Source: Candidatus Binatus sp. (GTDB taxonomy: Bacteria; Desulfobacterota; Binatia; Binatales; Binataceae). Taken from it: DNA of 64,000 nt. The stretch covers positions 3,501-67,500 of the forward strand of contig JBEKLS010000002.1 in assembly GCA_050010075.1 (NCBI GenBank). The letters are read 5' to 3'. This document shows, in pieces, positions 1 through 64,000 of this stretch (position 1 is its first letter; each line of letters starts with the position of its first letter). Below the pieces are notes generated by a model. The model saw only the letters and a list, made by a program, of their open reading frames with translations. It was not told the DNA's origin and made no database searches. The translations under genes and the position numbers were made by a program.

Positions 1-622
1 AGCCTTCCTTGAGCGGCGCGTCATAGAGGTCCCATCGCTCGGGATTCATCCAGACCGGGATCACACCGTCGGCAATTTCGGCCGCGAGCGCGATTCCCTT
101 GGGGCTGATCGACGCGGTGTAAATCGGCATCTCCTTGCGCCCGTGCAGGATGCTCTTCAGCGGCTTGCCGAGGCCCGACGCGCCCGGACCGGTGTACGGG
201 ATGTCGAATTCCTTGCCGTGATGCTCGACCGGTACTTCGCGCGCGAGAATCGTGCGCACGATCTCGATGTACTCGCGAGTGCGCTGCAGCGGTTTGCCGT
301 ACGACACGCCGTGCCAGCCTTCGACCACCTGCGGACCCGACGGGCCGATGCCGAGAATGAAGCGGCCTCCCGACAGCGCGTCGATCGTCATCGCGGTCAT
401 CGCGGTGGCGGCGGGAGTTCGCGCCGGCATCTGCATGATACCGGTGCCGAGTTTGATCTTTTTAGTCAGCGCGCCGATCCATGCCAGCGGCGTGATCGCG
501 TCGGAGCCGTACGCCTCGGCGGTCCACACCGAGTCGAAGCCCACGCGTTCCGCCTCGAGGATCGTATCCATCGGCAAGCCCATCTGCGCGCCCGAATAAC
601 CGGACAGTAAACCTAATCGCAT
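1..622 (-). CDS. LLM-class (luciferase-like) F420-dependent oxidoreductase, C-terminus beyond window edge
   Basis: Absent from the ORF track because it is open at the window edge. Reverse-strand translation from the ATG at 620..622 reads [111 protein letters not shown]... and runs to position 1 with no stop. This is a typical LLM N-terminal TIM-barrel sequence. The + strand ORFs 143..610 and 252..599 are antisense artefacts. Confidence 0.8.
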
Positions 623-673
623 CGAAAATTCCTCCGTCGCGGAAACGTCCGCGTCGCGTTGTCAAAGTTGCGC

Positions 674-705
674 AAAAAAAAGCCCCACGGCGCACCGCGG
701 GGCTT
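674..705 (-). terminator. Rho-independent terminator downstream of rpmA
   Basis: The minus-strand RNA reads GAAGCCCCGCGGUGCGCCGUGGGGCUUUUUUUU about 28 nt after the rpmA stop. It is a GC-rich hairpin (AGCCCCgCGG / CCGuGGGGCU) followed by a U8 tract. Confidence 0.65.
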
Positions 706-732
706 CGATTCGATCTTGCGGGATGACGGTCC

Positions 733-1017
733 CTATGCAGACGCCCCTGCGGTCTCGGTGCCGGCGGGGAGCGGCTCGACGCTCACTTGCCGCTTCTCAC
801 CCTTCGGCTCGTACTTAACCACACCGTCGATGAGCGCGTAAATCGTATAGTCGCGGCCGAGACCGACGTTGCGGCCCGGATGCACGCGAGTGCCGAGCTG
901 GCGGATGATGATATTGCCGGCCTTGACGGTCTGGCCCGCGTAGATCTTAATCCCACGCCGCTGGCCCGGACTGTCGCGGCCGTTGCGCGTCGAACCCTGG
1001 CCTTTTTTGTGCGCCAC
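733..1017 (-). CDS. rpmA: 50S ribosomal protein L27
   Basis: 94 aa. The N-terminus [29 protein letters not shown] is the canonical bL27 sequence. It lies directly downstream of rplU. Confidence 0.97.
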
Positions 1018-1080
1018 GCAGTGTCTCCCTGGATGAGCGGCCTTCGGGGCCGCAGTTCAAATAAAATTCGCGCGCGGCAG

Positions 1081-1395
1081 TTAAGCGCCGGCTGAAATTT
1101 CCTCGATTTTAAGAACGGTAAGTTCCTGGCGATGGCCGCGCTTGCGGCGATAATTCTTGCGGCGCTTCTTCTTGAACACGATTATCTTCGTGCCGCGCGG
1201 CTGCTGAACTATTTTCGCCGTCACCGACGCGCCCGCGACCACCGGAGTGCCGACCCGGGGCGCTTCGCCGCCGACCGCCAGCACCTGGTCAAGAGAGATT
1301 GCCGCGCCCACGTCGCCTTCGAGCCGCTCGACCGTAATCTGGTCGCCGACGCCGACGCGGTACTGTTTTCCGCCTGTCTTTACTATTGCAAACAT
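1081..1395 (-). CDS. rplU: 50S ribosomal protein L21
   Basis: 104 aa. [25 protein letters not shown]... is canonical bL21. Gene order matches the conserved rplU-rpmA arrangement. Confidence 0.97.
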
Positions 1396-1415
1396 CGCTT
1401 ATGTCGAACCGACAC

Positions 1416-1443
1416 AATTATCGGACGCGGTCAGCCCTGTCAA
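1416..1443 (-). promoter_or_regulatory. candidate sigma70-type promoter of rplU-rpmA
   Basis: The minus strand reads TTGACA (rc of 1438..1443), a 16-17 nt spacer, then ATAATT/TAATTG (rc of 1416..1421). It ends about 20 nt upstream of the rplU ATG. This is a motif match only. Confidence 0.35.
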
Positions 1444-1490
1444 CGCGTCGCAGAATTCTTAGGTTCGTTCCGTAATTTTTATTTTTTCGA

Positions 1491-2030
1491 TTAGTCGATT
1501 CCCAGCCGTTCGCGGCCTTCGGGGGAGATCATTTGCGGCGTCCATGGCGGATCCCAGACCAGATCGACGTCGGCCTCCGAAACTCCCGGCAGGCTCATGA
1601 TCTTGTGGCGCGCGTCAGTTGCGATCGACGCGCCCATGCCGCAGCCCTGCGCCGTCAGCGTCATCTTCACTTCGACTTTCCTGGTGCCGTCGTCGGCGTC
1701 CTTCACTTCCATTCCGTAGACGAGGCCGAGGTCGACGATGTTTACGGGGATTTCAGGATCGAAGCAGGTCTTGAGCTGCTCCCAGACCATCGCCTCGAGG
1801 TCGCCGCCGCCTGAGGCCGACACGACGCCCGCGTCTTCGGGCGTTTTGCCGAGCGCATCGGCGTCCTTGCCGGCCACGCGGAACAAGCCGCCGTAAGCGG
1901 GAATCTGGAGCGTGAAAGTTCCACCGAGCGACTGCGTGATAAATGCTTCGATGCCTTTCTCAAGCGTCATCTTATTTCCGGCAGGGACCTGGACGCCTTC
2001 GCATTCGCGGGTGAGTTCTACGCGTTCCAT
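1491..2030 (-). CDS. sufT: putative Fe-S cluster assembly protein SufT (DUF59 family)
   Basis: 179 aa. The N-terminal half (VELTRECEGVQVPAGNKMTLEKGIEAFITQSLGGTFTL...FRVAGKDADALG) and the C-terminal DUF59/MIP18 core (CFDPEIPVNIVDLGLVY...MTLTAQGCGMG...VWDPPWTPQMIS) match the SufT architecture. Confidence 0.8.
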   Translation of the reverse strand: MERVELTRECEGVQVPAGNKMTLEKGIEAFITQSLGGTFTLQIPAYGGLFRVAGKDADALGKTPEDAGVVSASGGGDLEAMVWEQLKTCFDPEIPVNIVDLGLVYGMEVKDADDGTRKVEVKMTLTAQGCGMGASIATDARHKIMSLPGVSEADVDLVWDPPWTPQMISPEGRERLGID

Positions 2031-2139
2031 ACGGCAAATACCTTCCTTCTCAGACCCACCATCTTATCGCGATGATCAAGCATGGGCTATAGGCATCGCG
2101 ACAAGCCGCAAGCCAGCGACGAAATATTGAGCGCTCGGG

Positions 2140-2622
2140 CTAGTCCTCCAATTTGAACGAGCCTGTCCCGTCTTTCTTGCCCTGTTTTCCGCAGTTACTA
2201 AACTTGGCGCTTCCGGAAATGATTTCGACGCCGTCATGAAGGCTGCCGCTCAACTTGATTACGCAGCTGGGCCCGCCGATCTCGAAGGTCAGCGAGAGTT
2301 TCACCTTGCCTTTGGCGGTGACACTTCCGATGAAGGGCCCCATATCAATGTCCTCGAGCGACCAGTCGCCACTCAGCGCTCCCCCCGATTGATCGAGATC
2401 CAGGGCTGCAGAATCCTTTACGTGGAGGAACTCGATATCGCCTTCGTACAGGTCAGACAGAGTCGGGATCGTCTTCGACTCAGGTTGGGTCGCATCCTGT
2501 TGCGCTTGTGCGTTCCATGGGAAGATCTGCTCGTCGTCCTGGGCGTGTAGGTTGGAGGCCGGGACGGCAAGCAATCCGACCAGCGCCGCGATTACTCCAA
2601 TTGCTGTCGTGTTGCGATTCAT
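2140..2622 (-). CDS. small secreted protein, paralog A (unknown function)
   Basis: I start the gene at the ATG at 2622 (MNRNTTAIGVIAALVGLLAVPASNLHAQDDE), which follows a GGAG Shine-Dalgarno motif (caggagtatcgaaATG), rather than at the upstream ORF start 2760. It has a signal peptide. Its length and motifs (AQDDE, PTLS, DIEF, KxKLSLT, IKLSG, NCGKxGKKxGxGSF) match the gene at 2904..3389. Confidence 0.7.
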   Translation of the reverse strand: MNRNTTAIGVIAALVGLLAVPASNLHAQDDEQIFPWNAQAQQDATQPESKTIPTLSDLYEGDIEFLHVKDSAALDLDQSGGALSGDWSLEDIDMGPFIGSVTAKGKVKLSLTFEIGGPSCVIKLSGSLHDGVEIISGSAKFSNCGKQGKKDGTGSFKLED

Positions 2623-2903
2623 TTCGATACTCCTGCAGGGGATTGGCTGTAGCTCTACAGAGCGCAGCGCCCAACGCATACTGCTTCTCGTCCCACCGCA
2701 GTTCAAGCTCAGATTCACCGATCCCGCCATTGGCGGCGGAAGCTGATCACGGGCGCGCACTATTCATGTAGGCAGCATCGCAGGCGCTTTTGCCGGATCG
2801 GCGAGACGCTTCAGTTGTGCCGTGACGTAGCGCGCGAGTTCGTCGGTCGGGTTGGGCAGATCGGCCTCGCCAGGTGACGGAGAAGTCAGAGTTTGAGGCC
2901 GCG

Positions 2904-3389
2904 TTATCCGTCCTGGAGATCGAACGAGCCTTTCCCCAGTTTTTTGCCCGCTTTCCCGCAATTATGCATTCTAGCGCTCCCCATCATGATATTGATGCCG
3001 TCGACAACCTTGCCGCTCAACTTGATTTTGCACTTGGCACCGCCGCTCAGATAGGTGAGCGAGAACTTGACCTTGTTATTGGCTGCGACGCTTCCGGTGA
3101 ACGCCCCCTGGTCCTCGAGGTCGAAGGTCCAGGTGCCGCTCAATTTTCCCTTCACCTGATCGATACTCACGCTGGCGCTGATCGGCTCATCGGCGAATTC
3201 AATGTCGCCGGCGTAGTACGTAGACAGAGTCGGGATCTGTTTTTTGGAATCAGGCTGGGTGGCATCCGCTTGCGATTGTGCGATCCACGGATTGGCCAGC
3301 TCGTCGTCCTGCGCATGGGCAAGAGCAGCCGGGATAAAGGCGAGCACAACGAGGGCGGCAAGAATTCCGAAAATCGCGATCCTTTTCAT
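2904..3389 (-). CDS. small secreted protein, paralog B (unknown function)
   Basis: 161 aa. Signal peptide MKRIAIFGILAALVVLAFIPAALAHA, preceded by a GGAGGG Shine-Dalgarno motif (ggagggatcgaaATG). Collinear similarity to 2140..2622. Confidence 0.75.
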   Translation of the reverse strand: MKRIAIFGILAALVVLAFIPAALAHAQDDELANPWIAQSQADATQPDSKKQIPTLSTYYAGDIEFADEPISASVSIDQVKGKLSGTWTFDLEDQGAFTGSVAANNKVKFSLTYLSGGAKCKIKLSGKVVDGINIMMGSARMHNCGKAGKKLGKGSFDLQDG

Positions 3390-3516
3390 TTCGATCCCTC
3401 CTGCCCCCCGCGTGGCCGGCTAGAATCGCCTATAGGCTCGCTTAGTTCAACACCTCGGAGCGGTCTGACGGTGCAAGTCGATTGATCGGATTCGATCCCG
3501 GTTTTTTCGGCGGACG

Positions 3517-5451
3517 TTGCGGCTGCGCGGCGCTCCTGCTAAAGCGAAGAAAGGACGAAGGGGCAGGCAGGTGGAAGAAGCGGTCATACCGGGCGCGAAT
3601 CAGCGCCATTTCGGCGTTTCGGCCAAGCAGAAGCTTTATGAATTCCTGTGCTCGCGGCCAGCGGGCGCCGATGCGGGCGAGCTGATTGGATTGCTGCTGA
3701 GCGGGGTTGGTTCGGATCCCGAACTCGGTGCGCGGCTTGTTCGTCAACTGCTCGACGACGATCCCAATTTCATTTTCGATGCCGATACGGCGCAATGGCG
3801 GCTGGCGCAGAGCGATCGGCTGCGGGTCGCGCTCGATCAGGCCGAGTTCACGGTGGTCGATCTGGAAACGACGGGCGGCCGCGCGGGGCCGGGCACGATC
3901 ATCGAGATCGGCGCCTACCGAATGGTTGGTAAGCGGCTCACCGAAACTTTCTCGAAGCTGGTGCGGCCGCAGGGCGGCGTGGTGCCGCGCTTCATCACGG
4001 GGCTCACGTCCATAACGACCGAGATGATTCGCGGGGCGCCGCCTATCGAGCAGGTGCTGCCGGCGTTTCGCGAGTTCATCGGCGACCGCGTGATGGTCGC
4101 GCACAACGCGGCCTTCGACTTCGGGTTTCTCGACTTCGAATACCGGCGCATCTTTGGAATCGGCCTCGCCAATCCGGTGTTGTGCACGCTGCGGATGTCG
4201 CGCCGGTTCATGCCGTCGCTCAAGCGCCGGCGGCTCGACCTGCTCGCAGAGCACTTCGGACTTTCGATCGAAGGGCGGCATCGCGGTCTCGGCGACGCGC
4301 GGATGGCGGCCGAGCTGCTCTCGATTTTTCTCGAGATGGCGGAGCGGATGGGAATCACGCGGCTCGATCGCCTGCTCGACGACCATCATCGCGGACTTGC
4401 GGGCCGGAGGATCGAGCGTCACGTGCCGCCCGAAGAGATCGCGGCGCTGCCGCATGCGCCCGGCGTCTACCTGATGCGCAACGAGCGCGGCGATTTGCTC
4501 TACATCGGGAAGGCGCGGCGGCTCCGGGAGCGGGTAAGCTCATACTTCACGGCGTCGGTGAAGGCGAGGACGGCGGAGCTGATATCGCACGTTTACAAAA
4601 TCGAGACGCGGCCGGCGCGATCGCCGCTGGAGGCGGCGCTGGACGAGGCGCGGCTGATTCGCGAGCTGAAGCCGCCGTACAACAGGATGCTGAAGTCGGC
4701 TGCGCCCGCGTACTTCATCAAGGTCGACCTGATGGACGAGTTTCCGCGCGTGACGATTTCGACAAAGATGAGCGCGCGGCGCGGCGTGATGCATCTGGGG
4801 CCGTTCATCGGGCGGCGCGGCATCGAGCATTCGGTGCGCGCGCTGTCGAGAATCCTCGGGCTGCGCACTTGCGGCGGCAAGCTGGCGCCGCGCGAGGATT
4901 TTTCGCCATGCATTTACGGGCAGATGGGGCATTGCACGGCGCCGTGCAACGTCAGCATCGGCGAGGAGCGGTACGCGGAGCGAGTTCGGCGCGCGGTCGG
5001 ATTTCTGCGCGGGCGCAGCGGTCCGCTGCTGGGTGAGCTGGCGCGGGCGCGCGACCAGGCGGCGGCCGCGATGCGCTTCGAGGAGGCGGCGCGCTTTCGG
5101 CATCACCTGGAGGCGCTGACCACGCTGGCCCATCGCGCGACCCGTCTGAGTGAGGTCGTGACGGAGAACAATCTCGTGATCGTGACAGGCGAAGAGGCCG
5201 AGCGGGCGGCGCATGTGGTGCTGTCGGGACGGCTGGCGCTCACGCGGCGGCTGGAGAGTGACGAAGCCGCGGCCGAGACGGCCGCGTTCGTCGCGGAAAA
5301 CTACGAGCGATACAAGTTGAAGGCGGTCGTGCGCGGCGAGCTCGAAGAGATGACGATCGTCGCGCGATGGCTCCGGGAGCGCACGTCCGACGAGGGACGC
5401 CTCATCTACCTGAACGGGCCAAGGCTGGATCCCGCCGCGTTGTCCGGCTGA
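3517..5451 (+). CDS. DEDD (DnaQ-like) 3'-5' exonuclease fused to a GIY-YIG/UvrC-like nuclease domain
   Basis: 644 aa. Exo motifs VVDLETTGG, VAHNAAFDFGFL and HRGLGDA. GIY-YIG motif PGVYLMRNERGDLLYIGKARRLRERVSSYF...RLIRELKPPYN. Cys cluster CIYGQMGHCTAPC. Same architecture and size as the mycobacterial Rv2191-type proteins. The start codon is not verified. Confidence 0.85.
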   Translation: MRLRGAPAKAKKGRRGRQVEEAVIPGANQRHFGVSAKQKLYEFLCSRPAGADAGELIGLLLSGVGSDPELGARLVRQLLDDDPNFIFDADTAQWRLAQSDRLRVALDQAEFTVVDLETTGGRAGPGTIIEIGAYRMVGKRLTETFSKLVRPQGGVVPRFITGLTSITTEMIRGAPPIEQVLPAFREFIGDRVMVAHNAAFDFGFLDFEYRRIFGIGLANPVLCTLRMSRRFMPSLKRRRLDLLAEHFGLSIEGRHRGLGDARMAAELLSIFLEMAERMGITRLDRLLDDHHRGLAGRRIERHVPPEEIAALPHAPGVYLMRNERGDLLYIGKARRLRERVSSYFTASVKARTAELISHVYKIETRPARSPLEAALDEARLIRELKPPYNRMLKSAAPAYFIKVDLMDEFPRVTISTKMSARRGVMHLGPFIGRRGIEHSVRALSRILGLRTCGGKLAPREDFSPCIYGQMGHCTAPCNVSIGEERYAERVRRAVGFLRGRSGPLLGELARARDQAAAAMRFEEAARFRHHLEALTTLAHRATRLSEVVTENNLVIVTGEEAERAAHVVLSGRLALTRRLESDEAAAETAAFVAENYERYKLKAVVRGELEEMTIVARWLRERTSDEGRLIYLNGPRLDPAALSG

Positions 5452-5457
5452 ACTCTA

Positions 5458-8400
5458 TCACTTCCCCTTTTTTTTCCGCCCAGCGCCCTGGCCGACAAGA
5501 GTGACGGTAGCCAGATGATTCGCCGCATTGCTTCGGACGGTCAGGGAGCCGTTGCGCTGGCCGAAGTCGGTCGGCGTGAAGCGGACGGTGATTGTGCAGC
5601 TGGCATTGGGGGCGATGGTCGCGCCGCAGTCGGTCACCATTGAGAAGTCACCGGCGATGACGATGCTCGAGATGACGACTGTCACGCTGTCGCTCCGATT
5701 CAACGCGGTCACGATCTTTGCGCCGCTGGTCTTGCCCTTAGCGAAATTCACTTTGCCGAAGTCCATACGAACCGGCGTAAGACTCAGCATCGCGGGCAGC
5801 GGCGATGCCGTCGGAGTGGCGGTAGGACTTAACGTCGCAGTGGCCGTCGCCGAGGCGGTTGAAGTCGCAGTCGGAGTCGCGGTGGCCGTGGCAGTCTGAG
5901 TTGCCGTAGGCGTGGCGGTGCCAGTTGCGGTCGCGGTTGGCGTATCGGTTGCGGTTGCCGAGCTGGTCGCGGTCGCGGTCGCAGTCGGAGTTGCAGTGGC
6001 CGTGGCAGTATCGGTCGCGCTCGAGGTTGAGGTCGCAGTCGGCGTCGCCGTTACCGTGGCAGTTGGCGTATCGGTCGCCGTGGCCGTCGAGGTCGGTGTG
6101 CCGGTGCTGGTCGCAGTCTCAGTTGCGGTCGCGGTCGGCGTCGCAGTAGTGGTCGCAGTAACCGTCGGCGTTGCGGTCGTCGTGCCAGTCGCCGTTGCCG
6201 TGGCAGTCTCAGAGACCGTGGCAGACGCGGTGCTGGTCGCAGTCTGAGTCGCCGTGGCAGTGCTGGTCGCGGTGGGAGTCGCGCTTCCGGTGGCGGTTGT
6301 AGTCGCGGTGCCGGTCGGCGTCGCCGATACCGTACTGGTCGCGGTCGCTGTGGCGGTCGGCGTGCCAGTGGCAGTTGGACTTGTCGTCGCCGTGGCGGTT
6401 GAGGTCGGCGTGGCGGTGCCGGTCGCGGTCGGGGTCATGGTCGCGGTGGCGGAGACTGTCGGAGTCGCCGTGGCAGTGCTGGTCGCGGTGGGAGTCGCGC
6501 TTCCGGTGGCGGTTGTAGTCGCGGTGCCGGTCGGCGTCGCCGATCCCGTACTGGTCGCGGTCGCTGTGGCGGTCGGCGTGCCAGTGGCAGTTGGACTTGT
6601 CGTCGCCGTGGCGGTTGAGGTCGGCGTGGCGGTGCCGGTCGCAGTCGGAGTCATCGTCGCGGTGACCGTGGGCGTCGCGGTCGCGGTGGCGGAGACTGTC
6701 GGAGTCGCGGTCGCGGTTGCAGTGTCAGTTGGGGTCGCGGTGACCGTCGACGTCTGAGTGGCTGTCGCCGTCGCAGTATCAGTCGCGGTCGACGTTGCAC
6801 TCGCAGTAACCGTCGGAGTTGCCGTCGCCGTGGCAGTTGCGGTGGCAGATGGCGTAGTGGTCGCGGTGGCCGTGGCGGTCTGAGTTGCCGTCGCTGTGGC
6901 CGTATCGGTCGCGCTTGACGTTGCAGTGACCGTCGGCGTTGCCGTCGCGGTGTCGGTCGCGGTCACGGTCGGCGTTGAACTGGCAGTAGCGGTCTGAGTT
7001 GCCGTCGCCGTCGCAGTGCCGGTCGCGGTTGACGTTGCGGTGACCGTCGGAGTTGCCGTCGCAGTCTGAGTTGCGGTCGCCGATGGCGTATCGGTCGCAG
7101 TGGCCGTGGCGGTTTGAGTTGCCGTCGCCGTTGCAGTGTCGGTCGCGGTCACGGTCGGCGTTGAAGTGGCGCTGGCGGTATCGGTTGCGGTCACAGTCGG
7201 CGTTTCAGTTGCGGTCACAGTCGCCGTCGCGGTTGCAGTGCCAGTCGCGGTTGCGGATGGCGTATCGGTCGCGGTGGCCGTGGCAGTCTGAGTTACCGTC
7301 GCCGTCGCAGTATCAGTCGCGGTGGCGGTGACTGTTGGAGTTACGGTCGCGGTTGCGGTGTCAGTTGCGGTTGCAGATGGCGTATCGGTCGCAGTGGCAG
7401 TTTGAGTAGCCGTCGCGGTGGCCGTTTCAGTTGCAGTCACGGTTGGCGTATCAGTTGCGCTCGCGGTTGGCGTATCTGTCGCCGTTGCTGTTGGGGTGTC
7501 GGTCGGCGTGTCGGTGGCGGTCGCCGTGTCGGTTGCGGTTGCGGTGGGCGTGACGCTTGCGGTGGCGGTCGCGGTCGGCGTTGCAGTTGGAAACGTCGGC
7601 GCGAAGTACAGCAGTACGCGATTGTTGTTTTCGTCAGCGGCGTACAGGTTGCCGCCCGAGTCCATTGCGACGCCACCCGGGAAGCACAAGCCGACTGAGC
7701 TGGGCGCCGGGTTTCCGGGGCCGGAATCGGCGCAGGCGTTGTCGATGAAATCTTGCTCGTCGGTCCCCTGTCCGAAGACTTCGTTGGCGGTGACGTTGGA
7801 GTTAGCGATGACCTGGCTGTACTCGAGCACGCGATTGTTGGCCTGGTCGGAGACTATCAGGTCTCCCAAAGCGTCGAGGCTGACGCCGGCGGGCGAGCAT
7901 AGTGAGACCGCGTCGCCGCTGCCACATGCGCTGGCGGTGAAATTGGAGCCGGTGCCGTCCTGGCCGAAGACCAGATCCGCGGTCGTGTCGCCGCTGCCGG
8001 GCGCGCCGCCGACCGCGAGCGGACTAAAATAGGCGAGCACGCGATTGTTCTCCGAGTCGGAGGCGAACAGGTCGCCGGCCGAGTCGGTAACCAGACCGCG
8101 CGGATAGAATAGCGTGTCCGCGCTGACATCGTTGTCGTCGTTGATGTCGCCAGTTGTGTAACTGCCGCCCTGTCCGAAAACCATGTCGGCAATGGTGTCG
8201 CTGGGGTTGAACTCGAGTATCCGGCTGTTATGCGTATCCGCTATGTAGAGGTCGCCGAGCGTGTCGACGGTCAAACCTTCGGGGAAGCATAGCGACATGC
8301 CGTTGGGGGTGTCCGAACCGAAGTTGCACAAGGTGCTGGTGAAACTGCCACCTTGTCCCCACACCTGAGTGGCGCTCTCTCCGAATTCCGGCGGGCCGGT

Positions 8401-10128
8401 GAAGCCGGCGAACGGAGCGGGGTATTCAAGCACGCGATTGTCGGTGGCGTCGGCTACGTACAGATTGCCGGTACTGTCCACGGCCACGTCGACCGGATAG
8501 CACAGGCTGTCCGCGCCGACACCGCTGGCGCCGTCGTTGCAGTTGATCGAGAGCGCGTCGGGCTGTCCGATGACGATATCGGCGGGCTGGTCGGTGGTGA
8601 AGCCGGCCGCGTCGGCCCATCCGAGCACGCGATTGTTGTATGAATCGGCCACGTACAGATGATTGGGGATGGAGTTGAAATCGATGGCGACTCCTGAGGG
8701 CTGCTGGAGCGCCGCGGCGGTCGGATTGTTGACGCCGCTGTGAAGCAAATCCATCTCGCCGAGCACGAGGCTGGCGGGTTGCGAACCGGCGCTGTAATCC
8801 AGCACGCGATTGTTGCTGGTGTCGGCGGCAAAGACGTCGCCCGAGGCGTCCACCGTGACGCCGCCAGGCAGGCATAGGACCGAGCCGCTGGGCGGAATTT
8901 CGCTGGCCGCGGTACCGCCGCAGACGGCGGTGGTGAAGTCGCCGCCTTGACCGAAGACGGTGTCCGCCGTCACGTCACCGGCCATGCCGGGCGTGCCGGG
9001 TGAACCGCCCTCGGTAACCGGGTTCAGGTATTCGAGCAGGCGGCTGTTGCTGGTATCGGCCGCGAACAGGTTGCCCGAGCCATCGACCCAGATTCCGCCC
9101 GGGCTGCAAAGGCCGTCGGCCCCCGTCGCGGCATCGCCTCCGCCGTCGTAGCAGTTGTTGTCGCTGAAATCGTTCGGCGCCGAGCCCTGGCCGAAGACCA
9201 GGGTGGCGGTCACGTTGGGGCCCACCGTCGGTTGAGTGAATTCGAGTATCCGATTGTTGCTGGCGTCGCTGACGTACAGATCTCCCGCCGCGTCGAGCGC
9301 GACTGAGACGGGCTTGCACATCCCGTTGGCGCTTGGCGCGGGGTCGCCTTCCTGGCCGTCGTAGCAGAAGAGGTCGGTGAAGTCGGTGCCGACGGCGTCT
9401 TGGCCCAAGACCAGCTGCGCGGTGGTGGCGCTGCCGGGATTATATTGAAGCACGCGATTGTTGCCCGAGTCGGCGATGTACTCGTTTTCGTTCGAGTCCA
9501 CCGCGACGCCCTGCGGCTGGCAGAGACCCGTCGTCCCGGTCGCGCATCCGCGCGTGGTGTAGCTGCCTTGTCCGAAGACGATAATCGCCGCGAAGCCGGT
9601 AGTCATTGACTGTTCGAACGGCTGGGCGTAGAGGAGCACGCGACTGTTCTGGGTGTCCGCCACGAAGAGATTGCCAAAGCTGTCCACCGCGATTCCGACC
9701 GGGAAGCATAAGCTGTCGGGGCCGAGGCCCATGGCGTCACCGTCGGCGGTGCCACTGTTGCATTGGGTGGTTTGAAAATCGGGTTGGCCGATGACGATGT
9801 CAGCCGGCTGGCCGTCGGTAAAGCTGGTGGCGTTGTTCCATCCAAGCACGCGGCTGTTGTTGGTATCGACCACGTACAGATGGTTCGGCGTGCTGTTCAG
9901 GTCGACAGCCATCTGGCTGGGCCCGCTGAGACTCGACGCGTTGGTGTTGTTCAGCCCGTTGTGGGTGAGGTCCATCTCGCCGAGCACGTTGTCGGCAATA
10001 TTGTCGCCGCTGATCATCGTCATCGAGGCCATGACCAAGACGGCGACCACGGCGATGAGCGTATTGATGGTGAACCGAAGCCTGAAGATAGTTCGCGGCG
10101 ATTTTGGCGCGGTCGGGTGCTTGTCCAT
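5458..10128 (-). CDS. giant secreted/anchored NHL-repeat protein with Thr/Ala-rich linker and choice-of-anchor-D-like C-terminal domain
   Basis: 1556 aa. N-terminal hydrophobic anchor LIAVVAVLVMASMTMI. Twelve NHL-type blades marked by D-x-x-N-[NS]-R-[VIL]-L-x-[YWF] (DTNNSRVLGW, DTQNSRVLLY, DSGNNRVLQY, DASNNRILEF, DTSNSRLLEY, DTSNNRVLDY, DSYNNRVLGW, DATDNRVLEY, DTHNSRILEF, DSENNRVLAY, DQANNRVLEY, DENNNRVLLY). About 595 aa of T/A/P/D low-complexity sequence. The C-terminus is MDFGKVNFAKGKTSG...CGATIAPNASCTITVRFTPTDFGQRNGSLTV...LVGQG. Confidence 0.9.
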   Translation of the reverse strand: MDKHPTAPKSPRTIFRLRFTINTLIAVVAVLVMASMTMISGDNIADNVLGEMDLTHNGLNNTNASSLSGPSQMAVDLNSTPNHLYVVDTNNSRVLGWNNATSFTDGQPADIVIGQPDFQTTQCNSGTADGDAMGLGPDSLCFPVGIAVDSFGNLFVADTQNSRVLLYAQPFEQSMTTGFAAIIVFGQGSYTTRGCATGTTGLCQPQGVAVDSNENEYIADSGNNRVLQYNPGSATTAQLVLGQDAVGTDFTDLFCYDGQEGDPAPSANGMCKPVSVALDAAGDLYVSDASNNRILEFTQPTVGPNVTATLVFGQGSAPNDFSDNNCYDGGGDAATGADGLCSPGGIWVDGSGNLFAADTSNSRLLEYLNPVTEGGSPGTPGMAGDVTADTVFGQGGDFTTAVCGGTAASEIPPSGSVLCLPGGVTVDASGDVFAADTSNNRVLDYSAGSQPASLVLGEMDLLHSGVNNPTAAALQQPSGVAIDFNSIPNHLYVADSYNNRVLGWADAAGFTTDQPADIVIGQPDALSINCNDGASGVGADSLCYPVDVAVDSTGNLYVADATDNRVLEYPAPFAGFTGPPEFGESATQVWGQGGSFTSTLCNFGSDTPNGMSLCFPEGLTVDTLGDLYIADTHNSRILEFNPSDTIADMVFGQGGSYTTGDINDDNDVSADTLFYPRGLVTDSAGDLFASDSENNRVLAYFSPLAVGGAPGSGDTTADLVFGQDGTGSNFTASACGSGDAVSLCSPAGVSLDALGDLIVSDQANNRVLEYSQVIANSNVTANEVFGQGTDEQDFIDNACADSGPGNPAPSSVGLCFPGGVAMDSGGNLYAADENNNRVLLYFAPTFPTATPTATATASVTPTATATDTATATDTPTDTPTATATDTPTASATDTPTVTATETATATATQTATATDTPSATATDTATATVTPTVTATATDTATATVTQTATATATDTPSATATGTATATATVTATETPTVTATDTASATSTPTVTATDTATATATQTATATATDTPSATATQTATATPTVTATSTATGTATATATQTATASSTPTVTATDTATATPTVTATSSATDTATATATQTATATATTTPSATATATATATPTVTASATSTATDTATATATQTSTVTATPTDTATATATPTVSATATATPTVTATMTPTATGTATPTSTATATTSPTATGTPTATATATSTGSATPTGTATTTATGSATPTATSTATATPTVSATATMTPTATGTATPTSTATATTSPTATGTPTATATATSTVSATPTGTATTTATGSATPTATSTATATQTATSTASATVSETATATATGTTTATPTVTATTTATPTATATETATSTGTPTSTATATDTPTATVTATPTATSTSSATDTATATATPTATATATSSATATDTPTATATGTATPTATQTATATATPTATSTASATATATLSPTATPTASPLPAMLSLTPVRMDFGKVNFAKGKTSGAKIVTALNRSDSVTVVISSIVIAGDFSMVTDCGATIAPNASCTITVRFTPTDFGQRNGSLTVRSNAANHLATVTLVGQGAGRKKKGK
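5806..7590 (-). repeat. coding low-complexity region (Thr/Ala/Pro/Asp/Ser linker, about 595 codons)
   Basis: It translates as degenerate TATATDTP / TPTVTATxTATAT units. The opposite strand gives the spurious Val/Ala-rich ORFs (5912..6247, 6254..6757, 7418..8032). Boundaries are approximate. Confidence 0.85.
6251..6682 (-). repeat. near-perfect 216-bp (72-codon) tandem duplication inside the linker
   Basis: The string gccgtggcagtgctggtcgcggtgggagtcgcgcttccggtggcggttgtagtcgcggtgccggtcggcgtcgccga... starts at 6251 and again at 6467 (offset 216). The peptide TATGSATPTATSTATATPTVSATATMTPTATGTATPTSTATATTSPTATGTPTATATATST(G/V)SATPTGTATT occurs twice. Confidence 0.85.
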
Positions 10129-10352
10129 CTGACGCCGCGCAATCGAGCCGAACCAGCGCGAGGCGATATGGAAGCACTGTGATGTTCGCGCAAAAGCGAG
10201 TTAAGTGGGGTGACAATTTGTGCCTAAACATACTGCAAGGTGCTTACCGCGGAACGTCGCTGGGCAATTTCGCCGTGATTAGAACAAAAACGCACGGACG
10301 CGCGGTCGGGCGCTTGCCCGGCGGTTTTACCTGATCATAAAATCAGATAATC

Positions 10353-10619
10353 ATGAAATCAGAGATTTCGGCGACCGAGGCGGCGCGGCGATTTTCAGAA
10401 ATCCTCAACCGCGTGCGCTACCGCAACGAGAGTTTCGTGGTGAAGCGCGGCGGCGTGCCGGTCTGTGAAATCGTGCCAGTGCGCGGCCGCGCCTTGACCG
10501 GCCGCGGCCTGGCGCAACTACTGCGTTCGTTGCCGCGTCCCGATAAGGAGTATCTGAGCACGGTCGAAAAGCATGCTCGAAAACAACCGAAGGCCGAGAA
10601 GTCAAAGCGGCCGCGTTGA
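10353..10619 (+). CDS. type II antitoxin, Phd/YefM family
   Basis: 88 aa. MKSEISATEAARRFSEILNRVRYRNESFVVKRGGVPVCEIVP matches the Phd/YefM N-terminal fold signature (ISATEAR..FSE.L..V......V.R.G.PV..IVP). Confidence 0.85.
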   Translation: MKSEISATEAARRFSEILNRVRYRNESFVVKRGGVPVCEIVPVRGRALTGRGLAQLLRSLPRPDKEYLSTVEKHARKQPKAEKSKRPR

Positions 10620-10795
10620 TCGATTCGAGCATATTCATCGCCGCCGAGCGGCTACTTCCGCAACTACTTGGGAATACTGCGGAACAAAGTCGGCTAGAGC
10701 CTTGCCACAGGAAAGCCGTTCGGGCTATCGAGCGAGTTGGAATTGGAAAGTTAAAAGGAAATTCTCGCAAATATTGGCGGGGGCAATTTTCATGA
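10616..10795 (+). pseudogene. truncated PIN-domain (VapC-like) toxin remnant
   Basis: The TTG at 10616 overlaps the antitoxin stop (gTTGA). The translation (M)LIDSSIFIAAERLLPQLLGNTAEQSRLEPCHRKAVRAIERVGIGKLKGNSRKYWRGQFS* is 59 aa. LIDSSIFIAAER is the typical first beta-strand/acidic motif of VapC toxins that pair with Phd-type antitoxins. Intact VapC is about 130 aa and the rest of the PIN fold is missing. Below the ORF-track size cutoff. Confidence 0.45.
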
Positions 10796-10862
10796 GTCTT
10801 CCGGTGTGGGAGTTGTCAGCAATTGACCCTGCAGCCAGGACACCCCTGTTTCATCCGAGTAC

Positions 10863-11843
10863 TTGCGTCGTAGACAGATACGGGTAGGCGCGGCGGCGAT
10901 GCTTGCGACGCTGGCCATCGGCTGCATGCTGGCATCAAACGCGTCGTGCGCAGACCTGTGGTTCGCGAACTACGCCAACGACACCATCGAGTGGTTCTCG
11001 GCCAAGCAACTGAAAAAGAGCGGCACGCCCGTTCCCGGTCATTTCGGGCTCGTTCCCGGGATGATCGGTTTGGGCTTCGACTCGTCGCATAATCTGTGGG
11101 TAACGGCGGGGGGCGGCGAGGTACTAAAGTTCAAGCCTGCAGAAGTCAAAAAGATGCCAGACACCTTCAAAACCAAGGCATCCAAGACCATCACCAGCTC
11201 GACTTTCGATGACATTCTCGGTTGCGCATTCGATGGCCACGGCAATCTGTGGGTGACGGACACGGACGACGCGTTCTACGAATTGTCCAAAGCGCAGCTC
11301 AAAGCCGGGGGCTCGCTTACTCCCGCGATCGTCATCACCTCGGCCAGTCTTCATTTTCCGAATTTCATTACCTTCGACAAGTCCGGCGACGCCTGGCTCG
11401 ACAGCGCAGGCAGCGACCAGCTCATGGAGTTCGATGCCGAACACCTGACCAGCGGCGGCGAGAAATCTCCGGATGTTGTGATCTCCGACGACGGCACCGG
11501 AACCAGCCTTAATGCTCCCGGCGAAATCGCCTTCGATACGAGTGGCGATCTGTGGGTGCCGAATCTCAATGGCGGCACAGTCTCAGAGTACACGCCAACG
11601 CAACTCGCGGAGTCGGGCAACCCGGCTCCGACGGTGAAGCTTTCCGCTATGTCAGGCAGCCTTGATCGTCCCTGGAGCGCGGCTTTCGATGGCAGCAGTC
11701 TGATCGTTTACAACTTCGCCTCCGGCACGTTCTCAGAGTTTTCCGCCGATCAGTTGAAGACGAGCGGCGCGCCGGCTCCCTCGGTCTTTCTCGATGAATC
11801 GGACAGCGAAGGGTATCAGATCATCGTCGCGCCGCAGCCGTAG
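10863..11843 (+). CDS. secreted six-bladed beta-propeller-like protein (unknown function)
   Basis: 326 aa. Arg-rich n-region plus hydrophobic core MRRRQIRVGAAAMLATLAIGCMLASNASCA (TTG start; an alternative ATG is at 10899). Six ~50-aa repeats each end in a Q/H-L-x-x-[SG]-G-x-x-[ST]P motif (AKQLKKSGTPVP, PAEVKKMPDTF, KAQLKAGGSLTP, AEHLTSGGEKSP, PTQLAESGNPAP, ADQLKTSGAPAP), with NLWV/DLWV blade strands. Confidence 0.7.
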   Translation: MRRRQIRVGAAAMLATLAIGCMLASNASCADLWFANYANDTIEWFSAKQLKKSGTPVPGHFGLVPGMIGLGFDSSHNLWVTAGGGEVLKFKPAEVKKMPDTFKTKASKTITSSTFDDILGCAFDGHGNLWVTDTDDAFYELSKAQLKAGGSLTPAIVITSASLHFPNFITFDKSGDAWLDSAGSDQLMEFDAEHLTSGGEKSPDVVISDDGTGTSLNAPGEIAFDTSGDLWVPNLNGGTVSEYTPTQLAESGNPAPTVKLSAMSGSLDRPWSAAFDGSSLIVYNFASGTFSEFSADQLKTSGAPAPSVFLDESDSEGYQIIVAPQP

Positions 11844-11905
11844 GCTCAACTCCGGCACAGGTCGGTCGTTCGTTTGAACAATATGTCACCTGCACCGGAC
11901 GTCCG

Positions 11906-12796
11906 TTACTCCGCTGCACTTACCGGGATGAAGCCGATGGTTCCGTTTCTCAGCTTGACCTGCAGGTAGTTGCCGGTGATTCCGGTCACGTGAACGTACT
12001 TCTTGCGCCGCACCTGGCCGACGGTCGAGCTGGTTTCGTCGGGACTCTGGTAGACAGGCGAATTTTTCGTCAGCAGGAACAGCTTGTTGAGCGGCTTGAT
12101 CGTGGGCGCGACGGCTGCGGTCGTCGACCCCGTCACGGTCGCGGCTCCGGCGGGCGCAGCCGCCGCCGTGGTCGCGGCTGACGCGGGCAGCATCTTGGCG
12201 TCAAGCGAGCGGACCTCGTCGAATTCGGCGTTGGCTTCGGCCGCGCGGCCTGGCTCCGCCGCGAGCAGGTTCGCCAGCGCCAGGTGCGACCGCGCGTCCT
12301 TGGGATTGAGTCCGATCGCGGTGCGGATTTGATCTTCCGCCTCGGCCAGCTTGCCCTCTTGCCTGAGCACCTCGCCCAAATCGAGATGGTAGTTGTAGCG
12401 GTCGGGCTCGAGCGCGACTGCGGCACGGTACTGATTTTCGGCCAGTCCGTGCTGCCCCTGATCGCTGTAGAGATTGCCGAGCGCGACGTGGGTCGCCGCG
12501 TTCTTCGGGTCTATTTCGAGCACCTTCATGAACTCGACCTGCGCGTCGGCCGGCTTGTGTTCGAAGATGTAGAGATTGCCGAGCGCTATATGGACCCGGG
12601 GATCGCCTGGCGCCAGTTTCTCGGCCTCGCCGTACGCCGTCTCCGCATCGGCGAGCTTGGTCGCCTGCATATCGGCGTCGCCCTCGGCGAGAAAGTCGTC
12701 GGCCGACTTGCGATGGCATCCGGTGGCCAGCGCGATCATCGTGGCGGCCACGAAAATGGTTGCGATCCGGTTCGTCAAGCTTCGCTTCCAGTTCAT
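11906..12796 (-). CDS. TPR-repeat lipoprotein with C-terminal SH3b-like domain
   Basis: I start the gene at the ATG at 12796 (GGAGGA motif 11 nt upstream): MNWKRSLTNRIATIFVAATMIALATGC, with lipobox LATGC. Four or five TPR units (ALGNLYIFEHKPADAQ.., ALGNLYSDQGQHGLAE.., LDLGEVLRQEGKLAEAE.., LALANLLAAEPGR..). The C-terminus SPVYQSPDETSSTVGQVRRKKYVHVTGITGNYLQVKLRNGTIGFIP is SH3b-like. The 42-codon upstream extension to 12922 is a translation of repeat R2. Confidence 0.8.
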   Translation of the reverse strand: MNWKRSLTNRIATIFVAATMIALATGCHRKSADDFLAEGDADMQATKLADAETAYGEAEKLAPGDPRVHIALGNLYIFEHKPADAQVEFMKVLEIDPKNAATHVALGNLYSDQGQHGLAENQYRAAVALEPDRYNYHLDLGEVLRQEGKLAEAEDQIRTAIGLNPKDARSHLALANLLAAEPGRAAEANAEFDEVRSLDAKMLPASAATTAAAAPAGAATVTGSTTAAVAPTIKPLNKLFLLTKNSPVYQSPDETSSTVGQVRRKKYVHVTGITGNYLQVKLRNGTIGFIPVSAAE

Positions 12797-12869
12797 CGTT
12801 AGAGGGTTCCTCCGCAATACACTATTCACCATTGTAGCGTGTACTGCTCGTCGACGCCTCTTAATACCG

Positions 12870-12922
12870 GGTGCAGGGGTCACCCCTGCCCAGGGAAGTG
12901 TGAAACCCACGGCGGGTTTCAC
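12870..12922 (+). repeat. intergenic double-hairpin repeat, family R2, copy A
   Basis: ggtgcaggggtcacccctgcccagggaagtgtgaaacccacggcgggtttcac. It contains two perfect hairpins (GCAGGGGT/ACCCCTGC and GTGAAACCC/GGGTTTCAC). Near-identical copies are at 17828..17880 (same orientation) and 35410..35462 (inverted). Confidence 0.9.
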
Positions 12923-12994
12923 GTAAGATTAAGGGCCTTCGCCTTTCCCGATTTCCGTTGGATGGTCTCGCGGGTTAGGTTATAAAGATACGCC

Positions 12995-13639
12995 GTGCGA
13001 TTTATCCTGATTGCCGCCAAGCAGCTCGAATTCGCCAAGACCCGGCTTGCGCCGGTGCTGCCTCCGGGCGAGCGCCGTGCCCTGGCCGAGGCGATGTTTC
13101 GTGACGTGCTGGCCGCCGCGGTCGGCGCCACCGCTGCCGATCACGTGGCCGTGGTCACCTCGGATGCGGGCCTGCTCGCGATGGCGCGCGCGTCGGGTGC
13201 GCTGACTATCGATGAGGAGTTCCCGCGCGGGCTGAACGTCGCCATCGCGCTTGCCACCACCGCGCTGGCTGCCCAGGGGGCACGAACGGTATGCACGCTG
13301 CTGTCCGACATCCCGCTGACCACCGCCGAGGATGTCGACGCGGTCTTTGCTGCGATGCCCGCCGAAGGCGGCGCCGTGCTGGTCCCCTCGCGCGACTTTT
13401 CCGGCACCAACATCATATGCCGCTCGCCGGCCGACGCCGTGCCGACCCGCTTCGGGCGCATAAGCCTGGTACGCCATCTGGACGATTGCCGAAGCTCCGG
13501 CGTTCCGGCTAGAGTGCTGCGACTTGCGCGGCCTGCGCTGGATCTCGACGTCGCCGGCGACCTGGCCGAGTTCGAGCGCGCCGGATCCGCCACGCACACG
13601 CAAAACCAGTTGGCCCGTCTCGGGATTGCCCATCACTAA
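12995..13639 (+). CDS. cofC: 2-phospho-L-lactate (or PEP) guanylyltransferase, F420 biosynthesis
   Basis: 214 aa with a GTG start. MRFILIAAKQLEFAKTRLAPVLPPGERRALAEAMFRDVLAAA...LLSDIPLTTAEDVDAV...VLVPSRDFSGTN matches CofC/FbiD family signatures (I.vK....AK.RL...L....R..L..AM..DVL). Confidence 0.8.
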   Translation: MRFILIAAKQLEFAKTRLAPVLPPGERRALAEAMFRDVLAAAVGATAADHVAVVTSDAGLLAMARASGALTIDEEFPRGLNVAIALATTALAAQGARTVCTLLSDIPLTTAEDVDAVFAAMPAEGGAVLVPSRDFSGTNIICRSPADAVPTRFGRISLVRHLDDCRSSGVPARVLRLARPALDLDVAGDLAEFERAGSATHTQNQLARLGIAHH

Positions 13640-13667
13640 AAATTGAAAAACGGACTGAATGTAGATC

Positions 13668-14435
13668 GTGGAAATGATTGAGCGGCTCGGCGCGCTTGTA
13701 ATCGACGCCGTGGTCCAGCTGGGCGCGTTCGTGCTTTTTCTGCTGAGCTCGGCGGTCTACGTTTTCCTGCCGCCGTACAAGCCGCGCCTGTGGGTTCGCC
13801 AGATACGGATGATCGGCGCCGACTCGCTGTTCCTCATCATCCTGATTGGCGGCTTCACCGGGATGGTGCTCGGCCTGCAGGGTTACAACACGCTGCGGCG
13901 CTTCGGCTCCGACGGTGCACTGGGCACGGTCGTTGCCCTGGTGCTGGTGCGCGAACTCGGGCCCGTGCTGGCCGCCCTGATGATCGCGGCGCGCGCCGGC
14001 TCCGCGATGGCGGCTGAGCTCGGCTCGATGCAATCCACCGAGCAGATCGACGCGCTGACCGTCATGGCGATCAACCCGGTGCAGTACCTGGTCTCGCCGC
14101 GGATGCTGGCGGGCGTGATCAGCTTCCCGCTGCTGACCTCGGTCTTCGACGTGGTCGGAATCTACGGCGGTTACATGGTGGGCGTGGGCCTGATGGGCGC
14201 GCCGTCGGGAGCTTATTTCAACGGGATAGCCGCCAACATGAGCGGCCACGACATCATGACCGGGCTGTACAAGGCGCTGGTTTTCGGCGTGGTCGTAATG
14301 TGGGTCTGTTGCTACAAGGGATACCACGCCGAGCGGATGGCGACCGGGGTCAGCCGCGCTACCACCGAAGCGGTGGTCCTGTCGAGCGTGCTCATTCTGG
14401 CTTTCGACTATTTTCTTACGTCTATACTTTTGTAA
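13668..14435 (+). CDS. mlaE: phospholipid/toluene-tolerance ABC transporter permease MlaE
   Basis: 255 aa. Multi-TM protein with the MlaE core LVRELGPVLAALMIAARAGSAMAAELGSMQSTEQIDALTVMAINPVQYLVSPRMLA. First gene of the mlaEFDCA block. GTG start at 13668 or ATG at 13674. Confidence 0.9.
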   Translation: MEMIERLGALVIDAVVQLGAFVLFLLSSAVYVFLPPYKPRLWVRQIRMIGADSLFLIILIGGFTGMVLGLQGYNTLRRFGSDGALGTVVALVLVRELGPVLAALMIAARAGSAMAAELGSMQSTEQIDALTVMAINPVQYLVSPRMLAGVISFPLLTSVFDVVGIYGGYMVGVGLMGAPSGAYFNGIAANMSGHDIMTGLYKALVFGVVVMWVCCYKGYHAERMATGVSRATTEAVVLSSVLILAFDYFLTSILL

Positions 14436-14449
14436 TAACGCCGTAACAA

Positions 14450-15265
14450 TTGACCACCATGAGCGAAACCGAGAACAATCACAGCGACGGCAATGCGGCC
14501 GCGAACGCTATCGAAGTGCGCGATCTGCATAAGCGCTTCGGCCGCCAGCAGGTCCTCGACGGCCTGACGCTGGATTTCCCCGCCGGCAAAATCACGACCA
14601 TCGTCGGCCCCAGCGGCTCCGGCAAGACCGTCCTGCTCAAGCATCTCAACCTGCTGATGCGCCCGGATTCGGGCACGATTACCATCGACAAGGTCGAAGT
14701 GACGGCGCTCCGCGGAAGAGGACTGGACGCGGTGCGCGAAAAGTTCGGGATGCTCTTTCAGGCCGGCGCGCTGTTCGATTCGATGTCGATATTCGACAAC
14801 GTCGCGTTTCCGTTGGTCGAGAAAACCAGGCTGTCCGAGAGCGAGATTGAACAGCGCGTGCATGAAACGCTAAGAGCGGTCGGCCTCGAGGGGATGGAGA
14901 GCAAGTTTCCTTCCGAGATGAGCGGCGGGATGCAGAAACGCGCCGCCCTCGCGCGCGCATTGGTGCGCCGCCCGAAAATTCTCATGCTCGATGAGCCGAC
15001 CACCGGGCTCGATCCGTCGCGCACCGGCGCGATTCACGAACTTATCCGGCGCACGCAGGAGAATTTTCAGCTGACGGCGGTGATGGTCAGTCACGACGTG
15101 CCGGCCGTCTTCCAGGTTTCAGACCGCGTCGCCTTTCTTCATAATGGCCGGACCCGTCTCAACGGCACCGTGGCCGAGGTGATGGCGGCCGGCGACGACG
15201 TATTCCAGCGCTTCCTGGCGGGCAAAGCATCTGGCGAGGAGAATGAAACAGCCCTCGCGGGCTGA
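14450..15265 (+). CDS. mlaF: ABC transporter ATP-binding protein MlaF
   Basis: 271 aa. Walker A GPSGSGKT, ABC signature MSGGMQKRAALARAL, Walker B ILMLDEPTTGLD. Its position follows mlaE. Confidence 0.9.
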   Translation: MTTMSETENNHSDGNAAANAIEVRDLHKRFGRQQVLDGLTLDFPAGKITTIVGPSGSGKTVLLKHLNLLMRPDSGTITIDKVEVTALRGRGLDAVREKFGMLFQAGALFDSMSIFDNVAFPLVEKTRLSESEIEQRVHETLRAVGLEGMESKFPSEMSGGMQKRAALARALVRRPKILMLDEPTTGLDPSRTGAIHELIRRTQENFQLTAVMVSHDVPAVFQVSDRVAFLHNGRTRLNGTVAEVMAAGDDVFQRFLAGKASGEENETALAG

Positions 15266-15270
15266 CGATT

Positions 15271-15807
15271 ATGTACGCAAGTCGAACCACGCAGCTTATC
15301 GTCGGGATTTTCGCGATTCTCGGAATCGTCGCGCTGGCGATCCTGTCGCTGTCGCTCGGCAAGCTCAGCCTGCTGCCGACCCCCGGGTACACCCTCTACG
15401 CAAGTTTCGATAATATTTCGGGCTTGAAGGCAGGAGACCAGGTTCAGCTGGACGGCGTGCAGATCGGCAAAGTTCTACGTATCGGGCTCAAGGACATGCG
15501 CGCGCGGGTTGCGCTGCGGGTCGACGACGGCGTGCCGATCGACGCCGACGCGATAGCGGCGGTCAAGACCAGCGGCATCATCGGCGACAAGTACGTGTCG
15601 ATCGCGCTCGGCCCGAGCGATCGCATCCTGCGCGACGGCGATACGATTCGGCAGACCCAGTCGGCCTTCGTGCTCGAGGACGCTATCGGCCAATTGATAA
15701 ACAGCTCCGGCAGTTCCGACAAGGATTCAAAGTCGTCAGACTCTGACTCGAAATCCTCGAGCTCGAACTGCAACTGCTCGAACGCGCCCGCTAAATCCGC
15801 AAAGTAA
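15271..15807 (+). CDS. mlaD: MCE-domain protein MlaD
   Basis: 178 aa. N-terminal TM segment (LIVGIFAILGIVALAIL) followed by an MCE domain (YASFDNISGLKAGDQVQLDGVQIGKV...). Ser/Asp-rich C-terminal tail. Confidence 0.85.
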   Translation: MYASRTTQLIVGIFAILGIVALAILSLSLGKLSLLPTPGYTLYASFDNISGLKAGDQVQLDGVQIGKVLRIGLKDMRARVALRVDDGVPIDADAIAAVKTSGIIGDKYVSIALGPSDRILRDGDTIRQTQSAFVLEDAIGQLINSSGSSDKDSKSSDSDSKSSSSNCNCSNAPAKSAK

Positions 15808-15823
15808 GCTGCGAAAAGACAAC

Positions 15824-16492
15824 ATGGAAAATATGACAACCCGAAATTCTATGCACCAACTCCGGCGCCGGCGCGCAACCACGATGCTGGCCCTCGCCGC
15901 CGCGCTCGTCATGACCCTGGCGCCGTCGAGGTTTATTGCGCCCGCCCGGGCCGACGATCCCAGCTCGGTCGTGCGGACCACCGTCAACCAGGCGCTGAAC
16001 GTGCTCCGCGACACTTCCACGCCGCTGGCCCAGCGCCAAGACCAGCTTCGCCAGATCGTCTCGTCGACCTTCGATTTCACCGAGATGGCCAAGTCGGCGC
16101 TCGGCTACCATTGGAAGCAAATCAGCCCTGCTCAGCAGCAGGAGTTCACCACCGCCTTCGTGGCCTTCATCGAGGATTCGTACCTGAGCAAAATAAACGA
16201 CTACCGCGGTCAGCAGGTGACCTTCGGCACCGTGTCGAACGACGGGCCGCAATACGCGCAGGTCAATACCGACATCGTTCAGCCCACGGGCGACGCAATC
16301 CACGTGAACTACCGCCTGTTGCAGAGCGGCAACTCCTGGAAGATCTACGACGTGACCGTGGACGCAATCAGCATCATCGCCAACTACCGCAACCAGTTTA
16401 ATCGCGTGATGAATAACCAGGGATACGACAAGCTAATCAGCGATTTGAAAGCCAAGCAGGCCGCGCTTGCGGCAAGCCTTGCGAATCACTAA
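15824..16492 (+). CDS. mlaC: periplasmic phospholipid-binding protein MlaC (Ttg2D family)
   Basis: 222 aa. Signal peptide, then DFTEMAKSALGYHWKQISPAQQQEFTTAFVAFIEDSYLSKI... and WKIYDVTVDAISIIANYRNQF, typical of the MlaC/Tgt2 family. Confidence 0.85.
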   Translation: MENMTTRNSMHQLRRRRATTMLALAAALVMTLAPSRFIAPARADDPSSVVRTTVNQALNVLRDTSTPLAQRQDQLRQIVSSTFDFTEMAKSALGYHWKQISPAQQQEFTTAFVAFIEDSYLSKINDYRGQQVTFGTVSNDGPQYAQVNTDIVQPTGDAIHVNYRLLQSGNSWKIYDVTVDAISIIANYRNQFNRVMNNQGYDKLISDLKAKQAALAASLANH

Positions 16493-16565
16493 CTACTATA
16501 GATTCCGTGCTGCCGGACCGGTACGCTGGCTAGCGGAAATCCAAGGGGCAGCTGGGGAGATCGAA

Positions 16566-17381
16566 ATGACATCTGGTTCGAAACAAGTCGAAAGGACAGG
16601 CGGGCTAAGGATGATGCTCGCATCGTCCCTGCTGGCGGTCGTTTCGTTGGCAACGCCCGCCTTGTGCCAGGACGCCGCTCCGCTCTCGCAGAATCCCGCC
16701 GCCCAGTCGGCCGCTAGCGCGCAGACGCCGCCGGGTGAGAATAATCAGGTCTATTCGGACCCGCTGTCGGGATTCAACGAGCCGATGTTCACCTTCAACC
16801 TCAAGCTCGACGATTGGGTCCTGCGCCCGGTCGCCAGTGGCTACGCCAGCGTCCTGCCGCAGCCGGCGCGCGAGAGCGTGGGCCGGTTCTTTGACAACGT
16901 CCGTGTAATCCCGCGCTTCGCCAACAACCTCTTTCAGCTCAAGCTGGCCGAGGCCGGCGGCGAAGTCGCGCGCTTCGGAATCAACAGCACCGTGGGCGTG
17001 GCCGGCTTGTTCGATCCGGCCGACAGCTGGTTCGGGCTCAAGGAGCATCCCAACGATTTCGGCCTCACGATTCGCTACTACGGCGTTCCGACCGGCCCCT
17101 ACGTGATGCTGCCGTTCTTTGGACCGTCGACGGTCGGCGACACGGTCGGCCTGGTGGCGGACGGTGCGATGGATCCGCTGAGCTACCTGGTTCCATGGTG
17201 GATAACGCTGGTGGTGAACACGGGCCAGCGCGCAGTCGAAGCGGTCAACTACCGTTCGCTGCATCTGAACCAGTTCGAGGAAGCCGACCGCTACGCGATC
17301 GATCTCTACGGCGCGGTCCAGGACGCGTACCTGCAGACGCGCGCGCATGAGGTCAAGAAGCTGCACGAAGAAGAGTGGTAA
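16566..17381 (+). CDS. mlaA: outer-membrane lipoprotein MlaA/VacJ
   Basis: I start the gene at the ATG at 16566 (GGGGAG motif upstream). DPLSGFNEPMFTFNLKLDDWVLRPVASGY...FFDNVRVIPRFANNLFQ...NSTVGVAGLFDPA...DFGLTIRYYGVPTGPYVMLPFFGPSTVGD is the MlaA/VacJ signature. Confidence 0.85.
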   Translation: MTSGSKQVERTGGLRMMLASSLLAVVSLATPALCQDAAPLSQNPAAQSAASAQTPPGENNQVYSDPLSGFNEPMFTFNLKLDDWVLRPVASGYASVLPQPARESVGRFFDNVRVIPRFANNLFQLKLAEAGGEVARFGINSTVGVAGLFDPADSWFGLKEHPNDFGLTIRYYGVPTGPYVMLPFFGPSTVGDTVGLVADGAMDPLSYLVPWWITLVVNTGQRAVEAVNYRSLHLNQFEEADRYAIDLYGAVQDAYLQTRAHEVKKLHEEEW

Positions 17382-17410
17382 GCCGAAGTTAGATCAAGCA
17401 AAGTTCAAGG

Positions 17411-17457
17411 ATAAGCGCGCCGCGTGACCAAAGGTCCCGCGGCGCGCTTATTTTTTG
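17411..17457 (+). terminator. Rho-independent terminator after mlaA
   Basis: ATAAGCGCGCCGCG-tgaccaaaggtcc-CGCGGCGCGCTTAT followed by TTTTTTG, 30 nt after the mlaA stop. Confidence 0.75.
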
Positions 17458-17482
17458 TGCGCACGCGAGCAAAGGACTCGAT

Positions 17483-17745
17483 CCTAACCTCTCCTTGTCC
17501 GAGGAGAGGTCGGCGTAAGCCGCTTGAAAAGCGGTGTCGCCGGGAGAGGTGCAGCGCTCGCATCGCACCAACACCGACTCGTTTAGTCACAATGCTGGAC
17601 ACTGAGGCCGCCACCAGGCAGCAGCACCAGTTTCCGGACTCCATTGCAAAAGAAAAGTGCTCTCGGGTGCGGCGGCATGCGTCCCACCTCTCCCGGCGCC
17701 ACCTGCGGTTGGCGCCGACCTCTCCTCGGACAAGGAGAGGTTAGG
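17483..17745. repeat. inverted pair of ~70-bp composite hairpin repeats (family R3), MITE-like
   Basis: The left arm 17483..17552 reads cctaacctctccttgtccgaggagaggtcggcg...gtcgccgggagaggtg. The right arm 17685..17745 is its reverse complement (cacctctcccggcg...cgccgacctctcctcggacaaggagaggttagg). About 130 bp of unique sequence lies between them. Each arm also contains the hairpin CCTCTCC-ttgtccg-AGGAGAGG. Confidence 0.8.
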
Positions 17746-17827
17746 ACTCGGACGCGCTGCTGTCCGCGCACCTTCCTCGTCCCTACTTCGAACAGGGACG
17801 AAGTCCCGCATCTTCTCCGAATACCAA

Positions 17828-17880
17828 GGTGCAGGGGTTACCCCTGCCCAGGGAAGGGTGAAACCCAGGAGGGGTTTCAC
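17828..17880 (+). repeat. family R2 repeat, copy B
   Basis: ggtgcaggggttacccctgcccagggaagggtgaaacccaggaggggtttcac. Preceded by the hairpin GGGACgaaGTCCC (17793..17809), which is also found beside copy C. Confidence 0.9.
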
Positions 17881-17925
17881 ATTCAATCAAGTGATTTACC
17901 CTTCCCCAGCGCTACGCCGCCGCCC

Positions 17926-18795
17926 TCAATTCGCGGCGACGTGTTCCCATGCGTGGTACGAGCTTCTCACCAGCGGGCCTGACTCGACGTGATGGAACCC
18001 GAGCGCGAGCGCGGCCGCCTTAAGCTCCGCGAATTCCGCCGGCGGCACGTAACGCGCCACCGGGATGTGATCCGCCGAAGGCCGCAGATACTGCCCCAGG
18101 GTCAGGATGTCGCATTCGACGCTGCGCAGATCCCGCACGACGTCGAGCAGTTGCGCGTCGGTCTCGCCGAGCCCGAGCATCACGCCCGCCTTGGTGTACA
18201 TCGGCTTGCCAAGTCGGCGCGCCGTGTCTTTCGCATGGCGGATGACGTCGAGCGACCGCTCGTAATTCCCGCCCGGCCGCACTGAACGATAGAGGCTGGG
18301 GACCGTTTCGATATTGTGGTTGTAGATGTCGATTGGCGATTCCACCACCGTCTCGACGCTGGCGAGTACGCCCTGGAAGTCCGGCACCAGTACCTCGACG
18401 CGAGCCGGCTCGGGATTCGCTTTAATCGCACGAGCAGTCGCCGCGAAATGCGCCGCGCCGCCGTCGGCCAGGTCGTCGCGATCGACCGATGTGACAACGA
18501 CATGCTGCAAGCCCAGCCGCGCGACCGCCTCCGCGATTCGCCGCGGCTCGTCGGCGTCGAGCGGGCGCACCCGGCCGTGCGCGACCGCGCAATACGGACA
18601 GTTGCGCGTGCACACATCGCCCATCAGCATGAAGGTGGCGGTGCGATGCGAAAAGCATTCGCCGATATTCGGGCAGCACGCCTCCTGGCAGACCGAATGC
18701 AGTTTGAGCTCGCCGAGAATCGCCTTGGTGCGAAAATATTCGGGCGACACCGGAGCGCGCACCTTGATCCAGTCGGGATGTTTCCGCTCAGCCAT
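17926..18795 (-). CDS. lipA: lipoyl synthase
   Basis: 289 aa. Radical-SAM motif CTRNCPYC plus the auxiliary cluster motif CQEACCPNIGEC. KPDWIKVR-type N-terminus. Confidence 0.95.
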   Translation of the reverse strand: MAERKHPDWIKVRAPVSPEYFRTKAILGELKLHSVCQEACCPNIGECFSHRTATFMLMGDVCTRNCPYCAVAHGRVRPLDADEPRRIAEAVARLGLQHVVVTSVDRDDLADGGAAHFAATARAIKANPEPARVEVLVPDFQGVLASVETVVESPIDIYNHNIETVPSLYRSVRPGGNYERSLDVIRHAKDTARRLGKPMYTKAGVMLGLGETDAQLLDVVRDLRSVECDILTLGQYLRPSADHIPVARYVPPAEFAELKAAALALGFHHVESGPLVRSSYHAWEHVAAN

Positions 18796-19531
18796 CGCCA
18801 GCCATCAACTCAGGCGTCCGGAGAATCTCCGTCGCGTGTACTGAAATAATTTCTTCATAGCCGAACACGCGCGCGAAACTCTCGCGCATCACGACGGCGA
18901 ACTCGCGCATCGACACCGCGTGATTCGTCAGCTCGCAGACCGAAGTCATGCGGCATCCGTCGATCCCGCACGGCACGATCGAGTCGAAGTAGCTGAGGTC
19001 GGTGGAGACGTTAAGCGCGAAGCCATGCCACGTCACCCAGCGCCGGATGCCAACGCCAATCGACGCGATCTTGCGCGCGCCCACCCACACGCCGGTCATC
19101 CCGTCGCGGCGGCCGGCGTCGATACTGAATTTCGCGAGCGTATCGATCATCGCGGCCTCGAGCATGCGCAGGTACTTCGTCACGTCGCGGTCGCGACCCT
19201 CTAGCTTGAGAATCGGATAGCCGATCAACTGTCCCGGCCCGTGATAGGTCACCTGCCCGCCGCGCGACACGCGCCGAACCGGCACGCCCGCCGGATTGCC
19301 CACGATAAACCGCTCATCCGCCCCGCGCCCGAGCGTGTAGACATGCGGATGCTCCATCAGAAGGAGCGTGTCGCCGACCGCATCGCCAAGCCGCGCCGCC
19401 AGCGTTGAGGTTTGGAGCGCAAGCGCATCGTCGTAATCGACGGCGCCCAACTCAGCAACCGCCAGCCTCCCTTTCTGGTTCCCCTTCCACCAGGGGAAGG
19501 GGTTAGGGGTTAGGTCGCTCGCTTCATTCAC
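18788..19531 (-). CDS. lipB: octanoyltransferase LipB (start probably downstream of the annotated ORF start)
   Basis: LLLMEHPHVYTLGRGADE, RGGQVTYHGPGQLIGYPIL, GVWV..RKIASIGV and PCGI are LipB signatures. It overlaps the lipA start by 8 nt. The first 27 codons (MNEASDLTPNPFPWWKGNQKGRLAVAE) translate repeat R1, so a TTG at 19450 downstream of GGGAGG is the more plausible start. Confidence 0.9.
   Translation of the reverse strand: MNEASDLTPNPFPWWKGNQKGRLAVAELGAVDYDDALALQTSTLAARLGDAVGDTLLLMEHPHVYTLGRGADERFIVGNPAGVPVRRVSRGGQVTYHGPGQLIGYPILKLEGRDRDVTKYLRMLEAAMIDTLAKFSIDAGRRDGMTGVWVGARKIASIGVGIRRWVTWHGFALNVSTDLSYFDSIVPCGIDGCRMTSVCELTNHAVSMREFAVVMRESFARVFGYEEIISVHATEILRTPELMAGDG
19475..19514 (-). 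repeat. family R1 hairpin repeat, copy a
   Basis: The reverse complement is cctaacccctaaccccttcccctggtggaaggggaaccag, an identical 40-mer to the copy at 37552..37591. Hairpin CCCCTTCC/GGAAGGGG. Confidence 0.9.
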
Positions 19532-19601
19532 TACGCCGACTCCGCACCCAGCGCGCTATTCCGCGCGACTCAAGATTCTGCCTCTGCTCTGCAACATCCA
19601 T

Positions 19602-21014
19602 CTATATATCTATCGCTTCCCCGTCAGCCGCCAAAGCCGCCTGCATGATCGCCTCCGACATCGTGGGATGCGGATGCGCAGTCTTGCCTATCTCGGTGGT
19701 CGTCGTCTCGAGCGTCTTGCCGAGCACGACTTCCGAAATGATGTCGGTCGCGCCGTGTCCGATAATCTGGCATCCGATCACTTCGCCGTACTTCTTGGTC
19801 GCGACGAGTTTGACGAAGCCGGCAGTCTCGCCAATCGCAACCGCCTTGCCAATCGCGCGAAACGGAAACTTGCCGATCTTCACCTCGATACCGCGCGCCT
19901 TGGCCTCCGCCTCGCTGAGTCCTACGGTCGCAACTTCGGGCTCGCAGTAGATGCAGGCCGGGATCGCGAGCAGGTCGAAGCCGGGCTCGCGCACACCCGC
20001 CATGATTTCGACGGCGGCGATACCTTCGGCGCTGGCCTTATGCGCGAGCAGAGGCGGGCGCATGACGTCGCCAATCGAGTAGATGCTCGGGACAGCGGTC
20101 TGGAACGAGTCGTTCACCTTGATGAAGCCGCCGCGCTCGAGCTCGATGCCGAGTTTTTCCAGTCCAACGTTCATACTAAGCGGCACGCGGCCGACCGCCA
20201 CCAGCACCACTTCGGCCTCGACGGATTTCTCGGCGCCTTCTGCCATGACGGTGACCGACCATACGTCGCCCTTGCGCGCCATCGACTTGTAGCCGTGCCC
20301 GAGCATCACCGTGACTCCGCGCTTGATGAACGCGCGGCGCAGCTCTTCGGCGACTTCGGCGTCCATGCCGGGCAGCATCTGCTTTTCCAGCTCGACGATC
20401 GTGACCTTGGCGCCGAACGCGCTGTAGAAGTAGCCGAACTCGAGACCGATCGCGCCGGCGCCGATGATAACGACGCTCGCGGGCATCGTGTCGAGCACCA
20501 GCGCCTCCTTGCTGGTGACGACGCCGTCGCCGACCTTCATGCCGGGGAACAGGCGCTCGCCCGAGCCGGCCGCAATCAGAATGCGCTCGCCGTCGAGCGA
20601 CGCGGCGGCAGGCGCCGGTTTGCCTTCGACCTGCCGCAGTGCCACGGAATGCGGCCCGGTGACAGCAGCGTCGGCCTCGAAGTAGTCGATCTTGTTTTTC
20701 TTGAACAGGTAGAGCACGCCCTTGGACAGCTTGTCGGCGGCCGCGCGCGAGCGCGCAATCACCTTGGTGAAATCGAACCGAACCTCGCCGGTCTCGATGC
20801 CATGCTCTTTCGCCGCCCCGCGAATAGTGTCCATCGCGGTCGCCGAATTGAGCAGCGCCTTGGACGGAATACACCCCCAATTAAGACAAACACCCCCGGG
20901 GCGGTCCCGCTCAACAACAGCAACGCGCATCTTAAGCTGAGCCGCGCGGATGGCGGCAACATAACCACCAGGCCCGGAGCCAATCACAACAAGGTCATAC
21001 CGAGAATTAGCCAA
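19602..21014 (-). CDS. lpdA: dihydrolipoyl dehydrogenase (E3)
   Basis: 470 aa. FAD motif VVIGSGPGGYVAA, redox-active disulfide GGVCLNWGCIPSK, NAD motif VIIGAGAIGLEF, C-terminal HPHPTMSE interface motif. Confidence 0.95.
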   Translation of the reverse strand: MANSRYDLVVIGSGPGGYVAAIRAAQLKMRVAVVERDRPGGVCLNWGCIPSKALLNSATAMDTIRGAAKEHGIETGEVRFDFTKVIARSRAAADKLSKGVLYLFKKNKIDYFEADAAVTGPHSVALRQVEGKPAPAAASLDGERILIAAGSGERLFPGMKVGDGVVTSKEALVLDTMPASVVIIGAGAIGLEFGYFYSAFGAKVTIVELEKQMLPGMDAEVAEELRRAFIKRGVTVMLGHGYKSMARKGDVWSVTVMAEGAEKSVEAEVVLVAVGRVPLSMNVGLEKLGIELERGGFIKVNDSFQTAVPSIYSIGDVMRPPLLAHKASAEGIAAVEIMAGVREPGFDLLAIPACIYCEPEVATVGLSEAEAKARGIEVKIGKFPFRAIGKAVAIGETAGFVKLVATKKYGEVIGCQIIGHGATDIISEVVLGKTLETTTTEIGKTAHPHPTMSEAIMQAALAADGEAIDI

Positions 21015-21127
21015 GACGAAGCCCTTCCAGGAATTTGAATGAATCCATTATTCCCCGAATCTAACCATCGAGTAAGTGCCGCGCGCGACAGCGGCGTGAT
21101 GAGCAGCTCAGCGCGATTTTTCTGTAT

Positions 21128-21167
21128 CTGGTTCCCCTTCCCGCGCGGGAAGGGGTTAGGGGTTAGG
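21128..21167 (-). repeat. family R1 hairpin repeat, copy b
   Basis: The reverse complement is cctaacccctaaccccttcccgcgcgggaaggggaaccag. Same arms as the other copies with a different loop (GCGC instead of CTGGTG). It sits between the lpdA start and the brnA stop. Confidence 0.9.
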
Positions 21168-21242
21168 TTGCTCGTCTCATTCGTGACGCACAGCTCCAAC
21201 GCCCAGTTGCACAAAGCTCTCCTATCTTGGAGGGCCTGCAAC

Positions 21243-21515
21243 TCAACGCTGCAAGGTGGCGAGCCAGCGCTCTACGATGCTTCTGGCCAGGGTCGTGTGG
21301 CCGACTCCGCGACGCTTCGCCAGCTTCTTGAGGGTCTTCAGATCGTCCTCATAGAGCCTCAGCGCTATCTGCTCGGTGCGCGCGGGCCGAATCTCGACGT
21401 CCAGGTCCTCCAGCTCGTCGGCGAATTCCTCGACGCTGTGATTGCTCCAGAACTTGCGCTCAGCGCGATCGGTCTTGAAGCTCGGCCGCTTGCTTTTTCT
21501 GTCTGCCATCTTCAT
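21243..21515 (-). CDS. brnA: BrnA-type (COG3514, RHH) antitoxin
   Basis: 90 aa. The pattern ERKFWSNHSVEEFADELEDLDVEI....EQIALRLYEDDLKTLKKLAKRRGVGHTTLARSIVERWL matches BrnA/CopG antitoxins (F W..H....y.......v......k.isLRl....l..lk..A...G..yqtL.r). Confidence 0.75.
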   Translation of the reverse strand: MKMADRKSKRPSFKTDRAERKFWSNHSVEEFADELEDLDVEIRPARTEQIALRLYEDDLKTLKKLAKRRGVGHTTLARSIVERWLATLQR

Positions 21516-21892
21516 CTTCCTTTGCCGCGCCGCCAGGCGCGGTAACTCCGGATCTCATCTGGCGCTGAGACGCGCGCACTGACACACAGCCGCATCGATG
21601 GGTCGAATTCCATCTTGTCACCGACTTTGCTCGTAGGCTGCATAACGAATACGCCCGCCTCGTGGAGATCGCGCGGCTCTGCTGCGCGCAGCACGCACGT
21701 CAAAAATTCTCCATCATCCAAAGGGGCTACGACGAACCACCTCGTGCCAGCCGCTCGTCCGCCTCGCCGGACTCGCGCCAGACCAAAGCGGCCGAAGACC
21801 GCGTCTGCTACGTCGTCGGCGTCAATTTCGCGCTCTGCCAGATGTTCTAGACTGGCGGCGGTAAACACCAGCGTCCAGCCCACCTTCTGCAT
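21512..21892 (-). CDS. brnT: BrnT-like (DUF497) toxin, atypically long
   Basis: Located upstream of brnA and overlapping it by 4 nt, which is the toxin-first order typical of BrnTA. HLAEREIDADDVADAVFG resembles the BrnT KHGVsFeEA region, and the C-terminal RLCVSARVSAPDEIRSYRAW resembles the BrnT iRIISARkAtkkErk.Y motif. At about 126 aa it is longer than the usual ~90. The start is uncertain (ATG 21892 or TTG 21928). Confidence 0.5.
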   Translation of the reverse strand: MQKVGWTLVFTAASLEHLAEREIDADDVADAVFGRFGLARVRRGGRAAGTRWFVVAPLDDGEFLTCVLRAAEPRDLHEAGVFVMQPTSKVGDKMEFDPSMRLCVSARVSAPDEIRSYRAWRRGKGR

Positions 21893-22001
21893 ACCAAAAT
21901 GGTATGCAGAAGAGCGGATAGCCCGCAAGAGGTCGGATTCACGCTCAGGAGCTCATCGGCATCCGATTCTGCTATTCGTGTTTCGTTCTCCTGAACTTTC
22001 G

Positions 22002-22021
22002 AACGTTTCACGTGAAACGTT
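22002..22021. promoter_or_regulatory. perfect 20-bp palindrome, candidate operator upstream of brnTA
   Basis: AACGTTTCACGTGAAACGTT is exactly self-complementary. It lies in an AT-rich spacer about 110 bp upstream of brnT and 72 bp downstream of the DUF4239 gene stop. Confidence 0.4.
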
Positions 22022-22092
22022 TTGCGTTTAAACTTCAGCGAATCGCGGCCTTTTTTCGGGAATAAGCGTAGATTCGGCGACATTCCTGCGCG

Positions 22093-22902
22093 CTATTTGT
22101 TGCTGATCGGGGCGTCGGTCCATGATTGTTGCGTCATTATGAAAGGGTCTGGTGAGACGCTTATTTCGCCGCGGAAGGGCCAGTCGAGCGCTATGATCAT
22201 CACGATGACCAGCGCCAGCGTCGCTGCGACTACAGCCGTCATCGCCATGTGCAGGCCGAAGCTTTCGTAGCCGAAAAAATAGGTGTAGCCGGTCGTGATC
22301 GCGGCGCCGAAAAAGACTATCGCCCAGATGACGCCCGGGACGTGGCCCTGCACCGCCGAAAGCCGGGCGCTGCGTGCGTCGTAGAGCTCGTTCCAGCTCT
22401 TCAGCAACTCGGCCTCGATGACCGCTTGACCGGAAGTCTGCGGCTGGATCGTGGCGATCGCGACCGCGATGTCGCGCAGCGGCTTCCATCCCTGATCGGG
22501 CGTCACGCCGTCGCGCTGAATCGGCCATTCGACGTCGATGACAACGGTGACGTACTTCTGCAACGCGTCGCGGATTTCCTTGCCCTTCGCGTCCGGCAAG
22601 CCCGCCGTGTCGAGGTACATGCCGCCGGCGTAGTCGGATTCGTTTTCGACGATATCGGACGCTCGGCTGAAAGACTCCCACGTCGCGATCGCGATGAATG
22701 CGAGCAGGACTGCGTACAGCACGCTGATGATGGCAATCGTGAAGCCGGCCAAATCGTTGTGAGCCCGGCGCAGGTTGACGTGGACCATGCGATGAAAAAT
22801 CAACAGACCGCCGCATGCAGCCGAGGTGAACAGTACGATCAGAATGCTGCCCCACAGCCAGGTTGGATTGTTGTAAATCCAGTCGATGATAACGTTCATC
22901 AC
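22093..22902 (-). CDS. DUF4239-family membrane protein
   Basis: 269 aa. Hydrophobic segments at both ends. The central region LLAFIAIATWESFSRASDIVENESDYAGGMYLDTAGLPDAKGKEIRDALQKYVTVVIDVEWP resembles the conserved DUF4239 core. Confidence 0.7.
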   Translation of the reverse strand: MMNVIIDWIYNNPTWLWGSILIVLFTSAACGGLLIFHRMVHVNLRRAHNDLAGFTIAIISVLYAVLLAFIAIATWESFSRASDIVENESDYAGGMYLDTAGLPDAKGKEIRDALQKYVTVVIDVEWPIQRDGVTPDQGWKPLRDIAVAIATIQPQTSGQAVIEAELLKSWNELYDARSARLSAVQGHVPGVIWAIVFFGAAITTGYTYFFGYESFGLHMAMTAVVAATLALVIVMIIALDWPFRGEISVSPDPFIMTQQSWTDAPISNK

Positions 22903-23165
22903 TTCAATGCACCGTCGGCAGGGCTATAGCGGCCCTGATTATTCCCCGGAATTAGAGCAGGCTTAATCGACGCGCGGAAGCCCTGCTTCCGGGCGAAGCG
23001 GAACACTCGCCGCGACACATTGATGCCGTCGTGTGTCAGCCGATCATCGCGTGCGCGCCGGCTCATTCGCCCCTCGTCAGTTCCGTTCGTCTGCGCGACG
23101 CGGCATGAATCTTGGACTTAGCAAGCTGTACGCATCAGTGGCGGGAAGAGGAGCAGGACGGTGAA

Positions 23166-24746
23166 ATGGTTCAAGCAGCGATCAATCAAAAGGGTTCGCA
23201 AAAGGTTTCGAGCCTCGGCCATGAGGAATTAGCTCGCGGCGAGGACAAATTCCGCGCGCTGCTCGAGTCGGCGCCGGATGCGATGGTCATCGTCGACACG
23301 GATGGCAACATCGCGCTGGTCAATGCGCAGACCGAAAGGCTTTTCGGATACGCGCGGCACGAGCTGCTGGGCAACCAGGTCCGGATGCTGATGCCAGAGC
23401 GCTTTCGCGGCGCGCATCCGGAGCATCGCGCGGCGTACTTCGCCGATCCGACAGTGCGGGTGATTGGCACGGCGCCGGATCTGTACGGCCTGCGCAAGGA
23501 TGGCACCGAGTTCCCGATGGAGATCAGTTCGAGTCCGCTCGAGACCGAGGACGGGCTGCTGGTCTGCAGCGCGATCCGTGACGTTACCGCGCGCAAAATT
23601 GCCGAAGAAAAAATGCGGCAGAGCGAAGAACACTTCCGGCTGCTGGTGCAGGGGGTCAAAGACTGCGCGATCTTGATGATCGATCCGGAAGGCCTGGTCG
23701 TGAGCTGGAACGAAGGGGCAGAAAGAATCAAGGGCTACACCGCCGCCGAGATCATCGGCAAGCACTTCTCCTCCTTTTATTTGCCTGAGGATGTCGAAGC
23801 AGGCGAGCCGGCCCGCGAGTTGGAGATGGCGCGCAAGGACGGCCACATCGAAACCGAAGGATGGCGGGTGCGCAAGGACGGTTCGCGTTTCTGGGCCGAC
23901 GTGATCATCACCGCCATGTATGGTCCCAAGGGCGACCTTTGCGGCTTCAGCAAGGTCACGCGCGATATCACCGCGCGTGAGCAGGCCGGGGAAGACGTGC
24001 GCGTTTTGACGGCGACCCGCCATGCTGCGCAGCTCGAAGTCGTCAACCGGGAGCTGGAGGCGTTCTCGTATTCGGTATCGCACGATCTTCGCGCGCCGCT
24101 CCGCAGCATCGACGGCTTCAGCTCGGCGTTGATGGAAGATTACGGCGACAAACTCGACGAGCAGTCCAAGAGTCACCTGTTGCGCATCCGGGCGGCAACT
24201 CAGCGCATGGCTCAATTGATCGACGACCTGCTGAAGCTGGCGTTCGTGACACGCAGCGAAATGCATATGTGGAAGGTGGACCTGAGCGAATTGGCCAACG
24301 TCATCCTGGCCGAGTTCGAACGGGCCGAGCCGAATCGCAAAATCGAGTGCGTGGTGCAGGAACACGTTATCAGCCAGGGTGATCCGCTCCTGCTTCGTTC
24401 GGTGCTCGAAAACCTGCTGGGCAACGCGTGGAAGTTCACCAGTAAGACGCCGCAGGCAAAAATTGAGTTCGGAACGGAGGATCACGGCGGAGAGACAGTC
24501 TATTTCGTCCGCGACAATGGCGCGGGCTTCGATATGACTTACGCGGGCAAACTGTTCGGTCCGTTTCAGCGGCTGCACGTGACCAGCGATTTCCCCGGCA
24601 CCGGAGTGGGACTGGCGACCGTCAAAAGGATCATCCACCGCCACGGCGGACGGGTGGCGGCCGAAGGTGCGGTAGGCAAGGGAGCGACATTTTCGTTTAC
24701 GCTCGAGGGCGACAAGCTCGAGGACAGCAAGGTGGATATGAAATGA
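23166..24746 (+). CDS. PAS-PAS sensor histidine kinase
   Basis: I start the gene at the ATG at 23166. Two PAS domains ([16 protein letters not shown]...; [21 protein letters not shown]...). H-box [18 protein letters not shown] boxes [24 protein letters not shown]. The cytoplasmic region has no obvious TM segment. Confidence 0.9.
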
Positions 24747-25198
24747 AAGAGCCAGCGATCTTATTGGTCGAAGATAACGCCGATGACGAAGCGCTGACGA
24801 TGCGCGCGCTGCGCAAGAACAATATCAGCAACGAGATCATGGTCGCGCGCGACGGCGCCGAGGCGCTCGACTACCTCTTTGGCGAGGGAGCGTATGCGGG
24901 GCGCGACACCGGCATGCAGCCGGCCTTGATTCTGCTCGATTTGAAGCTGCCGAAGGTGGACGGTTTCGAGGTCTTGAGAAAACTGCGCGCCGACCGGCGA
25001 ACGAGACTGCTGCCCGTGGTTATTCTGACCTCGTCCAAAGAACAGCAGGACATCGCGAACGGCTACGGTCTGGGCGCCAACAGCTACGTGCGCAAGCCGG
25101 TCGATTTCCAGGACTTTGTCGAGGCGGTTCGGCAGCTCGGCCTGTATTGGCTGGTGCTCAACGAGGAGCCCGTGCCTGAGAGCAGGGGCGGTCCGTGA
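24743..25198 (+). CDS. single-domain response regulator (CheY-like receiver)
   Basis: 151 aa. [13 protein letters not shown], phospho-acceptor context [20 protein letters not shown]. Its start overlaps the kinase stop (ATGA). Confidence 0.9.
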
Positions 25199-27585
25199 CA
25201 CGGCCCAGACGAATGCTGTTCGTCGAGGACTCGGCCGACGACGCTGAGATGACTGCGCGTGCGATCCGGGCGGGCGGCTGCGAGCTGAGCTACGAGCGGG
25301 TGGATACGGCGGAGGGAATGCAGGAGGCGCTCAGGGCCGGCGGCTGGGACCTGGTGATCGCAGACTACTCGATGCCGTGCTTCCACGGCCTGACCGCATT
25401 GAAGATGCTGCGCGAATCGGGACTCGACGTGCCGTTCATCCTGGTCTCGGGCGCGGTGGGCGAGGACCTGGCGGTCGAGGCGATGCGATGCGGCGCGGAC
25501 GACTACGTATTGAAGAGCAACATGAAGCGGCTGCCGGTTGCGGTCGAGCGCGAGCTGCGCGAGTACGAAGATCGCGGCGCACGCAAACGTGCCGAGGGGC
25601 GCTACAGCAGCCTGGTCGAGCGTTTGCCGGTGGGATTGTTCAGATCCTCACTGGCTGGAGACATCCTCGAAGCCAATCCGGCGATGGTCGAGATGCTGGG
25701 TTTCAGCGATGTTGAAACTCTCAAGGTAGCCCGTAGCCGGGAACTCTGGGCGCGGCCGGAGGACCGTGCGAAGCTCTTCGAGACGCTGGAACGCGACGGC
25801 CTGGCGCAGAATTTTTCGATCGAGGTGCGCCGGCCAGACGGCAGCGTCATCTGGTGCGAGCAGAGTGTGCGCGCCGTCTACGACGACGCCGGCAACGTCG
25901 TGCAATACGAAGGCGTGCTGGTGGATATCACTACCCGCAAGCGGGCTGAGGAGGAGGCGAATCGGGCGCGCGATCGGGTAGCCGACCTCGCACTTGAGAC
26001 GGCACGGATTCGATCGGAATTCCTGGCCAACATGAGCCACGAGATTCGGACGCCGTTGGTCGGAATCGTCGGCACTGGAGAGCTGCTGTCGCGCTCGGAT
26101 TTGACGCCCGCGCAGCGGCGCCAGGCCGACATAATTCGATCGAGCGGCGACCTGCTGCTGACCATCGTCAACGACATCCTCGACTTCTCGAAACTCGCGG
26201 CGGGCCGCGTCGTGCTGGAGAAGCTCGACTTTGACCTGGTCGCATTGACGGAAAATCTAATCGATTCCTTTGCCGTGGCAGCGCGCGCCAAAGGGATAGA
26301 GTTGGCGCTGTTTGTCGACCCCAACCTGCCGGCCGGTCTGCGCGGCGATGAAAGCAGGCTGCGGCAGGTGCTCAACAACCTGGTGTCCAACGCGATCAAG
26401 TTCACTGAGCGCGGCGAAGTGATGGTTCGCGCCATCAAAGTGGCGGACGCGAGCGACGACCTCGTGCGCTTCGAAGTGACCGACACCGGAATCGGGATCG
26501 CGTTGGAGGCGCAAGGACGGCTGTTTCAGCCGTTCGTTCAGGCTGAAGGCTCGACCTCGCGCCGCTACGGCGGGACCGGACTCGGCCTCGTGATCGCGGC
26601 CAAATTGGTCGATCAGATGGGCGGCGAAATCGGATTTGAGAGCGAGCCCGGACGAGGATCGAATTTTCATTTCACGGCGCGGTTCGAGCGAGGGGCGGAG
26701 ATTATTCATCCATGGATGAACGAACGGGCGATCGCATGCTTCAGAGGAATGCGCGCGATCATCGTGAACAACAGTCCGGCCGCCCGCCAGGTAATCGCCG
26801 AATATCTCACGTCGTGGGGAGTCGAGTACGTCATGGCCGGCAGCGAGGCCGACACGCTGGACATGCTGAAGCAGAAGCCGAGCGACGCCGGGAAGCAAAT
26901 CGTCGCGCTCATCGATGAAGAAAGCTCGGAAATGGGCGCGATCAGCTTCGCGCGTACGATCAAGAACAGTTGCGACCCGAAAAATCACAAGGTGGTCGTG
27001 TTCAGCGTGGAAAGCGTCGTGAAGAACGCGGCCGAAGTGGTCGACGCATGGATTACCAAACCGGTGCGGCCGTCGCACCTGTTCAGCCGTCTGCTCGAGC
27101 TGTGCGGAGAAAGTGAAAGCGTCGCCGCCGCCCGGAATATCGCGGCGCCTGATCGTGCGGGCATCGTCGAGCAGCCGTCGTGGCGCAGGCCGGTGCGGGT
27201 GCTGTTGGTGGACGACAACGTGGTGAATCGCACGATCGGGGCGCAGCAGCTTGCGGCGCTCGGCTACACGGCGAAAATCGCGGACGGCGCGCGGCGAGGG
27301 TTGGAGATCGTATTCGGCGGCGGTTGCGATATTGTTTTGATGGACTGCGAGATGCCGGAGATGGACGGTTACCAGGCGGTGGCGGAGATCAGACGGCATG
27401 AAGGCGAGGGCCGGCATACCGTGGTAATCGCGCTGACCGCGCACGCGGCCGAAGGCGATCGGACTCGATGCATGGGCGCCGGAATGGACGACTATCTGAG
27501 AAAACCGGTCAAGCTGCAGACGTTGGCGCAGATGCTCGACAGCTGGGTGCGCGGCAGACCAAGCCAGGCCGTCGCTATGCAGTAG
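25195..27585 (+). CDS. hybrid sensor kinase: REC-PAS-HisKA-HATPase-(degenerate REC)-REC
   Basis: 796 aa. N-terminal receiver (MLFVEDSADD...VIADYSMP). PAS domain. H-box LANMSHEIRTPL. ATPase boxes NLVSNAIKFT, DTGIGI, GGTGLGL. C-terminal receiver (VLLVDDNVVNR...VLMDCEMPEMDG...ALTAHA...KP). The GTG start overlaps the upstream stop (GTGA). Confidence 0.9.
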   Translation: MTRPRRMLFVEDSADDAEMTARAIRAGGCELSYERVDTAEGMQEALRAGGWDLVIADYSMPCFHGLTALKMLRESGLDVPFILVSGAVGEDLAVEAMRCGADDYVLKSNMKRLPVAVERELREYEDRGARKRAEGRYSSLVERLPVGLFRSSLAGDILEANPAMVEMLGFSDVETLKVARSRELWARPEDRAKLFETLERDGLAQNFSIEVRRPDGSVIWCEQSVRAVYDDAGNVVQYEGVLVDITTRKRAEEEANRARDRVADLALETARIRSEFLANMSHEIRTPLVGIVGTGELLSRSDLTPAQRRQADIIRSSGDLLLTIVNDILDFSKLAAGRVVLEKLDFDLVALTENLIDSFAVAARAKGIELALFVDPNLPAGLRGDESRLRQVLNNLVSNAIKFTERGEVMVRAIKVADASDDLVRFEVTDTGIGIALEAQGRLFQPFVQAEGSTSRRYGGTGLGLVIAAKLVDQMGGEIGFESEPGRGSNFHFTARFERGAEIIHPWMNERAIACFRGMRAIIVNNSPAARQVIAEYLTSWGVEYVMAGSEADTLDMLKQKPSDAGKQIVALIDEESSEMGAISFARTIKNSCDPKNHKVVVFSVESVVKNAAEVVDAWITKPVRPSHLFSRLLELCGESESVAAARNIAAPDRAGIVEQPSWRRPVRVLLVDDNVVNRTIGAQQLAALGYTAKIADGARRGLEIVFGGGCDIVLMDCEMPEMDGYQAVAEIRRHEGEGRHTVVIALTAHAAEGDRTRCMGAGMDDYLRKPVKLQTLAQMLDSWVRGRPSQAVAMQ

Positions 27586-27634
27586 CCAACGGCAGGGTCC
27601 CCGCGCCAGCAGCGGAAGCGAGCTACACTTTGCT

Positions 27635-27663
27635 TTGACCCTGCATGTCACTATACATAATGT
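27635..27663 (+). promoter_or_regulatory. candidate sigma70-type promoter directly in front of the glycosidase gene
   Basis: TTGACC (27635..27640), a 17 nt spacer, then TAATGT (27658..27663). The ATG at 27670 is only 6 nt downstream, so the transcript would be leaderless or nearly so. Motif match only. Confidence 0.3.
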
Positions 27664-27669
27664 AGGAAT

Positions 27670-30426
27670 ATGATTCAGCTTGTGATAACGCGGACGGCGC
27701 GGGCGTGGCGGGCGATTCTGACCGTCCTGCTGTGCCTCGCGCTGCCGGCTATTGCGCGGGCACAGACTGCCGACACGGTGTACACCGACGCGCTGGTCAA
27801 CGGCTGGACGAACTATAGCTGGGCCACGGTGAATTTCAGCAACACTTCGCCGGTGCAGGCGGGCAGCGACTCGATCAGCGTCAGCGCTGGGCCTTACCAG
27901 GCGCTGTATCTGCATCAGACGGCGTTCAACTCGAGTCTCTACGGGAACCTGGTTTTCTGGATTAACGGCGGATCGAGCGGCGGCCAGCTGCTGCAGGTGC
28001 AGGCGACGCTCGACGGCAACGCGCAGACTGTGGTGACTCTGCCGGCGCTCGCGGCGAACAGCTGGCAGGAGGTCAGCATCCCGCTGTCGTCGCTGGGGGT
28101 GGCGAATCAGCCGGACATGGACGGGTTCTGGATCCAGGATCGCAGCGGTACGACACAGCCGACGTTCTACGTGGATACCATCACGATTACGGCGCAGCCG
28201 CCGCCGAGCGCGGTGAACGTTACGGTGAATGCGGCGGATACGGTGCGGACGGTGGACGCGCGGCATTTCGGGCTCAACACCGCGGTGTGGGACTCGCTGC
28301 TCGACACCAGCGTCACGACCGGCCTGCTGACGGGGATGGGCGTCGGCTCGCTGCGATTTCCCGGCGGATCGTTATCCGACGACTATCATTGGGCCACTAA
28401 CACTACCGACAGCAATACCTGGACCTGGCCTGTGTCGTTCGATCAGTTTGCGCAGGTTGCTACAGCTATCGGCGCGCAGGTCTTTGTCACGGCTGACTAT
28501 GGATCAGGCACGCCGTCAGAGGCCGCAGCGTGGGTGACTGAATCGAACGTAACCAACCACTACGGATTCAAGTATTGGGAAATAGGTAACGAGGAATACG
28601 GCTCATGGGAGACTGACAATAACTCTGTCCCGCATGATCCTTACACCTATGCGGTGCGCTTCCAGCAATATTACACGCAGATGAAGGCGGTTGATCCTAC
28701 TATCAAGATAGGTGCTGTCTCGATTCCCGGTGAAGACAGCTATGCGAACAACACCAATCATCCGGTGGTCAATCCGGTAACCGGTGTCACGCACAATGGC
28801 TGGACGCCGGTGATGCTCGCGACGATGAAGAGTCTTGGCGTCACTCCGGATTTCCTGATCTATCATCAATATCCTCAAAACCCGGGTGGCGAGAGCGATC
28901 AAGGACTGCTGGCTTCCACCGGTGATTGGAGCAGCGACGCCGCCGATCTGCGGATGCAACTCAACGACTACCTGGGTGCTAATGTTGCGGCCGGGGTCGA
29001 ACTGGATAACACGGAGAACAACTCGGTCTCTTCCGGGCCGGGCAAGCAGACCACCAGCCTCGTGAACGGGCTATTCATGGCCGATAGCATTTGCGCGGCG
29101 ATGAATACCGAGTTCAACGCGGTTACATGGTGGGATCTGCGCAACGGTCAGGAGGCCGGCAACAATAATTCCGTGTCACTTTACGGATGGCGTCAATACG
29201 GCGACTATGGTGTCGTCGATAGCGCCAACCCGCCTGGTCCGGCCGACACCTATCCAACTTATTATGTCGAAAGGCTGCTGCAACACTTTGCGCGCGGCGG
29301 CGACCGGCTTGTCAGCGCCACCAGCGACTATCCCCTGCTTAATGTGTGCGCTGCGCAGCGGACCGGCGGCGGGTTGACCTTGCTGGTGGTGAATAACAGT
29401 TCGACTGACGCGCTCAATGCGAACATCACGATCGATGGCGTGTCGCCTGGCAGCGGTGGAACCTTGTATTCGTATGGGATTCCGCAAGACGACGCGGCTG
29501 AGACGGGCGTTGGGTCGGCGGACGTCGCGAGCAGCGCGTTGAGCGGGCTATCGACGAGTTTTTCCTACAGCTTTCCGGCCTACTCGGCCAACGTGATCGC
29601 ATTCGGCGGCAGCGGTGGCGCTTCGCCGACAGCTACTGCCACCGCCACGGCTACTGCTACGGCGACGCGGACCGCAACTGCTACGGCTACTGCGACGCGT
29701 ACGGCTACAGGCACTGCAACGGCTACAGCTACCGCGACGAAAACGGCGACTCTTACTCCGACTGCTACAGCCACTGCGACGAGAACTGCTACAGCCACGG
29801 CGACTCCAACAGCTACTGTGACAGTCACCGCTACTAGCACTGCTACAAGAACGGCGACAGCTACTGTCACCAGCACCGCGACTGCTACTCGAACTGCCAC
29901 CAGCACTGCTACGGCCACGAAGACGGCCACCGCGACTCGAACGGCTACAAGTACGGCGACTGCGACACCTACAGTCGCTGCTACTAGCACAGCTACTGCA
30001 ACTGAAACGAAGACTCCCACATCTACAGCTACTGCCACTTCTACGGCAACCAGGACAGCCACTGTCACTGCAACACCTACAGCTACACCTACCGCGACTT
30101 CGACGCCCGTGGCTAACGGCAAGGTTAAACCGACCAGCTTGAGTTTTCAGAAGCGGGACGTTGGGACCAAGAGTGCGGCAAAGACGATTACGCTGAAGAA
30201 TACCGGGGAGGGTGCTCTCAAGGTTACCAGCATTTCGACTAGCGCGGGGTTTGTTGAGACTAACACCTGCGTTGCGGCGCTGACGGCCGGGGAGAGCTGC
30301 GAAATCTCCGTGAAATTCGCGCCTACTGTTACCGGTCAGATCGAGGGTTCTTTGATGATCATCGATAATGCGGACAATTCGCCGCAGGTTGTCGGGCTTA
30401 GCGGCAAGGGGATTGCGGCTAAGTGA
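27670..30426 (+). CDS. secreted clan GH-A-like glycoside hydrolase (GH51/GH79-like) with N-terminal CBM-like domain, Thr/Ala linker and choice-of-anchor-D-like C-terminal domain
   Basis: 918 aa. Signal peptide ...LALPAIARAQT. A beta-sandwich-like N-domain. TIM-barrel signatures LRFPGGSLSDDYHW and YWEIGNEEYGSWE (NE acid/base motif). A ~165-aa TATATRTAT linker. C-terminus LSFQKRDVGTKSAAKTITLKNTGEGALKV...CVAALTAGESCEISVKFAPTVTGQIEGSLMI...LSGKG. The family assignment is tentative. Confidence 0.75.
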   Translation: MIQLVITRTARAWRAILTVLLCLALPAIARAQTADTVYTDALVNGWTNYSWATVNFSNTSPVQAGSDSISVSAGPYQALYLHQTAFNSSLYGNLVFWINGGSSGGQLLQVQATLDGNAQTVVTLPALAANSWQEVSIPLSSLGVANQPDMDGFWIQDRSGTTQPTFYVDTITITAQPPPSAVNVTVNAADTVRTVDARHFGLNTAVWDSLLDTSVTTGLLTGMGVGSLRFPGGSLSDDYHWATNTTDSNTWTWPVSFDQFAQVATAIGAQVFVTADYGSGTPSEAAAWVTESNVTNHYGFKYWEIGNEEYGSWETDNNSVPHDPYTYAVRFQQYYTQMKAVDPTIKIGAVSIPGEDSYANNTNHPVVNPVTGVTHNGWTPVMLATMKSLGVTPDFLIYHQYPQNPGGESDQGLLASTGDWSSDAADLRMQLNDYLGANVAAGVELDNTENNSVSSGPGKQTTSLVNGLFMADSICAAMNTEFNAVTWWDLRNGQEAGNNNSVSLYGWRQYGDYGVVDSANPPGPADTYPTYYVERLLQHFARGGDRLVSATSDYPLLNVCAAQRTGGGLTLLVVNNSSTDALNANITIDGVSPGSGGTLYSYGIPQDDAAETGVGSADVASSALSGLSTSFSYSFPAYSANVIAFGGSGGASPTATATATATATATRTATATATATRTATGTATATATATKTATLTPTATATATRTATATATPTATVTVTATSTATRTATATVTSTATATRTATSTATATKTATATRTATSTATATPTVAATSTATATETKTPTSTATATSTATRTATVTATPTATPTATSTPVANGKVKPTSLSFQKRDVGTKSAAKTITLKNTGEGALKVTSISTSAGFVETNTCVAALTAGESCEISVKFAPTVTGQIEGSLMIIDNADNSPQVVGLSGKGIAAK

Positions 30427-30447
30427 AGTCTAGCTGATAGCGGGCGA

Positions 30448-30486
30448 CCTAACCCCTAACCCCTTCCCCTGGTGGAAGGGGGACAA
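30448..30486 (+). repeat. family R1 hairpin repeat, copy c
   Basis: cctaacccctaaccccttcccctggtggaagggggacaag lies between the glycosidase stop and the pdhC stop. Its orientation is opposite to copy b at 21128. Confidence 0.9.
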
Positions 30487-30537
30487 GATAAAGAGAGGCT
30501 TCGCGTTAGCCGGATTAAGAAGCAGCCGGACGGATGC

Positions 30538-31986
30538 TCATAGTAGTAGGCTGGCTGGGTTTTCCAGGAAGCGCTTTAGTTCTTGCAGGAAGCGGCCGGC
30601 TACTACGCCGTCTACTATTCGATGATCGAACGATCCGGTCACCATCATGGTCTTGCCGACTGCTAACTGGCCGTTGCGTACTACCGGGCGATCCTTGATG
30701 GCGCTTACCGCCACGATCGCGGCTTGCGGCGGCACGATTACCGCGGCGAAGTGCTCGATGCCGAGCATCCCCATGTTAGAGATTGAAAAGGTCGCGCCGG
30801 ACAGTTCGTCTGAGGTGAAGCCGCCGCGGCTGGATTTGGCGACGAGGCGATGCGCGGCGCGCGAGATTTCCAGCAGCGTCAGCCGCTCGCACTCGCGAAT
30901 CACCGGCAGGATTAGGCCGTCTTCGATCGCGACTGCCACGCCGATGTTGATGTTGGGATGGATAACGATGCCTTCGTCGACGTAGCTGGCGTTGATGCGC
31001 GGGTAGCGGCCCAGCGCGAGCGCGCAGGCCTTTACGATGACGTCGTTGTAGGTGACGGTTTCCTCGAACAGCTCGGTTGCTTCGAGCGAGTCCTTCAGGC
31101 GGACCGCGTCTTCCATCGCGACTTCGACGGTGACGTAGAAGTGCGGAATCTCGCGCTTGGACTGGGCCATCCGCTTGGCGATCGTCTTGCGCATCGCGGA
31201 CAGTTCCTCGCGCGAGCCGGGCGCGCCTTCGCGCGGCGAGACCAGGCGGCGGAATTTGAACAGCTGCTGCTCGCGGACGAAGTTGTCGATGTCGCGCTTG
31301 GTCACTCGACCGTCGGGGCCGGTGCCGCGGACGTGCGCGATATCGACGCCGGCTTCCTCGGCGGCGCGGCGCGCCAGCGGAGAGGCGCGCAGCTTGTGGC
31401 CGTCGGCGGCCTCGGAGTCAGCCACGGGCGCAGCGGCCTCGGGCTGCGCGGGCGGAGCGGCGATCGCGGTTGGCGCAGCGGACAGATTCGCCGACATCGC
31501 GGGATGCACGTGCAAATCGCGGGCGGAGGCGTCGGTCACGACCGCGGCCGGCGCGATCGATTTCTTCGGCTTTTCAATTTTTTCATTGGCGGCCGGCGCA
31601 TCGGTTTTTTTCGCCGGATCCTTGGCGGCTACCTTCGGCTTTATTGCGACGGGCCTGGGCGAGTCCGAGGTGACCGCTGCCTCCGTGCCCGGATCTTCCA
31701 TCGCTGCTTCCGGGACGGGCTGAGCGTCAGACTTGGAATCTTTTGCGCCCGCGGATTTCAGCAGTGCGATCACCGCGCCGACCGGCGCGCTTTCGCCTTC
31801 GTTCAGTTTGATCTGCTCGAGCACGCCCTCCTCGAAGGACTCGAGCACCATGTCGGCCTTGTCGGTCTCGACCTCGGCAATCGCCTCGCCGCGCGCGATT
31901 TTGTCGCCGGGATGCTTGAGCCATCGGAGGATCTTGCCTTCCTCCATCGTGTCCGAGAGCTTGGGCATCGTGATTTCGTTGCTCAT
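30538..31986 (-). CDS. pdhC: dihydrolipoamide acetyltransferase (E2) of the pyruvate dehydrogenase complex
   Basis: 482 aa. Lipoyl domain with the EVETDKA lipoyl-lysine motif. Ala/Pro-rich hinge. Subunit-binding domain (ASPLARRAAEEAGVDIAHVRGTGPDGRVTKRDI). Catalytic domain ending in SFDHRIVDG. Confidence 0.92.
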   Translation of the reverse strand: MSNEITMPKLSDTMEEGKILRWLKHPGDKIARGEAIAEVETDKADMVLESFEEGVLEQIKLNEGESAPVGAVIALLKSAGAKDSKSDAQPVPEAAMEDPGTEAAVTSDSPRPVAIKPKVAAKDPAKKTDAPAANEKIEKPKKSIAPAAVVTDASARDLHVHPAMSANLSAAPTAIAAPPAQPEAAAPVADSEAADGHKLRASPLARRAAEEAGVDIAHVRGTGPDGRVTKRDIDNFVREQQLFKFRRLVSPREGAPGSREELSAMRKTIAKRMAQSKREIPHFYVTVEVAMEDAVRLKDSLEATELFEETVTYNDVIVKACALALGRYPRINASYVDEGIVIHPNINIGVAVAIEDGLILPVIRECERLTLLEISRAAHRLVAKSSRGGFTSDELSGATFSISNMGMLGIEHFAAVIVPPQAAIVAVSAIKDRPVVRNGQLAVGKTMMVTGSFDHRIVDGVVAGRFLQELKRFLENPASLLL

Positions 31987-32017
31987 GTTTCCAGCCCAGC
32001 GAGTTAGCGAACTAATT

Positions 32018-32992
32018 TCAGGTCAACTGCTCAGCCGCCTTGACGATGTCACCGGCGCTCGGCAGCGAAGCATGCTCGAGATGCTTGTTATACGGCATCG
32101 GACTGTCGAGCGCAGCGACGCGGGCGACGGGAGCGTCGAGCGAATCGAAGGCGGCCTCGTGGATCTGTGCGGCGATTTCGGCGCCGGCGCCGCCCGTGCG
32201 CCATCCTTCGTAAACGACGATGGCGCGCCCGGTTTTTTTCACCGACGCGACAACCGTAGCCATGTCGAGCGGGTTCAACGTGCGCAAATCCACTATCTCG
32301 GCGTCGATGCCGGAGTTCTCGAGCGCTTCAGCGGCGGCGATCGCGTCGTATACGCACTTCGAGTAAGTGACAATAGTCACATCCTTACCCTCTCGAACTA
32401 TACTTGCTTTGCCGAACGGCACCATGAACTCGGGATCTTCAGGCACTTCGCCCTTCACGCCGTATAGTGACTCGTGTTCGAGAAAGATCACCGGATCGAC
32501 TTGGCGAATCGCAGTTTTCAGCAGCCCTTTGGCGTCGGCCGGCGTGGCCGGGATGACGACGCGGAGGCCGGGGCAGTGGAGGAAATATGCTTCGAGGCTC
32601 TGGCTATGCTGCGCGCCAAGCTGATGGCCACCGCCCTGCGGCGCACGAATGACTATAGGCACATTGGCTTTGCCACCGAACATAAAGTGTATTTTCGCGG
32701 CGCTATTGACTATTTGATCCATAGCCAGTAGCCCGAAATTTATAGTCATCAACTCGACTATAGGTTTCAGCCCGCCCATCGCGGCGCCAATACCCGCCCC
32801 GAGAATAGTCAGTTCGGAGATAGGAGTGTCGCGAACGCGCTTTTCGCCATAGACGGCGAGCAGGCCGTCGGTGACCTTGAACGCGCCGCCGAAGTAGCCG
32901 ACTTCCTCGCCCATGATGAAGACGCGCTCGTCGCGATCGAGTTCCTCGCGCAGGGCCTGGTTCAATGCTTCGCGATAAGTGATCTGCGCCAT
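32018..32992 (-). CDS. pdhB: pyruvate dehydrogenase E1 component, beta subunit
   Basis: 324 aa. MAQITYREALNQALREELDRDERVFIMGEEVGYFGGAFKVT..., a transketolase-like pyrimidine-binding and C-terminal domain. Confidence 0.93.
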   Translation of the reverse strand: MAQITYREALNQALREELDRDERVFIMGEEVGYFGGAFKVTDGLLAVYGEKRVRDTPISELTILGAGIGAAMGGLKPIVELMTINFGLLAMDQIVNSAAKIHFMFGGKANVPIVIRAPQGGGHQLGAQHSQSLEAYFLHCPGLRVVIPATPADAKGLLKTAIRQVDPVIFLEHESLYGVKGEVPEDPEFMVPFGKASIVREGKDVTIVTYSKCVYDAIAAAEALENSGIDAEIVDLRTLNPLDMATVVASVKKTGRAIVVYEGWRTGGAGAEIAAQIHEAAFDSLDAPVARVAALDSPMPYNKHLEHASLPSAGDIVKAAEQLT

Positions 32993-33007
32993 CTTGATCT
33001 CAGCGGC

Positions 33008-34021
33008 TCACTTGTCCTCGGAGGCGTAGACGCCCTTGCCGAGTTCATCCATCGAAGGCTCCGGGCTTTCGTCGGCGAACTTGACCGCATCATCGATGGT
33101 GGCGTTGACTTCGTTTTCGACGTCCGTGAGCTTCGCTTCGGTGGCGCGCTTTTCGGCCAGCAGCTTGCGGCGCAGGTTTTTAATCGGGTCGCGCTCCTGC
33201 CAGATTCTCTCCTCGCGCTTCGAGCGATACTCGGCCGGATCGGACATCGAATGGCCGCGGAAACGGTAGGTGACGGCTTCGATCAGCGACGGGCCGTCGC
33301 CGGCGCGTGCGCGCGCAACCGCTTCCATCGTGGCGCCGTAAACCTCGAGCACGTCCATCCCGTCGACGCGCACACCGGGCATCTTGTAAGGCTCGGCGAA
33401 GCGGTAGAGCTCCTCCTGGCTGATCGCGTTCTGGACCAGCGTGCCCATCCCGTAGAAATTGTTCTCGCAAATGAAAACCAGCGGCAGCTTCCACAGCGAC
33501 GCCATGTTGAGCGTCTCGTGGAAGGCGCCCTGCGGCAGCGCACCGTCGCCAAAAAAGCAGCAGACGACTTCGGGGCCTTCGTTGTAACTGACCGCCAGCG
33601 CGAGGCCGCAGGCGATGGGCAGGCCGCCGCCGACGATCGCGTACCCGCCCATGAAGCGCAGGTCCTGGTCGAACAGATGCATCGAGCCGCCGCGGCCGCG
33701 CGAGATGCCGGTCGCCTTGCCGAACAGCTCGGCCATCACGACCCGCGGCTCGGCGCCCTTGGCGAGGCAATGGCCGTGCTCGCGATAGGTCGAGACGACG
33801 TAGTCCTTGTCGTACAGCGCGTAAATCGAGCCGACGGCGACGGCCTCCTCGCCGGCGTAGAGATGGCAGAAGCCGGTGATTTTGCCGCGGCTGTACATCT
33901 CGGCGGTCTTCTCCTCGAAGCGGCGGATGAGGGTCATGCGCCGGTAGAGGTCGAGAAGCTGGCTCTCGTGGAGAGTCAGGAGAGCGTGCTGAGCAGCGTG
34001 CTTGTCGCGTTCGAGCGCCAT
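33008..34021 (-). CDS. pdhA: pyruvate dehydrogenase E1 component, alpha subunit
   Basis: 337 aa. GFCHLYAGEEAVAVG, the TPP-binding motif GDGALPQGAFHETLNMASLWKLPLVFICENN, and YRFRGHSMSDP. Confidence 0.93.
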   Translation of the reverse strand: MALERDKHAAQHALLTLHESQLLDLYRRMTLIRRFEEKTAEMYSRGKITGFCHLYAGEEAVAVGSIYALYDKDYVVSTYREHGHCLAKGAEPRVVMAELFGKATGISRGRGGSMHLFDQDLRFMGGYAIVGGGLPIACGLALAVSYNEGPEVVCCFFGDGALPQGAFHETLNMASLWKLPLVFICENNFYGMGTLVQNAISQEELYRFAEPYKMPGVRVDGMDVLEVYGATMEAVARARAGDGPSLIEAVTYRFRGHSMSDPAEYRSKREERIWQERDPIKNLRRKLLAEKRATEAKLTDVENEVNATIDDAVKFADESPEPSMDELGKGVYASEDK

Positions 34022-34122
34022 GGTGATAAAGGCGCACAGCAGGCGGTGCGCGTGATCAAACTGTAGCCCTATCGTGAATCGAGGTAAACGGTGGTCAACA
34101 TCAATACAGTTGAGGGAGGAAC

Positions 34123-34749
34123 CTAAAAGAGCGGGCGTTGCGCCGAGGCTGCGACCGGCGAGAACGAGCGGCGATGGATTGGCGACGGGCCGAGCTTCGC
34201 GAGCGTCTGCAGATGCTCGTTGGTGCAGTAGCCCTTGTGTTGCGCAAAGCCGTAGCCGGGATATTCGGCGTCGAGATCAACCATCAGGCGGTCGCGGGTC
34301 ACTTTGGCGATGATCGAGGCGGCCGCGATGCAGAAACTCTTGCGATCGCCACCGACTATTTTTGTCTGCGGCAGATCGAGGCCGGGGATCAGGCGGCCGT
34401 CGACCAACACGTGGCCGGGCGCGAGATTCAGGGCGGACAGCGCGCGGCGACTCGCGGACATCGTGGCCCAGTAAATGTTGAGGCGGTCGATTTCGTTGAC
34501 CTCGGCGATGCCGACGCCGATTGCGATCGCACGTTCACGGATGGGCGTGAACAGCTCTTCGCGCTGCTCGTGGCTCAACTGCTTGGAATCATGCACGCCG
34601 CTGATGAACGTCTCGGGTGCGAAGACGACTGCGGCTGCGACCACCGGACCGGCCATCGGGCCGACGCCGGCTTCGTCGACACCGGCGACAGCGTCGATGC
34701 CGAGTTTCCACAGACGTCGTTCGTAGCGCAGGTCGGGTCGCTTGCTCAT
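34123..34749 (-). CDS. rnhB: ribonuclease HII
   Basis: 208 aa. GVDEAGVGPMAGPVVAAAV (DEAG catalytic motif), DSKQLS, AASIIAKVTRD, GYGFAQHKGY. Confidence 0.93.
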   Translation of the reverse strand: MSKRPDLRYERRLWKLGIDAVAGVDEAGVGPMAGPVVAAAVVFAPETFISGVHDSKQLSHEQREELFTPIRERAIAIGVGIAEVNEIDRLNIYWATMSASRRALSALNLAPGHVLVDGRLIPGLDLPQTKIVGGDRKSFCIAAASIIAKVTRDRLMVDLDAEYPGYGFAQHKGYCTNEHLQTLAKLGPSPIHRRSFSPVAASAQRPLF

Positions 34750-34755
34750 AGTGAC

Positions 34756-35295
34756 TTACGCCATCCGTTTCAGGCGCGCCTTGCGAATCGTTTCGGCCGC
34801 GTTGTCGGGATCGTAGATGTCGTTGAGGCGGATCGCATAGTCGGCGCTGGCTGCGGACGCGATGGTGACGTTGCCGAGTCCGAACATTCGTTGGAAGACG
34901 CGCTGGTCGACTTCGACCGATCGGATGTCGGCCAGTTCCATCTCGCGCCGGCGCGACGCAACGATGCCGCGCTTTTCGATCAGGCGATCGGAAGTGAGAC
35001 TCCAGTTCAGGCTGCGTGCGCGGATCATCGTGACGAGAAAGGTCAGCGCGCCGACGCCGATAATCGCGAAGGCGGCCTGAATCGGTTGAAATTTTATATA
35101 GAGCAGGCGCCCACCGAACGCGATTAAGACACCGCCGACGAGGAAGCCGTTGGCGTAGTACCATAGAGCGGGTCGGAACTGCGCCAATGCGTACTCGCGC
35201 ACAGCGGACGGCTTAGGCGCGAACATCCGCGTGCCGCATCGCGAGCAGAAGGCAGCGCCTTGCTGGGTTTCGTTACCGCATTGGGGACATCTCAT
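34756..35295 (-). CDS. zinc-ribbon plus bacterial PH (bPH_2/YdbT-like) membrane protein
   Basis: 179 aa. MRCPQCGNETQQGAAFCSRCG is a zinc ribbon. Two TM segments follow. The motif WSLTSDRLIEKRGIVASRRREMELADIRSVEVDQRVFQRMFGLGNVTI is typical of DUF304/bPH_2. Confidence 0.75.
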   Translation of the reverse strand: MRCPQCGNETQQGAAFCSRCGTRMFAPKPSAVREYALAQFRPALWYYANGFLVGGVLIAFGGRLLYIKFQPIQAAFAIIGVGALTFLVTMIRARSLNWSLTSDRLIEKRGIVASRRREMELADIRSVEVDQRVFQRMFGLGNVTIASAASADYAIRLNDIYDPDNAAETIRKARLKRMA

Positions 35296-35409
35296 CGCGC
35301 GCCCGCCTCGACCGCCGCCTCAGGAAGAATCGTCGTCGAAGCGATTATGATGATGCGCAGCGCGCCGCGTCAATTGGCGGAGAGAGGGAAGGTGAACAGT
35401 TAATTTAAT

Positions 35410-35462
35410 GTGGAACCCGCGGTGGGTTCCACACCTCCCTGGGCAGGGGTGACCCCTGCACC
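35410..35462 (-). repeat. family R2 repeat, copy C (inverted)
   Basis: gtggaacccgcggtgggttccacacctccctgggcaggggtgacccctgcacc is the reverse complement of the R2 consensus. The flanking sequence gatgcgggacttcgtccctgtt (35478..35499) is shared with copy B. Confidence 0.9.
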
Positions 35463-35702
35463 CGGTGAAGAAGAAAGATGCGGGACTTCGTCCCTGTTAG
35501 GAAGTTGGTTGGGGGAGGATTCTGCTCTTGCCTCGCCCGTTCCTTTTACGGGAGAGGCGGCTGGCCGCATCGCGGCCAGCGGTGAGGGCTCTGCGGTTCG
35601 AGATGTAAGCGCGCAAGGCCGCAGTCTGCCTTGTTGTCTGATCTTTTTTTTGTGTCATTGTGAGCGCATCGAAGGACTGTTCGAGCGCAGAGGATCAACT
35701 TT

Positions 35703-36551
35703 ATGAAATTCGGACTATTCGGAATCAACAATGGAGCTTGTGCGTTTCCCAAATGCGCCGCCGCCGTCGCGCGCGCGGCCGAGGATGCGGGCTTTGAAAG
35801 CGTGTGGACGGGCGAGCATGTGATATTGCCCGACCCGCAAGCGCCGCCCTCGCCGGTGCCAGCGGACTACCCGATGCTCGACCCCGCTATCTCGCTGGCG
35901 TTTGTCGCGGCGCATACGACCAAGATTCGGCTCGGCACCGGCATCATCATATTGCCGCAGCGAAATCCGGTGGTCCTCGCCAAGGAGCTCGCGTCGACCG
36001 ATGTGCTCTCGAACGGCCGGCTGATTTTCGGTATCGGCGTCGGCTACCTGAAGCCCGAGTTCGATGCGATTGGCGCGCCGTTCGATCACAAGGGCGCGCG
36101 GTCGGAGGAATGGCTGGCGGCGATGATCGCGCTGTGGTCGATGCCGAAGCCGGAATTCAGCGGCAAGTGGATCAATTTCAAGGGTGTCAACGCGATGCCG
36201 CGGCCCGTGCAGCAGCCCCATCCGGAGATCGTCTTCGGGGGGCATACCAAGGAGGCGTACAGCCGTGCGGCGCGTCTCGCCAAGGGATGGTACGGGTTTG
36301 CGCTGGACCTGGACGCGACGGCGAAATGCGTCGAGGGGTTGCGCGCGGCGTGCAAGACTGCGGACCGTCGGTTCGAGGACGTCGAGGTGAGCATCACGCC
36401 GCATGCGAAGGTGAAAGTTGATCGCGATACGGCCAAGCGCTACGCCGACCTGGGCGTGAGCCGCCTGATTTTGCTGCCGCGCGGTGCAGACGAGAAGGCG
36501 CTGCTCGAACACGTTCGCGAGACTGAGCGGGAGCTGATCGGCAAGGTCTAG
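35703..36551 (+). CDS. LLM-class F420-dependent oxidoreductase (Rv2161c/TIGR03619-like)
   Basis: 282 aa. MKFGLFGINNG...AEDAGFESVWTGEHVILP...IRLGTGIIILPQRNPVVLAKELASTDVLSNGRLIFGIGVGYLKPEF... Confidence 0.85.
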   Translation: MKFGLFGINNGACAFPKCAAAVARAAEDAGFESVWTGEHVILPDPQAPPSPVPADYPMLDPAISLAFVAAHTTKIRLGTGIIILPQRNPVVLAKELASTDVLSNGRLIFGIGVGYLKPEFDAIGAPFDHKGARSEEWLAAMIALWSMPKPEFSGKWINFKGVNAMPRPVQQPHPEIVFGGHTKEAYSRAARLAKGWYGFALDLDATAKCVEGLRAACKTADRRFEDVEVSITPHAKVKVDRDTAKRYADLGVSRLILLPRGADEKALLEHVRETERELIGKV

Positions 36552-36877
36552 CCAGGGCAAGTTCCGGATCGGCAAAGTTTCCGCGCCTCGACCGGCAGTT
36601 AGCAAAAGCGGATTCGAGGCAGTCACAACAGGACGACGAGTGTCCCACGGCTGCGACGGCATCCTTTGATGGACCGTGTTCGCGGCGGCTGCGGCATTTT
36701 TCGGTCGCACTGGCAAAATTCGACCGCCTTTTGCAATCGATTGTCGCCATAGATTGCTTTATCCGTTGAGATTTCGGGTGCGCGTCAGTCGGCACGTTCA
36801 TTGCGATAAGCCTAACCAAGAGATGCTAGGCCAACGGCACGAACCAACTAAAGGGATATGAAAAGGGGAACTAACGG

Positions 36878-37072
36878 ATGCTGAAAAATGACGGCAGTCA
36901 CGTACTGACAGTCAAGGAACTTTCGGACTATCTGAAGGTTCATCCATCGACGATTTACCGACAGCTCAAGCGCGGACGTTTACCAGCGTTCAAGGTGGGC
37001 AGCGACTGGCGCTTCAATATCGAATCGATCGACCGGTGGCGTCTTGAGCAGGACACCTTCAAAGAGCTGTAG
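36878..37072 (+). CDS. excisionase-family (MerR-superfamily) helix-turn-helix DNA-binding protein
   Basis: 64 aa. LTVKELSDYLKVHPSTIYRQLKRGRLPAFKVGSDWRFNIESIDRW is the classic Xis/TIGR01764 HTH pattern. An AGGGGA Shine-Dalgarno motif lies 7 nt upstream. Confidence 0.8.
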   Translation: MLKNDGSHVLTVKELSDYLKVHPSTIYRQLKRGRLPAFKVGSDWRFNIESIDRWRLEQDTFKEL

Positions 37073-37120
37073 GACGAGGGCGCGTGTAGCGGGGGGCGAC
37101 GGAGTCGCGAAGAAAGAGGG

Positions 37121-37161
37121 GAGTCACGCAGAGGGGCGTCCGCAAGGACGCCCGGCGTGAC
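37121..37161 (+). terminator. long GC hairpin downstream of the HTH gene (possible terminator)
   Basis: AGTCACGC-agag-GGGCGTCC-gcaa-GGACGCCC-g-GCGTGACT followed by GATTTCC. The T tract is weak. Confidence 0.35.
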
Positions 37162-37551
37162 TGATTTCCGCCTGCGCGGGCAGTAGTTGAGCAGCGCTAG
37201 CAGCGGGAGCATCGAGGGATAAATATGCGATTGACTATTGTCGCCGGATTGATCATGGGGGTGTCGCTGGCGGTTCAGTCGGCGGTTGATTCTCATCAGA
37301 GAGCTAAGGCCGTTCACGCGGCCGGCGTCGTTCGGGCACATGGGCGAGAGGTAGCACCGTGGTACATCGCAATGAATTCGTCCGCCGACGATTTGCCTCT
37401 CCCTGTCAGGGAGAGGCCGCGCCTCCGGCGCGGGTGAGGGTCCGAATTCCGGGATTCCTTCTGCGCGCTGCCGTTGGATGTACCGCTGCCAGGATTCTTC
37501 GCTGTGTTCAGCGATGGTACGAAATGCGCGCATCGTCGACGATGCGCGCGA

Positions 37552-37715
37552 CCTAACCCCTAACCCCTTCCCCTGGTGGAAGGGGAACCAGATTTAAGAG
37601 ACGCCTTCCCGCGCGGGATGGGGAACGAGATGGCGAGAAGCTTCGCCTTCACGGGAATGGGAACCAGATGGCGAGCAGGCCTGCCTTCGCGGGAATGAGA
37701 ACCGGATAAAAGATT
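37552..37715 (+). repeat. family R1 copy d followed by three degenerate ~40-bp tandem derivatives
   Basis: 37552..37591 is cctaacccctaaccccttcccctggtggaaggggaaccag. It is followed by the units ccttcccgcgcgggatggggaacgagatggcgagaagcttcg, ccttcacgggaatgggaaccagatggcgagcaggcctg and ccttcgcgggaatgagaaccgg. Confidence 0.8.
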
Positions 37716-37729
37716 AGAGGGCGATTTTA

Positions 37730-39724
37730 TCAGACCGTTCTGATTGCGCCGGTTGAGGATTCGTCGGCTGGGCCGACGAAATCGAACGCGAGCCATCCGC
37801 GGAGCGGATCGACGCGGCTCACCTGCACTCTTATCGGCATCTGATTCGGCAAGGTCGGTGCGCCGTGCAGGGTTCCGCGCACAGCGAAATCGGCGAGCTC
37901 GGCGCTTTGGCCTTCGCGGGCGACGTAGGCGAGGATTGGGCCGTCGACGGCGTGGCGTTCGAGGTAGCGGAGAGTCCAGTAGCGCTTGGCGCGGCGCTCG
38001 AGCTCGCGGCCAGAGGCTTCGGCGTTTTCGGCGCCGGCGAGCACGGTCAGCAATTCATCGACAGTGTAAATGGGCGGCGTTTGATGATCGCGATTCGCAA
38101 GCGCACCCAGCATTTGCCGCTGCAGCACGAGGTCGGCGTAGCGGCGAATCGGCGAGCTCAACTGCGCGTAAAAGCCCAGCCCGATTCCTGCGTGATATTC
38201 CGGATGCAGTGACAGGCGCGGGCGCAGCGACGCAATATCGCCGCCGCCAAGTTGCGGCTGCACGCGATAAATGATCGGAATCCGGTTCGCCGCCGCATAG
38301 CGGGCCGCGACGAAATTGCTCAGCACCATGAACTCCGCTACCAGTGTGCGGCCCGGCGATGCGTTGTCCAGAACGGTAATGTCGACCTCGTCGCCGCGCA
38401 CGCGAACCTTTGCCTCGCGCCGCTGAACGAGCACTGCGCCGGCGGTCCGGCGCCGCTGCCGAAGCTGAACGGCTGCGGTGTGCAGCCGTGAGACGGTCGC
38501 GGCGGTTTCATCGGCGCGGTTTCCGGATTCCAGAATGCTGTCAACCAGGTCGTAGTCGAGCCGGCGCATGATTGGGATGCGTGCCGGGTAAATCGTGGTG
38601 TCAAGGAGCTCGCCGTCGGCGGACAAGCGCACGTCGGTGGTCATCACGGGCCGATCTTCGCCCGCAATCAGACTAGCGGCGCGGCACGAAATCGGATCGG
38701 GCAGCATTCTGATGGTCGTTTCGGGCAAATAAACCGTGGTCGCGCGCGCGGCCGCCTCCTGGTCCATCGCGCCGCCCTTGACGACGAAATCGGCGACCAG
38801 CGCGATATGCACGCGCACCCGCACACCGCCGTCAGCCAGCGCCTCGCAACTCAGCGCGTCATCGACCTCGACCGTGTCGTCGTCATCGACGGTGACCGCG
38901 AATCCGCCGTCGGAAATCGCGCGCGGGCCGGGAATCGCCTCCGCGGCTTCTTTCATGGCGGCCTCGCTGAATTCATCCTTGAGGCCGGCGATGAACGCGA
39001 AACGTGGTACGCGCGGCTGCGCGCCGAGGCGCTCGAGAATTTCAAAGGCCGCTTCGGCCGGATCGACGTCGGGCGCCGCCTGCGCGAGCATCTGGGTCAT
39101 ATCGCGGCTGCGCGTAAACGGGTTTTTCAGATAGCGCGACAGTTCTTCGACGAGGGCGGCCGTATCGCCGGCCGGGGGCATCGCGGCACCGCCGAGAGCG
39201 TCGCGCAGCTGCTTCTGGATCTTGCGATAGTCGTCGCTCCGCGACCGAATTTTGTCGTTCTGAATCCGCAGCCGTTCTACCTGATCGGGCGTACGCGGCA
39301 CGAAGTCCATGTGGCGGCGGACGAAGTAGGTGCGATCGTTCAGCAGCGCCTCGAGCATCACGGAGGCCGCGGCATGGGATCGGCGGCCGAAGAACAAGTC
39401 AGCGAGCTCCTCGGCGGAAAAACTGCGGCCCTGTTCCTGCGCGACTTCCCACAGGAGCTGGAGATCGAGTTCGGCGGCCAGCGCTGCCCGTTCGCGTTCG
39501 AGATCGCCGAGCGTATCGGCGACCGTGTCGCGGTCGGCGCGCCGATCCGGATGGCGCATCAGTACGAGATCGCGCGGAACCAATCGTTCGTGCCCGCCGG
39601 AATCGACGACCGCGAGATGGCGTTCCTGTTCGCGCGTGACGAGGGCGGCCTTGAGCCGGCCCTGATCGAGGTACTCGACGACAGTACCGGCGTATTTAAT
39701 CGGTAGTGACACGACAGAATTCAT
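37730..39724 (-). CDS. RNB-domain 3'-5' exoribonuclease (RNase II/R family)
   Basis: 664 aa. RNB motifs VTVDDDDTVEVDDALS, YLPETTIRMLP and SSPIRRYADLVLQRQ. No obvious C-terminal basic tail. Confidence 0.88.
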   Translation of the reverse strand: MNSVVSLPIKYAGTVVEYLDQGRLKAALVTREQERHLAVVDSGGHERLVPRDLVLMRHPDRRADRDTVADTLGDLERERAALAAELDLQLLWEVAQEQGRSFSAEELADLFFGRRSHAAASVMLEALLNDRTYFVRRHMDFVPRTPDQVERLRIQNDKIRSRSDDYRKIQKQLRDALGGAAMPPAGDTAALVEELSRYLKNPFTRSRDMTQMLAQAAPDVDPAEAAFEILERLGAQPRVPRFAFIAGLKDEFSEAAMKEAAEAIPGPRAISDGGFAVTVDDDDTVEVDDALSCEALADGGVRVRVHIALVADFVVKGGAMDQEAAARATTVYLPETTIRMLPDPISCRAASLIAGEDRPVMTTDVRLSADGELLDTTIYPARIPIMRRLDYDLVDSILESGNRADETAATVSRLHTAAVQLRQRRRTAGAVLVQRREAKVRVRGDEVDITVLDNASPGRTLVAEFMVLSNFVAARYAAANRIPIIYRVQPQLGGGDIASLRPRLSLHPEYHAGIGLGFYAQLSSPIRRYADLVLQRQMLGALANRDHQTPPIYTVDELLTVLAGAENAEASGRELERRAKRYWTLRYLERHAVDGPILAYVAREGQSAELADFAVRGTLHGAPTLPNQMPIRVQVSRVDPLRGWLAFDFVGPADESSTGAIRTV

Positions 39725-39725
39725 T

Positions 39726-39755
39726 TTGACGACCGCAGGGACCTAAGACTATATG
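39726..39755 (+). promoter_or_regulatory. candidate sigma70-type promoter
   Basis: TTGACG (39726..39731), an 18 nt spacer, then TATATG (39750..39755), in the 73-bp divergent spacer between the RNB gene and the 39798 ORF. Motif match only. Confidence 0.35.
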
Positions 39756-39797
39756 GAAGGGCGAACAATCGGCTGAAAGTGTATCGAGCGAGGTTGC

Positions 39798-40013
39798 TTG
39801 AGCAGGAAAATCCAGATTGACGTGCCCGACGAGCTCTTTGCGCAGCTGATGCAGGTGGCGGAGGCGATGGGGATTTCGGATCCCGCGGAGGCCGCGACCA
39901 TCGGGCTGGCGGAATGGGTCTCGCGGCGCAAGGCCGATCTGGACGACCGGGACCCGAACGAAAAATACGTAGTCAACGAGGCGCTTGATGAACTTGTCGA
40001 AAAGAAAAAGTAG
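39798..40013 (+). CDS. small hypothetical protein, possibly ribbon-helix-helix
   Basis: 71 aa with a TTG start 4 nt after GAGG. KIQIDVPDELFAQLMQVAEAMGIS resembles an RHH strand-helix. It overlaps the next gene by 26 nt. No family was recognised. Confidence 0.45.
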   Translation: MSRKIQIDVPDELFAQLMQVAEAMGISDPAEAATIGLAEWVSRRKADLDDRDPNEKYVVNEALDELVEKKK

Positions 40014-41037
40014 CTTCTCGGTTCTCGCCATCGCGTTGAGCGTCGCCGCCCTGACGATCGCCGCGCTGCCAAGCCTGACCAACTCGATCGCGCGCGCGTC
40101 GGGCGCGGGACTGGACGTGGAAGTCCCGTTCGAGATCAACGCGCTCAAGGCGCCGGGACTGGTAGCGCCGTACTTTGTGCAGGACAACCACGGCGCGATG
40201 GTGGTGTCGGACCAGGCGGGTGGAGTCGACTCGGTCACGTTCGGCGGCAAGGTGACCAAGCTCGCGGACAAGACCAAGATCAAAAATCCGGCCGGCGTCG
40301 CGATTGGTCCGGCGGGATTCGGATCGTACGGCGGCAACGTGTTCGTGCTTGCGGCGCCCGGCGGTATCAAGGGTCCGTGCGAGGTCGAACGAATCGACAA
40401 GTCGGGCGAGGTCAGCACTTTCGCCAAGCTGCCCGACGCGGGCGCCCCTGCGACCGAATGCCGCGACTTGGAATTTGGCGCGGCGAATTCGCCCTTCGCC
40501 GGCAAGCTCTACGCGGTGACCACTGGCAACTCGACGATTTATTCGATCGATTCCTCGGGCAAGGCCAGCGCGTTCGGCACCTACAACAAGCCGGTGCTGT
40601 TCGAGCTGACCACGATAACGTTCCCACCGGCGTCCGATTCGAAGGCGGCGGGAATGATGCTGGTTGGGATGCGCGCCAAGGGCGGCTTTGCGGCGAAAGT
40701 CGGGCGCATCGGAATCATCGGGCCCGACGGCAAGCTGAAGGACGACGTTTACCTGGTCGGATTCATCCGGCCGTCGGGTTTCCAGTGGGCGCCTTCGACC
40801 TTCGGCTCATATGGGGATGAGTTGATGATCGCTGACACGGGCAAATTTGCCTCCGAGAACGACAACGAACGCGACGGCAATGTTTACCGAGTCGAGCGGG
40901 ACGTCGCGCGTCCGTATGCCTCGGGGCTGATGGATCCGACCGACATGAAGTTCATCAACAACAAGGCGGTGATTTGCGATCCCGCCGAGAAGGGCAGGGG
41001 ACAGGGCGCAATCGTGATTATCTCGTCGATGCTGTAG
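39988..41037 (+). CDS. secreted beta-propeller-like protein (unknown function)
   Basis: ATG at 39988. Signal peptide MNLSKRKSSFSVLAIALSVAALTIAALPSLTNSIARA. Repeated G-x-x-x-G/V-F-V/L-Y-A-V blade-like strands. No catalytic motif was recognised. Confidence 0.65.
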   Translation: MNLSKRKSSFSVLAIALSVAALTIAALPSLTNSIARASGAGLDVEVPFEINALKAPGLVAPYFVQDNHGAMVVSDQAGGVDSVTFGGKVTKLADKTKIKNPAGVAIGPAGFGSYGGNVFVLAAPGGIKGPCEVERIDKSGEVSTFAKLPDAGAPATECRDLEFGAANSPFAGKLYAVTTGNSTIYSIDSSGKASAFGTYNKPVLFELTTITFPPASDSKAAGMMLVGMRAKGGFAAKVGRIGIIGPDGKLKDDVYLVGFIRPSGFQWAPSTFGSYGDELMIADTGKFASENDNERDGNVYRVERDVARPYASGLMDPTDMKFINNKAVICDPAEKGRGQGAIVIISSML

Positions 41038-41045
41038 GCGCGCGC

Positions 41046-41765
41046 TCAGTGCCAGGGTTCGCGGACGACTTCGGTGTCGCCGGTCTCGCGATCGACCAGC
41101 AGCATCTCGACCTGGTTGTATGAACCCTTGGGGAAGAAGACGTAGCCGCTGACGGTGAAGTCCTTGCGCACTTCTTCGGGCTTGAGTGCGACGGCGTCGA
41201 TTTGCTGATTGGCCTGCTGATCGGCTCGCGTCTGTCCCCTTTCAGCGCCGCGGAGAATGCCGAAGCCACCGCCGAATGCGGTGCCGATCAGAGCGCCTGC
41301 GCCCGGCGAACCAAAGCCCCAGTTGCCCGCATTTCCAGCGGCGCCAGCCAATGCTCCGGCCGCTGCTCCTACTGCAGCGCCGCCGACGCCGCTCACGGCG
41401 CCGCTTTCGATCGCGCCCTGGAGTTCCTTGGCACTGCCGGCCTGCCGAGCCGCTTCACCCGGTGGCAGCGGAGCGACGCGCTCGCCGGCGTCATTCAGCG
41501 CGAACACCTGGCTCGGCACGACGGCGCGGTCCGCGTCGGTGCCATTGGCGATTGAAACGTAGACGGGAGTTACCTCGCCGACGGTCGGCGCCGCTGCGAC
41601 GCTGACCGCCAACTGGCCTTGCTGCGCTGTCGCCACCACGTTTGGAGTATGCGCTATCGGGGGAGGCGCGACGGCGCATCCGGAGATTGCGAGTGCCGCC
41701 GCTATTGCTGCGACTCTCGCCGGGGTTAGATTTTTGCCGCGCTTCATGAAACCTGCTTTCAACAT
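41046..41765 (-). CDS. Gly/Ala-rich lipoprotein (unknown function)
   Basis: 239 aa. Lipobox LAISGC after MKRGKNLTPARVAAIAAA. A central glycine-zipper-like stretch GAVSGVGGAAVGAAAGALAGAAGNAGNWGFGSPGAGALIGTAFGGGFG. The start is ATG 41765 or 41747. Confidence 0.7.
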   Translation of the reverse strand: MLKAGFMKRGKNLTPARVAAIAAALAISGCAVAPPPIAHTPNVVATAQQGQLAVSVAAAPTVGEVTPVYVSIANGTDADRAVVPSQVFALNDAGERVAPLPPGEAARQAGSAKELQGAIESGAVSGVGGAAVGAAAGALAGAAGNAGNWGFGSPGAGALIGTAFGGGFGILRGAERGQTRADQQANQQIDAVALKPEEVRKDFTVSGYVFFPKGSYNQVEMLLVDRETGDTEVVREPWH

Positions 41766-41831
41766 ACCACTTCAATCTTTAGCGCAACACAAGTCTAGAC
41801 CCCGTGCAATATAGCCGTTTCAGCCGCTTAT

Positions 41832-42713
41832 TCAGGACTTCAGGAACTTCAACACCAGCTCGTTGATATAGTCAGGACGTTCCTGATGCACGAAATGCCC
41901 GGCACCTGGCACCAGCTCGATCTTCAATCCCTTCGGGAACAGCTTCTCCATCCCGTCGAGCGTCTCCGCGCCGATGCATCCGTCGTCACGCCCGTGAATC
42001 ATCATCGCGGGCACGTTGATCGGGATATTCATCATGGCGGCGAGTCCGTTTGGATCGACCGGCGCGCTGAACGCCGGGCCCAGCGTGGCGCGGTAGTAGC
42101 CGATTGCTGCTTCGAGCGTACCCGGTACGCGAAACGATTGCTTGAGCGCTTCCATGTCCGCGGGCGCCCATTTCCATCCCGGCGACCAGTCGGCCCACAG
42201 CTTTTCCAGGAACGCGAAGTCGTTGAAGCTCACCGCGGTTTCGGCAAGTTTGGTCTGGAAGAAAAACATGTACCACGAGCGGCGCTGCTGCGCGGGACTG
42301 GTGACGAGCGCCTCGAAAAATTTCGAGCCGTAGCCGACTGCCGCGGTGACCAGCTTGCTGACGCGATCCGGCGCGGCGGCTGCGGCGCCATATCCGGCGA
42401 CTGCGCCCCAGTCGTGCCCGAATACGATCGCGTCCTTGTAGCCCAGTGCCGTGATCAACGCGAGCGCGTCTTCCGACAACACCGGAGAATCGTAGCGGCC
42501 GTCGGGCGCGGTTTCGGTCGGTGAGTATCCGCGCATGAAGGGCGCGACGCAGTGATATCCAGCAGCGGCCAGCGCGGGCATCTGATGGCGAAACGAATGC
42601 GCCGTGTCGGGGAAGCCGTGCAGGCACAGCACGAGCGGCCCCTCGCCCATCTCGAGCACGGTGAAATTCAGGTTGGATGCGCGGACGACGCGTTGCTTCA
42701 TTTGCGCTGGCAT
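41832..42713 (-). CDS. alpha/beta-fold hydrolase, epoxide-hydrolase-like
   Basis: I start the gene at the ATG at 42713 (MPAQMKQRVV...). HGFPD oxyanion motif, nucleophile elbow GHDWG, C-terminal GAGHFVHQERP. The 648-aa track ORF extends another 355 codons antisense to chrA, and I reject that part. Confidence 0.88.
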   Translation of the reverse strand: MPAQMKQRVVRASNLNFTVLEMGEGPLVLCLHGFPDTAHSFRHQMPALAAAGYHCVAPFMRGYSPTETAPDGRYDSPVLSEDALALITALGYKDAIVFGHDWGAVAGYGAAAAAPDRVSKLVTAAVGYGSKFFEALVTSPAQQRRSWYMFFFQTKLAETAVSFNDFAFLEKLWADWSPGWKWAPADMEALKQSFRVPGTLEAAIGYYRATLGPAFSAPVDPNGLAAMMNIPINVPAMMIHGRDDGCIGAETLDGMEKLFPKGLKIELVPGAGHFVHQERPDYINELVLKFLKS

Positions 42714-42806
42714 AGTGCGTCGATTCTTAGCGCACGCTTCACGCAATGACAAAGCGCGGCCGCTGGAATGCGCGCGCGATTCGTGATCATCTGATCGCGA
42801 GCCCGC

Positions 42807-44012
42807 ATGGACGAATCGATTTCTCCCGCCACCGTGAATCCCGCGGCGCGACGCGATGCGCTGCGGGAGCTGGCCGTGCTGTTTCTTCGGCTCGGCACGC
42901 TTTCGATGGGCGGTCCCGCCGCGCACATCGCGATGATGGAGGACGAGGTTGTCCGCCGGCGCCGATGGATGACGCACGAGCGTTTCCTCGACATGCTTGG
43001 CGTCTGCAACCTGATTCCCGGGCCCAACTCGACCGAGATGGCGATTCACGTCGGGCATCTGCGCGCGGGATTCGCGGGGCTGGTCGTCGCGGGCGCATGC
43101 TTCATCATGCCGGCCGCGGCGATCGTGCTCGCGATCGCGTGGATGTACGTGCGATTCGGCACGATGCCGCAGGCGGTCGGGCTGCTGTATGGGATCAAGC
43201 CGGTGATCATTGCGGTCGTGCTGCAGGCGCTGTGGGGACTGGGCCGCACGGCGATCAAGACGCGCATGCTCGCGGCGCTCGCGATCATTTCGCTGGGTGC
43301 GTCGCTGCTCGACGTGAACGACATGATCGTCCTGCTCGGCGGCGGAATCGTAATGATCGCGATTCGCGCCTTCGAGGATCCTGCGGGCACTCGCGCGACG
43401 CTGGCCGCAATTCCGACTGCCGCTGCGCGGGCGACCGGCGCGAAGGGAGCGGCGCTCGCCGTGACGATGGTTGCAGTCCCGTTCAGTCTCGTCACGTTGT
43501 TTCTGTTTTTCCTGAAAGTCGGCGCGGTGCTGTTCGGCAGCGGTTACGTACTGCTCGCATTTCTGCGCACCGACCTGGTCGATCGATTGCGATGGCTCAC
43601 CGAGGCGCAGTTGCTCGACGCCGTCGCGGTCGGCCAGATCACGCCGGGGCCGGTGTTCACGACCGCGACTTTCATCGGCTACCTGCTCGGCGGATTTCGC
43701 GGCGCGGTCGTCGCGACGGTCGGGATTTTCCTGCCGTCGTTTTTCTTCGTCTCGATCAGCGGGCCGCTGATTCCGCATCTGCGGCGCTCTCCGCTCGCGG
43801 GCGCATTTCTCGACGGCGTTAACGTGGGCGCGTGGGCCTTGATGGCGGCGGTGACAGTATTTCTGGCGCGTGCGGCAATCGTCGACGTCACCAGCCTCGC
43901 GCTCGCAGCGGTCAGCGCGTTCCTGCTGATTCGTTACCGCTTGAACTCCGCATGGCTCGTGCTGGGCGGCGGACTCGTCGGCCTTGCGATGAGTCCGTGG
44001 CTGGTACGCTAG
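42807..44012 (+). CDS. chrA: chromate efflux transporter
   Basis: 401 aa. It has the duplicated CHR domains, with LFLRLGTLSMGGPAAHIAMMEDEVVRRRRWMTHERFLDMLGVCNLIPGPNSTE and a second-half repeat FFLKVGAVLFGSGYVLLAFL...QITPGPVFTTATFIGY. Confidence 0.92.
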   Translation: MDESISPATVNPAARRDALRELAVLFLRLGTLSMGGPAAHIAMMEDEVVRRRRWMTHERFLDMLGVCNLIPGPNSTEMAIHVGHLRAGFAGLVVAGACFIMPAAAIVLAIAWMYVRFGTMPQAVGLLYGIKPVIIAVVLQALWGLGRTAIKTRMLAALAIISLGASLLDVNDMIVLLGGGIVMIAIRAFEDPAGTRATLAAIPTAAARATGAKGAALAVTMVAVPFSLVTLFLFFLKVGAVLFGSGYVLLAFLRTDLVDRLRWLTEAQLLDAVAVGQITPGPVFTTATFIGYLLGGFRGAVVATVGIFLPSFFFVSISGPLIPHLRRSPLAGAFLDGVNVGAWALMAAVTVFLARAAIVDVTSLALAAVSAFLLIRYRLNSAWLVLGGGLVGLAMSPWLVR

Positions 44013-44059
44013 ATTTCTTCCGTGTTACATAGGGAACATTTGTTAAAGTTTCACATTAC

Positions 44060-44102
44060 GCGATGCGGTGTTCGCGCGAACGTGTGTAGCGCCCCGCATC
44101 GC
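44060..44102 (+). other. stem-loop with nested 12-bp palindrome downstream of chrA / upstream of the desaturase
   Basis: GCGATGCGG ... CCGCATCGC forms a 9-bp stem enclosing the perfect palindrome GTTCGCGCGAAC. There is no T tract, so its role (terminator or operator) is open. Confidence 0.3.
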
Positions 44103-44310
44103 TATCCTGTAATGTCCTAGTCCGCGACGGCAAGCACATTCCGCTCTCCCGCCTTGGATTCAAGGGCATCCCGGTTAAAAGTGAAAATGTGCTGATGCTG
44201 GCGGCAGCCAAAAAAGCGCACTCACGCGCGCGGCCGCCCGAGCATCACCATCCGTGCAACCAAAGAGGCGCGGGCGGCGGTGTGGGCAAAAGTGATCGGT
44301 GGAGACACGA

Positions 44311-45246
44311 ATGGCAGCAGTTTTCAGGACAGCGAGCACGATTGAAGCCTTAAAGACCGAGCCGTGGAACAAGCCCTGGTGGCATGCCACGGGGCGCGAC
44401 ATTTCGATACTGTTCTGGGTTTTGCTCATTCATATTACCGCCGCGATTGGACTCGTGCTTTATCCGATTCCCGGCTGGCCGGTATTTCTCGGCGCGGTGG
44501 CGCTGGTGTTCCTCGGCGGATTGGGGACGACCGTCGGGTATCATCGCGCGATTGCGCATCGATCGCTCACGCTGAATCCGTGGGCGCGTGGTGTGCTGAT
44601 TTTCCTGGCGATGTTCAACGGATCGGGCGCGCCGACCACGTGGGCCGCCGGTCATCGGCTGCATCACGCGAAGGCTGACACCCCGGAGGACATTTCGAGC
44701 CCGGTCTGGGGCGGTTTCTGGTGGGCGCATCTGCGATGGTTGTGGCAGGCTGGCGAGCCGCCGATCGATCGCTACTGCCCCGACTTGAGTGGCGTCGAAT
44801 ATCGGGCGTGGCGATGGATCCAGGTGCCGATCCTCACGCTTTCATATCTCGGTGGATTATATTTCAGCCCGGTTGCATTTTTCTGGCTGGGAGCAATTCG
44901 CCTGTGCTTCGGATTGCATGCGCAATGTTTCGTCAACAGCGTTTGCCACACCGAGCCGGGTATCGAGGTGGGCGAGGACTCCAGCCGCAACGTGACGTGG
45001 CTCGCACTGGTGCATCTGTTCCAGGGCGAGAACTGGCATCGTAATCATCACGCTCGCCCCGGTTCTGCACGTCTCGGATGGAGCTGGCGTCAGCCCGACG
45101 CCGGCTACGCGCTGATCCTCGCACTCGAGAAACTCGGCCTTGCGACCGACGTTCGCCACGGCACCCCGCACGGCCGGGGCAAAGACGGCAGGGCCGATCC
45201 GAGCGATTTGATGACGCGCGCCGATATTCTCGATCCCGCCGCATAA
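44311..45246 (+). CDS. membrane acyl-CoA (stearoyl-CoA delta-9 type) fatty acid desaturase
   Basis: ATG at 44311 after GGTGGAG. It has the three His boxes HRAIAHRS, HRLHHAKADTPED and NWHRNHHARP. Confidence 0.9.
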   Translation: MAAVFRTASTIEALKTEPWNKPWWHATGRDISILFWVLLIHITAAIGLVLYPIPGWPVFLGAVALVFLGGLGTTVGYHRAIAHRSLTLNPWARGVLIFLAMFNGSGAPTTWAAGHRLHHAKADTPEDISSPVWGGFWWAHLRWLWQAGEPPIDRYCPDLSGVEYRAWRWIQVPILTLSYLGGLYFSPVAFFWLGAIRLCFGLHAQCFVNSVCHTEPGIEVGEDSSRNVTWLALVHLFQGENWHRNHHARPGSARLGWSWRQPDAGYALILALEKLGLATDVRHGTPHGRGKDGRADPSDLMTRADILDPAA

Positions 45247-45321
45247 ATCTCAAGCGCAATGGGCCTTTCTTTCGCGTAACCCGCCGGCGGGACGTGCGTA
45301 TTCCTTGTGAGAGGAATGTAC

Positions 45322-45450
45322 ATGAAAACCGCCGGCTTTATTTTCGCCGCTGTCCTGTGCGCAGCTATAATGTTTGGTACGGTAATGGCCGCGGCCAATG
45401 CGGGTATGATGACTCGGGTCGCGTCGTCGTCGGCCACAACGACTCTTTAA
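45322..45450 (+). CDS. possible 42-aa signal-peptide-bearing small ORF
   Basis: MKTAGFIFAAVLCAAIMFGTVMAAANAGMMTRVASSSATTTL*, with GAGAGGAA 5 nt upstream of the ATG. Below the ORF-track size cutoff, with no homology recognised. Purely ab initio. Confidence 0.3.
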   Translation: MKTAGFIFAAVLCAAIMFGTVMAAANAGMMTRVASSSATTTL

Positions 45451-45498
45451 TCCACACCTGATTATTAGACCAACCGTGGCGTGTTTGTAGTGCAATCG

Positions 45499-48108
45499 AT
45501 GAAACCGCACTCCAAACGCGCCAGTCTTGCCGCGATTTGCGCACTGATACTGCTGACGTGCGTGCGCGTCGCGTTTAGTGCGGGCTCGCAAACGACACCG
45601 CTCATAACCGAAGATATAGATGAGAGCGCGCTGGTCACGCTGACCGGCAATACTCGCACCGAGGCGACTGCCGCCAATGATCGAGGCGCGGTCGCGCCCG
45701 ACTTTTCTATGGGGCACATGCTGCTCCAGTTGCGACGCTCACCTGCGCAGCAGCAGGCGTTGGAAAAATTCCTCGGTCAACTCGAGGATCCCCAGTCGCC
45801 GAACTATCATCACTGGCTCACCGCGGTTGAATTCGGCGAGAAGTACGGACTTGCGGGACAGGATTTGACCAGGATTACGGGATGGCTTCAGTCGCACAGC
45901 CTCACCGTCAACAGCATCTCTCCGAACGGTATGGTGATCGACTTTTCGGGCAACGCGGGCCAGGTGCGCGAGGCCTTCCATACCGAGATTCACAATCTGA
46001 TGGTGAACGGCGCGGCGCATATCGCCAACATGAGCAACCCGCAGATTCCCGCCGCGCTGGCGCCGGCTGTCGCGGGCGTCGTGTCACTCAACGACTTCAG
46101 GCCGCACCCGCTGAACCTGCCGCGCCCTGATTACACAGTCAGCAGTGAAGGTCAGACGCTGAACCTGGTGGTGCCGGCGGACCTCGCAACTATCTACAAC
46201 CTCAATCCTCTGTTCTCGGCTGGTTATTCCGGACAGGGACAGACGATCGTCGTGCTCGAGGACAGCGACCTCTACCAAACCTCGGACTGGAACACGTTTC
46301 GCAGCGTGATGGGACTCGCGAGTGCCCACCCGGATGGCTCGCTGAGCCAGGTTCATCCCGGCAATTGCTCGGACCCGGGCACCAATGACGACGACGGCGA
46401 GGCCGAGATCGACGTCGAATGGGCGAGCGCCGCGGCGCCGAGCGCTGCGATCCAGATGGCCGCATGCGCCGACACTGAGACCACGTTCGGCGGCTTCATC
46501 GCGCTGTCGAACCTGCTTAACGCCTCGAAGACGCCACCGGCGATCGTGAGCATCAGCTACGGCGAGTCCGAGGCTGACGATGGCGCCACACAAAACGCTT
46601 ACATCAATTCGTTGTATCAGCAGGCGGTAAGCGAAGGCGTGTCGGTGTTCGTCGCCGCGGGTGACGAGGGCGCTGCCAGCTCCGACGCCGGCGAGAGCAC
46701 GGCGAGCGACGGCATCGGGATCAGTGGATTCACTTCGACGCCGTACAACGTATCGATGGGTGGCACCGATTTCGGCGACACCTACGCCAATGAGAACAAC
46801 ACTTACTGGAGTGGATCGAACGGCGCGACCGACGGATCGGCCCTTTCCTACATTCCGGAAATTCCGTGGAACGATTCATGTGCGAGCGCGTTGATCAGCA
46901 GCTACCTCGGGTACGGCACCCCCTATGGCTCGAGCGGATTCTGCAACAACTTGACCCCGGAAGAGGAAGATTTCCTGGTCGTCGCCGGAGGCAGCGGCGG
47001 CCCGAGTGGCTGCGCTACCGGCACTGCGTCGAACGGTGGCGTCGTCAGCGGAAGCTGCAAGGGTTACCCCAAACCGAGCTGGCAGTCCGTGCCCGGCAAC
47101 CCCAACGACGGTGTGCGCGACACTCCCGACTTATCGCTGTTCGCGGCCGACGGAGTTTGGGGTCACTACTACGTGATTTGCTATTCCGACCCTGCCAGGG
47201 GCCGTTACGGCGCGCCATGCACGGGAGCGCCGAGCACGTGGGCAGGTTTTGGCGGAACGTCGTTCGCCTCGCCGATCATGGCGGGAATTCAATCGCTGAT
47301 AAATCAGAAGACCGGGAGCCGACAAGGCAATCCGAATCCCACTTATTACGCGCTGGCTAAAGCGGAGTACGACGGGGGCGGCAGCGCCTCATGCAATTCC
47401 TCGCTCGGCAACGGCGTCGACAGCTCGTGCATATTCCACGATGTCACGCAGGGCGATATGGATGTGCCGTGCACCGGTTCGCACAATTGCTACATGCCGT
47501 CGGGCCGGTACGGTGTGTTGTCGACTTCCAACTCCGAATACGAGCCGGCCTATTCGGCGGCGACCGGATGGGACTTCGCAAGCGGCCTCGGGAGCGTCAA
47601 CGCATACAATCTCGTGATGGCATTTGGCGGCACCGTCGCAACGCCGACCCCTACCGCTACGGCGACGGGAGCAACTCCCACACCGACCGCGACCCCAACC
47701 AGCGCAGGTCCAACTGCCACGCCGACTTCAAGACCAACGGCGACGCCAACTCCTACTTCCACGCCGACCAGCGTTCCCCAGTCGCTGACGATCAACCCGT
47801 CGTCGGTGGATTTCGGCAAAGTGAAAGTAGGGAACATCGGAAGCATGACGGTGAAGATCACCAACCCGTCCAAGCACGGAATGCCTGTCACCTTCGGCAA
47901 TCCACTCGCGACGGTTCCACAGACCGAGCCGCAGGTCTTCTGGTCGGGCGCGTCGAATTGTCCCGCGCAACTCTTGCCGCAAGAAAAATGCAAGCTGGTG
48001 GTGCAGTTCGCTCCGGAGGTCCCGGGAAAGGCCTACTCCACGCTGACCATCTTTGACAACGCAGGCAACGCGAACCAGGAGATCGAACTGGTCGGCAAAG
48101 GCAAGTGA
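45499..48108 (+). CDS. secreted S53 (sedolisin/kumamolisin-like) serine protease with Thr/Pro linker and choice-of-anchor-D-like C-terminal domain
   Basis: ATG at 45499. Signal peptide MKPHSKRASLAAICALILLTCVRVAFSA. Pro-kumamolisin activation domain (SPNYHHWLTAVEFGEKYGLAGQDL..WLQSHSL). Catalytic region with GQGQTIVVLE, GEAEIDVEWASAAAP, SISYGESE, FVAAGDEGA and GGTSFASPIMAG. Linker TPTPTATATGATPTPTATPTS.... C-terminus VDFGKVKVGNIGSMTVKITN...CPAQLLPQEKCKLVVQFAPEVPGKAYSTLTI...LVGKGK. Confidence 0.88.
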   Translation: MKPHSKRASLAAICALILLTCVRVAFSAGSQTTPLITEDIDESALVTLTGNTRTEATAANDRGAVAPDFSMGHMLLQLRRSPAQQQALEKFLGQLEDPQSPNYHHWLTAVEFGEKYGLAGQDLTRITGWLQSHSLTVNSISPNGMVIDFSGNAGQVREAFHTEIHNLMVNGAAHIANMSNPQIPAALAPAVAGVVSLNDFRPHPLNLPRPDYTVSSEGQTLNLVVPADLATIYNLNPLFSAGYSGQGQTIVVLEDSDLYQTSDWNTFRSVMGLASAHPDGSLSQVHPGNCSDPGTNDDDGEAEIDVEWASAAAPSAAIQMAACADTETTFGGFIALSNLLNASKTPPAIVSISYGESEADDGATQNAYINSLYQQAVSEGVSVFVAAGDEGAASSDAGESTASDGIGISGFTSTPYNVSMGGTDFGDTYANENNTYWSGSNGATDGSALSYIPEIPWNDSCASALISSYLGYGTPYGSSGFCNNLTPEEEDFLVVAGGSGGPSGCATGTASNGGVVSGSCKGYPKPSWQSVPGNPNDGVRDTPDLSLFAADGVWGHYYVICYSDPARGRYGAPCTGAPSTWAGFGGTSFASPIMAGIQSLINQKTGSRQGNPNPTYYALAKAEYDGGGSASCNSSLGNGVDSSCIFHDVTQGDMDVPCTGSHNCYMPSGRYGVLSTSNSEYEPAYSAATGWDFASGLGSVNAYNLVMAFGGTVATPTPTATATGATPTPTATPTSAGPTATPTSRPTATPTPTSTPTSVPQSLTINPSSVDFGKVKVGNIGSMTVKITNPSKHGMPVTFGNPLATVPQTEPQVFWSGASNCPAQLLPQEKCKLVVQFAPEVPGKAYSTLTIFDNAGNANQEIELVGKGK

Positions 48109-48114
48109 GCGCGG

Positions 48115-48555
48115 TTACGCGGGGACTTTCGCAGCGAGGTTGAGCAGTTCCTGCAGCGTCTGGTTGAAGCGGTAGAACTTGTCCTCGCGCAACTGATCGG
48201 TCGACTCCAGCCACAGCTCCTCGCCCACCAGCGCGAGCGAGCTCAGCGTATGCCGAAGCTGCGGACGGCCGTGCTCGGCAATCTCACCCAGCATGCGATC
48301 CCAGATTTCGCGCTTGCCGCAGATGACGAAGTCGGGATCGTACTCGTTGAGATCGGCGACCGGCTTCGCCTCGGTCAGCTGATAACCATCGATCACGAGG
48401 CCGACGATTCGATCGCCGCCGTTGCCGGTGTTGTTCGGCACGACGCGCACGGCGAAGCGCGTCTCCGCGTAACCGAGCCGCCTGAAAAGCTCACCCTCGG
48501 CATGCATCAGCTTGCCGAGGGTGAGAAACCACTCCGAATCGGGAAACGCCGCCAT
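48115..48555 (-). CDS. SCP2 (sterol-carrier-protein-2)-like lipid-binding domain protein
   Basis: I start the gene at the ATG at 48555: MAAFPDSEWFLTLGKLMHAEGELFRRLGYAETRFAVRVV...DFVICGKREIWDRMLGEI...LALVGEELWLES. This resembles SCP2/alkyl-sulfatase C-terminal-type domains. Its start overlaps the stop of the upstream diiron gene (TGATG). Confidence 0.6.
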   Translation of the reverse strand: MAAFPDSEWFLTLGKLMHAEGELFRRLGYAETRFAVRVVPNNTGNGGDRIVGLVIDGYQLTEAKPVADLNEYDPDFVICGKREIWDRMLGEIAEHGRPQLRHTLSSLALVGEELWLESTDQLREDKFYRFNQTLQELLNLAAKVPA

Positions 48556-49676
48556 CAGGCCGCCGCTTCGAACAGCTTGTTGAAATCCGTCGGCAGGATG
48601 CATCGTGGACGCCGGTCGAGTCCGGCGGAGTCGCACCGCTGCAGGTACTCGTGCACGATTCGCCGCCACAACTGCCCCTGCAACTCCATCCCCTTGTCGA
48701 AATGTTCGACGCCGCCGCCCATCAGGATTGCCATCGGCTCGACCGCTTCCGGCACGCTGAAGGTCTCGAGCAGAATCCGCTCGGCGTCATCGAGCTGCTC
48801 GTGCAGTTCTTCGGCGACCGCGGGATTCGCCTTGAGCTGCGTGCGCAGATGCATCGTGCCGAAGCCGACGTGGCGCGATTCGTCCTGCATACAGCGGCGG
48901 AAGATTTCCTGATCGACGCGGCTCGGCGCCAGGAACTCGCCCTGGCGGAACATCGTCAGCACGAAGCCCTCGCCGAGCAGTTGCAGGCGGCCGGTTTGCG
49001 CCGAGAAAGTCGGGCAATCGAAGATTCGCTTCAACGACAGCTCGCTGATCGCGCTGGCCTTGCCGAGGCCGCCGCCGTTGGCGAGCGCGCGCTTGCGGAA
49101 CACGTCCATGTGCCGCGCCTCGTCCATCGCCTGCGTGGCGAGGAACATTTTCACTTCGAAGAAGTCGTGATTCATCTGCCCCATCCATCGCGTCGGCGCG
49201 TCGGCCGCGATGAATTCCACTTCGGTCAGGAACGTGCACAGCTGGCACATCGCGCGCTCGAGGTCGTCGGGCAGCGGCTTGAGTTCCGTCCACGGGATGT
49301 CACGGGCGGAGCTCCACTGGCGCGTGACCGCTTCTTCGTAGAGCTCGCTCACGTTGTCGGCCCAGCACTCGGCCTTCTCGTTGATGGTAAAGCCGAGCGA
49401 AGGCAGATCTTCGGAAATCACCGCGCCGCGCGGCGCCATCGATTTATGCGCGCCGCCGTGCTCGGGAATGATTCCGTAGCTGCCGATCTCGATATCCTTC
49501 AGGCGCAGGCCGAGGTTGCCGGGCTTGGCCCGCGTGCCCCATTCGCCCATCTGGTTCATCCAGCCGAGGTCGGGCGTGCCGGTTTCGTAGAGCTTCTGCA
49601 GGTAAACTGAGGGCTCAAGTTTGTATTTTGCTTGCGAACCGACCCGGTCTTCATCCTTGATATGGACTGTCCCCAT
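48555..49676 (-). CDS. ferritin-like diiron-carboxylate protein (putative oxygenase/oxidase)
   Basis: 373 aa. The four-helix-bundle ligand pattern is E (TFLTEVEFIA), ExxH (MDEARHMD), E (LLGEGFVL) and ExxH (QDESRHVGF). It also has a ~120-aa N-terminal extension. Confidence 0.7.
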   Translation of the reverse strand: MGTVHIKDEDRVGSQAKYKLEPSVYLQKLYETGTPDLGWMNQMGEWGTRAKPGNLGLRLKDIEIGSYGIIPEHGGAHKSMAPRGAVISEDLPSLGFTINEKAECWADNVSELYEEAVTRQWSSARDIPWTELKPLPDDLERAMCQLCTFLTEVEFIAADAPTRWMGQMNHDFFEVKMFLATQAMDEARHMDVFRKRALANGGGLGKASAISELSLKRIFDCPTFSAQTGRLQLLGEGFVLTMFRQGEFLAPSRVDQEIFRRCMQDESRHVGFGTMHLRTQLKANPAVAEELHEQLDDAERILLETFSVPEAVEPMAILMGGGVEHFDKGMELQGQLWRRIVHEYLQRCDSAGLDRRPRCILPTDFNKLFEAAA

Positions 49677-49756
49677 CGGCGGTCTCCTCGAAAGTGTCGC
49701 AGATACGTGTTTTTCAGTCGCGCGGAACTCGCGCTAAAAAAGTCTCGGCCCAAATC

Positions 49757-49773
49757 CCCAACTAATAGTTGGG
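49757..49773. promoter_or_regulatory. 17-bp palindrome in the divergent diiron/mscL spacer
   Basis: CCCAACTA-A-TAGTTGGG, with 8-bp perfect arms. Candidate operator, with no cognate regulator evident. Confidence 0.25.
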
Positions 49774-49900
49774 TAGCAGAAGCATTTCTAATAAGTCAAT
49801 CCAGTCCGGTTGCTCGATCCGAATCCGCAGCGGTTTTACATTCCCGCGCGCCGATGCTTTGGTAGGCCGGTAAAATCGAAATTGAAACGGAGGACGCACC

Positions 49901-50341
49901 GTGTCGGTACTCTCGGAATTCAAGCAATTCGCGATCAAGGGCAACGTCATCGATCTGGCGGTCGGCTTCGTAGTCGGCGCTGCATTCGGAAAAATCGTCA
50001 CCTCCTTCACCAACGACATTCTCATGCCGCCGATTGGGCTGGCGCTTGGCGCGGTCGACTTCTCGAACCTGTTCATCAACCTTTCGTCGAAGCACTACGA
50101 CAGCCTGACGGCGGCCAAAGCCGCCGGCGCGCCGACGCTTAACGTCGGCCTGTTCCTGAACACGATCGTCGACTTCGTGATAATCGCGTTCGCGGTTTTC
50201 CTGCTGGTCAAATGGATCAATCGTCTCGTCGGACCCGCGCCGGCCGCGCCCACGACCAAGGACTGTCCCTACTGCCTGAGCGCGATTCCGCTGGGCGCGA
50301 CCCGATGCCCACATTGCACGTCGGAATTGAAGGCGGCCTGA
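49901..50341 (+). CDS. mscL: large-conductance mechanosensitive channel with C-terminal zinc-ribbon-like tail
   Basis: 146 aa with a GTG start. [40 protein letters not shown] is canonical MscL. The tail is [24 protein letters not shown] (CxxC-x10-CxxC). Confidence 0.92.
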
Positions 50342-50399
50342 AAATGTGAAGGCGCGCACGGAACCCGCCGCGCGCGCCTCCAGTACGTTGAACTTGTCG

Positions 50400-51710
50400 C
50401 TATTCGCCCGCTTGCGCGACGTCGGCCATCGCTTTCGCGGCGCGCTCGCAAATCTCACTCAACACTTCGTCAGTGATCACGGTCGAGAGCGCGATCATCC
50501 CGCGCGGCGCCAGGAAGAGGCCATTGTTGAGGGCCGCGAGATGGAAGTTGCCAATCGCGCGTGCGTCCTCGCGCGCAATCGTCGCCGGCGGCGGCTCCTT
50601 GAGAAAAAATACGTTCATCAGTGAACCGTAATGGCGCACGGAAAACGGCAGGTCCACTTGCCGTGCGGCGCGCGCCAGTTCGGCTGCCAGCCGCTCGCCC
50701 TGCACCGCCATCTTGTCGATTCGCGCCTGCGTCAGTTCGCGCAATGAAACGGCGCCGGCCGTGCAGGTGACAGGATTGCCGTTGAAGGTCCCGGCATGGA
50801 AAATCGAGCCGCGATTGCGCGGATCGAAGGCCGACATCACGTCTTCGCTGCCGCCGATCGCGCCAACCGGAAAGCCGCCGCCGATGATCTTGCCGAACAT
50901 CGTCAGGTCCGGCTTCACTTCGAACAGCTGCTGGCCACCGCCTTCGGCGAGCCTCAACGTGATCACTTCATCGACCACGAACATCGCGCCCGCGCGCCGC
51001 GTCGCTTCGGCCACGCGCTCGAGGAATCCCTCAGGCGGCTCGACGATTCCCGCCGACCCGAGTACCGGTTCGAGGAACACCGCCGCAATTTCAGAGCCGC
51101 GCTCCGACAGCAGCGCCTCGAATGCAGTCGCCTCGCCGAAGTCCGCGAGCATCGTGCGCTCGCCATCCTGACCGGCCAGGCCAACCTCAAGATCGTCGTA
51201 CGATCCATGATAACCGTAGCGCGCCATCAGGATCAGCTTGCGGCCGGTGAGGCGCCGCGCGACATGCGCCGCGAGCATCCCGGCTTCAGTTCCCGAATTG
51301 CAAAATCGCACGCGGTCAACAGATTCGACGCGCTCGCACAAAAGCGTCGCCAGCTCGACCTGCGCCTCGGATCGCGCGCCCCACGAGCTGCCGTCGCGCA
51401 CCGCCCGGGTGACAGCTTCGACCACCGGCGGATACGCGTTGCCATGAACGAGGCTGGTGTAGTTGCCGAGCAGATCGACGTACTTGTTGCCGTCGACGTC
51501 CCAGAGGAACGGTCCCTCGCCGCGCTTGATGGTGAGCGGGTAGGGCCGGTAGTAAGTCGTGGTGCGAGTGTCGCCGCCGGGCATCACGCGCTCGGCGCGC
51601 TTGGCGAGCTGCGCGGATTTCTCGGTCGCTCCGCGGTAGTTTTCCTCGATACTGTTCACCGTTGCCACACCCCGATGATTTCCGACGAGCGGTTGTGCCT
51701 CTGCTTCCAT
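50400..51710 (-). CDS. class-III PLP aminotransferase, glutamate-1-semialdehyde aminomutase-like
   Basis: 436 aa. PGGDTRTTTYYRPYPL, DVDGNKYVDLLGNYTSL, NSGTEAGM, VDEVITLR, and the PLP-lysine context DLTMFGKIIGGGFPVGA. Confidence 0.85.
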   Translation of the reverse strand: MEAEAQPLVGNHRGVATVNSIEENYRGATEKSAQLAKRAERVMPGGDTRTTTYYRPYPLTIKRGEGPFLWDVDGNKYVDLLGNYTSLVHGNAYPPVVEAVTRAVRDGSSWGARSEAQVELATLLCERVESVDRVRFCNSGTEAGMLAAHVARRLTGRKLILMARYGYHGSYDDLEVGLAGQDGERTMLADFGEATAFEALLSERGSEIAAVFLEPVLGSAGIVEPPEGFLERVAEATRRAGAMFVVDEVITLRLAEGGGQQLFEVKPDLTMFGKIIGGGFPVGAIGGSEDVMSAFDPRNRGSIFHAGTFNGNPVTCTAGAVSLRELTQARIDKMAVQGERLAAELARAARQVDLPFSVRHYGSLMNVFFLKEPPPATIAREDARAIGNFHLAALNNGLFLAPRGMIALSTVITDEVLSEICERAAKAMADVAQAGE

Positions 51711-51886
51711 TTTTATCCTCCATTATTTGCGGGCTGGTCGCCACCGCGAACCTGGATCCCGCCCGGCACCATCACCGGCGTCCATATTGTTTACACCGAA
51801 CGTTCGGATGCGTCAAATTGTAAGAAATTATAACATGCTGGCAGTACGGGGTTACTTCCAGCCTTGGGAGCGGCGTGGCGGGCGCT

Positions 51887-53095
51887 TCAGAACTGCACTG
51901 GCAACGATTCCAGACCGCGAAAACGCCCCATCGTCTTCCATTTGAGCTGATCAGTCCCGAGCCGCAGCCGCGGCATTCTGCGCACGATCGCGCCGACCGC
52001 GATCTGCGCCTGCAGGCGCGCCAAACTCGCGCCGAGGCAATAGTGCGCGCCATGGCTGAAGGCCAGATGCTCGCCGTCGGCGCGCGCGACGTCGAAGCTA
52101 TCGGGATCGGGGAACTTCGCGGGATCGCGATTCGCTGCGCCGATCAATACGGTCACGACTTCGCCGCTCGAAATTTTGCGCCCGCCAATCTCGAGGTCGT
52201 CGGTCGCGACTTGCGGATTCGGCGCCTGCGTCGGGCTGTCGTAGCGCAGCGCCTCTTCGATGGCGCTTTCGATCAGTTGCGGATTCTCGCGGAGCCGCTT
52301 GAACTCCTGCGGATTTTGCATCAGCGCGAGTAGCGCGCTTCCGATCAGATTGCGCGTCGTGCCGTGGCCTGCGGTGAATAGTTGCTCGGCCATTGTGACG
52401 ACTTGATCGTCGGTGAGCCGGAGCCCGCGCTCCTCCACCGCCATCATAGCGCTCATCAGGTCGGCTTGCGGCCGCACGCGGCGCTCCTTCACCAGCGCGC
52501 GCAGATACTCGATGAACTGGCGAGCCGACCGATCGCCCTCGGCCATCATCGCAGGCGTGCGCACGATTCCGCGCGACAGGATAACGCCGTCCACGAAGCC
52601 GCGCAGCATCTTCCAGTCCTCGCGCGGCACACCGACCATCGCGGAGATTGCGTCGGCTGGCAGCGGATATGCGAAGTCGGCGATCACGTCCATGCGGCCG
52701 GCGCCGGCCAGACCGTCGAGCACTTCTTCGACGCGTGCTTCGAGGTTGGGACGCGCCGCCGCGATCGCATTGGGCGAGAACGCCTTGGCCGCGAGACCCT
52801 TCAGCGCTGTGTGATTCGGCGGATCGTTGAACGCCAGCTCGCCCGCCTGCAAATCGAGGATCGGCTGGTCGCCGAACTTCGCACGCATCTTGTCGAGGAA
52901 CGCGACGCGGCTGAAGCGCCGATCGCGCAGGAACGTGATCGCGTCCGCGTAACGCGTCAGCACCCAGCCGTTGATGAACGCGCTGAAATGAACAGGGTCG
53001 TCGGTGCGCAGCCGATGCAGGAGCGGGTACGGATCGGGATGCCCCGGCAGAGTCGGGTCAACGTCGGTCGGGAAGCTGTCTTCGGCAACGCGCAT
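51887..53095 (-). CDS. cytochrome P450
   Basis: 402 aa. I-helix AGHGTT, the ExxR motif (EEALR), and the heme loop FSHGAHYCLGASLAR. Confidence 0.92.
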   Translation of the reverse strand: MRVAEDSFPTDVDPTLPGHPDPYPLLHRLRTDDPVHFSAFINGWVLTRYADAITFLRDRRFSRVAFLDKMRAKFGDQPILDLQAGELAFNDPPNHTALKGLAAKAFSPNAIAAARPNLEARVEEVLDGLAGAGRMDVIADFAYPLPADAISAMVGVPREDWKMLRGFVDGVILSRGIVRTPAMMAEGDRSARQFIEYLRALVKERRVRPQADLMSAMMAVEERGLRLTDDQVVTMAEQLFTAGHGTTRNLIGSALLALMQNPQEFKRLRENPQLIESAIEEALRYDSPTQAPNPQVATDDLEIGGRKISSGEVVTVLIGAANRDPAKFPDPDSFDVARADGEHLAFSHGAHYCLGASLARLQAQIAVGAIVRRMPRLRLGTDQLKWKTMGRFRGLESLPVQF

Positions 53096-53110
53096 CGCGG
53101 AGGCCGCCGC

Positions 53111-53512
53111 TTACTTCACTGCGGCGATCGCTTCCATCTCGACCATCAGCCCGTCGATCGCGAGCGAGGTCACGCCAACCATGGTCGAGGCCGGCGGCTC
53201 GCCGTCGGGGAACAACTCGGCGCGCGCCTCGCGCATCGCCGAATAGTCGGCCTGCTTGTAGTTGACGATGTAAGTATTGGTCTTGACGATATCCGCCGCG
53301 GTGGCTCCTGCAGCGGTCAAGGCGGCTTTCAGATTGGCGGCGGCCTGGCGAATCTGCGCCTTGAGGTCACCGGGTCCCACCAACTTGCCTTCCTTGTCAA
53401 CCGATACCTGGCCCGAGATGAAGACCAGCTTCGCCGGCCCGGCGATGGTCACGACCTGGGTGAAGCCGCGCGGCGTCATCAGGGTATCCGGATTGAGATA
53501 TTTTTTTTCCAT
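53111..53512 (-). CDS. RidA/YjgF-family reactive-intermediate deaminase
   Basis: I start the gene at the ATG at 53512 after GGAG: MEKKYLNPDTLMTPRGFTQVVTIAGPAKLVFISGQVSVDKEGKLVGPGDLKAQIRQAAANLKAAL...VEMEAIA. The 341-aa track ORF extension is rejected. Confidence 0.85.
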   Translation of the reverse strand: MEKKYLNPDTLMTPRGFTQVVTIAGPAKLVFISGQVSVDKEGKLVGPGDLKAQIRQAAANLKAALTAAGATAADIVKTNTYIVNYKQADYSAMREARAELFPDGEPPASTMVGVTSLAIDGLMVEMEAIAAVK

Positions 53513-53526
53513 GGTTCGCTCCTCAC

Positions 53527-53871
53527 TCAGGTTTTCGATTTCCCGTCGCCGTACTGCAGCACCTGCACCTTCTCGACCGTGATTAGTCCCGAGCCCATCA
53601 TCTTGTCGAGCACCGGCAGGAACGCGTCGATGTTCGCCTGGCTCTCGACGATCTCGACGACCATCGGCAGGTCTTCCGACAGGCGCAGAATTTTCGCCGA
53701 ATGCAGATGGCTCGATCGGCCGAAGCCCATCGGACCGCGCAGCACAGTTGCGCCGCCGAGTTGCATCTCGCGCGCCTTCAGCACGATCGCCTCGTACAGC
53801 GGATGGTGGTTTGAGCGTTCGCTTTCGCCGATAAAAATTCTGAGCAACACTGCATCGCGTGGGATTTGCAT
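53527..53871 (-). CDS. DUF190 (PII-like) protein commonly linked to crcB
   Basis: 114 aa. LLRIFIGESERSNHHPLYEAIVLKAREMQLGGATVLRGPMGFG is the DUF190 signature. Confidence 0.85.
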   Translation of the reverse strand: MQIPRDAVLLRIFIGESERSNHHPLYEAIVLKAREMQLGGATVLRGPMGFGRSSHLHSAKILRLSEDLPMVVEIVESQANIDAFLPVLDKMMGSGLITVEKVQVLQYGDGKSKT

Positions 53872-53874
53872 AAA

Positions 53875-54267
53875 CTACACTCCCCGGTTGATCGCCGCCG
53901 CAGCTATATACCCGACCGATACTGACACGAGGCACAGGATAACCGAACCCGCAGCGTTCATCACAGCCGGAATCCACTCGCCGGCCTGCATCAGGTAAAG
54001 CGTCTCGAGCGAGAAACTCGAAAACGTCGTGTAGCCGCCACAGATTCCGATCATCACGAATTGCCGCGCCGGCGTGCCGACCAGCAGGCGCCCGTCGGGC
54101 CCCGTCAGCGTGGCGAAAAACCCGATCACCAGGCAACCAGTGATGTTCACGAGCATCGTGCCGTAGGGAAACCTGCCGCCGGTGAGCGCGGTGATCGTGC
54201 CCGAGACGAAGTAGCGCCCCATTCCTCCCAGCGCGCTGCCGATCGCAATCAGGATATACGCGAGCAC
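53875..54267 (-). CDS. crcB: fluoride ion channel CrcB/FluC
   Basis: GTG start at 54267, 6 nt after GGAGG. GGMGRYFVSG...FPYGTMLVNITGCLVIGF...GICGGYTTFSSFSLE are CrcB motifs. About 130 aa. Confidence 0.9.
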   Translation of the reverse strand: MLAYILIAIGSALGGMGRYFVSGTITALTGGRFPYGTMLVNITGCLVIGFFATLTGPDGRLLVGTPARQFVMIGICGGYTTFSSFSLETLYLMQAGEWIPAVMNAAGSVILCLVSVSVGYIAAAAINRGV

Positions 54268-54280
54268 CTCTAACCTCCGA

Positions 54281-55216
54281 TCAAGTTGTGGCCGGGAGAT
54301 GGCCGGCATCGGCGACTGCGTTCACGATGAGATGAAGATAGATGAGTCCGCCGTACGGATGCCACCGCTTGAGCATCGTGGCGACGTTGTCGTAAGTCGG
54401 ATCGCCGTCCGCGCCGAGCCATTCGAAAAGTTTGTTGCGGCCGCCGACGTCGTCGCCCGGGAAAATGTTGATGCGGCCGAATCCGCGCAGCATCACGTAC
54501 TCCGCCGTCCAGCGGCCGACGCCGCGAATCTGCGATAGACGTTTGATGGCGTCGTCGTCGCCGAGCGCGCCGGTCGAGGCGAAATCGGGATCTTTTCGAT
54601 CGATTGCAAGCCGCGCAAGGCCGATGAGGTATTCGCCTTTCTGCCTGCTAAGGCCGAACGCACGCAGCGCATCGGGATTCGAGCGCGCGATGGCGGTCGC
54701 GGCGGGGAACGACCGCATCGCAGTCGCGCCGTCGGAGTCCTCGGGAATTCCGCACGATTGCGCGATGCGGTTCAGCACGTGCATTCCGGCGCTCAGCGAA
54801 ACGAGCTGGCCCGCGACCGCATTCGCAAATGCTTCGAACACCGTCGCGTAGCGCACCGGTTTCATTCCGCGCAGTCGATCCGCCAATTTGCGCAATTGCG
54901 TGTCGCCGCGCGCGAGCCGGTAGAAGTCTGACAGGTCGCGCTCGAGGCCGAGCATCCTCGACACGACCGCGGCTGCCTCGGCCTTCACCGCGCGCGGCCG
55001 CGTCGCTGAAATTCGCACTTCGATTTCCGGATGCGCACCTTGCCGTGTCTGCGTGACTGCGATCGCGACCGGCGCGTTGCCGATTACCAGCACGCGCCGC
55101 CAGACGCCGTCATCGAATCGATCGACGACATTATGCGCGCGCCTGCGTAGCGCCCACACAGTCAGGTCGAGCCGAAACGGTGGCCGCGGCCGAAGCGTGA
55201 ACGTCAGCGCTGGCAC
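54281..55216 (-). CDS. alkA: DNA-3-methyladenine glycosylase II (HhH-GPD family)
   Basis: 311 aa. The HhH-GPD region is LSQIRGVGRWTAEYVMLRGFGRINIFPGDDVG. It has an AlkA-like N-terminal domain. Confidence 0.85.
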   Translation of the reverse strand: MPALTFTLRPRPPFRLDLTVWALRRRAHNVVDRFDDGVWRRVLVIGNAPVAIAVTQTRQGAHPEIEVRISATRPRAVKAEAAAVVSRMLGLERDLSDFYRLARGDTQLRKLADRLRGMKPVRYATVFEAFANAVAGQLVSLSAGMHVLNRIAQSCGIPEDSDGATAMRSFPAATAIARSNPDALRAFGLSRQKGEYLIGLARLAIDRKDPDFASTGALGDDDAIKRLSQIRGVGRWTAEYVMLRGFGRINIFPGDDVGGRNKLFEWLGADGDPTYDNVATMLKRWHPYGGLIYLHLIVNAVADAGHLPATT

Positions 55217-55225
55217 TCGGTGACG

Positions 55226-55450
55226 TTACTCGATGCTGTTATCGGGAGTGTTCTGCTGCGTCGAGGTGCTCGCCGGCTTGCTGCTCTGCGTGTTCGACGC
55301 GCTCTGCGTCGAGGGATTGTTCTTGTTCTGCTCGTACTTGTAACCCGAGTACGCGAGCCCCGGAACCATCAGCGCGAGACATCCTGAACAGCAGACGGCC
55401 GCTCCCATAGCCAGCGCGAACGTTACCAGCGTTTGCCGCGTCCTTCGCAT
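55226..55450 (-). CDS. small lipoprotein with Ser/Thr/Gln/Asn-rich tail
   Basis: 74 aa. MRRTRQTLVTFALAMGAAVCCSGC is a lipobox-like signal. The tail is low-complexity. No family was recognised. Confidence 0.5.
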   Translation of the reverse strand: MRRTRQTLVTFALAMGAAVCCSGCLALMVPGLAYSGYKYEQNKNNPSTQSASNTQSSKPASTSTQQNTPDNSIE

Positions 55451-55468
55451 TTCACGCGCCCCAAAAAA

Positions 55469-56488
55469 TTACGCCTCGTTGTGGTCGATGCCGGCGCGAT
55501 GCTCGAGCGCGCGCACGCGCCGGATTATTTCAGGCAGCCGGGTCAGCACGACGGCGTAGCGGCGGAACTTGCGCACGTCGACCGCAGGTATTCCCGAGAC
55601 GATCGCATCGTCCTTCAAGTCGTTGTGGATGCCGGCCTTCGCCACCACCATGACGCGGTCGCCGATTGTCACGTGGTCGGCGCATCCCACCTGTCCGCCG
55701 AACAGGCACCATTTGCCGATTCGGGTCGAGCCCGAAATCCCGGTGTGACCCGAAAATCGCGAGTACTCACCGATTTCGCAGTTGTGCCCGATATGCACCT
55801 GGTCGTCGAGCTTCACGCCGCGATGCAAGACCGTCGCGCCCATCATCGCGCGGTCGACAGTCGAATTCGCGCCAATCTCCACGTCGTCCTCTAGTATAAC
55901 GCTGCCGACTTGCGGAATTTTGATCAAGTCGCCTTTTTCCTCGACGAAGCCGAAACCGTCGGCGCCGATTACCGCGCCGTTCAAAATCGTCACGCGATTT
56001 CCAATGATCGAGCCTTCGCGAATCGACACTCCGCTGTGCGCGGTGAAGCGATCGCCGATGCGCACGCCCGGATAAATTGTGACGTTCGGATGAATCACGG
56101 CGTCGCGCCCGATCGACACGCCCGCACCGATAACCGCCGCCGCGCCAATCGACGCGTTCGCGCCGATCGCAGCGTCGGGCGCGATGGAAGCGCGGGGATC
56201 GATTCCGGCCGCGGGCCGATATGGGGGAAAAAAAATTTCGAGCACGCGCGCGAAGTCCGCATAAGGATTCGCGCTAATCAACGTCGCGCATTTGGCACCG
56301 ACTGCCAGCTCGGCAGTGGTGATTGCGGCCGATACGCTGGATTGCAGCGCGGAGGCGTACTTCGCGCCCGCGACGAAAACGATCATGCCGGGACCGGCCG
56401 CCTCGATTGGCGCCGGCGCGAAAATCTCGACGCCGCCGTCGCCTCGAATTTCGAGTCCCAGCTTCGATGCTAGTTCCTTGAGTTTCAT
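55469..56488 (-). CDS. lpxD: UDP-3-O-(3-hydroxyacyl)glucosamine N-acyltransferase
   Basis: 339 aa. N-terminal MKLKELASKLGLEIRGDG. Long left-handed beta-helix hexapeptide repeats. C-terminal helical tail. Confidence 0.92.
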   Translation of the reverse strand: MKLKELASKLGLEIRGDGGVEIFAPAPIEAAGPGMIVFVAGAKYASALQSSVSAAITTAELAVGAKCATLISANPYADFARVLEIFFPPYRPAAGIDPRASIAPDAAIGANASIGAAAVIGAGVSIGRDAVIHPNVTIYPGVRIGDRFTAHSGVSIREGSIIGNRVTILNGAVIGADGFGFVEEKGDLIKIPQVGSVILEDDVEIGANSTVDRAMMGATVLHRGVKLDDQVHIGHNCEIGEYSRFSGHTGISGSTRIGKWCLFGGQVGCADHVTIGDRVMVVAKAGIHNDLKDDAIVSGIPAVDVRKFRRYAVVLTRLPEIIRRVRALEHRAGIDHNEA

Positions 56489-56528
56489 TTTTGATGCCCT
56501 GGTTCCTGTCGGTGAAAGTTTTCAGTCT

Positions 56529-57578
56529 TCAGTTTCGGTCCGGCGCGCTCATCGCGACGATCGCGTCCGCCATTTCCGCCGGTTCGATTTGAGTCAGGCA
56601 GTTGTAATGACCGAAGCGGCAAGTGCGCGCCAGGCATGGGCTGCATTCGAGCTTGCGATAAATCACGCGCGTCTTCGGCCCAAGCGGTCCGGTGCGATTC
56701 GGATTGGTCGAGCCGAAAATCGCGACGGTAGGGATTCCGAGCGCGCCCGCGATATGCATGCTGCCCGAGTCGTTGCCGATGAAGCCGTCGCACAGGGACA
56801 GCAGCGCGATCAGCTCGCCGATATTGGTGTGTCCCGCCGCGATCATCGCGCCGGCCTTGCTGGCAGCCGCGACCTGCTCGCAGACCGCGCGCTCGGACGG
56901 CGCGCCCACCAGCACGACCTCGGCGTCCTCGCGCCGCGCAATCAAATCGATCAGCGCGCCATACCTTTCCGCGGGCCACTCCTTGGCCGGTCCGTAGGCA
57001 GCGGCGGGAGCGATGGCAAATAGGCGACTGTCTGAACGCTTGCGATTCACCGCGAGCCACTCGCGCATCCGCTCGCGATGAGGCTCGTGCACATCGATCG
57101 CGAAATCATCGGCGGTGCCGGCGGCAACTCCGGTCCCGCGCACCATCGCGAGCCAGTACTTCACCTGATGCCCGTTCATCGCCTCGGGCGGCGGCGAGGC
57201 CTTTAGTGTCAGCATCGCGCCGCGCGCATCGGCGACAAATCCCGCGCGTCGCCGGATTCCCGCCATCGTGATCCACAGGGCCGACTCGAAACTGTTGGGG
57301 AACAACACTCCGAGATCGAATCGCCGCGAGCGAATCTCGCCGACGATCCGTCGCCGATCGAAAAAACCGGAAAGACCGCGCCCGACCGAGTATGGAATCA
57401 CCTCGTCGATCCAGCCGGCGCCGTCAAAGAAGTTTGCGAGCTCCTTTTTGACAAGCACGGCCAGATGCGCGTCAGGGTAGGTGCGCCGAATCGCAAGCAG
57501 CGCGGGCAGGCTCATCACGATATCGCCGAGCCAGTTAACTTCCTTGACGAGGATGCGCGCGGGCGGCGGCTCGAGCAT
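56529..57578 (-). CDS. waaF: ADP-heptose:LPS heptosyltransferase II (GT9)
   Basis: I start the gene at the ATG at 57578 (MLEPPPARILVKEVNWLGDIVMSLPAL...). FIGNDSGSMHIAGALGIPTVAIFGSTNP, and the C-terminal CSPCLARTCRFGHYNCL typical of WaaF. The 50-codon upstream extension is probably not translated. Confidence 0.85.
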   Translation of the reverse strand: MLEPPPARILVKEVNWLGDIVMSLPALLAIRRTYPDAHLAVLVKKELANFFDGAGWIDEVIPYSVGRGLSGFFDRRRIVGEIRSRRFDLGVLFPNSFESALWITMAGIRRRAGFVADARGAMLTLKASPPPEAMNGHQVKYWLAMVRGTGVAAGTADDFAIDVHEPHRERMREWLAVNRKRSDSRLFAIAPAAAYGPAKEWPAERYGALIDLIARREDAEVVLVGAPSERAVCEQVAAASKAGAMIAAGHTNIGELIALLSLCDGFIGNDSGSMHIAGALGIPTVAIFGSTNPNRTGPLGPKTRVIYRKLECSPCLARTCRFGHYNCLTQIEPAEMADAIVAMSAPDRN

Positions 57579-57736
57579 AACGGCGGGCGTCGTCGACGGC
57601 GCTGTGCGCGAATCGAGCTTGGCTTCGTGTCGGAAATTTTCGGATTCCACGATCAAGATTCCCGGCGATACCTGCGATGCCGCCGGCAAAGATTTCATCA
57701 CGCGAGCGTGTTCAAATAAACCCGGCAACTGGCAAG

Positions 57737-57772
57737 CAACCCAACCCCTTTCCGCGTGGGAAGGGGAACCGG
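57737..57772 (+). repeat. family R1 repeat, partial copy e
   Basis: caacccaacccctttccgcgtgggaaggggaaccgg, with hairpin CCCCTTTCC/GGGAAGGGG and the AACC(A/G)G tail. Confidence 0.7.
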
Positions 57773-57846
57773 TCGCGGAGATAATTTGCTTCCGCGTTGC
57801 GCGGGATCGTACTACTATCCGAGTCGCACGCGAGGGGATTGCTGCG

Positions 57847-59499
57847 ATGGCTGGTTTGAGAGATCGACCGCTGATGCGCGATGCGCTGCTCGCCGGTGGA
57901 GTGATCGCCGCGGGCGCGATTGCGGCGTTGATCGCACTCGATCACGGCGCGCCCCTCAGTTCTCATTTCAGTTCGGTGGTGTCGGCGCCTGTCCGTCCCG
58001 ACGCGCCGGCGGCGGGGTTGAAAACATCCCGCGCCGCGATCGATGCGCGCGGTGCCACTCACGCCGTCGCCAGCCCGCAACAAATCGGATTGGCGCCAAC
58101 TTCGGTGAAAAAGAAATCGAGCGGCCCGACTTTGGTACTGATGGTTCCGGATTTGCCGCCGCGCCAGAATCCTGTCGCGCCGAATTCCGGCATGTGGATC
58201 GAACAGGGCAGCGGTGGTCCTGTTACAGGCCCGAATCCTCAAGGTTCCGGGCCGATTGCGATGGGCGTGGTCGGTGGCGTCTCGGCTCCGCTGACTTCGC
58301 CGACGGGGCAGTCGCAACCGAGTTTTCCGGCTGCGCCTAAAGCTCCCGTAGTTGCATCAAGCTCTGCTCACACGGCAGCGTCGCACCCGGCGAGCCAATC
58401 AGCTGATACGACGACGCATGCCGGGTTCGTGCTGCTGGCGGGCGGCCACGGCGACGGCCAGTTCGCGCTCTCGAGCGCGGAGCTTTTCGATCCAGCCAGG
58501 AACGCATTCGCCGCCGCGCCGTCGATGAAGGATGCGCGCACGGATCACACGGCCACAGTATTGCCCAGCGGCAAAATTTTGGTCGCCGGCGGCGAAGGAC
58601 CCTCGGGTCGCGCTTTGTCGTCGGCTGAGCTGTACGATCCTGGCAGCGGAAAATTTTCCGCGGTCGCCTCGAAGATGGACACTGCGCGCGCCGAGCATAC
58701 CGCGACGTTGATTTCCGGATGCAACTGCGCCGCCGACGGACAGGTGTTAATCGCGGGCGGCACCACGGCGACGGGCTCGCTCGGCACCACGCTGAGGAGC
58801 GCGGAACTTTACGACCCCGCAACGGGAGTTTTCACGGCGACTGGCGCGATGAAGGCGACGCGCGCGGGACACACGGCGACGTTGCTCGCGAGCGGTCCGT
58901 TGGCGGGCAACGTGCTGATAGCAGGCGGCACCAGCGACGAGAGCGGCGGCGAAGTCGCGACGGCTGAGCTGTACGATCCGGTCGCCGGAGAGTTCACTTT
59001 GACGGGCAGGATGAGCACGCCGCGCAAAGGTCATAGCGCCACCTGGCTTTCGCCGACAGTTGTGACGGGCACCCTCGCGGGCAACGTGCTGGTGGCTGGC
59101 GGCGGTGACGTGAGTGCCCCGAACGACAGCGCGGAAGTTTTCAATCCGCAGACGGCGGGGTTTTCACCGGTGGGCGCGATGACCACGCCGCGTACGCTTC
59201 AATCGGCGGTGTTGCTGGACAGCGGCAAGGTGCTGATCGCAGGCGGTCAGAGCAGCGATTCGGATTTTCTGCTGAGCGCTGAGCTGTTCGACCCGGTGCA
59301 AGCCACCTTTGCCGCGACCGGCTCGATGCATAACGTCCACGCCGGCGCCACTGCAACTGTGCTCAACAGCGGCAGCGCGCTGGTCGCGGGTGGCAGATCG
59401 AGCTTCGCGGATCTCTACGACCCCACGGCGGGAACCTTCTCGGCTACGAGCAGCATGATCACCGACGTTGCCGAATCGACCTCGACGCTAATCAAGTAG
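57847..59499 (+). CDS. membrane-anchored Kelch-repeat beta-propeller protein
   Basis: ATG at 57847 after GAGGGG. TM anchor ALLAGGVIAAGAIAALIAL. A Pro/Ser-rich spacer. Six or seven Kelch units of the form AELYDPxxGxFxxxGxMxxxRxxHTATLLxxGxVLIAGG. Confidence 0.85.
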   Translation: MAGLRDRPLMRDALLAGGVIAAGAIAALIALDHGAPLSSHFSSVVSAPVRPDAPAAGLKTSRAAIDARGATHAVASPQQIGLAPTSVKKKSSGPTLVLMVPDLPPRQNPVAPNSGMWIEQGSGGPVTGPNPQGSGPIAMGVVGGVSAPLTSPTGQSQPSFPAAPKAPVVASSSAHTAASHPASQSADTTTHAGFVLLAGGHGDGQFALSSAELFDPARNAFAAAPSMKDARTDHTATVLPSGKILVAGGEGPSGRALSSAELYDPGSGKFSAVASKMDTARAEHTATLISGCNCAADGQVLIAGGTTATGSLGTTLRSAELYDPATGVFTATGAMKATRAGHTATLLASGPLAGNVLIAGGTSDESGGEVATAELYDPVAGEFTLTGRMSTPRKGHSATWLSPTVVTGTLAGNVLVAGGGDVSAPNDSAEVFNPQTAGFSPVGAMTTPRTLQSAVLLDSGKVLIAGGQSSDSDFLLSAELFDPVQATFAATGSMHNVHAGATATVLNSGSALVAGGRSSFADLYDPTAGTFSATSSMITDVAESTSTLIK

Positions 59500-59504
59500 C
59501 GGAA

Positions 59505-60026
59505 TTATTTCTTGAGCGCGGCGATTACGTCATTGACGATCGCATCGGCCTTCGCGCGCATCTGATCGTCGGTTGCGTCCTGAATCGGATGCGGTACGAA
59601 CACGCGGCGAAGCTCAGGCAACCCCAACGCCTCGGCCTGCCGCTCGGCGGCGTCGACGAACTCGTTGGACGCGATTACCACCGCGGGCTTCTTATTTATC
59701 TCGAACCATACGGAGTCGTGCACACTGCACGTGGTGCACGACCCTCAGTCGGCGAGCGCTTCAATAACGAAGTCGCACTCCTGCGCGATACGGCGGCGCA
59801 GGTCGTCGGGCGCCGGCTTGGTGAAGGTGGGTTTGCGAAAGCGCTTGAGCTCGATGCCCGGCAGGCGGTCCTGAAGATGCTCGGCGAGCCGGTCGATCAA
59901 CACGTTGCCGCGCGGCTTGGAGATGTCGAGCAGCCCGACGCGGCCGGCGATAGTGTCCGAGCGGGCGGCGAGCGTGCGTCGAATCGGCACGCGCTCGTCA
60001 GTCGGATCGATGATCACCTGTTTCAT
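59505..60026 (-). CDS. UGSC-family selenoprotein (in-frame TGA at 59745..59747 read as selenocysteine, residue 94 of 173)
   Basis: Track ORFs 59745..60083 and 59505..59723 are in the same frame and separated only by TGA plus 7 sense codons. The readthrough product is MKQVIIDPTDERV...QECDFVIEALAD-U-GSCTTCSVHDSVWFEINKKPAVVIASNEF...VIAALKK. The UGSC motif is the name-giving motif of that family. ATG 60026 follows GGAG and overlaps the upstream stop (ATGA). A hairpin starts directly 3' of the TGA. Confidence 0.8.
59713..59744 (-). promoter_or_regulatory. candidate bacterial SECIS hairpin for the UGSC gene
   Basis: The RNA after the UGA reads GGGUCGUGCAC-CACGUGCAGU-GUGCACGACUC. It forms an 11-bp stem (one G-U pair). 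The apical region can be refolded into a GUGCA loop that contains the GU typical of SelB-binding loops. Confidence 0.6.
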
Positions 60027-61624
60027 GCCGTCTCCTCGATTCGCCGGCTGACGCTCGACGATCCCATCGGACCCGAGACCCATCCGGCGAACACCGCCGA
60101 GAATTTTCCGGCGTTGCCGCCAGCCACGATGATATTGATATCCTCCGGCTTGCGAAACTTCGCAATCTTTTCCGCGAGCTGTTCTTCGGTCGGCGTGCCA
60201 AGTGCGCTCAGTGGAATTCCTTCTCCGCTATCGTCGTCGCGCAGCAATTCACGCAACGGGCGCGCCGTCACTTCCTGGATGCGCGCGCGCAAATTCGCCT
60301 TGGTCCATTTCTCGCGCGCCAGCGTGTCGGCATGCTCGGGACAAACGACGAGCAGAATCTCGCCGCTGTTGTGCGACTTGGGATGCCAGCATGCTTCGAG
60401 GCCCATGCCGAGACTGCCGCCGAGCGCGCGCGCCGTTCGCGAAGTTTGATCGGCAATCTGGCGCGAGCCCGCCTCCAGCCCGAACACGGTCACGACGCTT
60501 TCATCCTGCTTGAACCCGCGCTCGACGTGCAGCGGCTCCCACGGACTGCGCTCCTCCCACTCGGCGAAGCACGTCGTGAACTTGCCGGGCGCACCCAGCG
60601 TAGAGCGCTCGATCTCGCCCGGCCGCGCGCCGCCGACGTTGCGCAGCACGAGTTTCAGCGCGCGCCCGATGGTTGCGTTGGAACGCGTGCCGTAGCCGAG
60701 CGCCATCATGCCCATGTTCATGTCGAGACGATGGCGAATCGGACCGCTGACGACGATCACCGGCGTCGCGCCCCAGGTCGTGGACATGATGCCGTGGATG
60801 TTGAAGGTGTCGGTGCAGACCGCTTCGAGCGCCGCGATCACCACCGGCAGATACTCGGGCTTGCATCCGGCCATCACGGCGTTGACCGCGACTTTTTCGA
60901 CGCTGACGGGCGCAAGATTCGGCGGCACGATCGCAACGATGTCGCGCGGGTCGCGCCGCGTTCCCGTCAGCATCCACATCACGCGCTCGGGCGTCGGCGG
61001 CACCACAGGCAAACCGTCGGTGAGCCCGCGCTCGAACATGAATTCGAAGACGTCTTCGGCGTCGCCGAGTTCGATTCGACGCGCGGTCAGCTTGTCGCCG
61101 CGCGCGTTTGCTTCGAGGCGCTCAGCGATTCCAGGTTCGACCGATTTGGAACCGCATCCAGGGCGCGACTCAGGATATGAATTCCAATCGACGGACGGCG
61201 ATTGTAGTCCCGATTGCCGCGACAACTCGGCGAACATCTCGCGCCAATCGTCGCGTCCGAAACCGACGAAGCGCCGCTGCTCGTGGCCATGCGAGTCAGC
61301 GAGGATGATTGTCGGCACCGTGTCGAGGTCGTAGTTGAAGGAGACCGCGAGCGATGAATCGTCGAGCATCGGCGCCGAGAGCGCATAACGTTCGACGAGC
61401 TTCGCGTTGCCCTCGGCATCCTGGCCTACCACCCACACATCGATGGATGCACCGAAGGCGCGATGCGCGGCCTCGATCAGCGGCATCGTCATTGCGCAGG
61501 TCGGGCAATCTTCCTTGACGAAGCAGAGCAGGGCGGCGCGGGCAGACGGGAATGAACGCCCTGTGCCATGCGTATCGAGCAGCTCAAACGCTGGCAATGA
61601 ATTTGCCGGCGAATCTTTCATCAC
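60023..61624 (-). CDS. thioredoxin-fold (CPTC) domain fused to a ~380-aa conserved domain of unknown function
   Basis: 533 aa. The N-terminal TlpA/AhpC-like region is LPAFELLDTHGTGRSFPS...LLCFVKEDCPTCAMTMP...DTVPTIILADSHG. The remainder (GLTDGLPVVPPTPERV...VNAVMAGCKPEYLPVVIAALEA...GPIRHRLDMNMG...GRALKLVLRNVGGARPGEIERSTLGAPGKFTTCFAE) matched no named family I can recall. Confidence 0.75.
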   Translation of the reverse strand: MMKDSPANSLPAFELLDTHGTGRSFPSARAALLCFVKEDCPTCAMTMPLIEAAHRAFGASIDVWVVGQDAEGNAKLVERYALSAPMLDDSSLAVSFNYDLDTVPTIILADSHGHEQRRFVGFGRDDWREMFAELSRQSGLQSPSVDWNSYPESRPGCGSKSVEPGIAERLEANARGDKLTARRIELGDAEDVFEFMFERGLTDGLPVVPPTPERVMWMLTGTRRDPRDIVAIVPPNLAPVSVEKVAVNAVMAGCKPEYLPVVIAALEAVCTDTFNIHGIMSTTWGATPVIVVSGPIRHRLDMNMGMMALGYGTRSNATIGRALKLVLRNVGGARPGEIERSTLGAPGKFTTCFAEWEERSPWEPLHVERGFKQDESVVTVFGLEAGSRQIADQTSRTARALGGSLGMGLEACWHPKSHNSGEILLVVCPEHADTLAREKWTKANLRARIQEVTARPLRELLRDDDSGEGIPLSALGTPTEEQLAEKIAKFRKPEDINIIVAGGNAGKFSAVFAGWVSGPMGSSSVSRRIEETA

Positions 61625-62895
61625 TGCGACGGCGGAGGCAGGGGCGGAGCGGATGCGCTGGATTCCGGCACCATCAGAAATTGATTCTGCGTCGTCGAAT
61701 AAAACTCGACTGACGCTGTTACCAGCGCTCTCTCGGCGATGCCGCCGGCGACCAGCACCTCGCCGTCATTTAGCAGCGTTGCGGTGTTGGTGAGGCGTGC
61801 GACGTGGGTCGGGCCGACTTGCGAGAACAAATTCGTCTCGGGCATGAAGACTTCCGCGTCGCGCATCCCGACCACGATCGGCCCCTGGATGGTCCATCCG
61901 CCGACGACCAGTACGTTGCCATTGTCAAGCCTCGTCGCAGTCGCCAGGTAATGTGGCGCGGCCATGTTGCCGGTGGCGATGAAGCTGTTCGATTCGGGGT
62001 CGTAGATTTCCGCGGTGTTCAGCGGCGTCAGCGAAGCGATATTGGGAGCTCCCGACATCATGACTCTGCCGCTCTTGCCGCCGACGATCAGCACGCGGCC
62101 GTCGCTCAACCTGACCGCAGCCGCGCCGACGCGATCGCTCTTCATGTGCGCGAACATCGGCGAGAAGCTGCTGGTGCTCGGATTGTACATCTCGGCGGTG
62201 TCGTAAGAGATGTAGTTGCCCGGCATGCCGCCGCGGCCGCCGCCTGCGATCAGCACGTTGCCGGTGCCGAGCAGCGCGGCGACGTGCGCGACGCGCGGCT
62301 GATTCAAACTGCCGGTGAGGTTGAAGGTGCCGCTCGCAGGAAAGTAAATCTCGGCGGTGCCCAGCGTGTGGATGCCGTTGTCACTGCCGCCGACTATCAG
62401 CACGGTCCCGTCGCGCAGCATCGTTGCGGTATGCCCTTCGCGCGGCACGGACATCGAGCCGGTCGCGGTGAAGGTGCCGGCGCTCGGGTCATAGATTTCC
62501 GCACTGGCCAGCTCCGAGCGATAGCCGGCGTTCTGCACGCCGCCGGTCAGTAACACGCGTCCGTCGGACAGCATTGTGATAGTTTGCCCGGCGCGCGGGA
62601 CGGTCATCGAGCCGGTCGCGGCGAAGGATTGCGTTGCGGGATCGTAAAGCTCGGCGCTCGAGAGCACTCCCCCGACCTGGCCTGTCGCCGTGCCGCCGCA
62701 TATCAGCACGCGTCCGTCGCGCAGGCGAATCGCGGCGGCGTTGGCGCGCGGCGTGGTCATCGCGAGCGCGGCGACCTGGTTACCTTGCGGACTGGTCAGG
62801 AAGACGGGCGGCGCTTCGGAAATCCCGGAGCCTCCGCATCCGCTGAGTACAGCCGCGACGAGAAACGACAAGACAATGAGAAATCGGCGTTGCAT
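61621..62895 (-). CDS. Kelch-repeat lipoprotein
   Basis: ATG at 62895: MQRRFLIVLSFLVAAVLSGC, with lipobox LSGC. Seven or so Kelch units (AELYDPATQSFAATGSMTVPRAGQTITMLSDGRVLLTGG, and others). The stop overlaps the downstream gene's start (ATGA at 61621..61624). Confidence 0.85.
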   Translation of the reverse strand: MQRRFLIVLSFLVAAVLSGCGGSGISEAPPVFLTSPQGNQVAALAMTTPRANAAAIRLRDGRVLICGGTATGQVGGVLSSAELYDPATQSFAATGSMTVPRAGQTITMLSDGRVLLTGGVQNAGYRSELASAEIYDPSAGTFTATGSMSVPREGHTATMLRDGTVLIVGGSDNGIHTLGTAEIYFPASGTFNLTGSLNQPRVAHVAALLGTGNVLIAGGGRGGMPGNYISYDTAEMYNPSTSSFSPMFAHMKSDRVGAAAVRLSDGRVLIVGGKSGRVMMSGAPNIASLTPLNTAEIYDPESNSFIATGNMAAPHYLATATRLDNGNVLVVGGWTIQGPIVVGMRDAEVFMPETNLFSQVGPTHVARLTNTATLLNDGEVLVAGGIAERALVTASVEFYSTTQNQFLMVPESSASAPPLPPPSQ

Positions 62896-62934
62896 GCGCG
62901 CAAAATCATAGGCTTGCCGGGCCAAGATGGGAAG

Positions 62935-63519
62935 TTACTTATTCGGTGAACGAACGCCGTGGCGCAGCGCGTTCATCGTCGCGCGGACGAACATCGCGCC
63001 CGGCCATACGCCGCGCTTGCTCGGAGCCGTCGTGGTCCCGGCGCCGCCGCCAAGTTCGCGCACGAATGCGAGCAGTTCCTCGACGTTGACGCGCGACGCG
63101 ACGTCTTCCAACGCGCGGAAACGCACGACGCGATCGCGATCTATTACGAACGCTGCCGGGAAGGCGATGCCGCCTTTTTCTGCGCGGTTGAACAGGTCAT
63201 ACGCTTTGACGACTTCGCGGCTGGTGTCGCATAGCAGCGGAAATTTGAGGCCGAGTTCCTGGCGGACCGGCTCGGAGCGCGCGGCGTCATCAACCGAGAT
63301 TGCGACCAGTGCGGCTCCGGCTGCGCGAAATTCTTCGAAATGCTGCGAGTAGTCCGCCAACTGGCGAAGGCAGAACGGTCACCAATGGCCGCGATAGAAA
63401 ACGACGATGCACAATCCTCCAGCGATCAGATCATCGAGGCGGCGAATCGCGCCGGTCGAGTCGGCGAGCGTGAACTCAGGCGCGCGCTCGCCTACCGACG
63501 GAGTTTTGCGTTCGTCCAT
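62935..63519 (-). CDS. peroxiredoxin-like (AhpC/TSA-fold) selenoprotein, U-P-F-C active site (TGA at 63379..63381 read as selenocysteine, residue 47 of 194)
   Basis: The track ORF begins at an internal TTG (63360). Extending the same frame upstream through the TGA to ATG 63519 gives MDERKTPSVGERAPEFTLADSTGAIRRLDDLIAGGLCIVVFYRGHW-U-PFCLRQLADYSQHFEEFRAAGAALVAISVDD.... This restores the full N-terminal half of the Prx fold, with Sec exactly where the peroxidatic Cys sits in FYRGHWCP(F/Y)C homologues. Confidence 0.85.
63343..63373 (-). promoter_or_regulatory. candidate bacterial SECIS hairpin for the Prx-like gene
   Basis: The RNA reads UGA-CCGUU-CUGC-C-UUCGCC-AGUU-GGCGGA-CUACUC-GCAG. It has a 6-bp apical stem with a GU-containing tetraloop that begins about 10 nt after the UGA, closed by a 4-bp lower stem. 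Confidence 0.5.
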
Positions 63520-63545
63520 CGCTCAACAATAGCCGCGCCCGCGCC

Positions 63546-64000
63546 TCAGAGGAACATCGTTCCTTCGCCCACGATCACGCATCGCCCGCCGATGCGGATT
63601 GCGAACGCGCCGCTGTCCTTGCGCGCGACCTCGACGCGAATCTCGCTCGGCCGTCGCATTTCGACGCCTTGCTTGATGAGGAACGAAGTCCTGGGCGCGG
63701 GCTTTATCAATCCATACGTGGCGGCATACGCGCCGAACGGAGCTGCCGCGCTGCCGGTCGCCGGGTCTTCGGCAACTCCGGAGTGAGGCGCGAACATCCG
63801 CGAGCGAACCGCGAACTCGCCCGACCCGTTCGCGACGAACATATAGATGAGCAGCACCTGCTCGCCCGGTTTGAACAGCGACGCGATTGCCGGCGCGTTG
63901 GGCGCGCACTTCGCGAGCGCATCAAGCGTGCGCAGCGGAATAAAGATGAAGGGTACGCCGGTCGAGACGACCTGGATCGGCAGATCATCGCGAAGGTCCG
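63546..64000 (-). CDS. PhzF-family isomerase, N-terminus beyond window edge
   Basis: The frame is open from position 64000: ...DLRDDLPIQVVSTGVPFIFIPLRTLDALAKCAPN...LLIYMFVANGSGEFAVRSRMFAPHSGVAEDPATGSAAAPFGAY... The motif FAP..G..EDPATGSA is the PhzF/YHI9 signature. The track shows only the internal GTG-initiated part, 63546..63857. Confidence 0.85.
   Translation of the reverse strand, partial: DLRDDLPIQVVSTGVPFIFIPLRTLDALAKCAPNAPAIASLFKPGEQVLLIYMFVANGSGEFAVRSRMFAPHSGVAEDPATGSAAAPFGAYAATYGLIKPAPRTSFLIKQGVEMRRPSEIRVEVARKDSGAFAIRIGGRCVIVGEGTMFL

What the first reader, a model, noticed from the sequence alone, without database searches (positions are those of the whole stretch)
59505..64000. Five-gene minus-strand redox cluster carrying two selenoproteins
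All five genes are on the minus strand with tiny or overlapping junctions. The order is PhzF-family isomerase (63546..>64000), Sec-peroxiredoxin-like (62935..63519), Kelch lipoprotein (61621..62895), Trx-fold fusion protein (60023..61624) and UGSC selenoprotein (59505..60026). The junctions at 61621..61624 and 60023..60026 are ATGA overlaps. Two Sec codons and a CPTC thioredoxin fold within 4 kb suggest one thiol/selenol redox module, possibly acting in the envelope. I do not recognise this combination as a described pathway. If it is conserved, it is the best candidate in this window for an uncharacterised system.
Basis: inference. Interest (0 to 1): 0.75.

Follow-up and report, generated by a model that had tools for sequence, protein, structure and literature searches.

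The report
Conserved two-gene UGSC selenoenzyme module
The five genes and both selenocysteine codons are real, but only two genes form a conserved unit: the UGSC selenoprotein and a 533-residue thioredoxin-fusion protein, found side by side in hundreds of bacterial species and likely forming an uncharacterised selenium-dependent enzyme.

Summary
Five co-directional minus-strand genes lie at 59505-64000, two with in-frame TGA codons that encode selenocysteine.

The five-gene "redox module" does not hold. A Binataceae relative whose 533-aa homologue is 68% identical keeps the same backbone (thiolase, pair, heptosyltransferase, LpxD) but lacks PhzF, the Sec-Prx-like gene and both Kelch genes.

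What is conserved is the pair:
- **Partner side:** UGSC follows the partner gene in 76 of 80 species-representative genomes from about ten phyla.
- **UGSC side:** the partner sits directly upstream in 66 of 71 assessable metagenome loci.
- **Fusions:** the two are fused in either order in some organisms.

The about 370-residue partner domain has no Pfam or NCBIfam model. A confident AlphaFold model has no PDB match. In this lineage it carries an N-terminal TlpA/ResA-like CPTC thioredoxin domain.

UGSC proves to be a remote relative of the Sec region of glycine/proline-reductase selenoprotein B (hhalign E 7e-6, Sec aligned to Sec).

My best reading is a cytoplasmic two-subunit thiol/selenol reductase with a built-in thioredoxin-like electron donor. 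The substrate is unknown. Stand-alone versions sit in organic-acid and amine catabolic clusters.

This is a known selenoprotein family of unknown function, now with a defined obligate partner.

The parts
59505..60026 (-). UGSC-family selenoprotein, 173 aa, motif ALAD-U-GSC-TTC-SVH. Core component 2.
   Evidence: NF041046 162 bits (cut-off 125); PF24696 E 9e-48. hhalign to GRDB/PrdB-like profile: probability 84%, E 7e-6, Sec aligned to Sec.
59745..59747 (-). TGA read as selenocysteine (residue 94 of UGSC).
   Evidence: TGA at this column in 77/77 genome homologues and 80/80 metagenome homologues. Cys in the Natronorubrum orthologue and in P0268.
59717..59731 (-). Conserved SECIS apical hairpin CGUGC-AGUGU-GCACG, starting 14 nt after the UGA. 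In this window it is extended to a long stem-loop at 59711-59747.
   Evidence: RNAalifold consensus over 36 sequences. Third-position entropy is 0 at codons +5 to +8. Window stem-loop -22.4 kcal/mol, z = -2.9.
60023..61624 (-). 533-aa fusion protein: N-terminal TlpA/ResA-like thioredoxin domain plus an about 370-aa 'UGSC-partner' domain. Core component 1.
   Evidence: ORF. AlphaFold pLDDT 93.2. More than 7,900 homologues.
61205..61603 (-). Thioredoxin-fold domain (residues about 8-140). The CPTC active site is at 61496-61507.
   Evidence: PF00578 27.4 bits (cut-off 26). Foldseek to ResA/StoA/DsbE: E about 1e-8, target TM 0.8. C-x-T-C in 70 or more of 86 homologues.
60026..61147 (-). UGSC-partner domain (residues 160-533). 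No Pfam or NCBIfam model. Motifs TDGLPVVPPT, NAVMAGC, RANATIGRA, C-x-x-E-x-E, P-E-H. Near-invariant Cys254 and Cys352; invariant D203, R321, E355, H431.
   Evidence: 5,369 cluster representatives at E<=1e-3. Alignments A1-A3. AlphaFold pLDDT 90.9, pTM 0.90. No PDB match at E<0.001. No profile hit in PDB sequences.
60023..60026 (-). ATGA overlap: stop of the 533-aa gene and start of UGSC (translational coupling).
   Evidence: Sequence. The same 4-nt overlap occurs in L001, L003 and L175.
61621..61624 (-). GTGA overlap: Kelch stop and GTG start of the 533-aa gene. Alternatively ATG at 61619-61621, a 1-nt overlap.
   Evidence: Sequence.
61621..62895 (-). Kelch-repeat lipoprotein. Lineage-specific neighbour, not part of the conserved module.
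   Evidence: Kelch Pfam hits. Lipobox LSGC and hydropathy 3.16. Present next to the pair only in L003 and L004. Absent in L175/L176.
62935..63519 (-). Sec-containing AhpC/TSA-fold protein with W-U-P-F-C ('Prx-like', UxxC type). Sec TGA at 63379-63381. Lineage-specific neighbour.
   Evidence: PF00578 106.6 bits. TGA conserved in L003, L004 and L023, the last at 31% identity. Weak hairpin with an AGUU loop at 63353-63374, z-score not significant.
63546..64000 (-). C-terminal half of a PhzF-family isomerase, cut by the window end. Lineage-specific neighbour.
   Evidence: TIGR00654 98.9 bits; PF02567. Next to the pair only in L003, L004 and L073.

Best explanation
The functional unit is a translationally coupled two-gene operon: the 533-aa Trx-partner gene followed by UGSC. 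It encodes a cytoplasmic two-subunit selenoenzyme.

Shown:
- The pairing is near-obligate across phyla.
- The two proteins occur as natural fusions in some organisms.
- The UGA encodes Sec, and a conserved SECIS hairpin follows it.
- The partner is a large, highly conserved domain with no characterised relative.
- UGSC is a remote homologue of the Sec-bearing region of glycine/sarcosine/betaine/proline reductase selenoprotein B (GRDB family). The two Sec residues align.

Inferred mechanism:
1. The partner domain binds a small-molecule substrate. It has invariant D, R, E and H residues and two near-invariant Cys.
2. The UGSC selenolate attacks the substrate.
3. The neighbouring Cys of the U-x-x-C-x-x-C motif resolves the adduct, leaving a selenenyl-sulfide.
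4. In this lineage the fused N-terminal TlpA/ResA-like domain (CPTC) re-reduces that bond. In stand-alone clades free thioredoxin would do so.

The substrate is unknown. Stand-alone pairs sit in catabolic clusters for organic acids or amines. Recurrent neighbours are family-III CoA-transferase, TRAP/TTT/Liv-type transporters, PrpD/MmgE and amidase/hydantoinase.

The PhzF, Sec-Prx-like and Kelch genes are recent lineage-specific neighbours. The Sec-Prx-like protein could at most be an accessory reductant.
For: - **Adjacency, partner side:** 76/80 genomes.
- **Adjacency, UGSC side:** 66/71 assessable metagenome loci.
- **Adjacency for stand-alone partners:** all eight stand-alone partner proteins looked up have a UGSC gene adjacent.
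- **Fusions in both orders:** P0142, P0164, P0195, P0219 and P0215 are partner followed by UGSC, with the gene call ending exactly at the Sec column. P0176 and P0268 are UGSC followed by partner.
- **Other neighbours:** no other neighbour family occurs in more than 6 of 80 loci.
- **Backbone test:** L175/L176 keep the pair but not the three other genes.
- **Sec evidence:**
- **UGSC to GRDB:** hhalign score 41.5, E 7e-6. Reversed, column-shuffled (20 trials) and unrelated controls score 10-18. The template sequences match PF07355.
- **Trx domain:** Foldseek to ResA/StoA, target TM about 0.8. C-x-T-C is conserved.
- **Compartment:** no signal peptides on the pair.
- **Literature:** a 'UGSC/Unknown_1' fusion was noted in 2008, and UGSC is still listed as of unknown function in 2026 (PMC2398784; PMC13188914).
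Against: - The partner shows no detectable similarity to PrdA/GrdE or to any Pfam family. The GRDB analogy therefore covers only one subunit.
- The UGSC-GRDB link is remote. Pfam's GRDB model does not hit UGSC.
- No structure of UGSC or of the complex was computed, so the proximity of Sec, the partner Cys residues and CPTC is untested.
- Some UGSC-like domains fused to partners have lost the Sec/Cys motif (P0238, P0176). This does not fit an essential catalytic selenol in every member.
- 5 of 71 UGSC loci and 4 of 80 partner loci lack the other gene nearby.
- Many hosts are aerobes, in which Stickland-type reductases are not known.
- The contexts of stand-alone pairs are heterogeneous, so no single substrate emerges.
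Confidence: 0.6

Rival explanations
1. First reader's model. All five genes (PhzF, Sec-Prx-like, Kelch lipoprotein, Trx-fusion, UGSC) form one thiol/selenol redox system, possibly acting in the envelope.
For: - The genes are co-directional with gaps of 39 nt or less and two overlaps. No terminator-like site lies between them.
- The arrangement is identical in L003 and L004.
- A Sec-Prx-like gene also flanks the pair in L023, and another Sec Prx-like gene plus PhzF flank it in L073.
Against: - L175/L176 keep the backbone and the pair but lack PhzF, Prx and both Kelch genes.
- Prx is present in 4, PhzF in 3 and Kelch in 2 of 80 or more loci.
- L003 and L004 are syntenic over the whole 17-kb locus, so their agreement carries little information.
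- Only Kelch is exported.
- A promoter-like site lies between Prx and Kelch.
Confidence: 0.06
2. The pair is a non-redox two-subunit enzyme, such as a hydro-lyase, isomerase or decarboxylase for di- or tricarboxylates or their CoA esters. The U/C-x-x-C-x-x-C...H motif and the partner Cys residues would ligate a metal or Fe-S centre.
For: - Stand-alone pairs lie beside PrpD/MmgE, aconitase, TctABC, DctPQM, family-III CoA-transferase and MaoC.
- The best, though weak, Foldseek matches are class I (Fe-S) fumarate hydratase and Toblerone-fold cyclic amide hydrolases (E about 0.02).
- The subunit sizes (about 350 and about 170 aa) resemble alpha/beta hydro-lyases.
- A UGSC-NifU-like fusion occurs in L090 and L093.
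Against: - The Foldseek matches have TM 0.2-0.27 and rmsd above 11 A, so they are not meaningful.
- There are no Pfam hits to Fumerase, AcnX or related families.
- Fusion to a CxxC thioredoxin domain in thousands of members argues for thiol-disulfide chemistry.
- Sec as an Fe-S ligand is not known in nature (my own knowledge).
- UGSC is homologous to redox selenoprotein B.
Confidence: 0.14
3. UGSC is not catalytic toward a metabolite. It is a dedicated redox carrier or sensor: a small selenoprotein that shuttles electrons to, or regulates, the partner enzyme. This would resemble GrdA, or a thioredoxin-like activator.
For: - UGSC is small and the UxxC motif is typical of redox carriers.
- Some fused UGSC-like domains have lost the motif while the partner stays intact. 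This suggests the partner holds the main active site.
- The partner has its own near-invariant Cys pair.
Against: - In this clade a Trx domain is already fused as electron donor, which makes a second carrier redundant.
- The homology is to substrate-attacking selenoprotein B rather than to GrdA.
- Sec is retained in 157 of 157 sampled bacterial genes, which implies strong catalytic selection.
Confidence: 0.15
4. The TGA codons are genuine stops, and the downstream ORF pieces are pseudogene remnants or separate small genes.
For: Automatic gene callers split both genes at the TGA.
Against: - The in-frame TGA is conserved at the same column in every sampled homologue, with conserved protein on both sides.
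- Cys orthologues exist.
- A conserved SECIS hairpin with frozen synonymous sites follows the UGSC codon.
Confidence: 0.01

Closest known systems
Selenoprotein B of glycine/sarcosine/betaine reductase and PrdB of D-proline reductase (Pfam GRDB, PF07355), working with GrdE/PrdA
   Same: - A Sec in a U-x-x-C motif follows a hydrophobic beta-strand. Profile-profile alignment puts Sec on Sec (E 7e-6, 151 columns).
- The Sec subunit works with a separate, larger substrate-binding subunit encoded next to it.
- It is re-reduced by a dithiol or thioredoxin system (family knowledge).
   Different: - UGSC is much shorter (173 aa) and is not hit by the Pfam GRDB model.
- The partner is unrelated to PrdA/GrdE (PF09338), and no pyruvoyl-forming proprotein is evident.
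- There are no GrdA/GrdC/GrdD genes.
- The hosts are mostly aerobic or facultative Binatia, Proteobacteria, Chloroflexota and Actinomycetota.
- The reductant domain is fused.
'UGSC-containing protein' and the 'UGSC/Unknown_1 fusion' of Zhang and Gladyshev (PMC2398784; PMC1976440)
   Same: Same selenoprotein family. The 'Unknown_1' domain they saw fused to UGSC is very probably the partner domain described here.
   Different: - The identity with Unknown_1 could not be verified, because their figure is held only as an image.
- They reported the fusion and called Unknown_1 rare ('limited number of aquatic organisms').
- Here the partner is a family of more than 5,000 clusters at 50% identity, near-obligately adjacent to UGSC, often Trx-fused, and without a structural homologue.
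TlpA/ResA/StoA/DsbE thiol-disulfide oxidoreductases (AhpC-TSA / Redoxin fold)
   Same: The N-terminal 140 residues have this fold (target TM about 0.8) and a CxxC motif.
   Different: - There is no signal peptide or membrane anchor, so the domain is cytoplasmic rather than extracytoplasmic.
- It is fused to a 370-aa catalytic-looking domain.
- The motif is C-x-T-C.
Thioredoxin-fused reductases such as Neisseria PilB (Trx-MsrA-MsrB)
   Same: Same architecture logic: a thioredoxin-like domain is fused to the reductase it recycles.
   Different: The catalytic domains are unrelated. This is an analogy only (my own knowledge; not tested).
'Prx-like 1' UxxC selenoproteins of the AhpC/TSA family (PMC2398784, Table 2)
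   Same: The 62935-63519 gene is PF00578-positive with W-U-P-F-C.
   Different: It is not a typical peroxiredoxin, because it has no T-x-x-C peroxidatic context. It is not conserved with the pair.

Membership tests
UGSC family (seleno)protein (NCBIfam NF041046 / Pfam PF24696) | HMM score above the curated cut-off | tested here: met
   162.2 bits against 125 (NCBIfam). 163.1 bits against 25 (Pfam)..
UGSC family (seleno)protein (NCBIfam NF041046 / Pfam PF24696) | U(C)-G-S-C motif with Sec encoded by an in-frame UGA followed by a SECIS hairpin | tested here: met
   ALAD-U-GSC. Conserved hairpin and frozen synonymous sites.
GRDB family (PF07355; GrdB/GrdF/GrdH/PrdB) | Match to the Pfam model | tested here: not met
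   No PF07355 hit for UGSC even at E<=10.
GRDB family (PF07355; GrdB/GrdF/GrdH/PrdB) | Profile-profile similarity with Sec aligned to Sec | tested here: met
   hhalign probability 84%, E 7.3e-6, score 41.5. Controls score 10-18. This is remote homology, not membership.
GRDB family (PF07355; GrdB/GrdF/GrdH/PrdB) | Adjacent GrdE/PrdA-type (PF09338) subunit and GrdA/GrdC/GrdD or PrdC genes | tested here: not met
   The partner has no Pfam hit. None of these families appears in the annotated neighbourhoods.
TlpA/ResA-type thiol-disulfide oxidoreductase | Thioredoxin fold with a CxxC active site | tested here: met
   PF00578 27.4 bits (cut-off 26). Foldseek E about 1e-8, target TM 0.8. CPTC motif.
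TlpA/ResA-type thiol-disulfide oxidoreductase | Extracytoplasmic location (signal peptide or membrane anchor) | tested here: not met
   No hydrophobic N-terminal segment; maximum 12-residue hydropathy 1.53. This was a simple hydropathy check, not a dedicated predictor.
Peroxiredoxin (AhpC/TSA) | PF00578 match (gene 62935-63519) | tested here: met
   106.6 bits.
Peroxiredoxin (AhpC/TSA) | Peroxidatic Cys/Sec in the P-x-x-x-T/S-x-x-C context | tested here: not met
   The sequence reads FYRGHW-U-PFC, a ResA/TlpA-like W-C-x-x-C context. All equivalog peroxiredoxin models score far below their cut-offs.
PhzF-family isomerase | TIGR00654 / PF02567 match | tested here: met
   98.9 bits against 76.2 on the C-terminal half present in the window.
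Bacterial lipoprotein (Kelch gene) | Signal peptide with an L-x-x-C lipobox | tested here: met
   MQRRFLIVLSFLVAAVLSGC, hydropathy 3.16. Read from the sequence; no dedicated predictor was run.

The most novel reading that the evidence does not exclude
The UGSC-partner pair is a new class of selenoenzyme. Its roughly 370-residue catalytic subunit has a fold absent from the PDB. Together with a miniature GrdB/PrdB-like Sec subunit, it would carry out thioredoxin-driven reductive bond cleavage (Stickland-type chemistry) on an unknown small molecule. The hosts are aerobic and facultative bacteria of many phyla. This would explain why UGSC is among the most abundant selenoproteins in aquatic metagenomes.
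Probability: 0.3. Interest if true: 0.8.

Novelty: new variant of a known kind. Interest (0 to 1): 0.6.

Why it matters
UGSC has been listed since 2007-2008 as one of the most abundant prokaryotic selenoprotein families in aquatic metagenomes. A 2026 review still describes the functions of this group of predicted selenoproteins, UGSC among them, as largely uncharacterised.

This analysis makes that open question directly testable in four ways:
- It gives UGSC a defined, near-obligate partner, with a confident structural model and a short list of invariant residues.
- It identifies a built-in thioredoxin-like donor in one large clade.
- It finds a remote evolutionary link to the selenoprotein B subunits of Stickland reductases.
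- It finds recurrent catabolic contexts that suggest substrate classes.

The two proteins can now be co-expressed and assayed together.

The analysis also shows that gene calls for this locus are systematically wrong in public data. UGSC is split in two at the TGA, and the partner is named 'peroxiredoxin' or 'TlpA'.

Tried and rejected
- **Rfam and tRNA scans of the window:** nothing found. There is no tRNA-Sec or Sec machinery in this window.
- **PDB sequence searches:** single-sequence and profile searches for the partner and for UGSC gave only Trx-domain hits or noise.
- **Foldseek, full-length model:** swamped by Trx-fold hits. I therefore spent the second structure job on the partner domain alone. 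That search gave no significant match. The weak fumarate-hydratase and Toblerone-fold matches were rejected as evidence (TM below 0.3).
- **First hhalign, UGSC against four GOS 'GrdB' reads:** aligned Sec to Sec but was not significant (E 0.31). It became significant only with an 18-sequence PrdB-like profile. Controls were run.
- **hhalign, partner against the PrdB-like profile:** negative.
- **The 2008 'Unknown_1' alignment:** it is held only as an image, so the identity with the partner domain could not be verified residue by residue.
- **Neighbour clustering over 80 loci:** noisy because of TGA read-through segments, but no second conserved neighbour emerged.
- **The 'sameORF' flag:** not reliable evidence of fusion, because an in-frame TGA stop is read through. 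Fusions are claimed only from independent gene calls.
- **Prx-like SECIS:** the fold is not better than shuffles in this window (z = +0.66). The Sec assignment there rests on conservation, not on RNA structure.
- **Unused or exhausted resources:** the third large homology search was not used.

Full report
**1. Observation**

- The C-terminal half of a PhzF-family isomerase (63546 to the window end) scores 98.9 bits on TIGR00654.
- The next gene (62935-63519) is an AhpC/TSA-fold protein, interrupted by an in-frame TGA at 63379-63381 in the motif GHW-U-PFC.
- The Kelch gene (61621-62895) starts with MQRRFLIVLSFLVAAVLSGC, a lipoprotein signal with a lipobox.
- The 533-aa ORF (60023-61624) has CPTC at residues 40-43.
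- UGSC (59505-60026) has TGA at 59745-59747 in ALAD-U-GSC. It passes the curated cut-offs of NF041046 and PF24696.

The gaps are 26 and 39 nt. The 60023-60026 junction is ATGA as stated. The 61621-61624 junction is GTGA, not ATGA. No terminator-like site separates the genes. One weak promoter-like site lies between Prx and Kelch. Homologues of the 533-aa protein place the organism in Candidatus Binatus / Binataceae.

**2. The TGAs are Sec codons**

For UGSC:
- Every homologue recovered has TGA at the same column, with conserved protein on both sides. That is 77 genes from species-representative genomes and 80 from metagenomes.
- A haloarchaeal orthologue (Natronorubrum, L084) and some fusion proteins have Cys there (DCGSC).
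- Third-codon positions at codons +5 to +8 after the UGA are invariant: TCG/ACG, TGC, AGT, GTG, with entropy 0. Other four-fold sites show 1.3-1.9 bits.
- These bases form the RNAalifold consensus hairpin CGUGC-AGUKU-GCAYG, 14 nt after the UGA. In the window it is extended to a -22.4 kcal/mol stem-loop (z = -2.9).

For the Prx-like gene:
- The TGA is conserved in L003 and L004, and in a Pseudomonadota homologue that is 31% identical (L023). All read W-U-P-F-C.
- Its hairpin is not statistically distinctive.

**3. What is conserved**

I searched 185,579 species-representative genomes with a profile of the C-terminal domain of the 533-aa protein. This gave at least 595 confirmed loci. The best 80 span Binatia, Dehalococcoidia/Chloroflexota, Gamma-, Alpha- and Betaproteobacteria, Vicinamibacteria, Actinomycetota, Myxococcota and others.

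- In 76 of the 80, a UGSC gene lies immediately downstream on the same strand.
- No other neighbour family occurs in more than 6 loci.
- A Prx-like neighbour appears in 4 loci, PhzF in 3 and Kelch in 2.
- Searching from the UGSC side in metagenomes, 66 of 71 loci with enough flank have the partner directly upstream.

The sharpest test is L175/L176. Their 533-aa homologue is 68% identical, and they keep the window's backbone: G6PD, thiolase, the pair, heptosyltransferase, LpxD. They have no PhzF, Prx or Kelch genes. The 84%-identical L003 has all of them. The three extra genes, and the convergent 672-aa Kelch gene at 57481-59499, are therefore lineage-specific insertions around a conserved pair.

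**4. The partner domain**

Residues about 160-533 have no Pfam or NCBIfam hit.

- An exhaustive HMMER scan found 5,369 cluster representatives at 50% identity.
- Most are stand-alone proteins of about 350 aa. Others carry an N-terminal Trx domain, as here. Some are tandem duplications.
- Some are fused to UGSC. Partner followed by UGSC: gene calls end exactly at profile position 92, the Sec column, in P0142, P0164, P0195, P0219 and P0215. UGSC followed by partner: P0176 and P0268.
- Invariant or near-invariant residues include D203, C254 (NAVMAGC), N316, R321 (RANATIGRA), K348, C352, E355 and H431.
- AlphaFold models are confident: pLDDT 93.2 for the full protein, and 90.9 with pTM 0.90 for the domain alone.
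- Foldseek against the PDB finds only ResA/StoA/DsbE-type matches for the N-terminal domain. It finds nothing below E = 0.016 for the partner domain, with TM at most 0.27.
- A profile search of PDB sequences is also empty.

**5. UGSC is a remote relative of selenoprotein B**

I built an 18-sequence profile from GOS 'proline reductase' selenoproteins (supplement of PMC2398784). Two of three sequences tested match PF07355.

- hhalign of the 79-sequence UGSC alignment against this profile gives score 41.5, E 7.3e-6 and probability 84%.
- It covers up to 151 columns and places Sec on Sec.
- The reversed profile, 20 column-shuffled profiles and the partner alignment score 10-18.
- Pfam's own GRDB model does not hit UGSC. 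This is remote homology, not membership.
- The partner does not resemble the PrdB-like profile.

**6. Contexts of stand-alone pairs**

All eight stand-alone partner proteins looked up with Pfam-annotated neighbourhoods have an adjacent UGSC gene (ten loci in all).

| Locus | Neighbours of the pair |
|---|---|
| L084 (Natronorubrum) | TctABC, CoA-transferase III, enoyl-CoA hydratase, luciferase-like oxygenase, DUF6282 |
| L090, L093 | CoA-transferase III abutting or overlapping the partner start, a UGSC-NifU-like fusion, DctPQM, IclR |
| L089 | CoA-transferase III, DctQM |
| L091, L094 | UGSC, then partner, then PrpD/MmgE; L091 also has Ldh_2, aconitase and a Liv-type ABC transporter |
| L092 | Inside an NMT1/OpuAC-type ABC operon, next to amidase and hydantoinase A/B |
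| L087, L088 | Divergent from a Liv-type ABC operon |
| L085, L086 | No clear catabolic cluster (L085: AMIN/Amidase_3 upstream, PIN/antitoxin downstream; L086 too short) |

These contexts point to small-molecule catabolism of organic acids or amines. No single substrate emerges. The Trx-fused clade, including the window, has no conserved context beyond the pair.

**7. Mechanism**

Shown:
- Near-obligate adjacency, fusion and translational coupling.
- Sec usage.
- A Trx-fold CxTC domain fused to the partner.
- Cytoplasmic location.
- UGSC-GRDB remote homology.

Inferred: the partner binds the substrate. The UGSC selenolate attacks it. Cys97 (or Cys100) of U-x-x-C-x-x-C resolves the adduct to a selenenyl-sulfide. 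The CPTC domain, or free thioredoxin in stand-alone clades, reduces that bond.

I put about 0.9 on 'the pair is one functional unit'. I put about 0.6 on 'thiol/selenol redox enzyme with the Trx domain as donor'. I put about 0.3 on 'GrdB/PrdB-like reductive bond cleavage'.

Rivals:
- A metal or Fe-S hydro-lyase or isomerase. The carboxylate contexts, the weak fumarate-hydratase match and the NifU fusion favour it. The Trx fusion and the GRDB homology weigh against it.
- A carrier or sensor role for UGSC. Fusions in which the UGSC-like domain has lost its Cys/Sec favour this (P0238).
- Genuine stop codons, refuted.

**8. Comparison with what is known, and novelty**

UGSC is a known selenoprotein family. 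It was first noted in Hyphomonas neptunium and in metagenomes (PMC1976440). It is among the top families in GOS, with 255 Sec against 21 Cys sequences (PMC2398784). A 2026 review still groups it with predicted selenoproteins whose functions remain largely uncharacterised (PMC13188914). The 2008 paper mentions a 'UGSC/Unknown_1' fusion and calls Unknown_1 rare.

I found no paper describing any of the following:
- the conserved operon;
- the size of the partner family;
- the Trx fusion;
- the link to selenoprotein B;
- the lack of a structural homologue.

The window's locus is one ordinary instance of this widespread pair. The system itself is an uncharacterised variant of the selenoprotein-B type of two-subunit reductase, with a new partner.

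**9. Verdict**

- Interest is 0.6. The five-gene story is not real. The two-gene core makes a long-standing question, what UGSC selenoproteins do, experimentally tractable.

Noticed in passing
L035:1371-1373 (Blastococcus sp. MAG, DASQTE010000419.1): The UGSC gene has TAG instead of TGA at the selenocysteine column (GCC GAT TAG GGC TCG TGC), with normal conserved sequence on both sides. It could be a sequencing error, a pseudogene or something stranger.
   Followed up: partly
L090:8059-8931 and L093:8044-8919: In a CoA-transferase / DctPQM / IclR context, the UGSC selenoprotein carries a C-terminal NifU-like (PF01106) extension. This is a third kind of UGSC fusion.
   Followed up: partly
P0238, P0176 (UGSC-partner fusion proteins): Some N-terminal UGSC-like domains fused to the partner have lost the redox motif. 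P0238 reads AEIGGSLFG and has no Cys or Sec. P0176 reads HCGASSSW and keeps only the first Cys. These may be degenerate or non-redox variants.
   Followed up: no
L033:10007-13908 and L059:8721-12481 (Dehalococcoidia): The Trx-partner and UGSC genes are followed by one or two further partner-domain paralogues in tandem.
   Followed up: no
L091:6320-12645: Two UGSC genes are each followed by a partner-sized protein (361 aa, and 406 aa without a Pfam hit) and each neighboured by a PrpD/MmgE gene. They sit beside aconitase, a class II aldolase and Ldh_2. This looks like a duplicated cassette in a tricarboxylate-like cluster.
   Followed up: no
L073:5722-6480 (Deltaproteobacteria MAG): A different Sec-containing Prx-like protein (motif FG-U-LHC) and a PhzF gene lie upstream of the pair. 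A second, independent association of a UxxC Trx-fold selenoprotein and PhzF with the pair may not be pure coincidence.
   Followed up: partly
window 57481-59499 (+): A 672-aa Kelch-repeat protein with a long low-complexity Pro/Ala/Ser-rich N-terminal half converges on UGSC. The two stop codons are 5 nt apart. It is a paralogue of the Kelch lipoprotein, so two Kelch genes bracket the pair in this lineage only. A terminator-like hairpin lies at 59486-59501.
   Followed up: partly
public gene calls (L001, L003, L085, L092, L175 and others): UGSC is systematically split into two ORFs (about 92-113 aa and about 72-80 aa, longer where a NifU-like extension is fused) at the Sec codon. The partner fusion is named 'peroxiredoxin', 'TlpA family' or 'hypothetical'. 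The family is mis-annotated throughout public data.
   Followed up: yes
window 56529-57728 (-) and beyond: The backbone downstream of the cluster (heptosyltransferase GT9, LpxD-like) is syntenic with L003 and L175. It was used as the frame for the insertion argument.
   Followed up: partly

What the first reader, a model, noticed from the sequence alone, without database searches (positions are those of the whole stretch)
62935..63519. Hidden selenoprotein 2: peroxiredoxin-like protein with selenocysteine in a U-x-x-C redox motif
The annotated 141-aa ORF starts at an internal TTG and lacks the entire N-terminal half of the thioredoxin/Prx fold, including the catalytic residue. The same frame continues upstream through the TGA at 63379..63381 to ATG 63519. 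That adds MDERKTPSVGERAPEFTLADSTGAIRRLDDLIAGGLCIVVFYRGHW-U-PFCLRQL. The motif FYRGHW[C/U]PFC is the canonical peroxidatic/resolving CxxC context of AhpC/TSA-type redoxins. A 6-bp stem with an AGUU loop begins about 10 nt after the UGA, which is the spacing expected for bacterial SECIS elements.
Basis: partly seen in the sequence, partly recalled or inferred. Interest (0 to 1): 0.8.

Follow-up and report, generated by a model that had tools for sequence, protein, structure and literature searches.

The report
Hidden Prx-like selenoprotein gene (U-x-x-C)
The stop codon that seems to cut this redox-enzyme gene in two almost certainly encodes selenocysteine, so this is a real but mis-annotated selenoprotein of an already known predicted type, found here in the soil lineage Binatia.

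Summary
On the minus strand, ATG 63519, TGA 63381-63379 and TAA 62937-62935 lie in one frame. Only the 194-codon read-through covers the whole AhpC/TSA profile. All 38 relatives in which the codon could be read (down to about 39% identity) keep TGA there, never TAA or TAG. The 46 upstream codons evolve as coding sequence (dN/dS 0.21). Full-length homologues carry Cys at that position. A 6-bp hairpin with an AGUU loop, 16 nt after the UGA, meets every published bacterial SECIS constraint and shows two compensatory base-pair changes. TGA is otherwise the commonest ordinary stop in the window. A second selenoprotein gene (UGSC family) lies 3 kb downstream in the same conserved gene cluster.

One correction: Sec47 does not occupy the peroxidatic position. 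It aligns with the Thr of the Prx T-x-x-Cp motif and with the nucleophilic Cys of thioredoxin-type W-C-x-x-C. Cys50 aligns with the peroxidatic Cys, and the Prx catalytic Arg is replaced by Pro121. The protein therefore belongs to the known, experimentally unverified "Prx-like thiol:disulfide oxidoreductase (PF00578, UxxC)" class.

I could not examine the Sec machinery (selA, selB, selC, selD), because none of it lies in the window.

The parts
62935..63519 (-). Complete selenoprotein coding sequence: 194 codons plus the TAA stop, with Sec at codon 47
   Evidence: Single frame. Pfam AhpC-TSA 1-123/124 at 106.6 bits only when read through. Orthologues in 30 Binatia genomes match residues 1-194 (1-192 in L019).
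63379..63381 (-). UGA codon 47, read as selenocysteine
   Evidence: TGA in the window and in all 38 relatives where the codon could be read, never TAA or TAG. Aligns with Cys in 9 full-length homologues.
63353..63368 (-). SECIS-type hairpin: 5' arm UUCGCC 63368-63363, loop AGUU 63362-63359, 3' arm GGCGGA 63358-63353
   Evidence: Codons 52-55 are invariant even at synonymous sites within the Binatia clade. All 108 cells pair; one pair shows CG/AU/GC and another CG/UG. Meets the loop, stem, spacing (16 nt) and energy (-8.0 kcal/mol) constraints of the published bSECIS model (PMC13188914).
63358..63360 (-). TTG (Leu54) that gene callers take as the start of the 141-aa ORF. It straddles the hairpin loop and 3' arm.
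   Evidence: At least 61 of 150 cluster representatives start at this same position.
63370..63372 (-). Cys50 codon: the resolving partner in U-x-x-C, at the position equivalent to the Prx peroxidatic Cys
   Evidence: Alignments to 2cx3, 5ovq and PRDX2.
63157..63159 (-). Pro121 codon: replaces the Prx catalytic Arg and aligns with the Pro of ResA's 'LPTTF' motif
   Evidence: Invariant in the clade and at least 90% conserved family-wide. In the model of the Cys homologue it immediately precedes a strand.
62938..63024 (-). Conserved basic C-terminal tail (residues 166-194, RGVWPGAMFVRATMNALRHGVRSPNK) beyond the Prx domain; role unknown
   Evidence: Conserved across the family, including Cys homologues. 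dN/dS 0.26. Predicted helix 166-179 in the P0199 model, pLDDT about 75-81.
59505..60026 (-). Associated second selenoprotein gene of the same cluster: UGSC-family protein, 173 aa, Sec-UGA at 59747-59745, hairpin at about 59744-59712
   Evidence: NCBIfam NF041046 at 162.2 bits (cut-off 125) across the TGA. Hairpin -21.2 kcal/mol, z = -2.26. TGA conserved in L026.

Best explanation
The region 63519-62935 (minus strand) is one gene for a 194-residue cytoplasmic selenoprotein. UGA at codon 47 is recoded to selenocysteine by a small mRNA hairpin (6 bp, AGUU loop) that starts 10 nt downstream, within the coding sequence. This is the standard bacterial SelB/SECIS mechanism.

The protein has a peroxiredoxin (AhpC/TSA, BCP/AhpE-like) scaffold but a thioredoxin-type active site: W-U47-P-F-C50 at the N-terminus of a helix, facing Pro121. 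Pro121 aligns with the Pro of ResA's 'LPTTF' motif, which I identify from my own knowledge as the thioredoxin-fold cis-Pro.

Inferred chemistry: the Sec47 selenolate is the attacking nucleophile. It forms a mixed Se-S or Se-O intermediate with the substrate, Cys50 resolves this to an intramolecular selenenylsulfide, and an upstream thiol reductant reduces it again. That makes it a thiol:disulfide-type oxidoreductase, not a classical Prx peroxidase.

Shown here: the single frame, the conserved TGA, coding selection on both sides, Cys homologues, the SECIS-like hairpin with compensatory changes, and the active-site residue correspondences.

Inferred only: actual Sec insertion, the catalytic cycle, the substrate and the electron donor.
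For: - **Fold spans the TGA:** Pfam AhpC-TSA 1-123/124, E = 1e-30, only with read-through.
- **Stop codon identity:** TGA in the window and 30 of 30 Binatia genomes, and in 8 more distant metagenomic relatives down to about 39% identity.
- **Database truncation:** the gene is split everywhere into pieces of about 46 aa and 141 aa. At least 61 of 150 representatives at 50% clustering start at the same false start, against 9 full-length Cys forms.
- **Coding selection:** dN/dS is 0.21 upstream and 0.13 downstream of the TGA, against 1.6-2.5 in the wrong frames.
- **Cys homologues:** they align with U47, for example P0199 FYRGHWCPFCLHQL.
- **Hairpin:** invariant at synonymous sites in the clade. 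108 of 108 cells pair, with compensatory CG to GC (L037) and CG to AU (L038) changes plus CG/UG wobble; no slid register exceeds 64% paired. All four bSECIS constraints are met (PMC13188914 Fig. 2).
- **TGA is a normal stop here:** it ends 16 of the 27 checked genes in the window, so the recoding is site-specific.
- **Second selenoprotein:** a UGSC-family gene above NCBIfam's curated cut-off lies in the same conserved cluster.
- **Active-site mapping:**
- **Structure:** the AF2 model of Cys homologue P0199 has pLDDT 92, and its closest solved folds are Bcp4, AhpE and AhpC.
Against: - No selA, selB, selD or tRNA-Sec lies in the window or in any fetched locus, and I could not search the rest of the genome.
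- Rfam has no match to the hairpin.
- The local folding energy is no better than shuffled sequence (z = +0.66). In the window's own variant the minimum-energy fold of the short stretch uses a different register.
- Covariation rests on a single base pair and two sequences.
- One relative (L036) has an AUUU loop, without the consensus G.
- No NCBIfam model reaches its curated cut-off, so family placement rests on Pfam and the motif.
- No experimental data exist for this or the reference family, which the review lists as 'predicted with high confidence' (PMC13188914).
- Because Sec is intrinsically reactive, peroxidase activity cannot be excluded from sequence.
Confidence: 0.88

Rival explanations
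1. The gene is the same selenoprotein, but it works as a peroxidase. Sec47 is oxidised by H2O2 or organic hydroperoxides to a selenenic acid, Cys50 resolves it to a selenenylsulfide, and a thioredoxin-like donor reduces it. This is GPx-like chemistry on a Prx scaffold.
For: The overall fold is closest to BCP/AhpE/AhpC peroxiredoxins, and the best NCBIfam and PDB sequence matches include peroxiredoxins. From general knowledge, Sec needs less activation than Cys. Cys50 sits exactly at the Prx peroxidatic position.
Against: Three of the four residues of the Prx catalytic set (Pro, Thr, Arg) are replaced: Arg43, Sec47 and Pro121. The motif and the Pro match thioredoxin/ResA-type oxidoreductases, and ResA aligns better than PRDX2 (63.5 against 52 bits). 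The literature separates TxxU 'Prx' selenoproteins from UxxC 'Prx-like thiol:disulfide oxidoreductases' (PMC2398784, PMC13188914).
Confidence: 0.3
2. The TGA is a genuine stop. Either the locus encodes a 46-aa peptide plus a separate 141-aa truncated redoxin started at TTG 63360, or it is a decaying pseudogene.
For: This is how gene callers and NCBI annotate it: a 141-aa 'peroxiredoxin' and a 46-aa 'hypothetical protein'. Sec machinery was not demonstrated.
Against: - A stop under no codon-identity constraint should drift among TGA, TAA and TAG over the 25-60% divergence sampled here, but it is TGA in the window and all 38 relatives.
- Both halves are under purifying selection in one frame.
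- The 141-aa product would lack the first strands of the fold and the whole active site.
- The TTG 'start' lies inside a conserved hairpin.
- Cys-containing full-length homologues exist.
Confidence: 0.03
3. UGA is read through by a general mechanism, either a reassigned genetic code (TGA read as Trp or Gly) or near-cognate suppression, and inserts a standard amino acid instead of Sec.
For: One database homologue (P0258) was translated with Trp at this position.
Against: TGA terminates 16 of the 27 checked genes in this window. Position 47 aligns with a redox-active Cys in homologues, where Trp or Gly would destroy the motif. A conserved SECIS-type hairpin follows at the canonical distance. P0258's 'W' is simply a TGA in the DNA (L038).
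Confidence: 0.02

Closest known systems
Prx-like thiol:disulfide oxidoreductase selenoprotein family (PF00578, UxxC/UxxU; representative WP_010940744.1 of Geobacter sulfurreducens; 'Prx-like 1' in the GOS selenoproteome)
   Same: It has a PF00578 domain, Sec as the first residue of a U-x-x-C motif, many Cys homologues and an in-ORF bacterial SECIS. The family is predicted only from genomes and is not biochemically characterised (PMC1794560, PMC2398784, PMC13188914).
   Different: It is found here in Binatia, soil MAGs that the selenoprotein papers I searched do not mention. It carries a conserved basic C-terminal tail and sits in a conserved cluster with a UGSC selenoprotein. I did not test direct similarity to WP_010940744.1.
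Selenocysteine-containing peroxiredoxin proper (Prx, T-x-x-U; NCBIfam NF040737 PrxU)
   Same: It shares the same Pfam domain and overall fold, and is a selenoprotein with a SECIS directly after the UGA.
   Different: In PrxU, Sec replaces the peroxidatic Cys (TxxU). Here Sec replaces the Thr three residues earlier (UxxC), and the Prx Pro and Arg are absent. The PrxU model scores 35.6 bits against a cut-off of 270.
ResA/TlpA/DsbE-type thioredoxin-fold thiol-disulfide oxidoreductases (W-C-x-x-C plus cis-Pro)
   Same: The W-[C/U]-x-x-C motif, the aligned Pro (P121 against ResA 'LPTTF') and a similar domain length. ResA is among the best PDB and NCBIfam sequence matches.
   Different: It has no N-terminal signal peptide or membrane anchor (by inspection of residues 1-25), so it is probably cytoplasmic. 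It carries Sec in place of Cys. The fold search prefers BCP/AhpE peroxiredoxins. The ResA model scores 54.2 bits against a cut-off of 170.
SelL-related redox proteins (NCBIfam NF040769)
   Same: It is a Prx-like thioredoxin-fold protein with a redox pair at the CxxC position, and gives a weak profile match (48.6 bits).
   Different: The score is far below the cut-off of 120 and covers only residues 12-109.

Membership tests
Bacterial selenoprotein gene (Sec-UGA recoding) | In-frame UGA conserved among orthologues, with homology continuing on both sides | tested here: met
   TGA in the window and all 38 relatives where the codon could be read. The flanks FYRGHW / PFCLRQLADYS are invariant in the clade. 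dN/dS is 0.21 upstream and 0.13 downstream.
Bacterial selenoprotein gene (Sec-UGA recoding) | Homologues with Cys aligned to the UGA position | tested here: met
   Nine full-length representatives have Cys there, for example P0199, P0254 and P0296.
Bacterial selenoprotein gene (Sec-UGA recoding) | bSECIS hairpin: 3-9 nt loop, 4-16 bp stem, G in the first two loop positions, 16-37 nt from the UGA, MFE at or below -7.5 kcal/mol | tested here: met
   AGUU loop, 6-7 bp stem, 16-nt spacing, -8.0 to -11.2 kcal/mol. 100% pairing with compensatory changes. Exception: L036 has an AUUU loop.
Bacterial selenoprotein gene (Sec-UGA recoding) | Genome encodes selA, selB, selC (tRNA-Sec) and selD | not testable with these tools
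Indirect support comes from the second selenoprotein gene (UGSC).
Bacterial selenoprotein gene (Sec-UGA recoding) | Selenium demonstrated in the protein | not testable with these tools
   This needs 75Se labelling or mass spectrometry.
Prx-like thiol:disulfide oxidoreductase selenoproteins (PF00578, UxxC) | PF00578 (AhpC/TSA) domain above the gathering score | tested here: met
   106.6 bits against 26, covering profile positions 1-123 of 124.
Prx-like thiol:disulfide oxidoreductases selenoproteins (PF00578, UxxC) | Sec as the first residue of a U-x-x-C motif at the thioredoxin CxxC position | tested here: met
   W-U47-P-F-C50 aligns with ResA C74/C77.
Prx-like thiol:disulfide oxidoreductase selenoproteins (PF00578, UxxC) | Specific relatedness to the reference sequence WP_010940744.1 | not tested
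Peroxiredoxin proper / Sec-peroxiredoxin (TxxU) | P-x-x-x-T/S-x-x-Cp motif, with Sec or Cys at the Cp position preceded by Thr/Ser | tested here: not met
   The Pro is Arg43. The Thr/Ser position is U47. Cp is C50, which is Cys and not Sec.
Peroxiredoxin proper / Sec-peroxiredoxin (TxxU) | Conserved catalytic Arg (PRDX2 Arg127) | tested here: not met
   It aligns with the invariant Pro121.
Peroxiredoxin proper / Sec-peroxiredoxin (TxxU) | NCBIfam equivalog scores (PrxU NF040737, BCP PRK09437, AhpC TIGR03137) | tested here: not met
   35.6 against 270, 36.0 against 140 and 36.2 against 272 bits.
ResA/TlpA-type extracytoplasmic thiol-disulfide oxidoreductases | W-C-x-x-C motif and the Pro opposite the active site | tested here: met
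   Only the sequence position was tested. The cis conformation of the Pro could not be checked because no model coordinates were available.
ResA/TlpA-type extracytoplasmic thiol-disulfide oxidoreductases | N-terminal membrane anchor or signal peptide, and a family-model score above cut-off | tested here: not met
   The N-terminus MDERKTPSVGERAPEF is hydrophilic and is already part of the domain. The ResA model scores 54.2 bits against a cut-off of 170.

The most novel reading that the evidence does not exclude
The Prx-like selenoprotein is the first gene of a conserved Binatia gene cluster. The order is Prx-like(Sec), Kelch-repeat lipoprotein, a 533-aa protein with an N-terminal CPTC thioredoxin-like domain and an uncharacterised C-terminal region of about 400 aa, and a UGSC(Sec) protein that is translationally coupled to it. 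Together these would form a previously undescribed redox relay that depends on two selenoproteins, in an aerobic soil phylum. That would also give the orphan UGSC family its first functional context.
Probability: 0.25. Interest if true: 0.55.

Novelty: new member of a known kind. Interest (0 to 1): 0.3.

Why it matters
In practice, this gene and hundreds of relatives are split in public databases into a 46-aa "hypothetical protein" and a truncated 141-aa "peroxiredoxin". The conserved TTG inside the SECIS loop acts as a false start, and no NCBIfam model rescues the gene. Binatia and other soil lineages are therefore under-counted as selenium users.

Biologically, it shows two selenoproteins side by side in a lineage that also encodes pyruvate dehydrogenase and a cytochrome P450 in this window. 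This adds to the evidence that UxxC thioredoxin-fold selenoproteins are common outside anaerobes.

It does not reveal a new mechanism. The recoding signal and the protein class are both of known types.

Tried and rejected
- **Rfam:** the gathering-threshold scan of the whole window and the permissive scan of 63250-63450 found nothing. Rfam did not recognise this hairpin.
- **Thermodynamic test:** for the 65 nt after the UGA, z = +0.66, which is uninformative. I relied on comparative evidence instead.
- I worked around this with the window's 141-aa ORF and with the Cys homologue P0199.
- **Sec machinery:** no tRNA in the window or in 34 loci. None of the ORFs tested, which include every ORF long enough to encode SelA, SelB or SelD, matched them. 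The AIRS-domain gene next to the homologue in L037 sits between purF-like and purN-like genes, so I took it to be purM and not selD.
- **Literature:** no paper combines Binatia with selenocysteine. The 10 Binatota papers containing 'selen*' are, judged by title and abstract, not about selenoproteins.
- **N-terminal query for close Cys forms:** it returned only fragments of about 46 aa ending at the TGA.
- **Pseudogene reading considered and rejected:** L027-L030 do carry downstream frameshifts. They lie at different places in each and contrast with 26 intact orthologues, so they look like assembly indel errors.

Full report
**1. The observation**

Reading the minus strand, ATG 63519 opens a frame that passes through TGA 63381-63379 (codon 47) and ends at TAA 62937-62935. 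The ORF that mechanical gene calling reports (62935-63360, 141 aa) starts at a TTG in the same frame, 18 nt after the TGA.

With Sec written as Cys, the 194-residue product matches Pfam AhpC-TSA over profile positions 1-123 of 124 (106.6 bits, E = 1e-30). The 141-aa ORF alone begins at profile position 45. The 46-aa upstream piece alone covers positions 1-37. The domain therefore spans the stop codon.

**2. Is the TGA real and conserved?**

- A protein search returned 541 relatives, and the best 120 were all about 141 aa and covered the same 73% of the query. A search with the N-terminal part returned only fragments of about 46 aa ending at the same place. The gene is thus split in the same way throughout the public databases.
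- A genome scan gave 30 loci, all from Binatia/Binataceae MAGs apart from one labelled Acidiferrales, and tblastn matched residues 1-194 across the stop in all but L019 (1-192).
- The codon is TGA in 31 of 31 sequences, inside an invariant FYRGHW-*-PFCLRQLADYS context.
- Eight more distant metagenomic relatives (L031-L038, down to about 39% identity) also have TGA. In L032 and L035 the contig ends just upstream, but the TGA itself is present.
- Pairwise dN/dS is 0.21 for codons 2-46 and 0.13 for codons 48-140. The same upstream DNA read in the other two frames gives 1.6 and 2.5.
- TGA is not a sense codon in this organism, because it terminates 16 of the 27 genes checked in the window.

**3. 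Cys homologues**

An exhaustive search with the window's 141-aa ORF against 1.84 billion cluster representatives found 842 relatives. Of the best 150:
- at least 61 begin exactly at the same false start;
- nine are full-length with Cys at the Sec position, for example P0199 FYRGHWCPFCLHQL and P0254 FYRGLWCPFCLTQL;
- two have Ser or Ala there, and one (P0211, 'L') looks like a spurious motif match;
- one has 'W', and its DNA (L038) shows a TGA, so it was translated under another genetic code.

This satisfies the classic Sec/Cys-pair criterion. It also shows that the putative Sec forms outnumber the Cys forms among the nearest relatives.

**4. The recoding signal**

- *Geometry.* After the UGA come 10 unpaired nt, then UUCGCC / AGUU / GGCGGA (63368-63353).
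- *Conservation.* Within the Binatia clade, codons 52-55 (CGC CAG TTG GCG) show no variation even at third positions, which is the only such run in the first 110 codons. Neighbouring codons vary synonymously.
- *Pairing.* Across 18 distinct sequences, all 108 cells of the six pairs form standard pairs. One pair is CG in 16 sequences, GC in L037 and AU in L038. In both exceptions the 3' change is a synonymous third-base change of the Ala codon. Another pair alternates between CG and UG. Sliding the 3' arm by 1-3 nt gives at most 64% pairing.
- *Fit to the published model.* The bSECIS model requires a 3-9 nt loop, a 4-16 bp stem, a G in the first two loop positions (usually followed by G or U), 16-37 nt between the UGA and the loop, and an MFE at or below -7.5 kcal/mol (PMC13188914). 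This hairpin has a 4-nt AGUU loop, a 6-7 bp stem, exactly 16 nt of spacing, and -8.0 (window) to -11.2 kcal/mol.
- *Caveats.* The folding energy of the 65-nt stretch is unremarkable (z = +0.66). Rfam finds nothing. Covariation rests on one pair. L036 has an AUUU loop.
- *Source of the mis-annotation.* The TTG that gene callers use as a start straddles the hairpin loop and 3' arm, which explains why the truncated annotation is so consistent.

**5. What kind of protein is it?**

The alignments show otherwise.
- Against Aeropyrum BCP (2cx3) and Aquifex AhpC2 (5ovq), U47 aligns with the Ser/Thr of the T/S-x-x-Cp motif and C50 aligns with the peroxidatic Cys.
- Against human PRDX2, Thr48 aligns with U47, Cys51 with C50, and the catalytic Arg127 with Pro121. 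The Prx Pro of 'FYP' is Arg43 here.
- Against B. subtilis ResA, Cys74 aligns with U47, Cys77 with C50, and the Pro of 'LPTTF' with Pro121. The score is slightly higher than for PRDX2, at 63.5 against 52 bits. The ResA segment agrees with the PDB ResA chains aligned.
- Pro121 is invariant in the clade and at least 90% conserved family-wide.
- An AlphaFold model of Cys homologue P0199 (pLDDT 92) puts the first Cys immediately before a helix and the Pro immediately before a strand. From my own knowledge, this is the usual thioredoxin CxxC and cis-Pro arrangement.
- The overall fold is nevertheless closest to the BCP/AhpE/AhpC peroxiredoxins.
- No NCBIfam model reaches its curated cut-off: putative Prx 53.9 against 261, ResA 54.2 against 170, SelL-related 48.6 against 120, and PrxU 35.6 against 270.

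The protein therefore has a Prx scaffold with a thioredoxin-type W-U-x-x-C centre. The inferred mechanism is nucleophilic attack by the Sec47 selenolate, resolution by Cys50 to a selenenylsulfide, and re-reduction by an unknown thiol donor. A GPx-like peroxidase activity of Sec47 cannot be excluded from sequence, and I keep it as the main functional rival (0.3). The hydrophilic N-terminus, which is already part of the domain, argues for a cytoplasmic location.

**6. Comparison with what is known**

The selenoproteome literature separates two classes. 'Prx' (pfam00578, TxxU) has Sec as the peroxidatic residue. 'Prx-like thiol:disulfide oxidoreductase' or 'Prx-like 1' (pfam00578, UxxC) was first predicted in Geobacter, Syntrophus and Desulfotalea and is abundant in ocean metagenomes (PMC1794560, PMC2398784). 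The 2026 review lists it as 'predicted with high confidence', with representative WP_010940744.1, and not as experimentally verified (PMC13188914).

The present gene meets the two defining features I could test, the PF00578 domain and the UxxC motif, and fails the defining features of Prx proper. I could not compare it directly with WP_010940744.1.

What is new here:
- the host lineage, since no paper combines Binatia with selenocysteine, and the 10 Binatota papers containing 'selen*' are, by title and abstract, not about selenoproteins;
- a conserved basic C-terminal tail;
- the gene neighbourhood.

I rate it as a new member of a known kind.

**7. Sec machinery and indirect support**

The window contains no tRNA. 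None of the ORFs tested, which include every ORF long enough to be SelA, SelB or SelD, matched them. The fetched loci have no tRNA-Sec.

A scan of the window for other TGA read-through candidates did find a second selenoprotein gene 3 kb downstream on the same strand. It runs from ATG 60026 through TGA 59747-59745 to TAA 59505, with the motif ALAD-U-GSC. It scores 162.2 bits against NCBIfam NF041046 'UGSC family (seleno)protein' (cut-off 125) across the TGA. A strong hairpin follows it (-21.2 kcal/mol, z = -2.26), and the TGA is conserved in L026. Two independently recognisable selenoprotein genes in one cluster make a Sec-decoding host very likely.

**8. Context**

The gene order is PhzF-like, Prx-like(Sec), Kelch-repeat lipoprotein (434 aa), a 533-aa protein with an N-terminal AhpC/TSA-like CPTC domain, and UGSC(Sec). 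All are on the minus strand with very short or overlapping junctions. The order is conserved in most of the 30 Binatia genomes. In L034 (46% identity) the order Prx-like, Kelch, 533-aa protein recurs, with two small genes between the last two. Whether these genes work together is untested. That possibility is the most novel reading that remains open.

**9. Verdict**

Two qualifications apply. Sec occupies the thioredoxin-type nucleophile position and not the peroxidatic one. The class is already known from computational selenoproteomics. Interest is modest (0.3).

Noticed in passing
window 59505-60026 (-), TGA at 59745-59747: A second hidden selenoprotein gene: a UGSC-family protein of 173 aa with the motif ALAD-U-GSC-TTC. 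It passes NCBIfam NF041046's curated cut-off (162 against 125 bits), a strong hairpin follows the UGA directly, and the TGA is conserved in L026.
   Followed up: partly
window 60023-61624 (-): A 533-aa protein with an N-terminal AhpC/TSA-like domain carrying a CPTC motif. About 400 further residues have no Pfam, NCBIfam or PDB sequence match. It is the best-conserved gene of the cluster (82-96%, mostly about 89%, identity across Binatia). Its TGA stop overlaps the ATG of the UGSC gene (ATGA), which suggests translational coupling.
   Followed up: partly
window 59505-63998 (-); loci L001-L030, L034: The gene order PhzF-like, Prx-like(Sec), Kelch lipoprotein, 533-aa Trx-like fusion, UGSC(Sec) is conserved in most Binatia genomes. 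The first three cluster genes recur in L034, a relative only 46% identical. In L026 the Kelch gene is missing but the other three stay adjacent.
   Followed up: partly
window 62938-63024 (-), residues 166-194: A conserved basic C-terminal tail (P..MF.RA..N..R.G.R.P) lies beyond the Prx domain. It is present in both Sec and Cys members of the family, is predicted helical and is under purifying selection (dN/dS 0.26). Its function is unknown.
   Followed up: partly
window 63358-63360 (-): The TTG for Leu54, invariant because it forms part of the SECIS loop and stem, is picked as a start codon by gene callers. At least 61 of 150 cluster representatives begin there, which is a systematic annotation artefact.
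   Followed up: yes
L027, L028, L029, L030 (matches at about 3001-3587): Four orthologues carry frameshifts downstream of the Sec codon, at different places in each. They are probably assembly indel errors and not pseudogenes.
   Followed up: no
L038 26-679 (protein P0258): A database homologue reads 'HWWPFC'. The DNA has TGA there, so the gene was called under a genetic code in which TGA means Trp. This is another way in which Sec genes get masked.
   Followed up: yes
L010 (DATNLS010000103.1): One locus with a 79% identical orthologue and the same synteny is labelled 'Candidatus Acidiferrales', while all the others are Binatia. It may be a mis-binned contig or a case of transfer.
   Followed up: no
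window 57481-59499 (+) and 61621-62925 (-): Two Kelch-repeat proteins with weak similarity to radical copper oxidase GlxA and glyoxal oxidase flank the redox genes. The minus-strand one has a lipoprotein-type signal (…LSGC).
   Followed up: no
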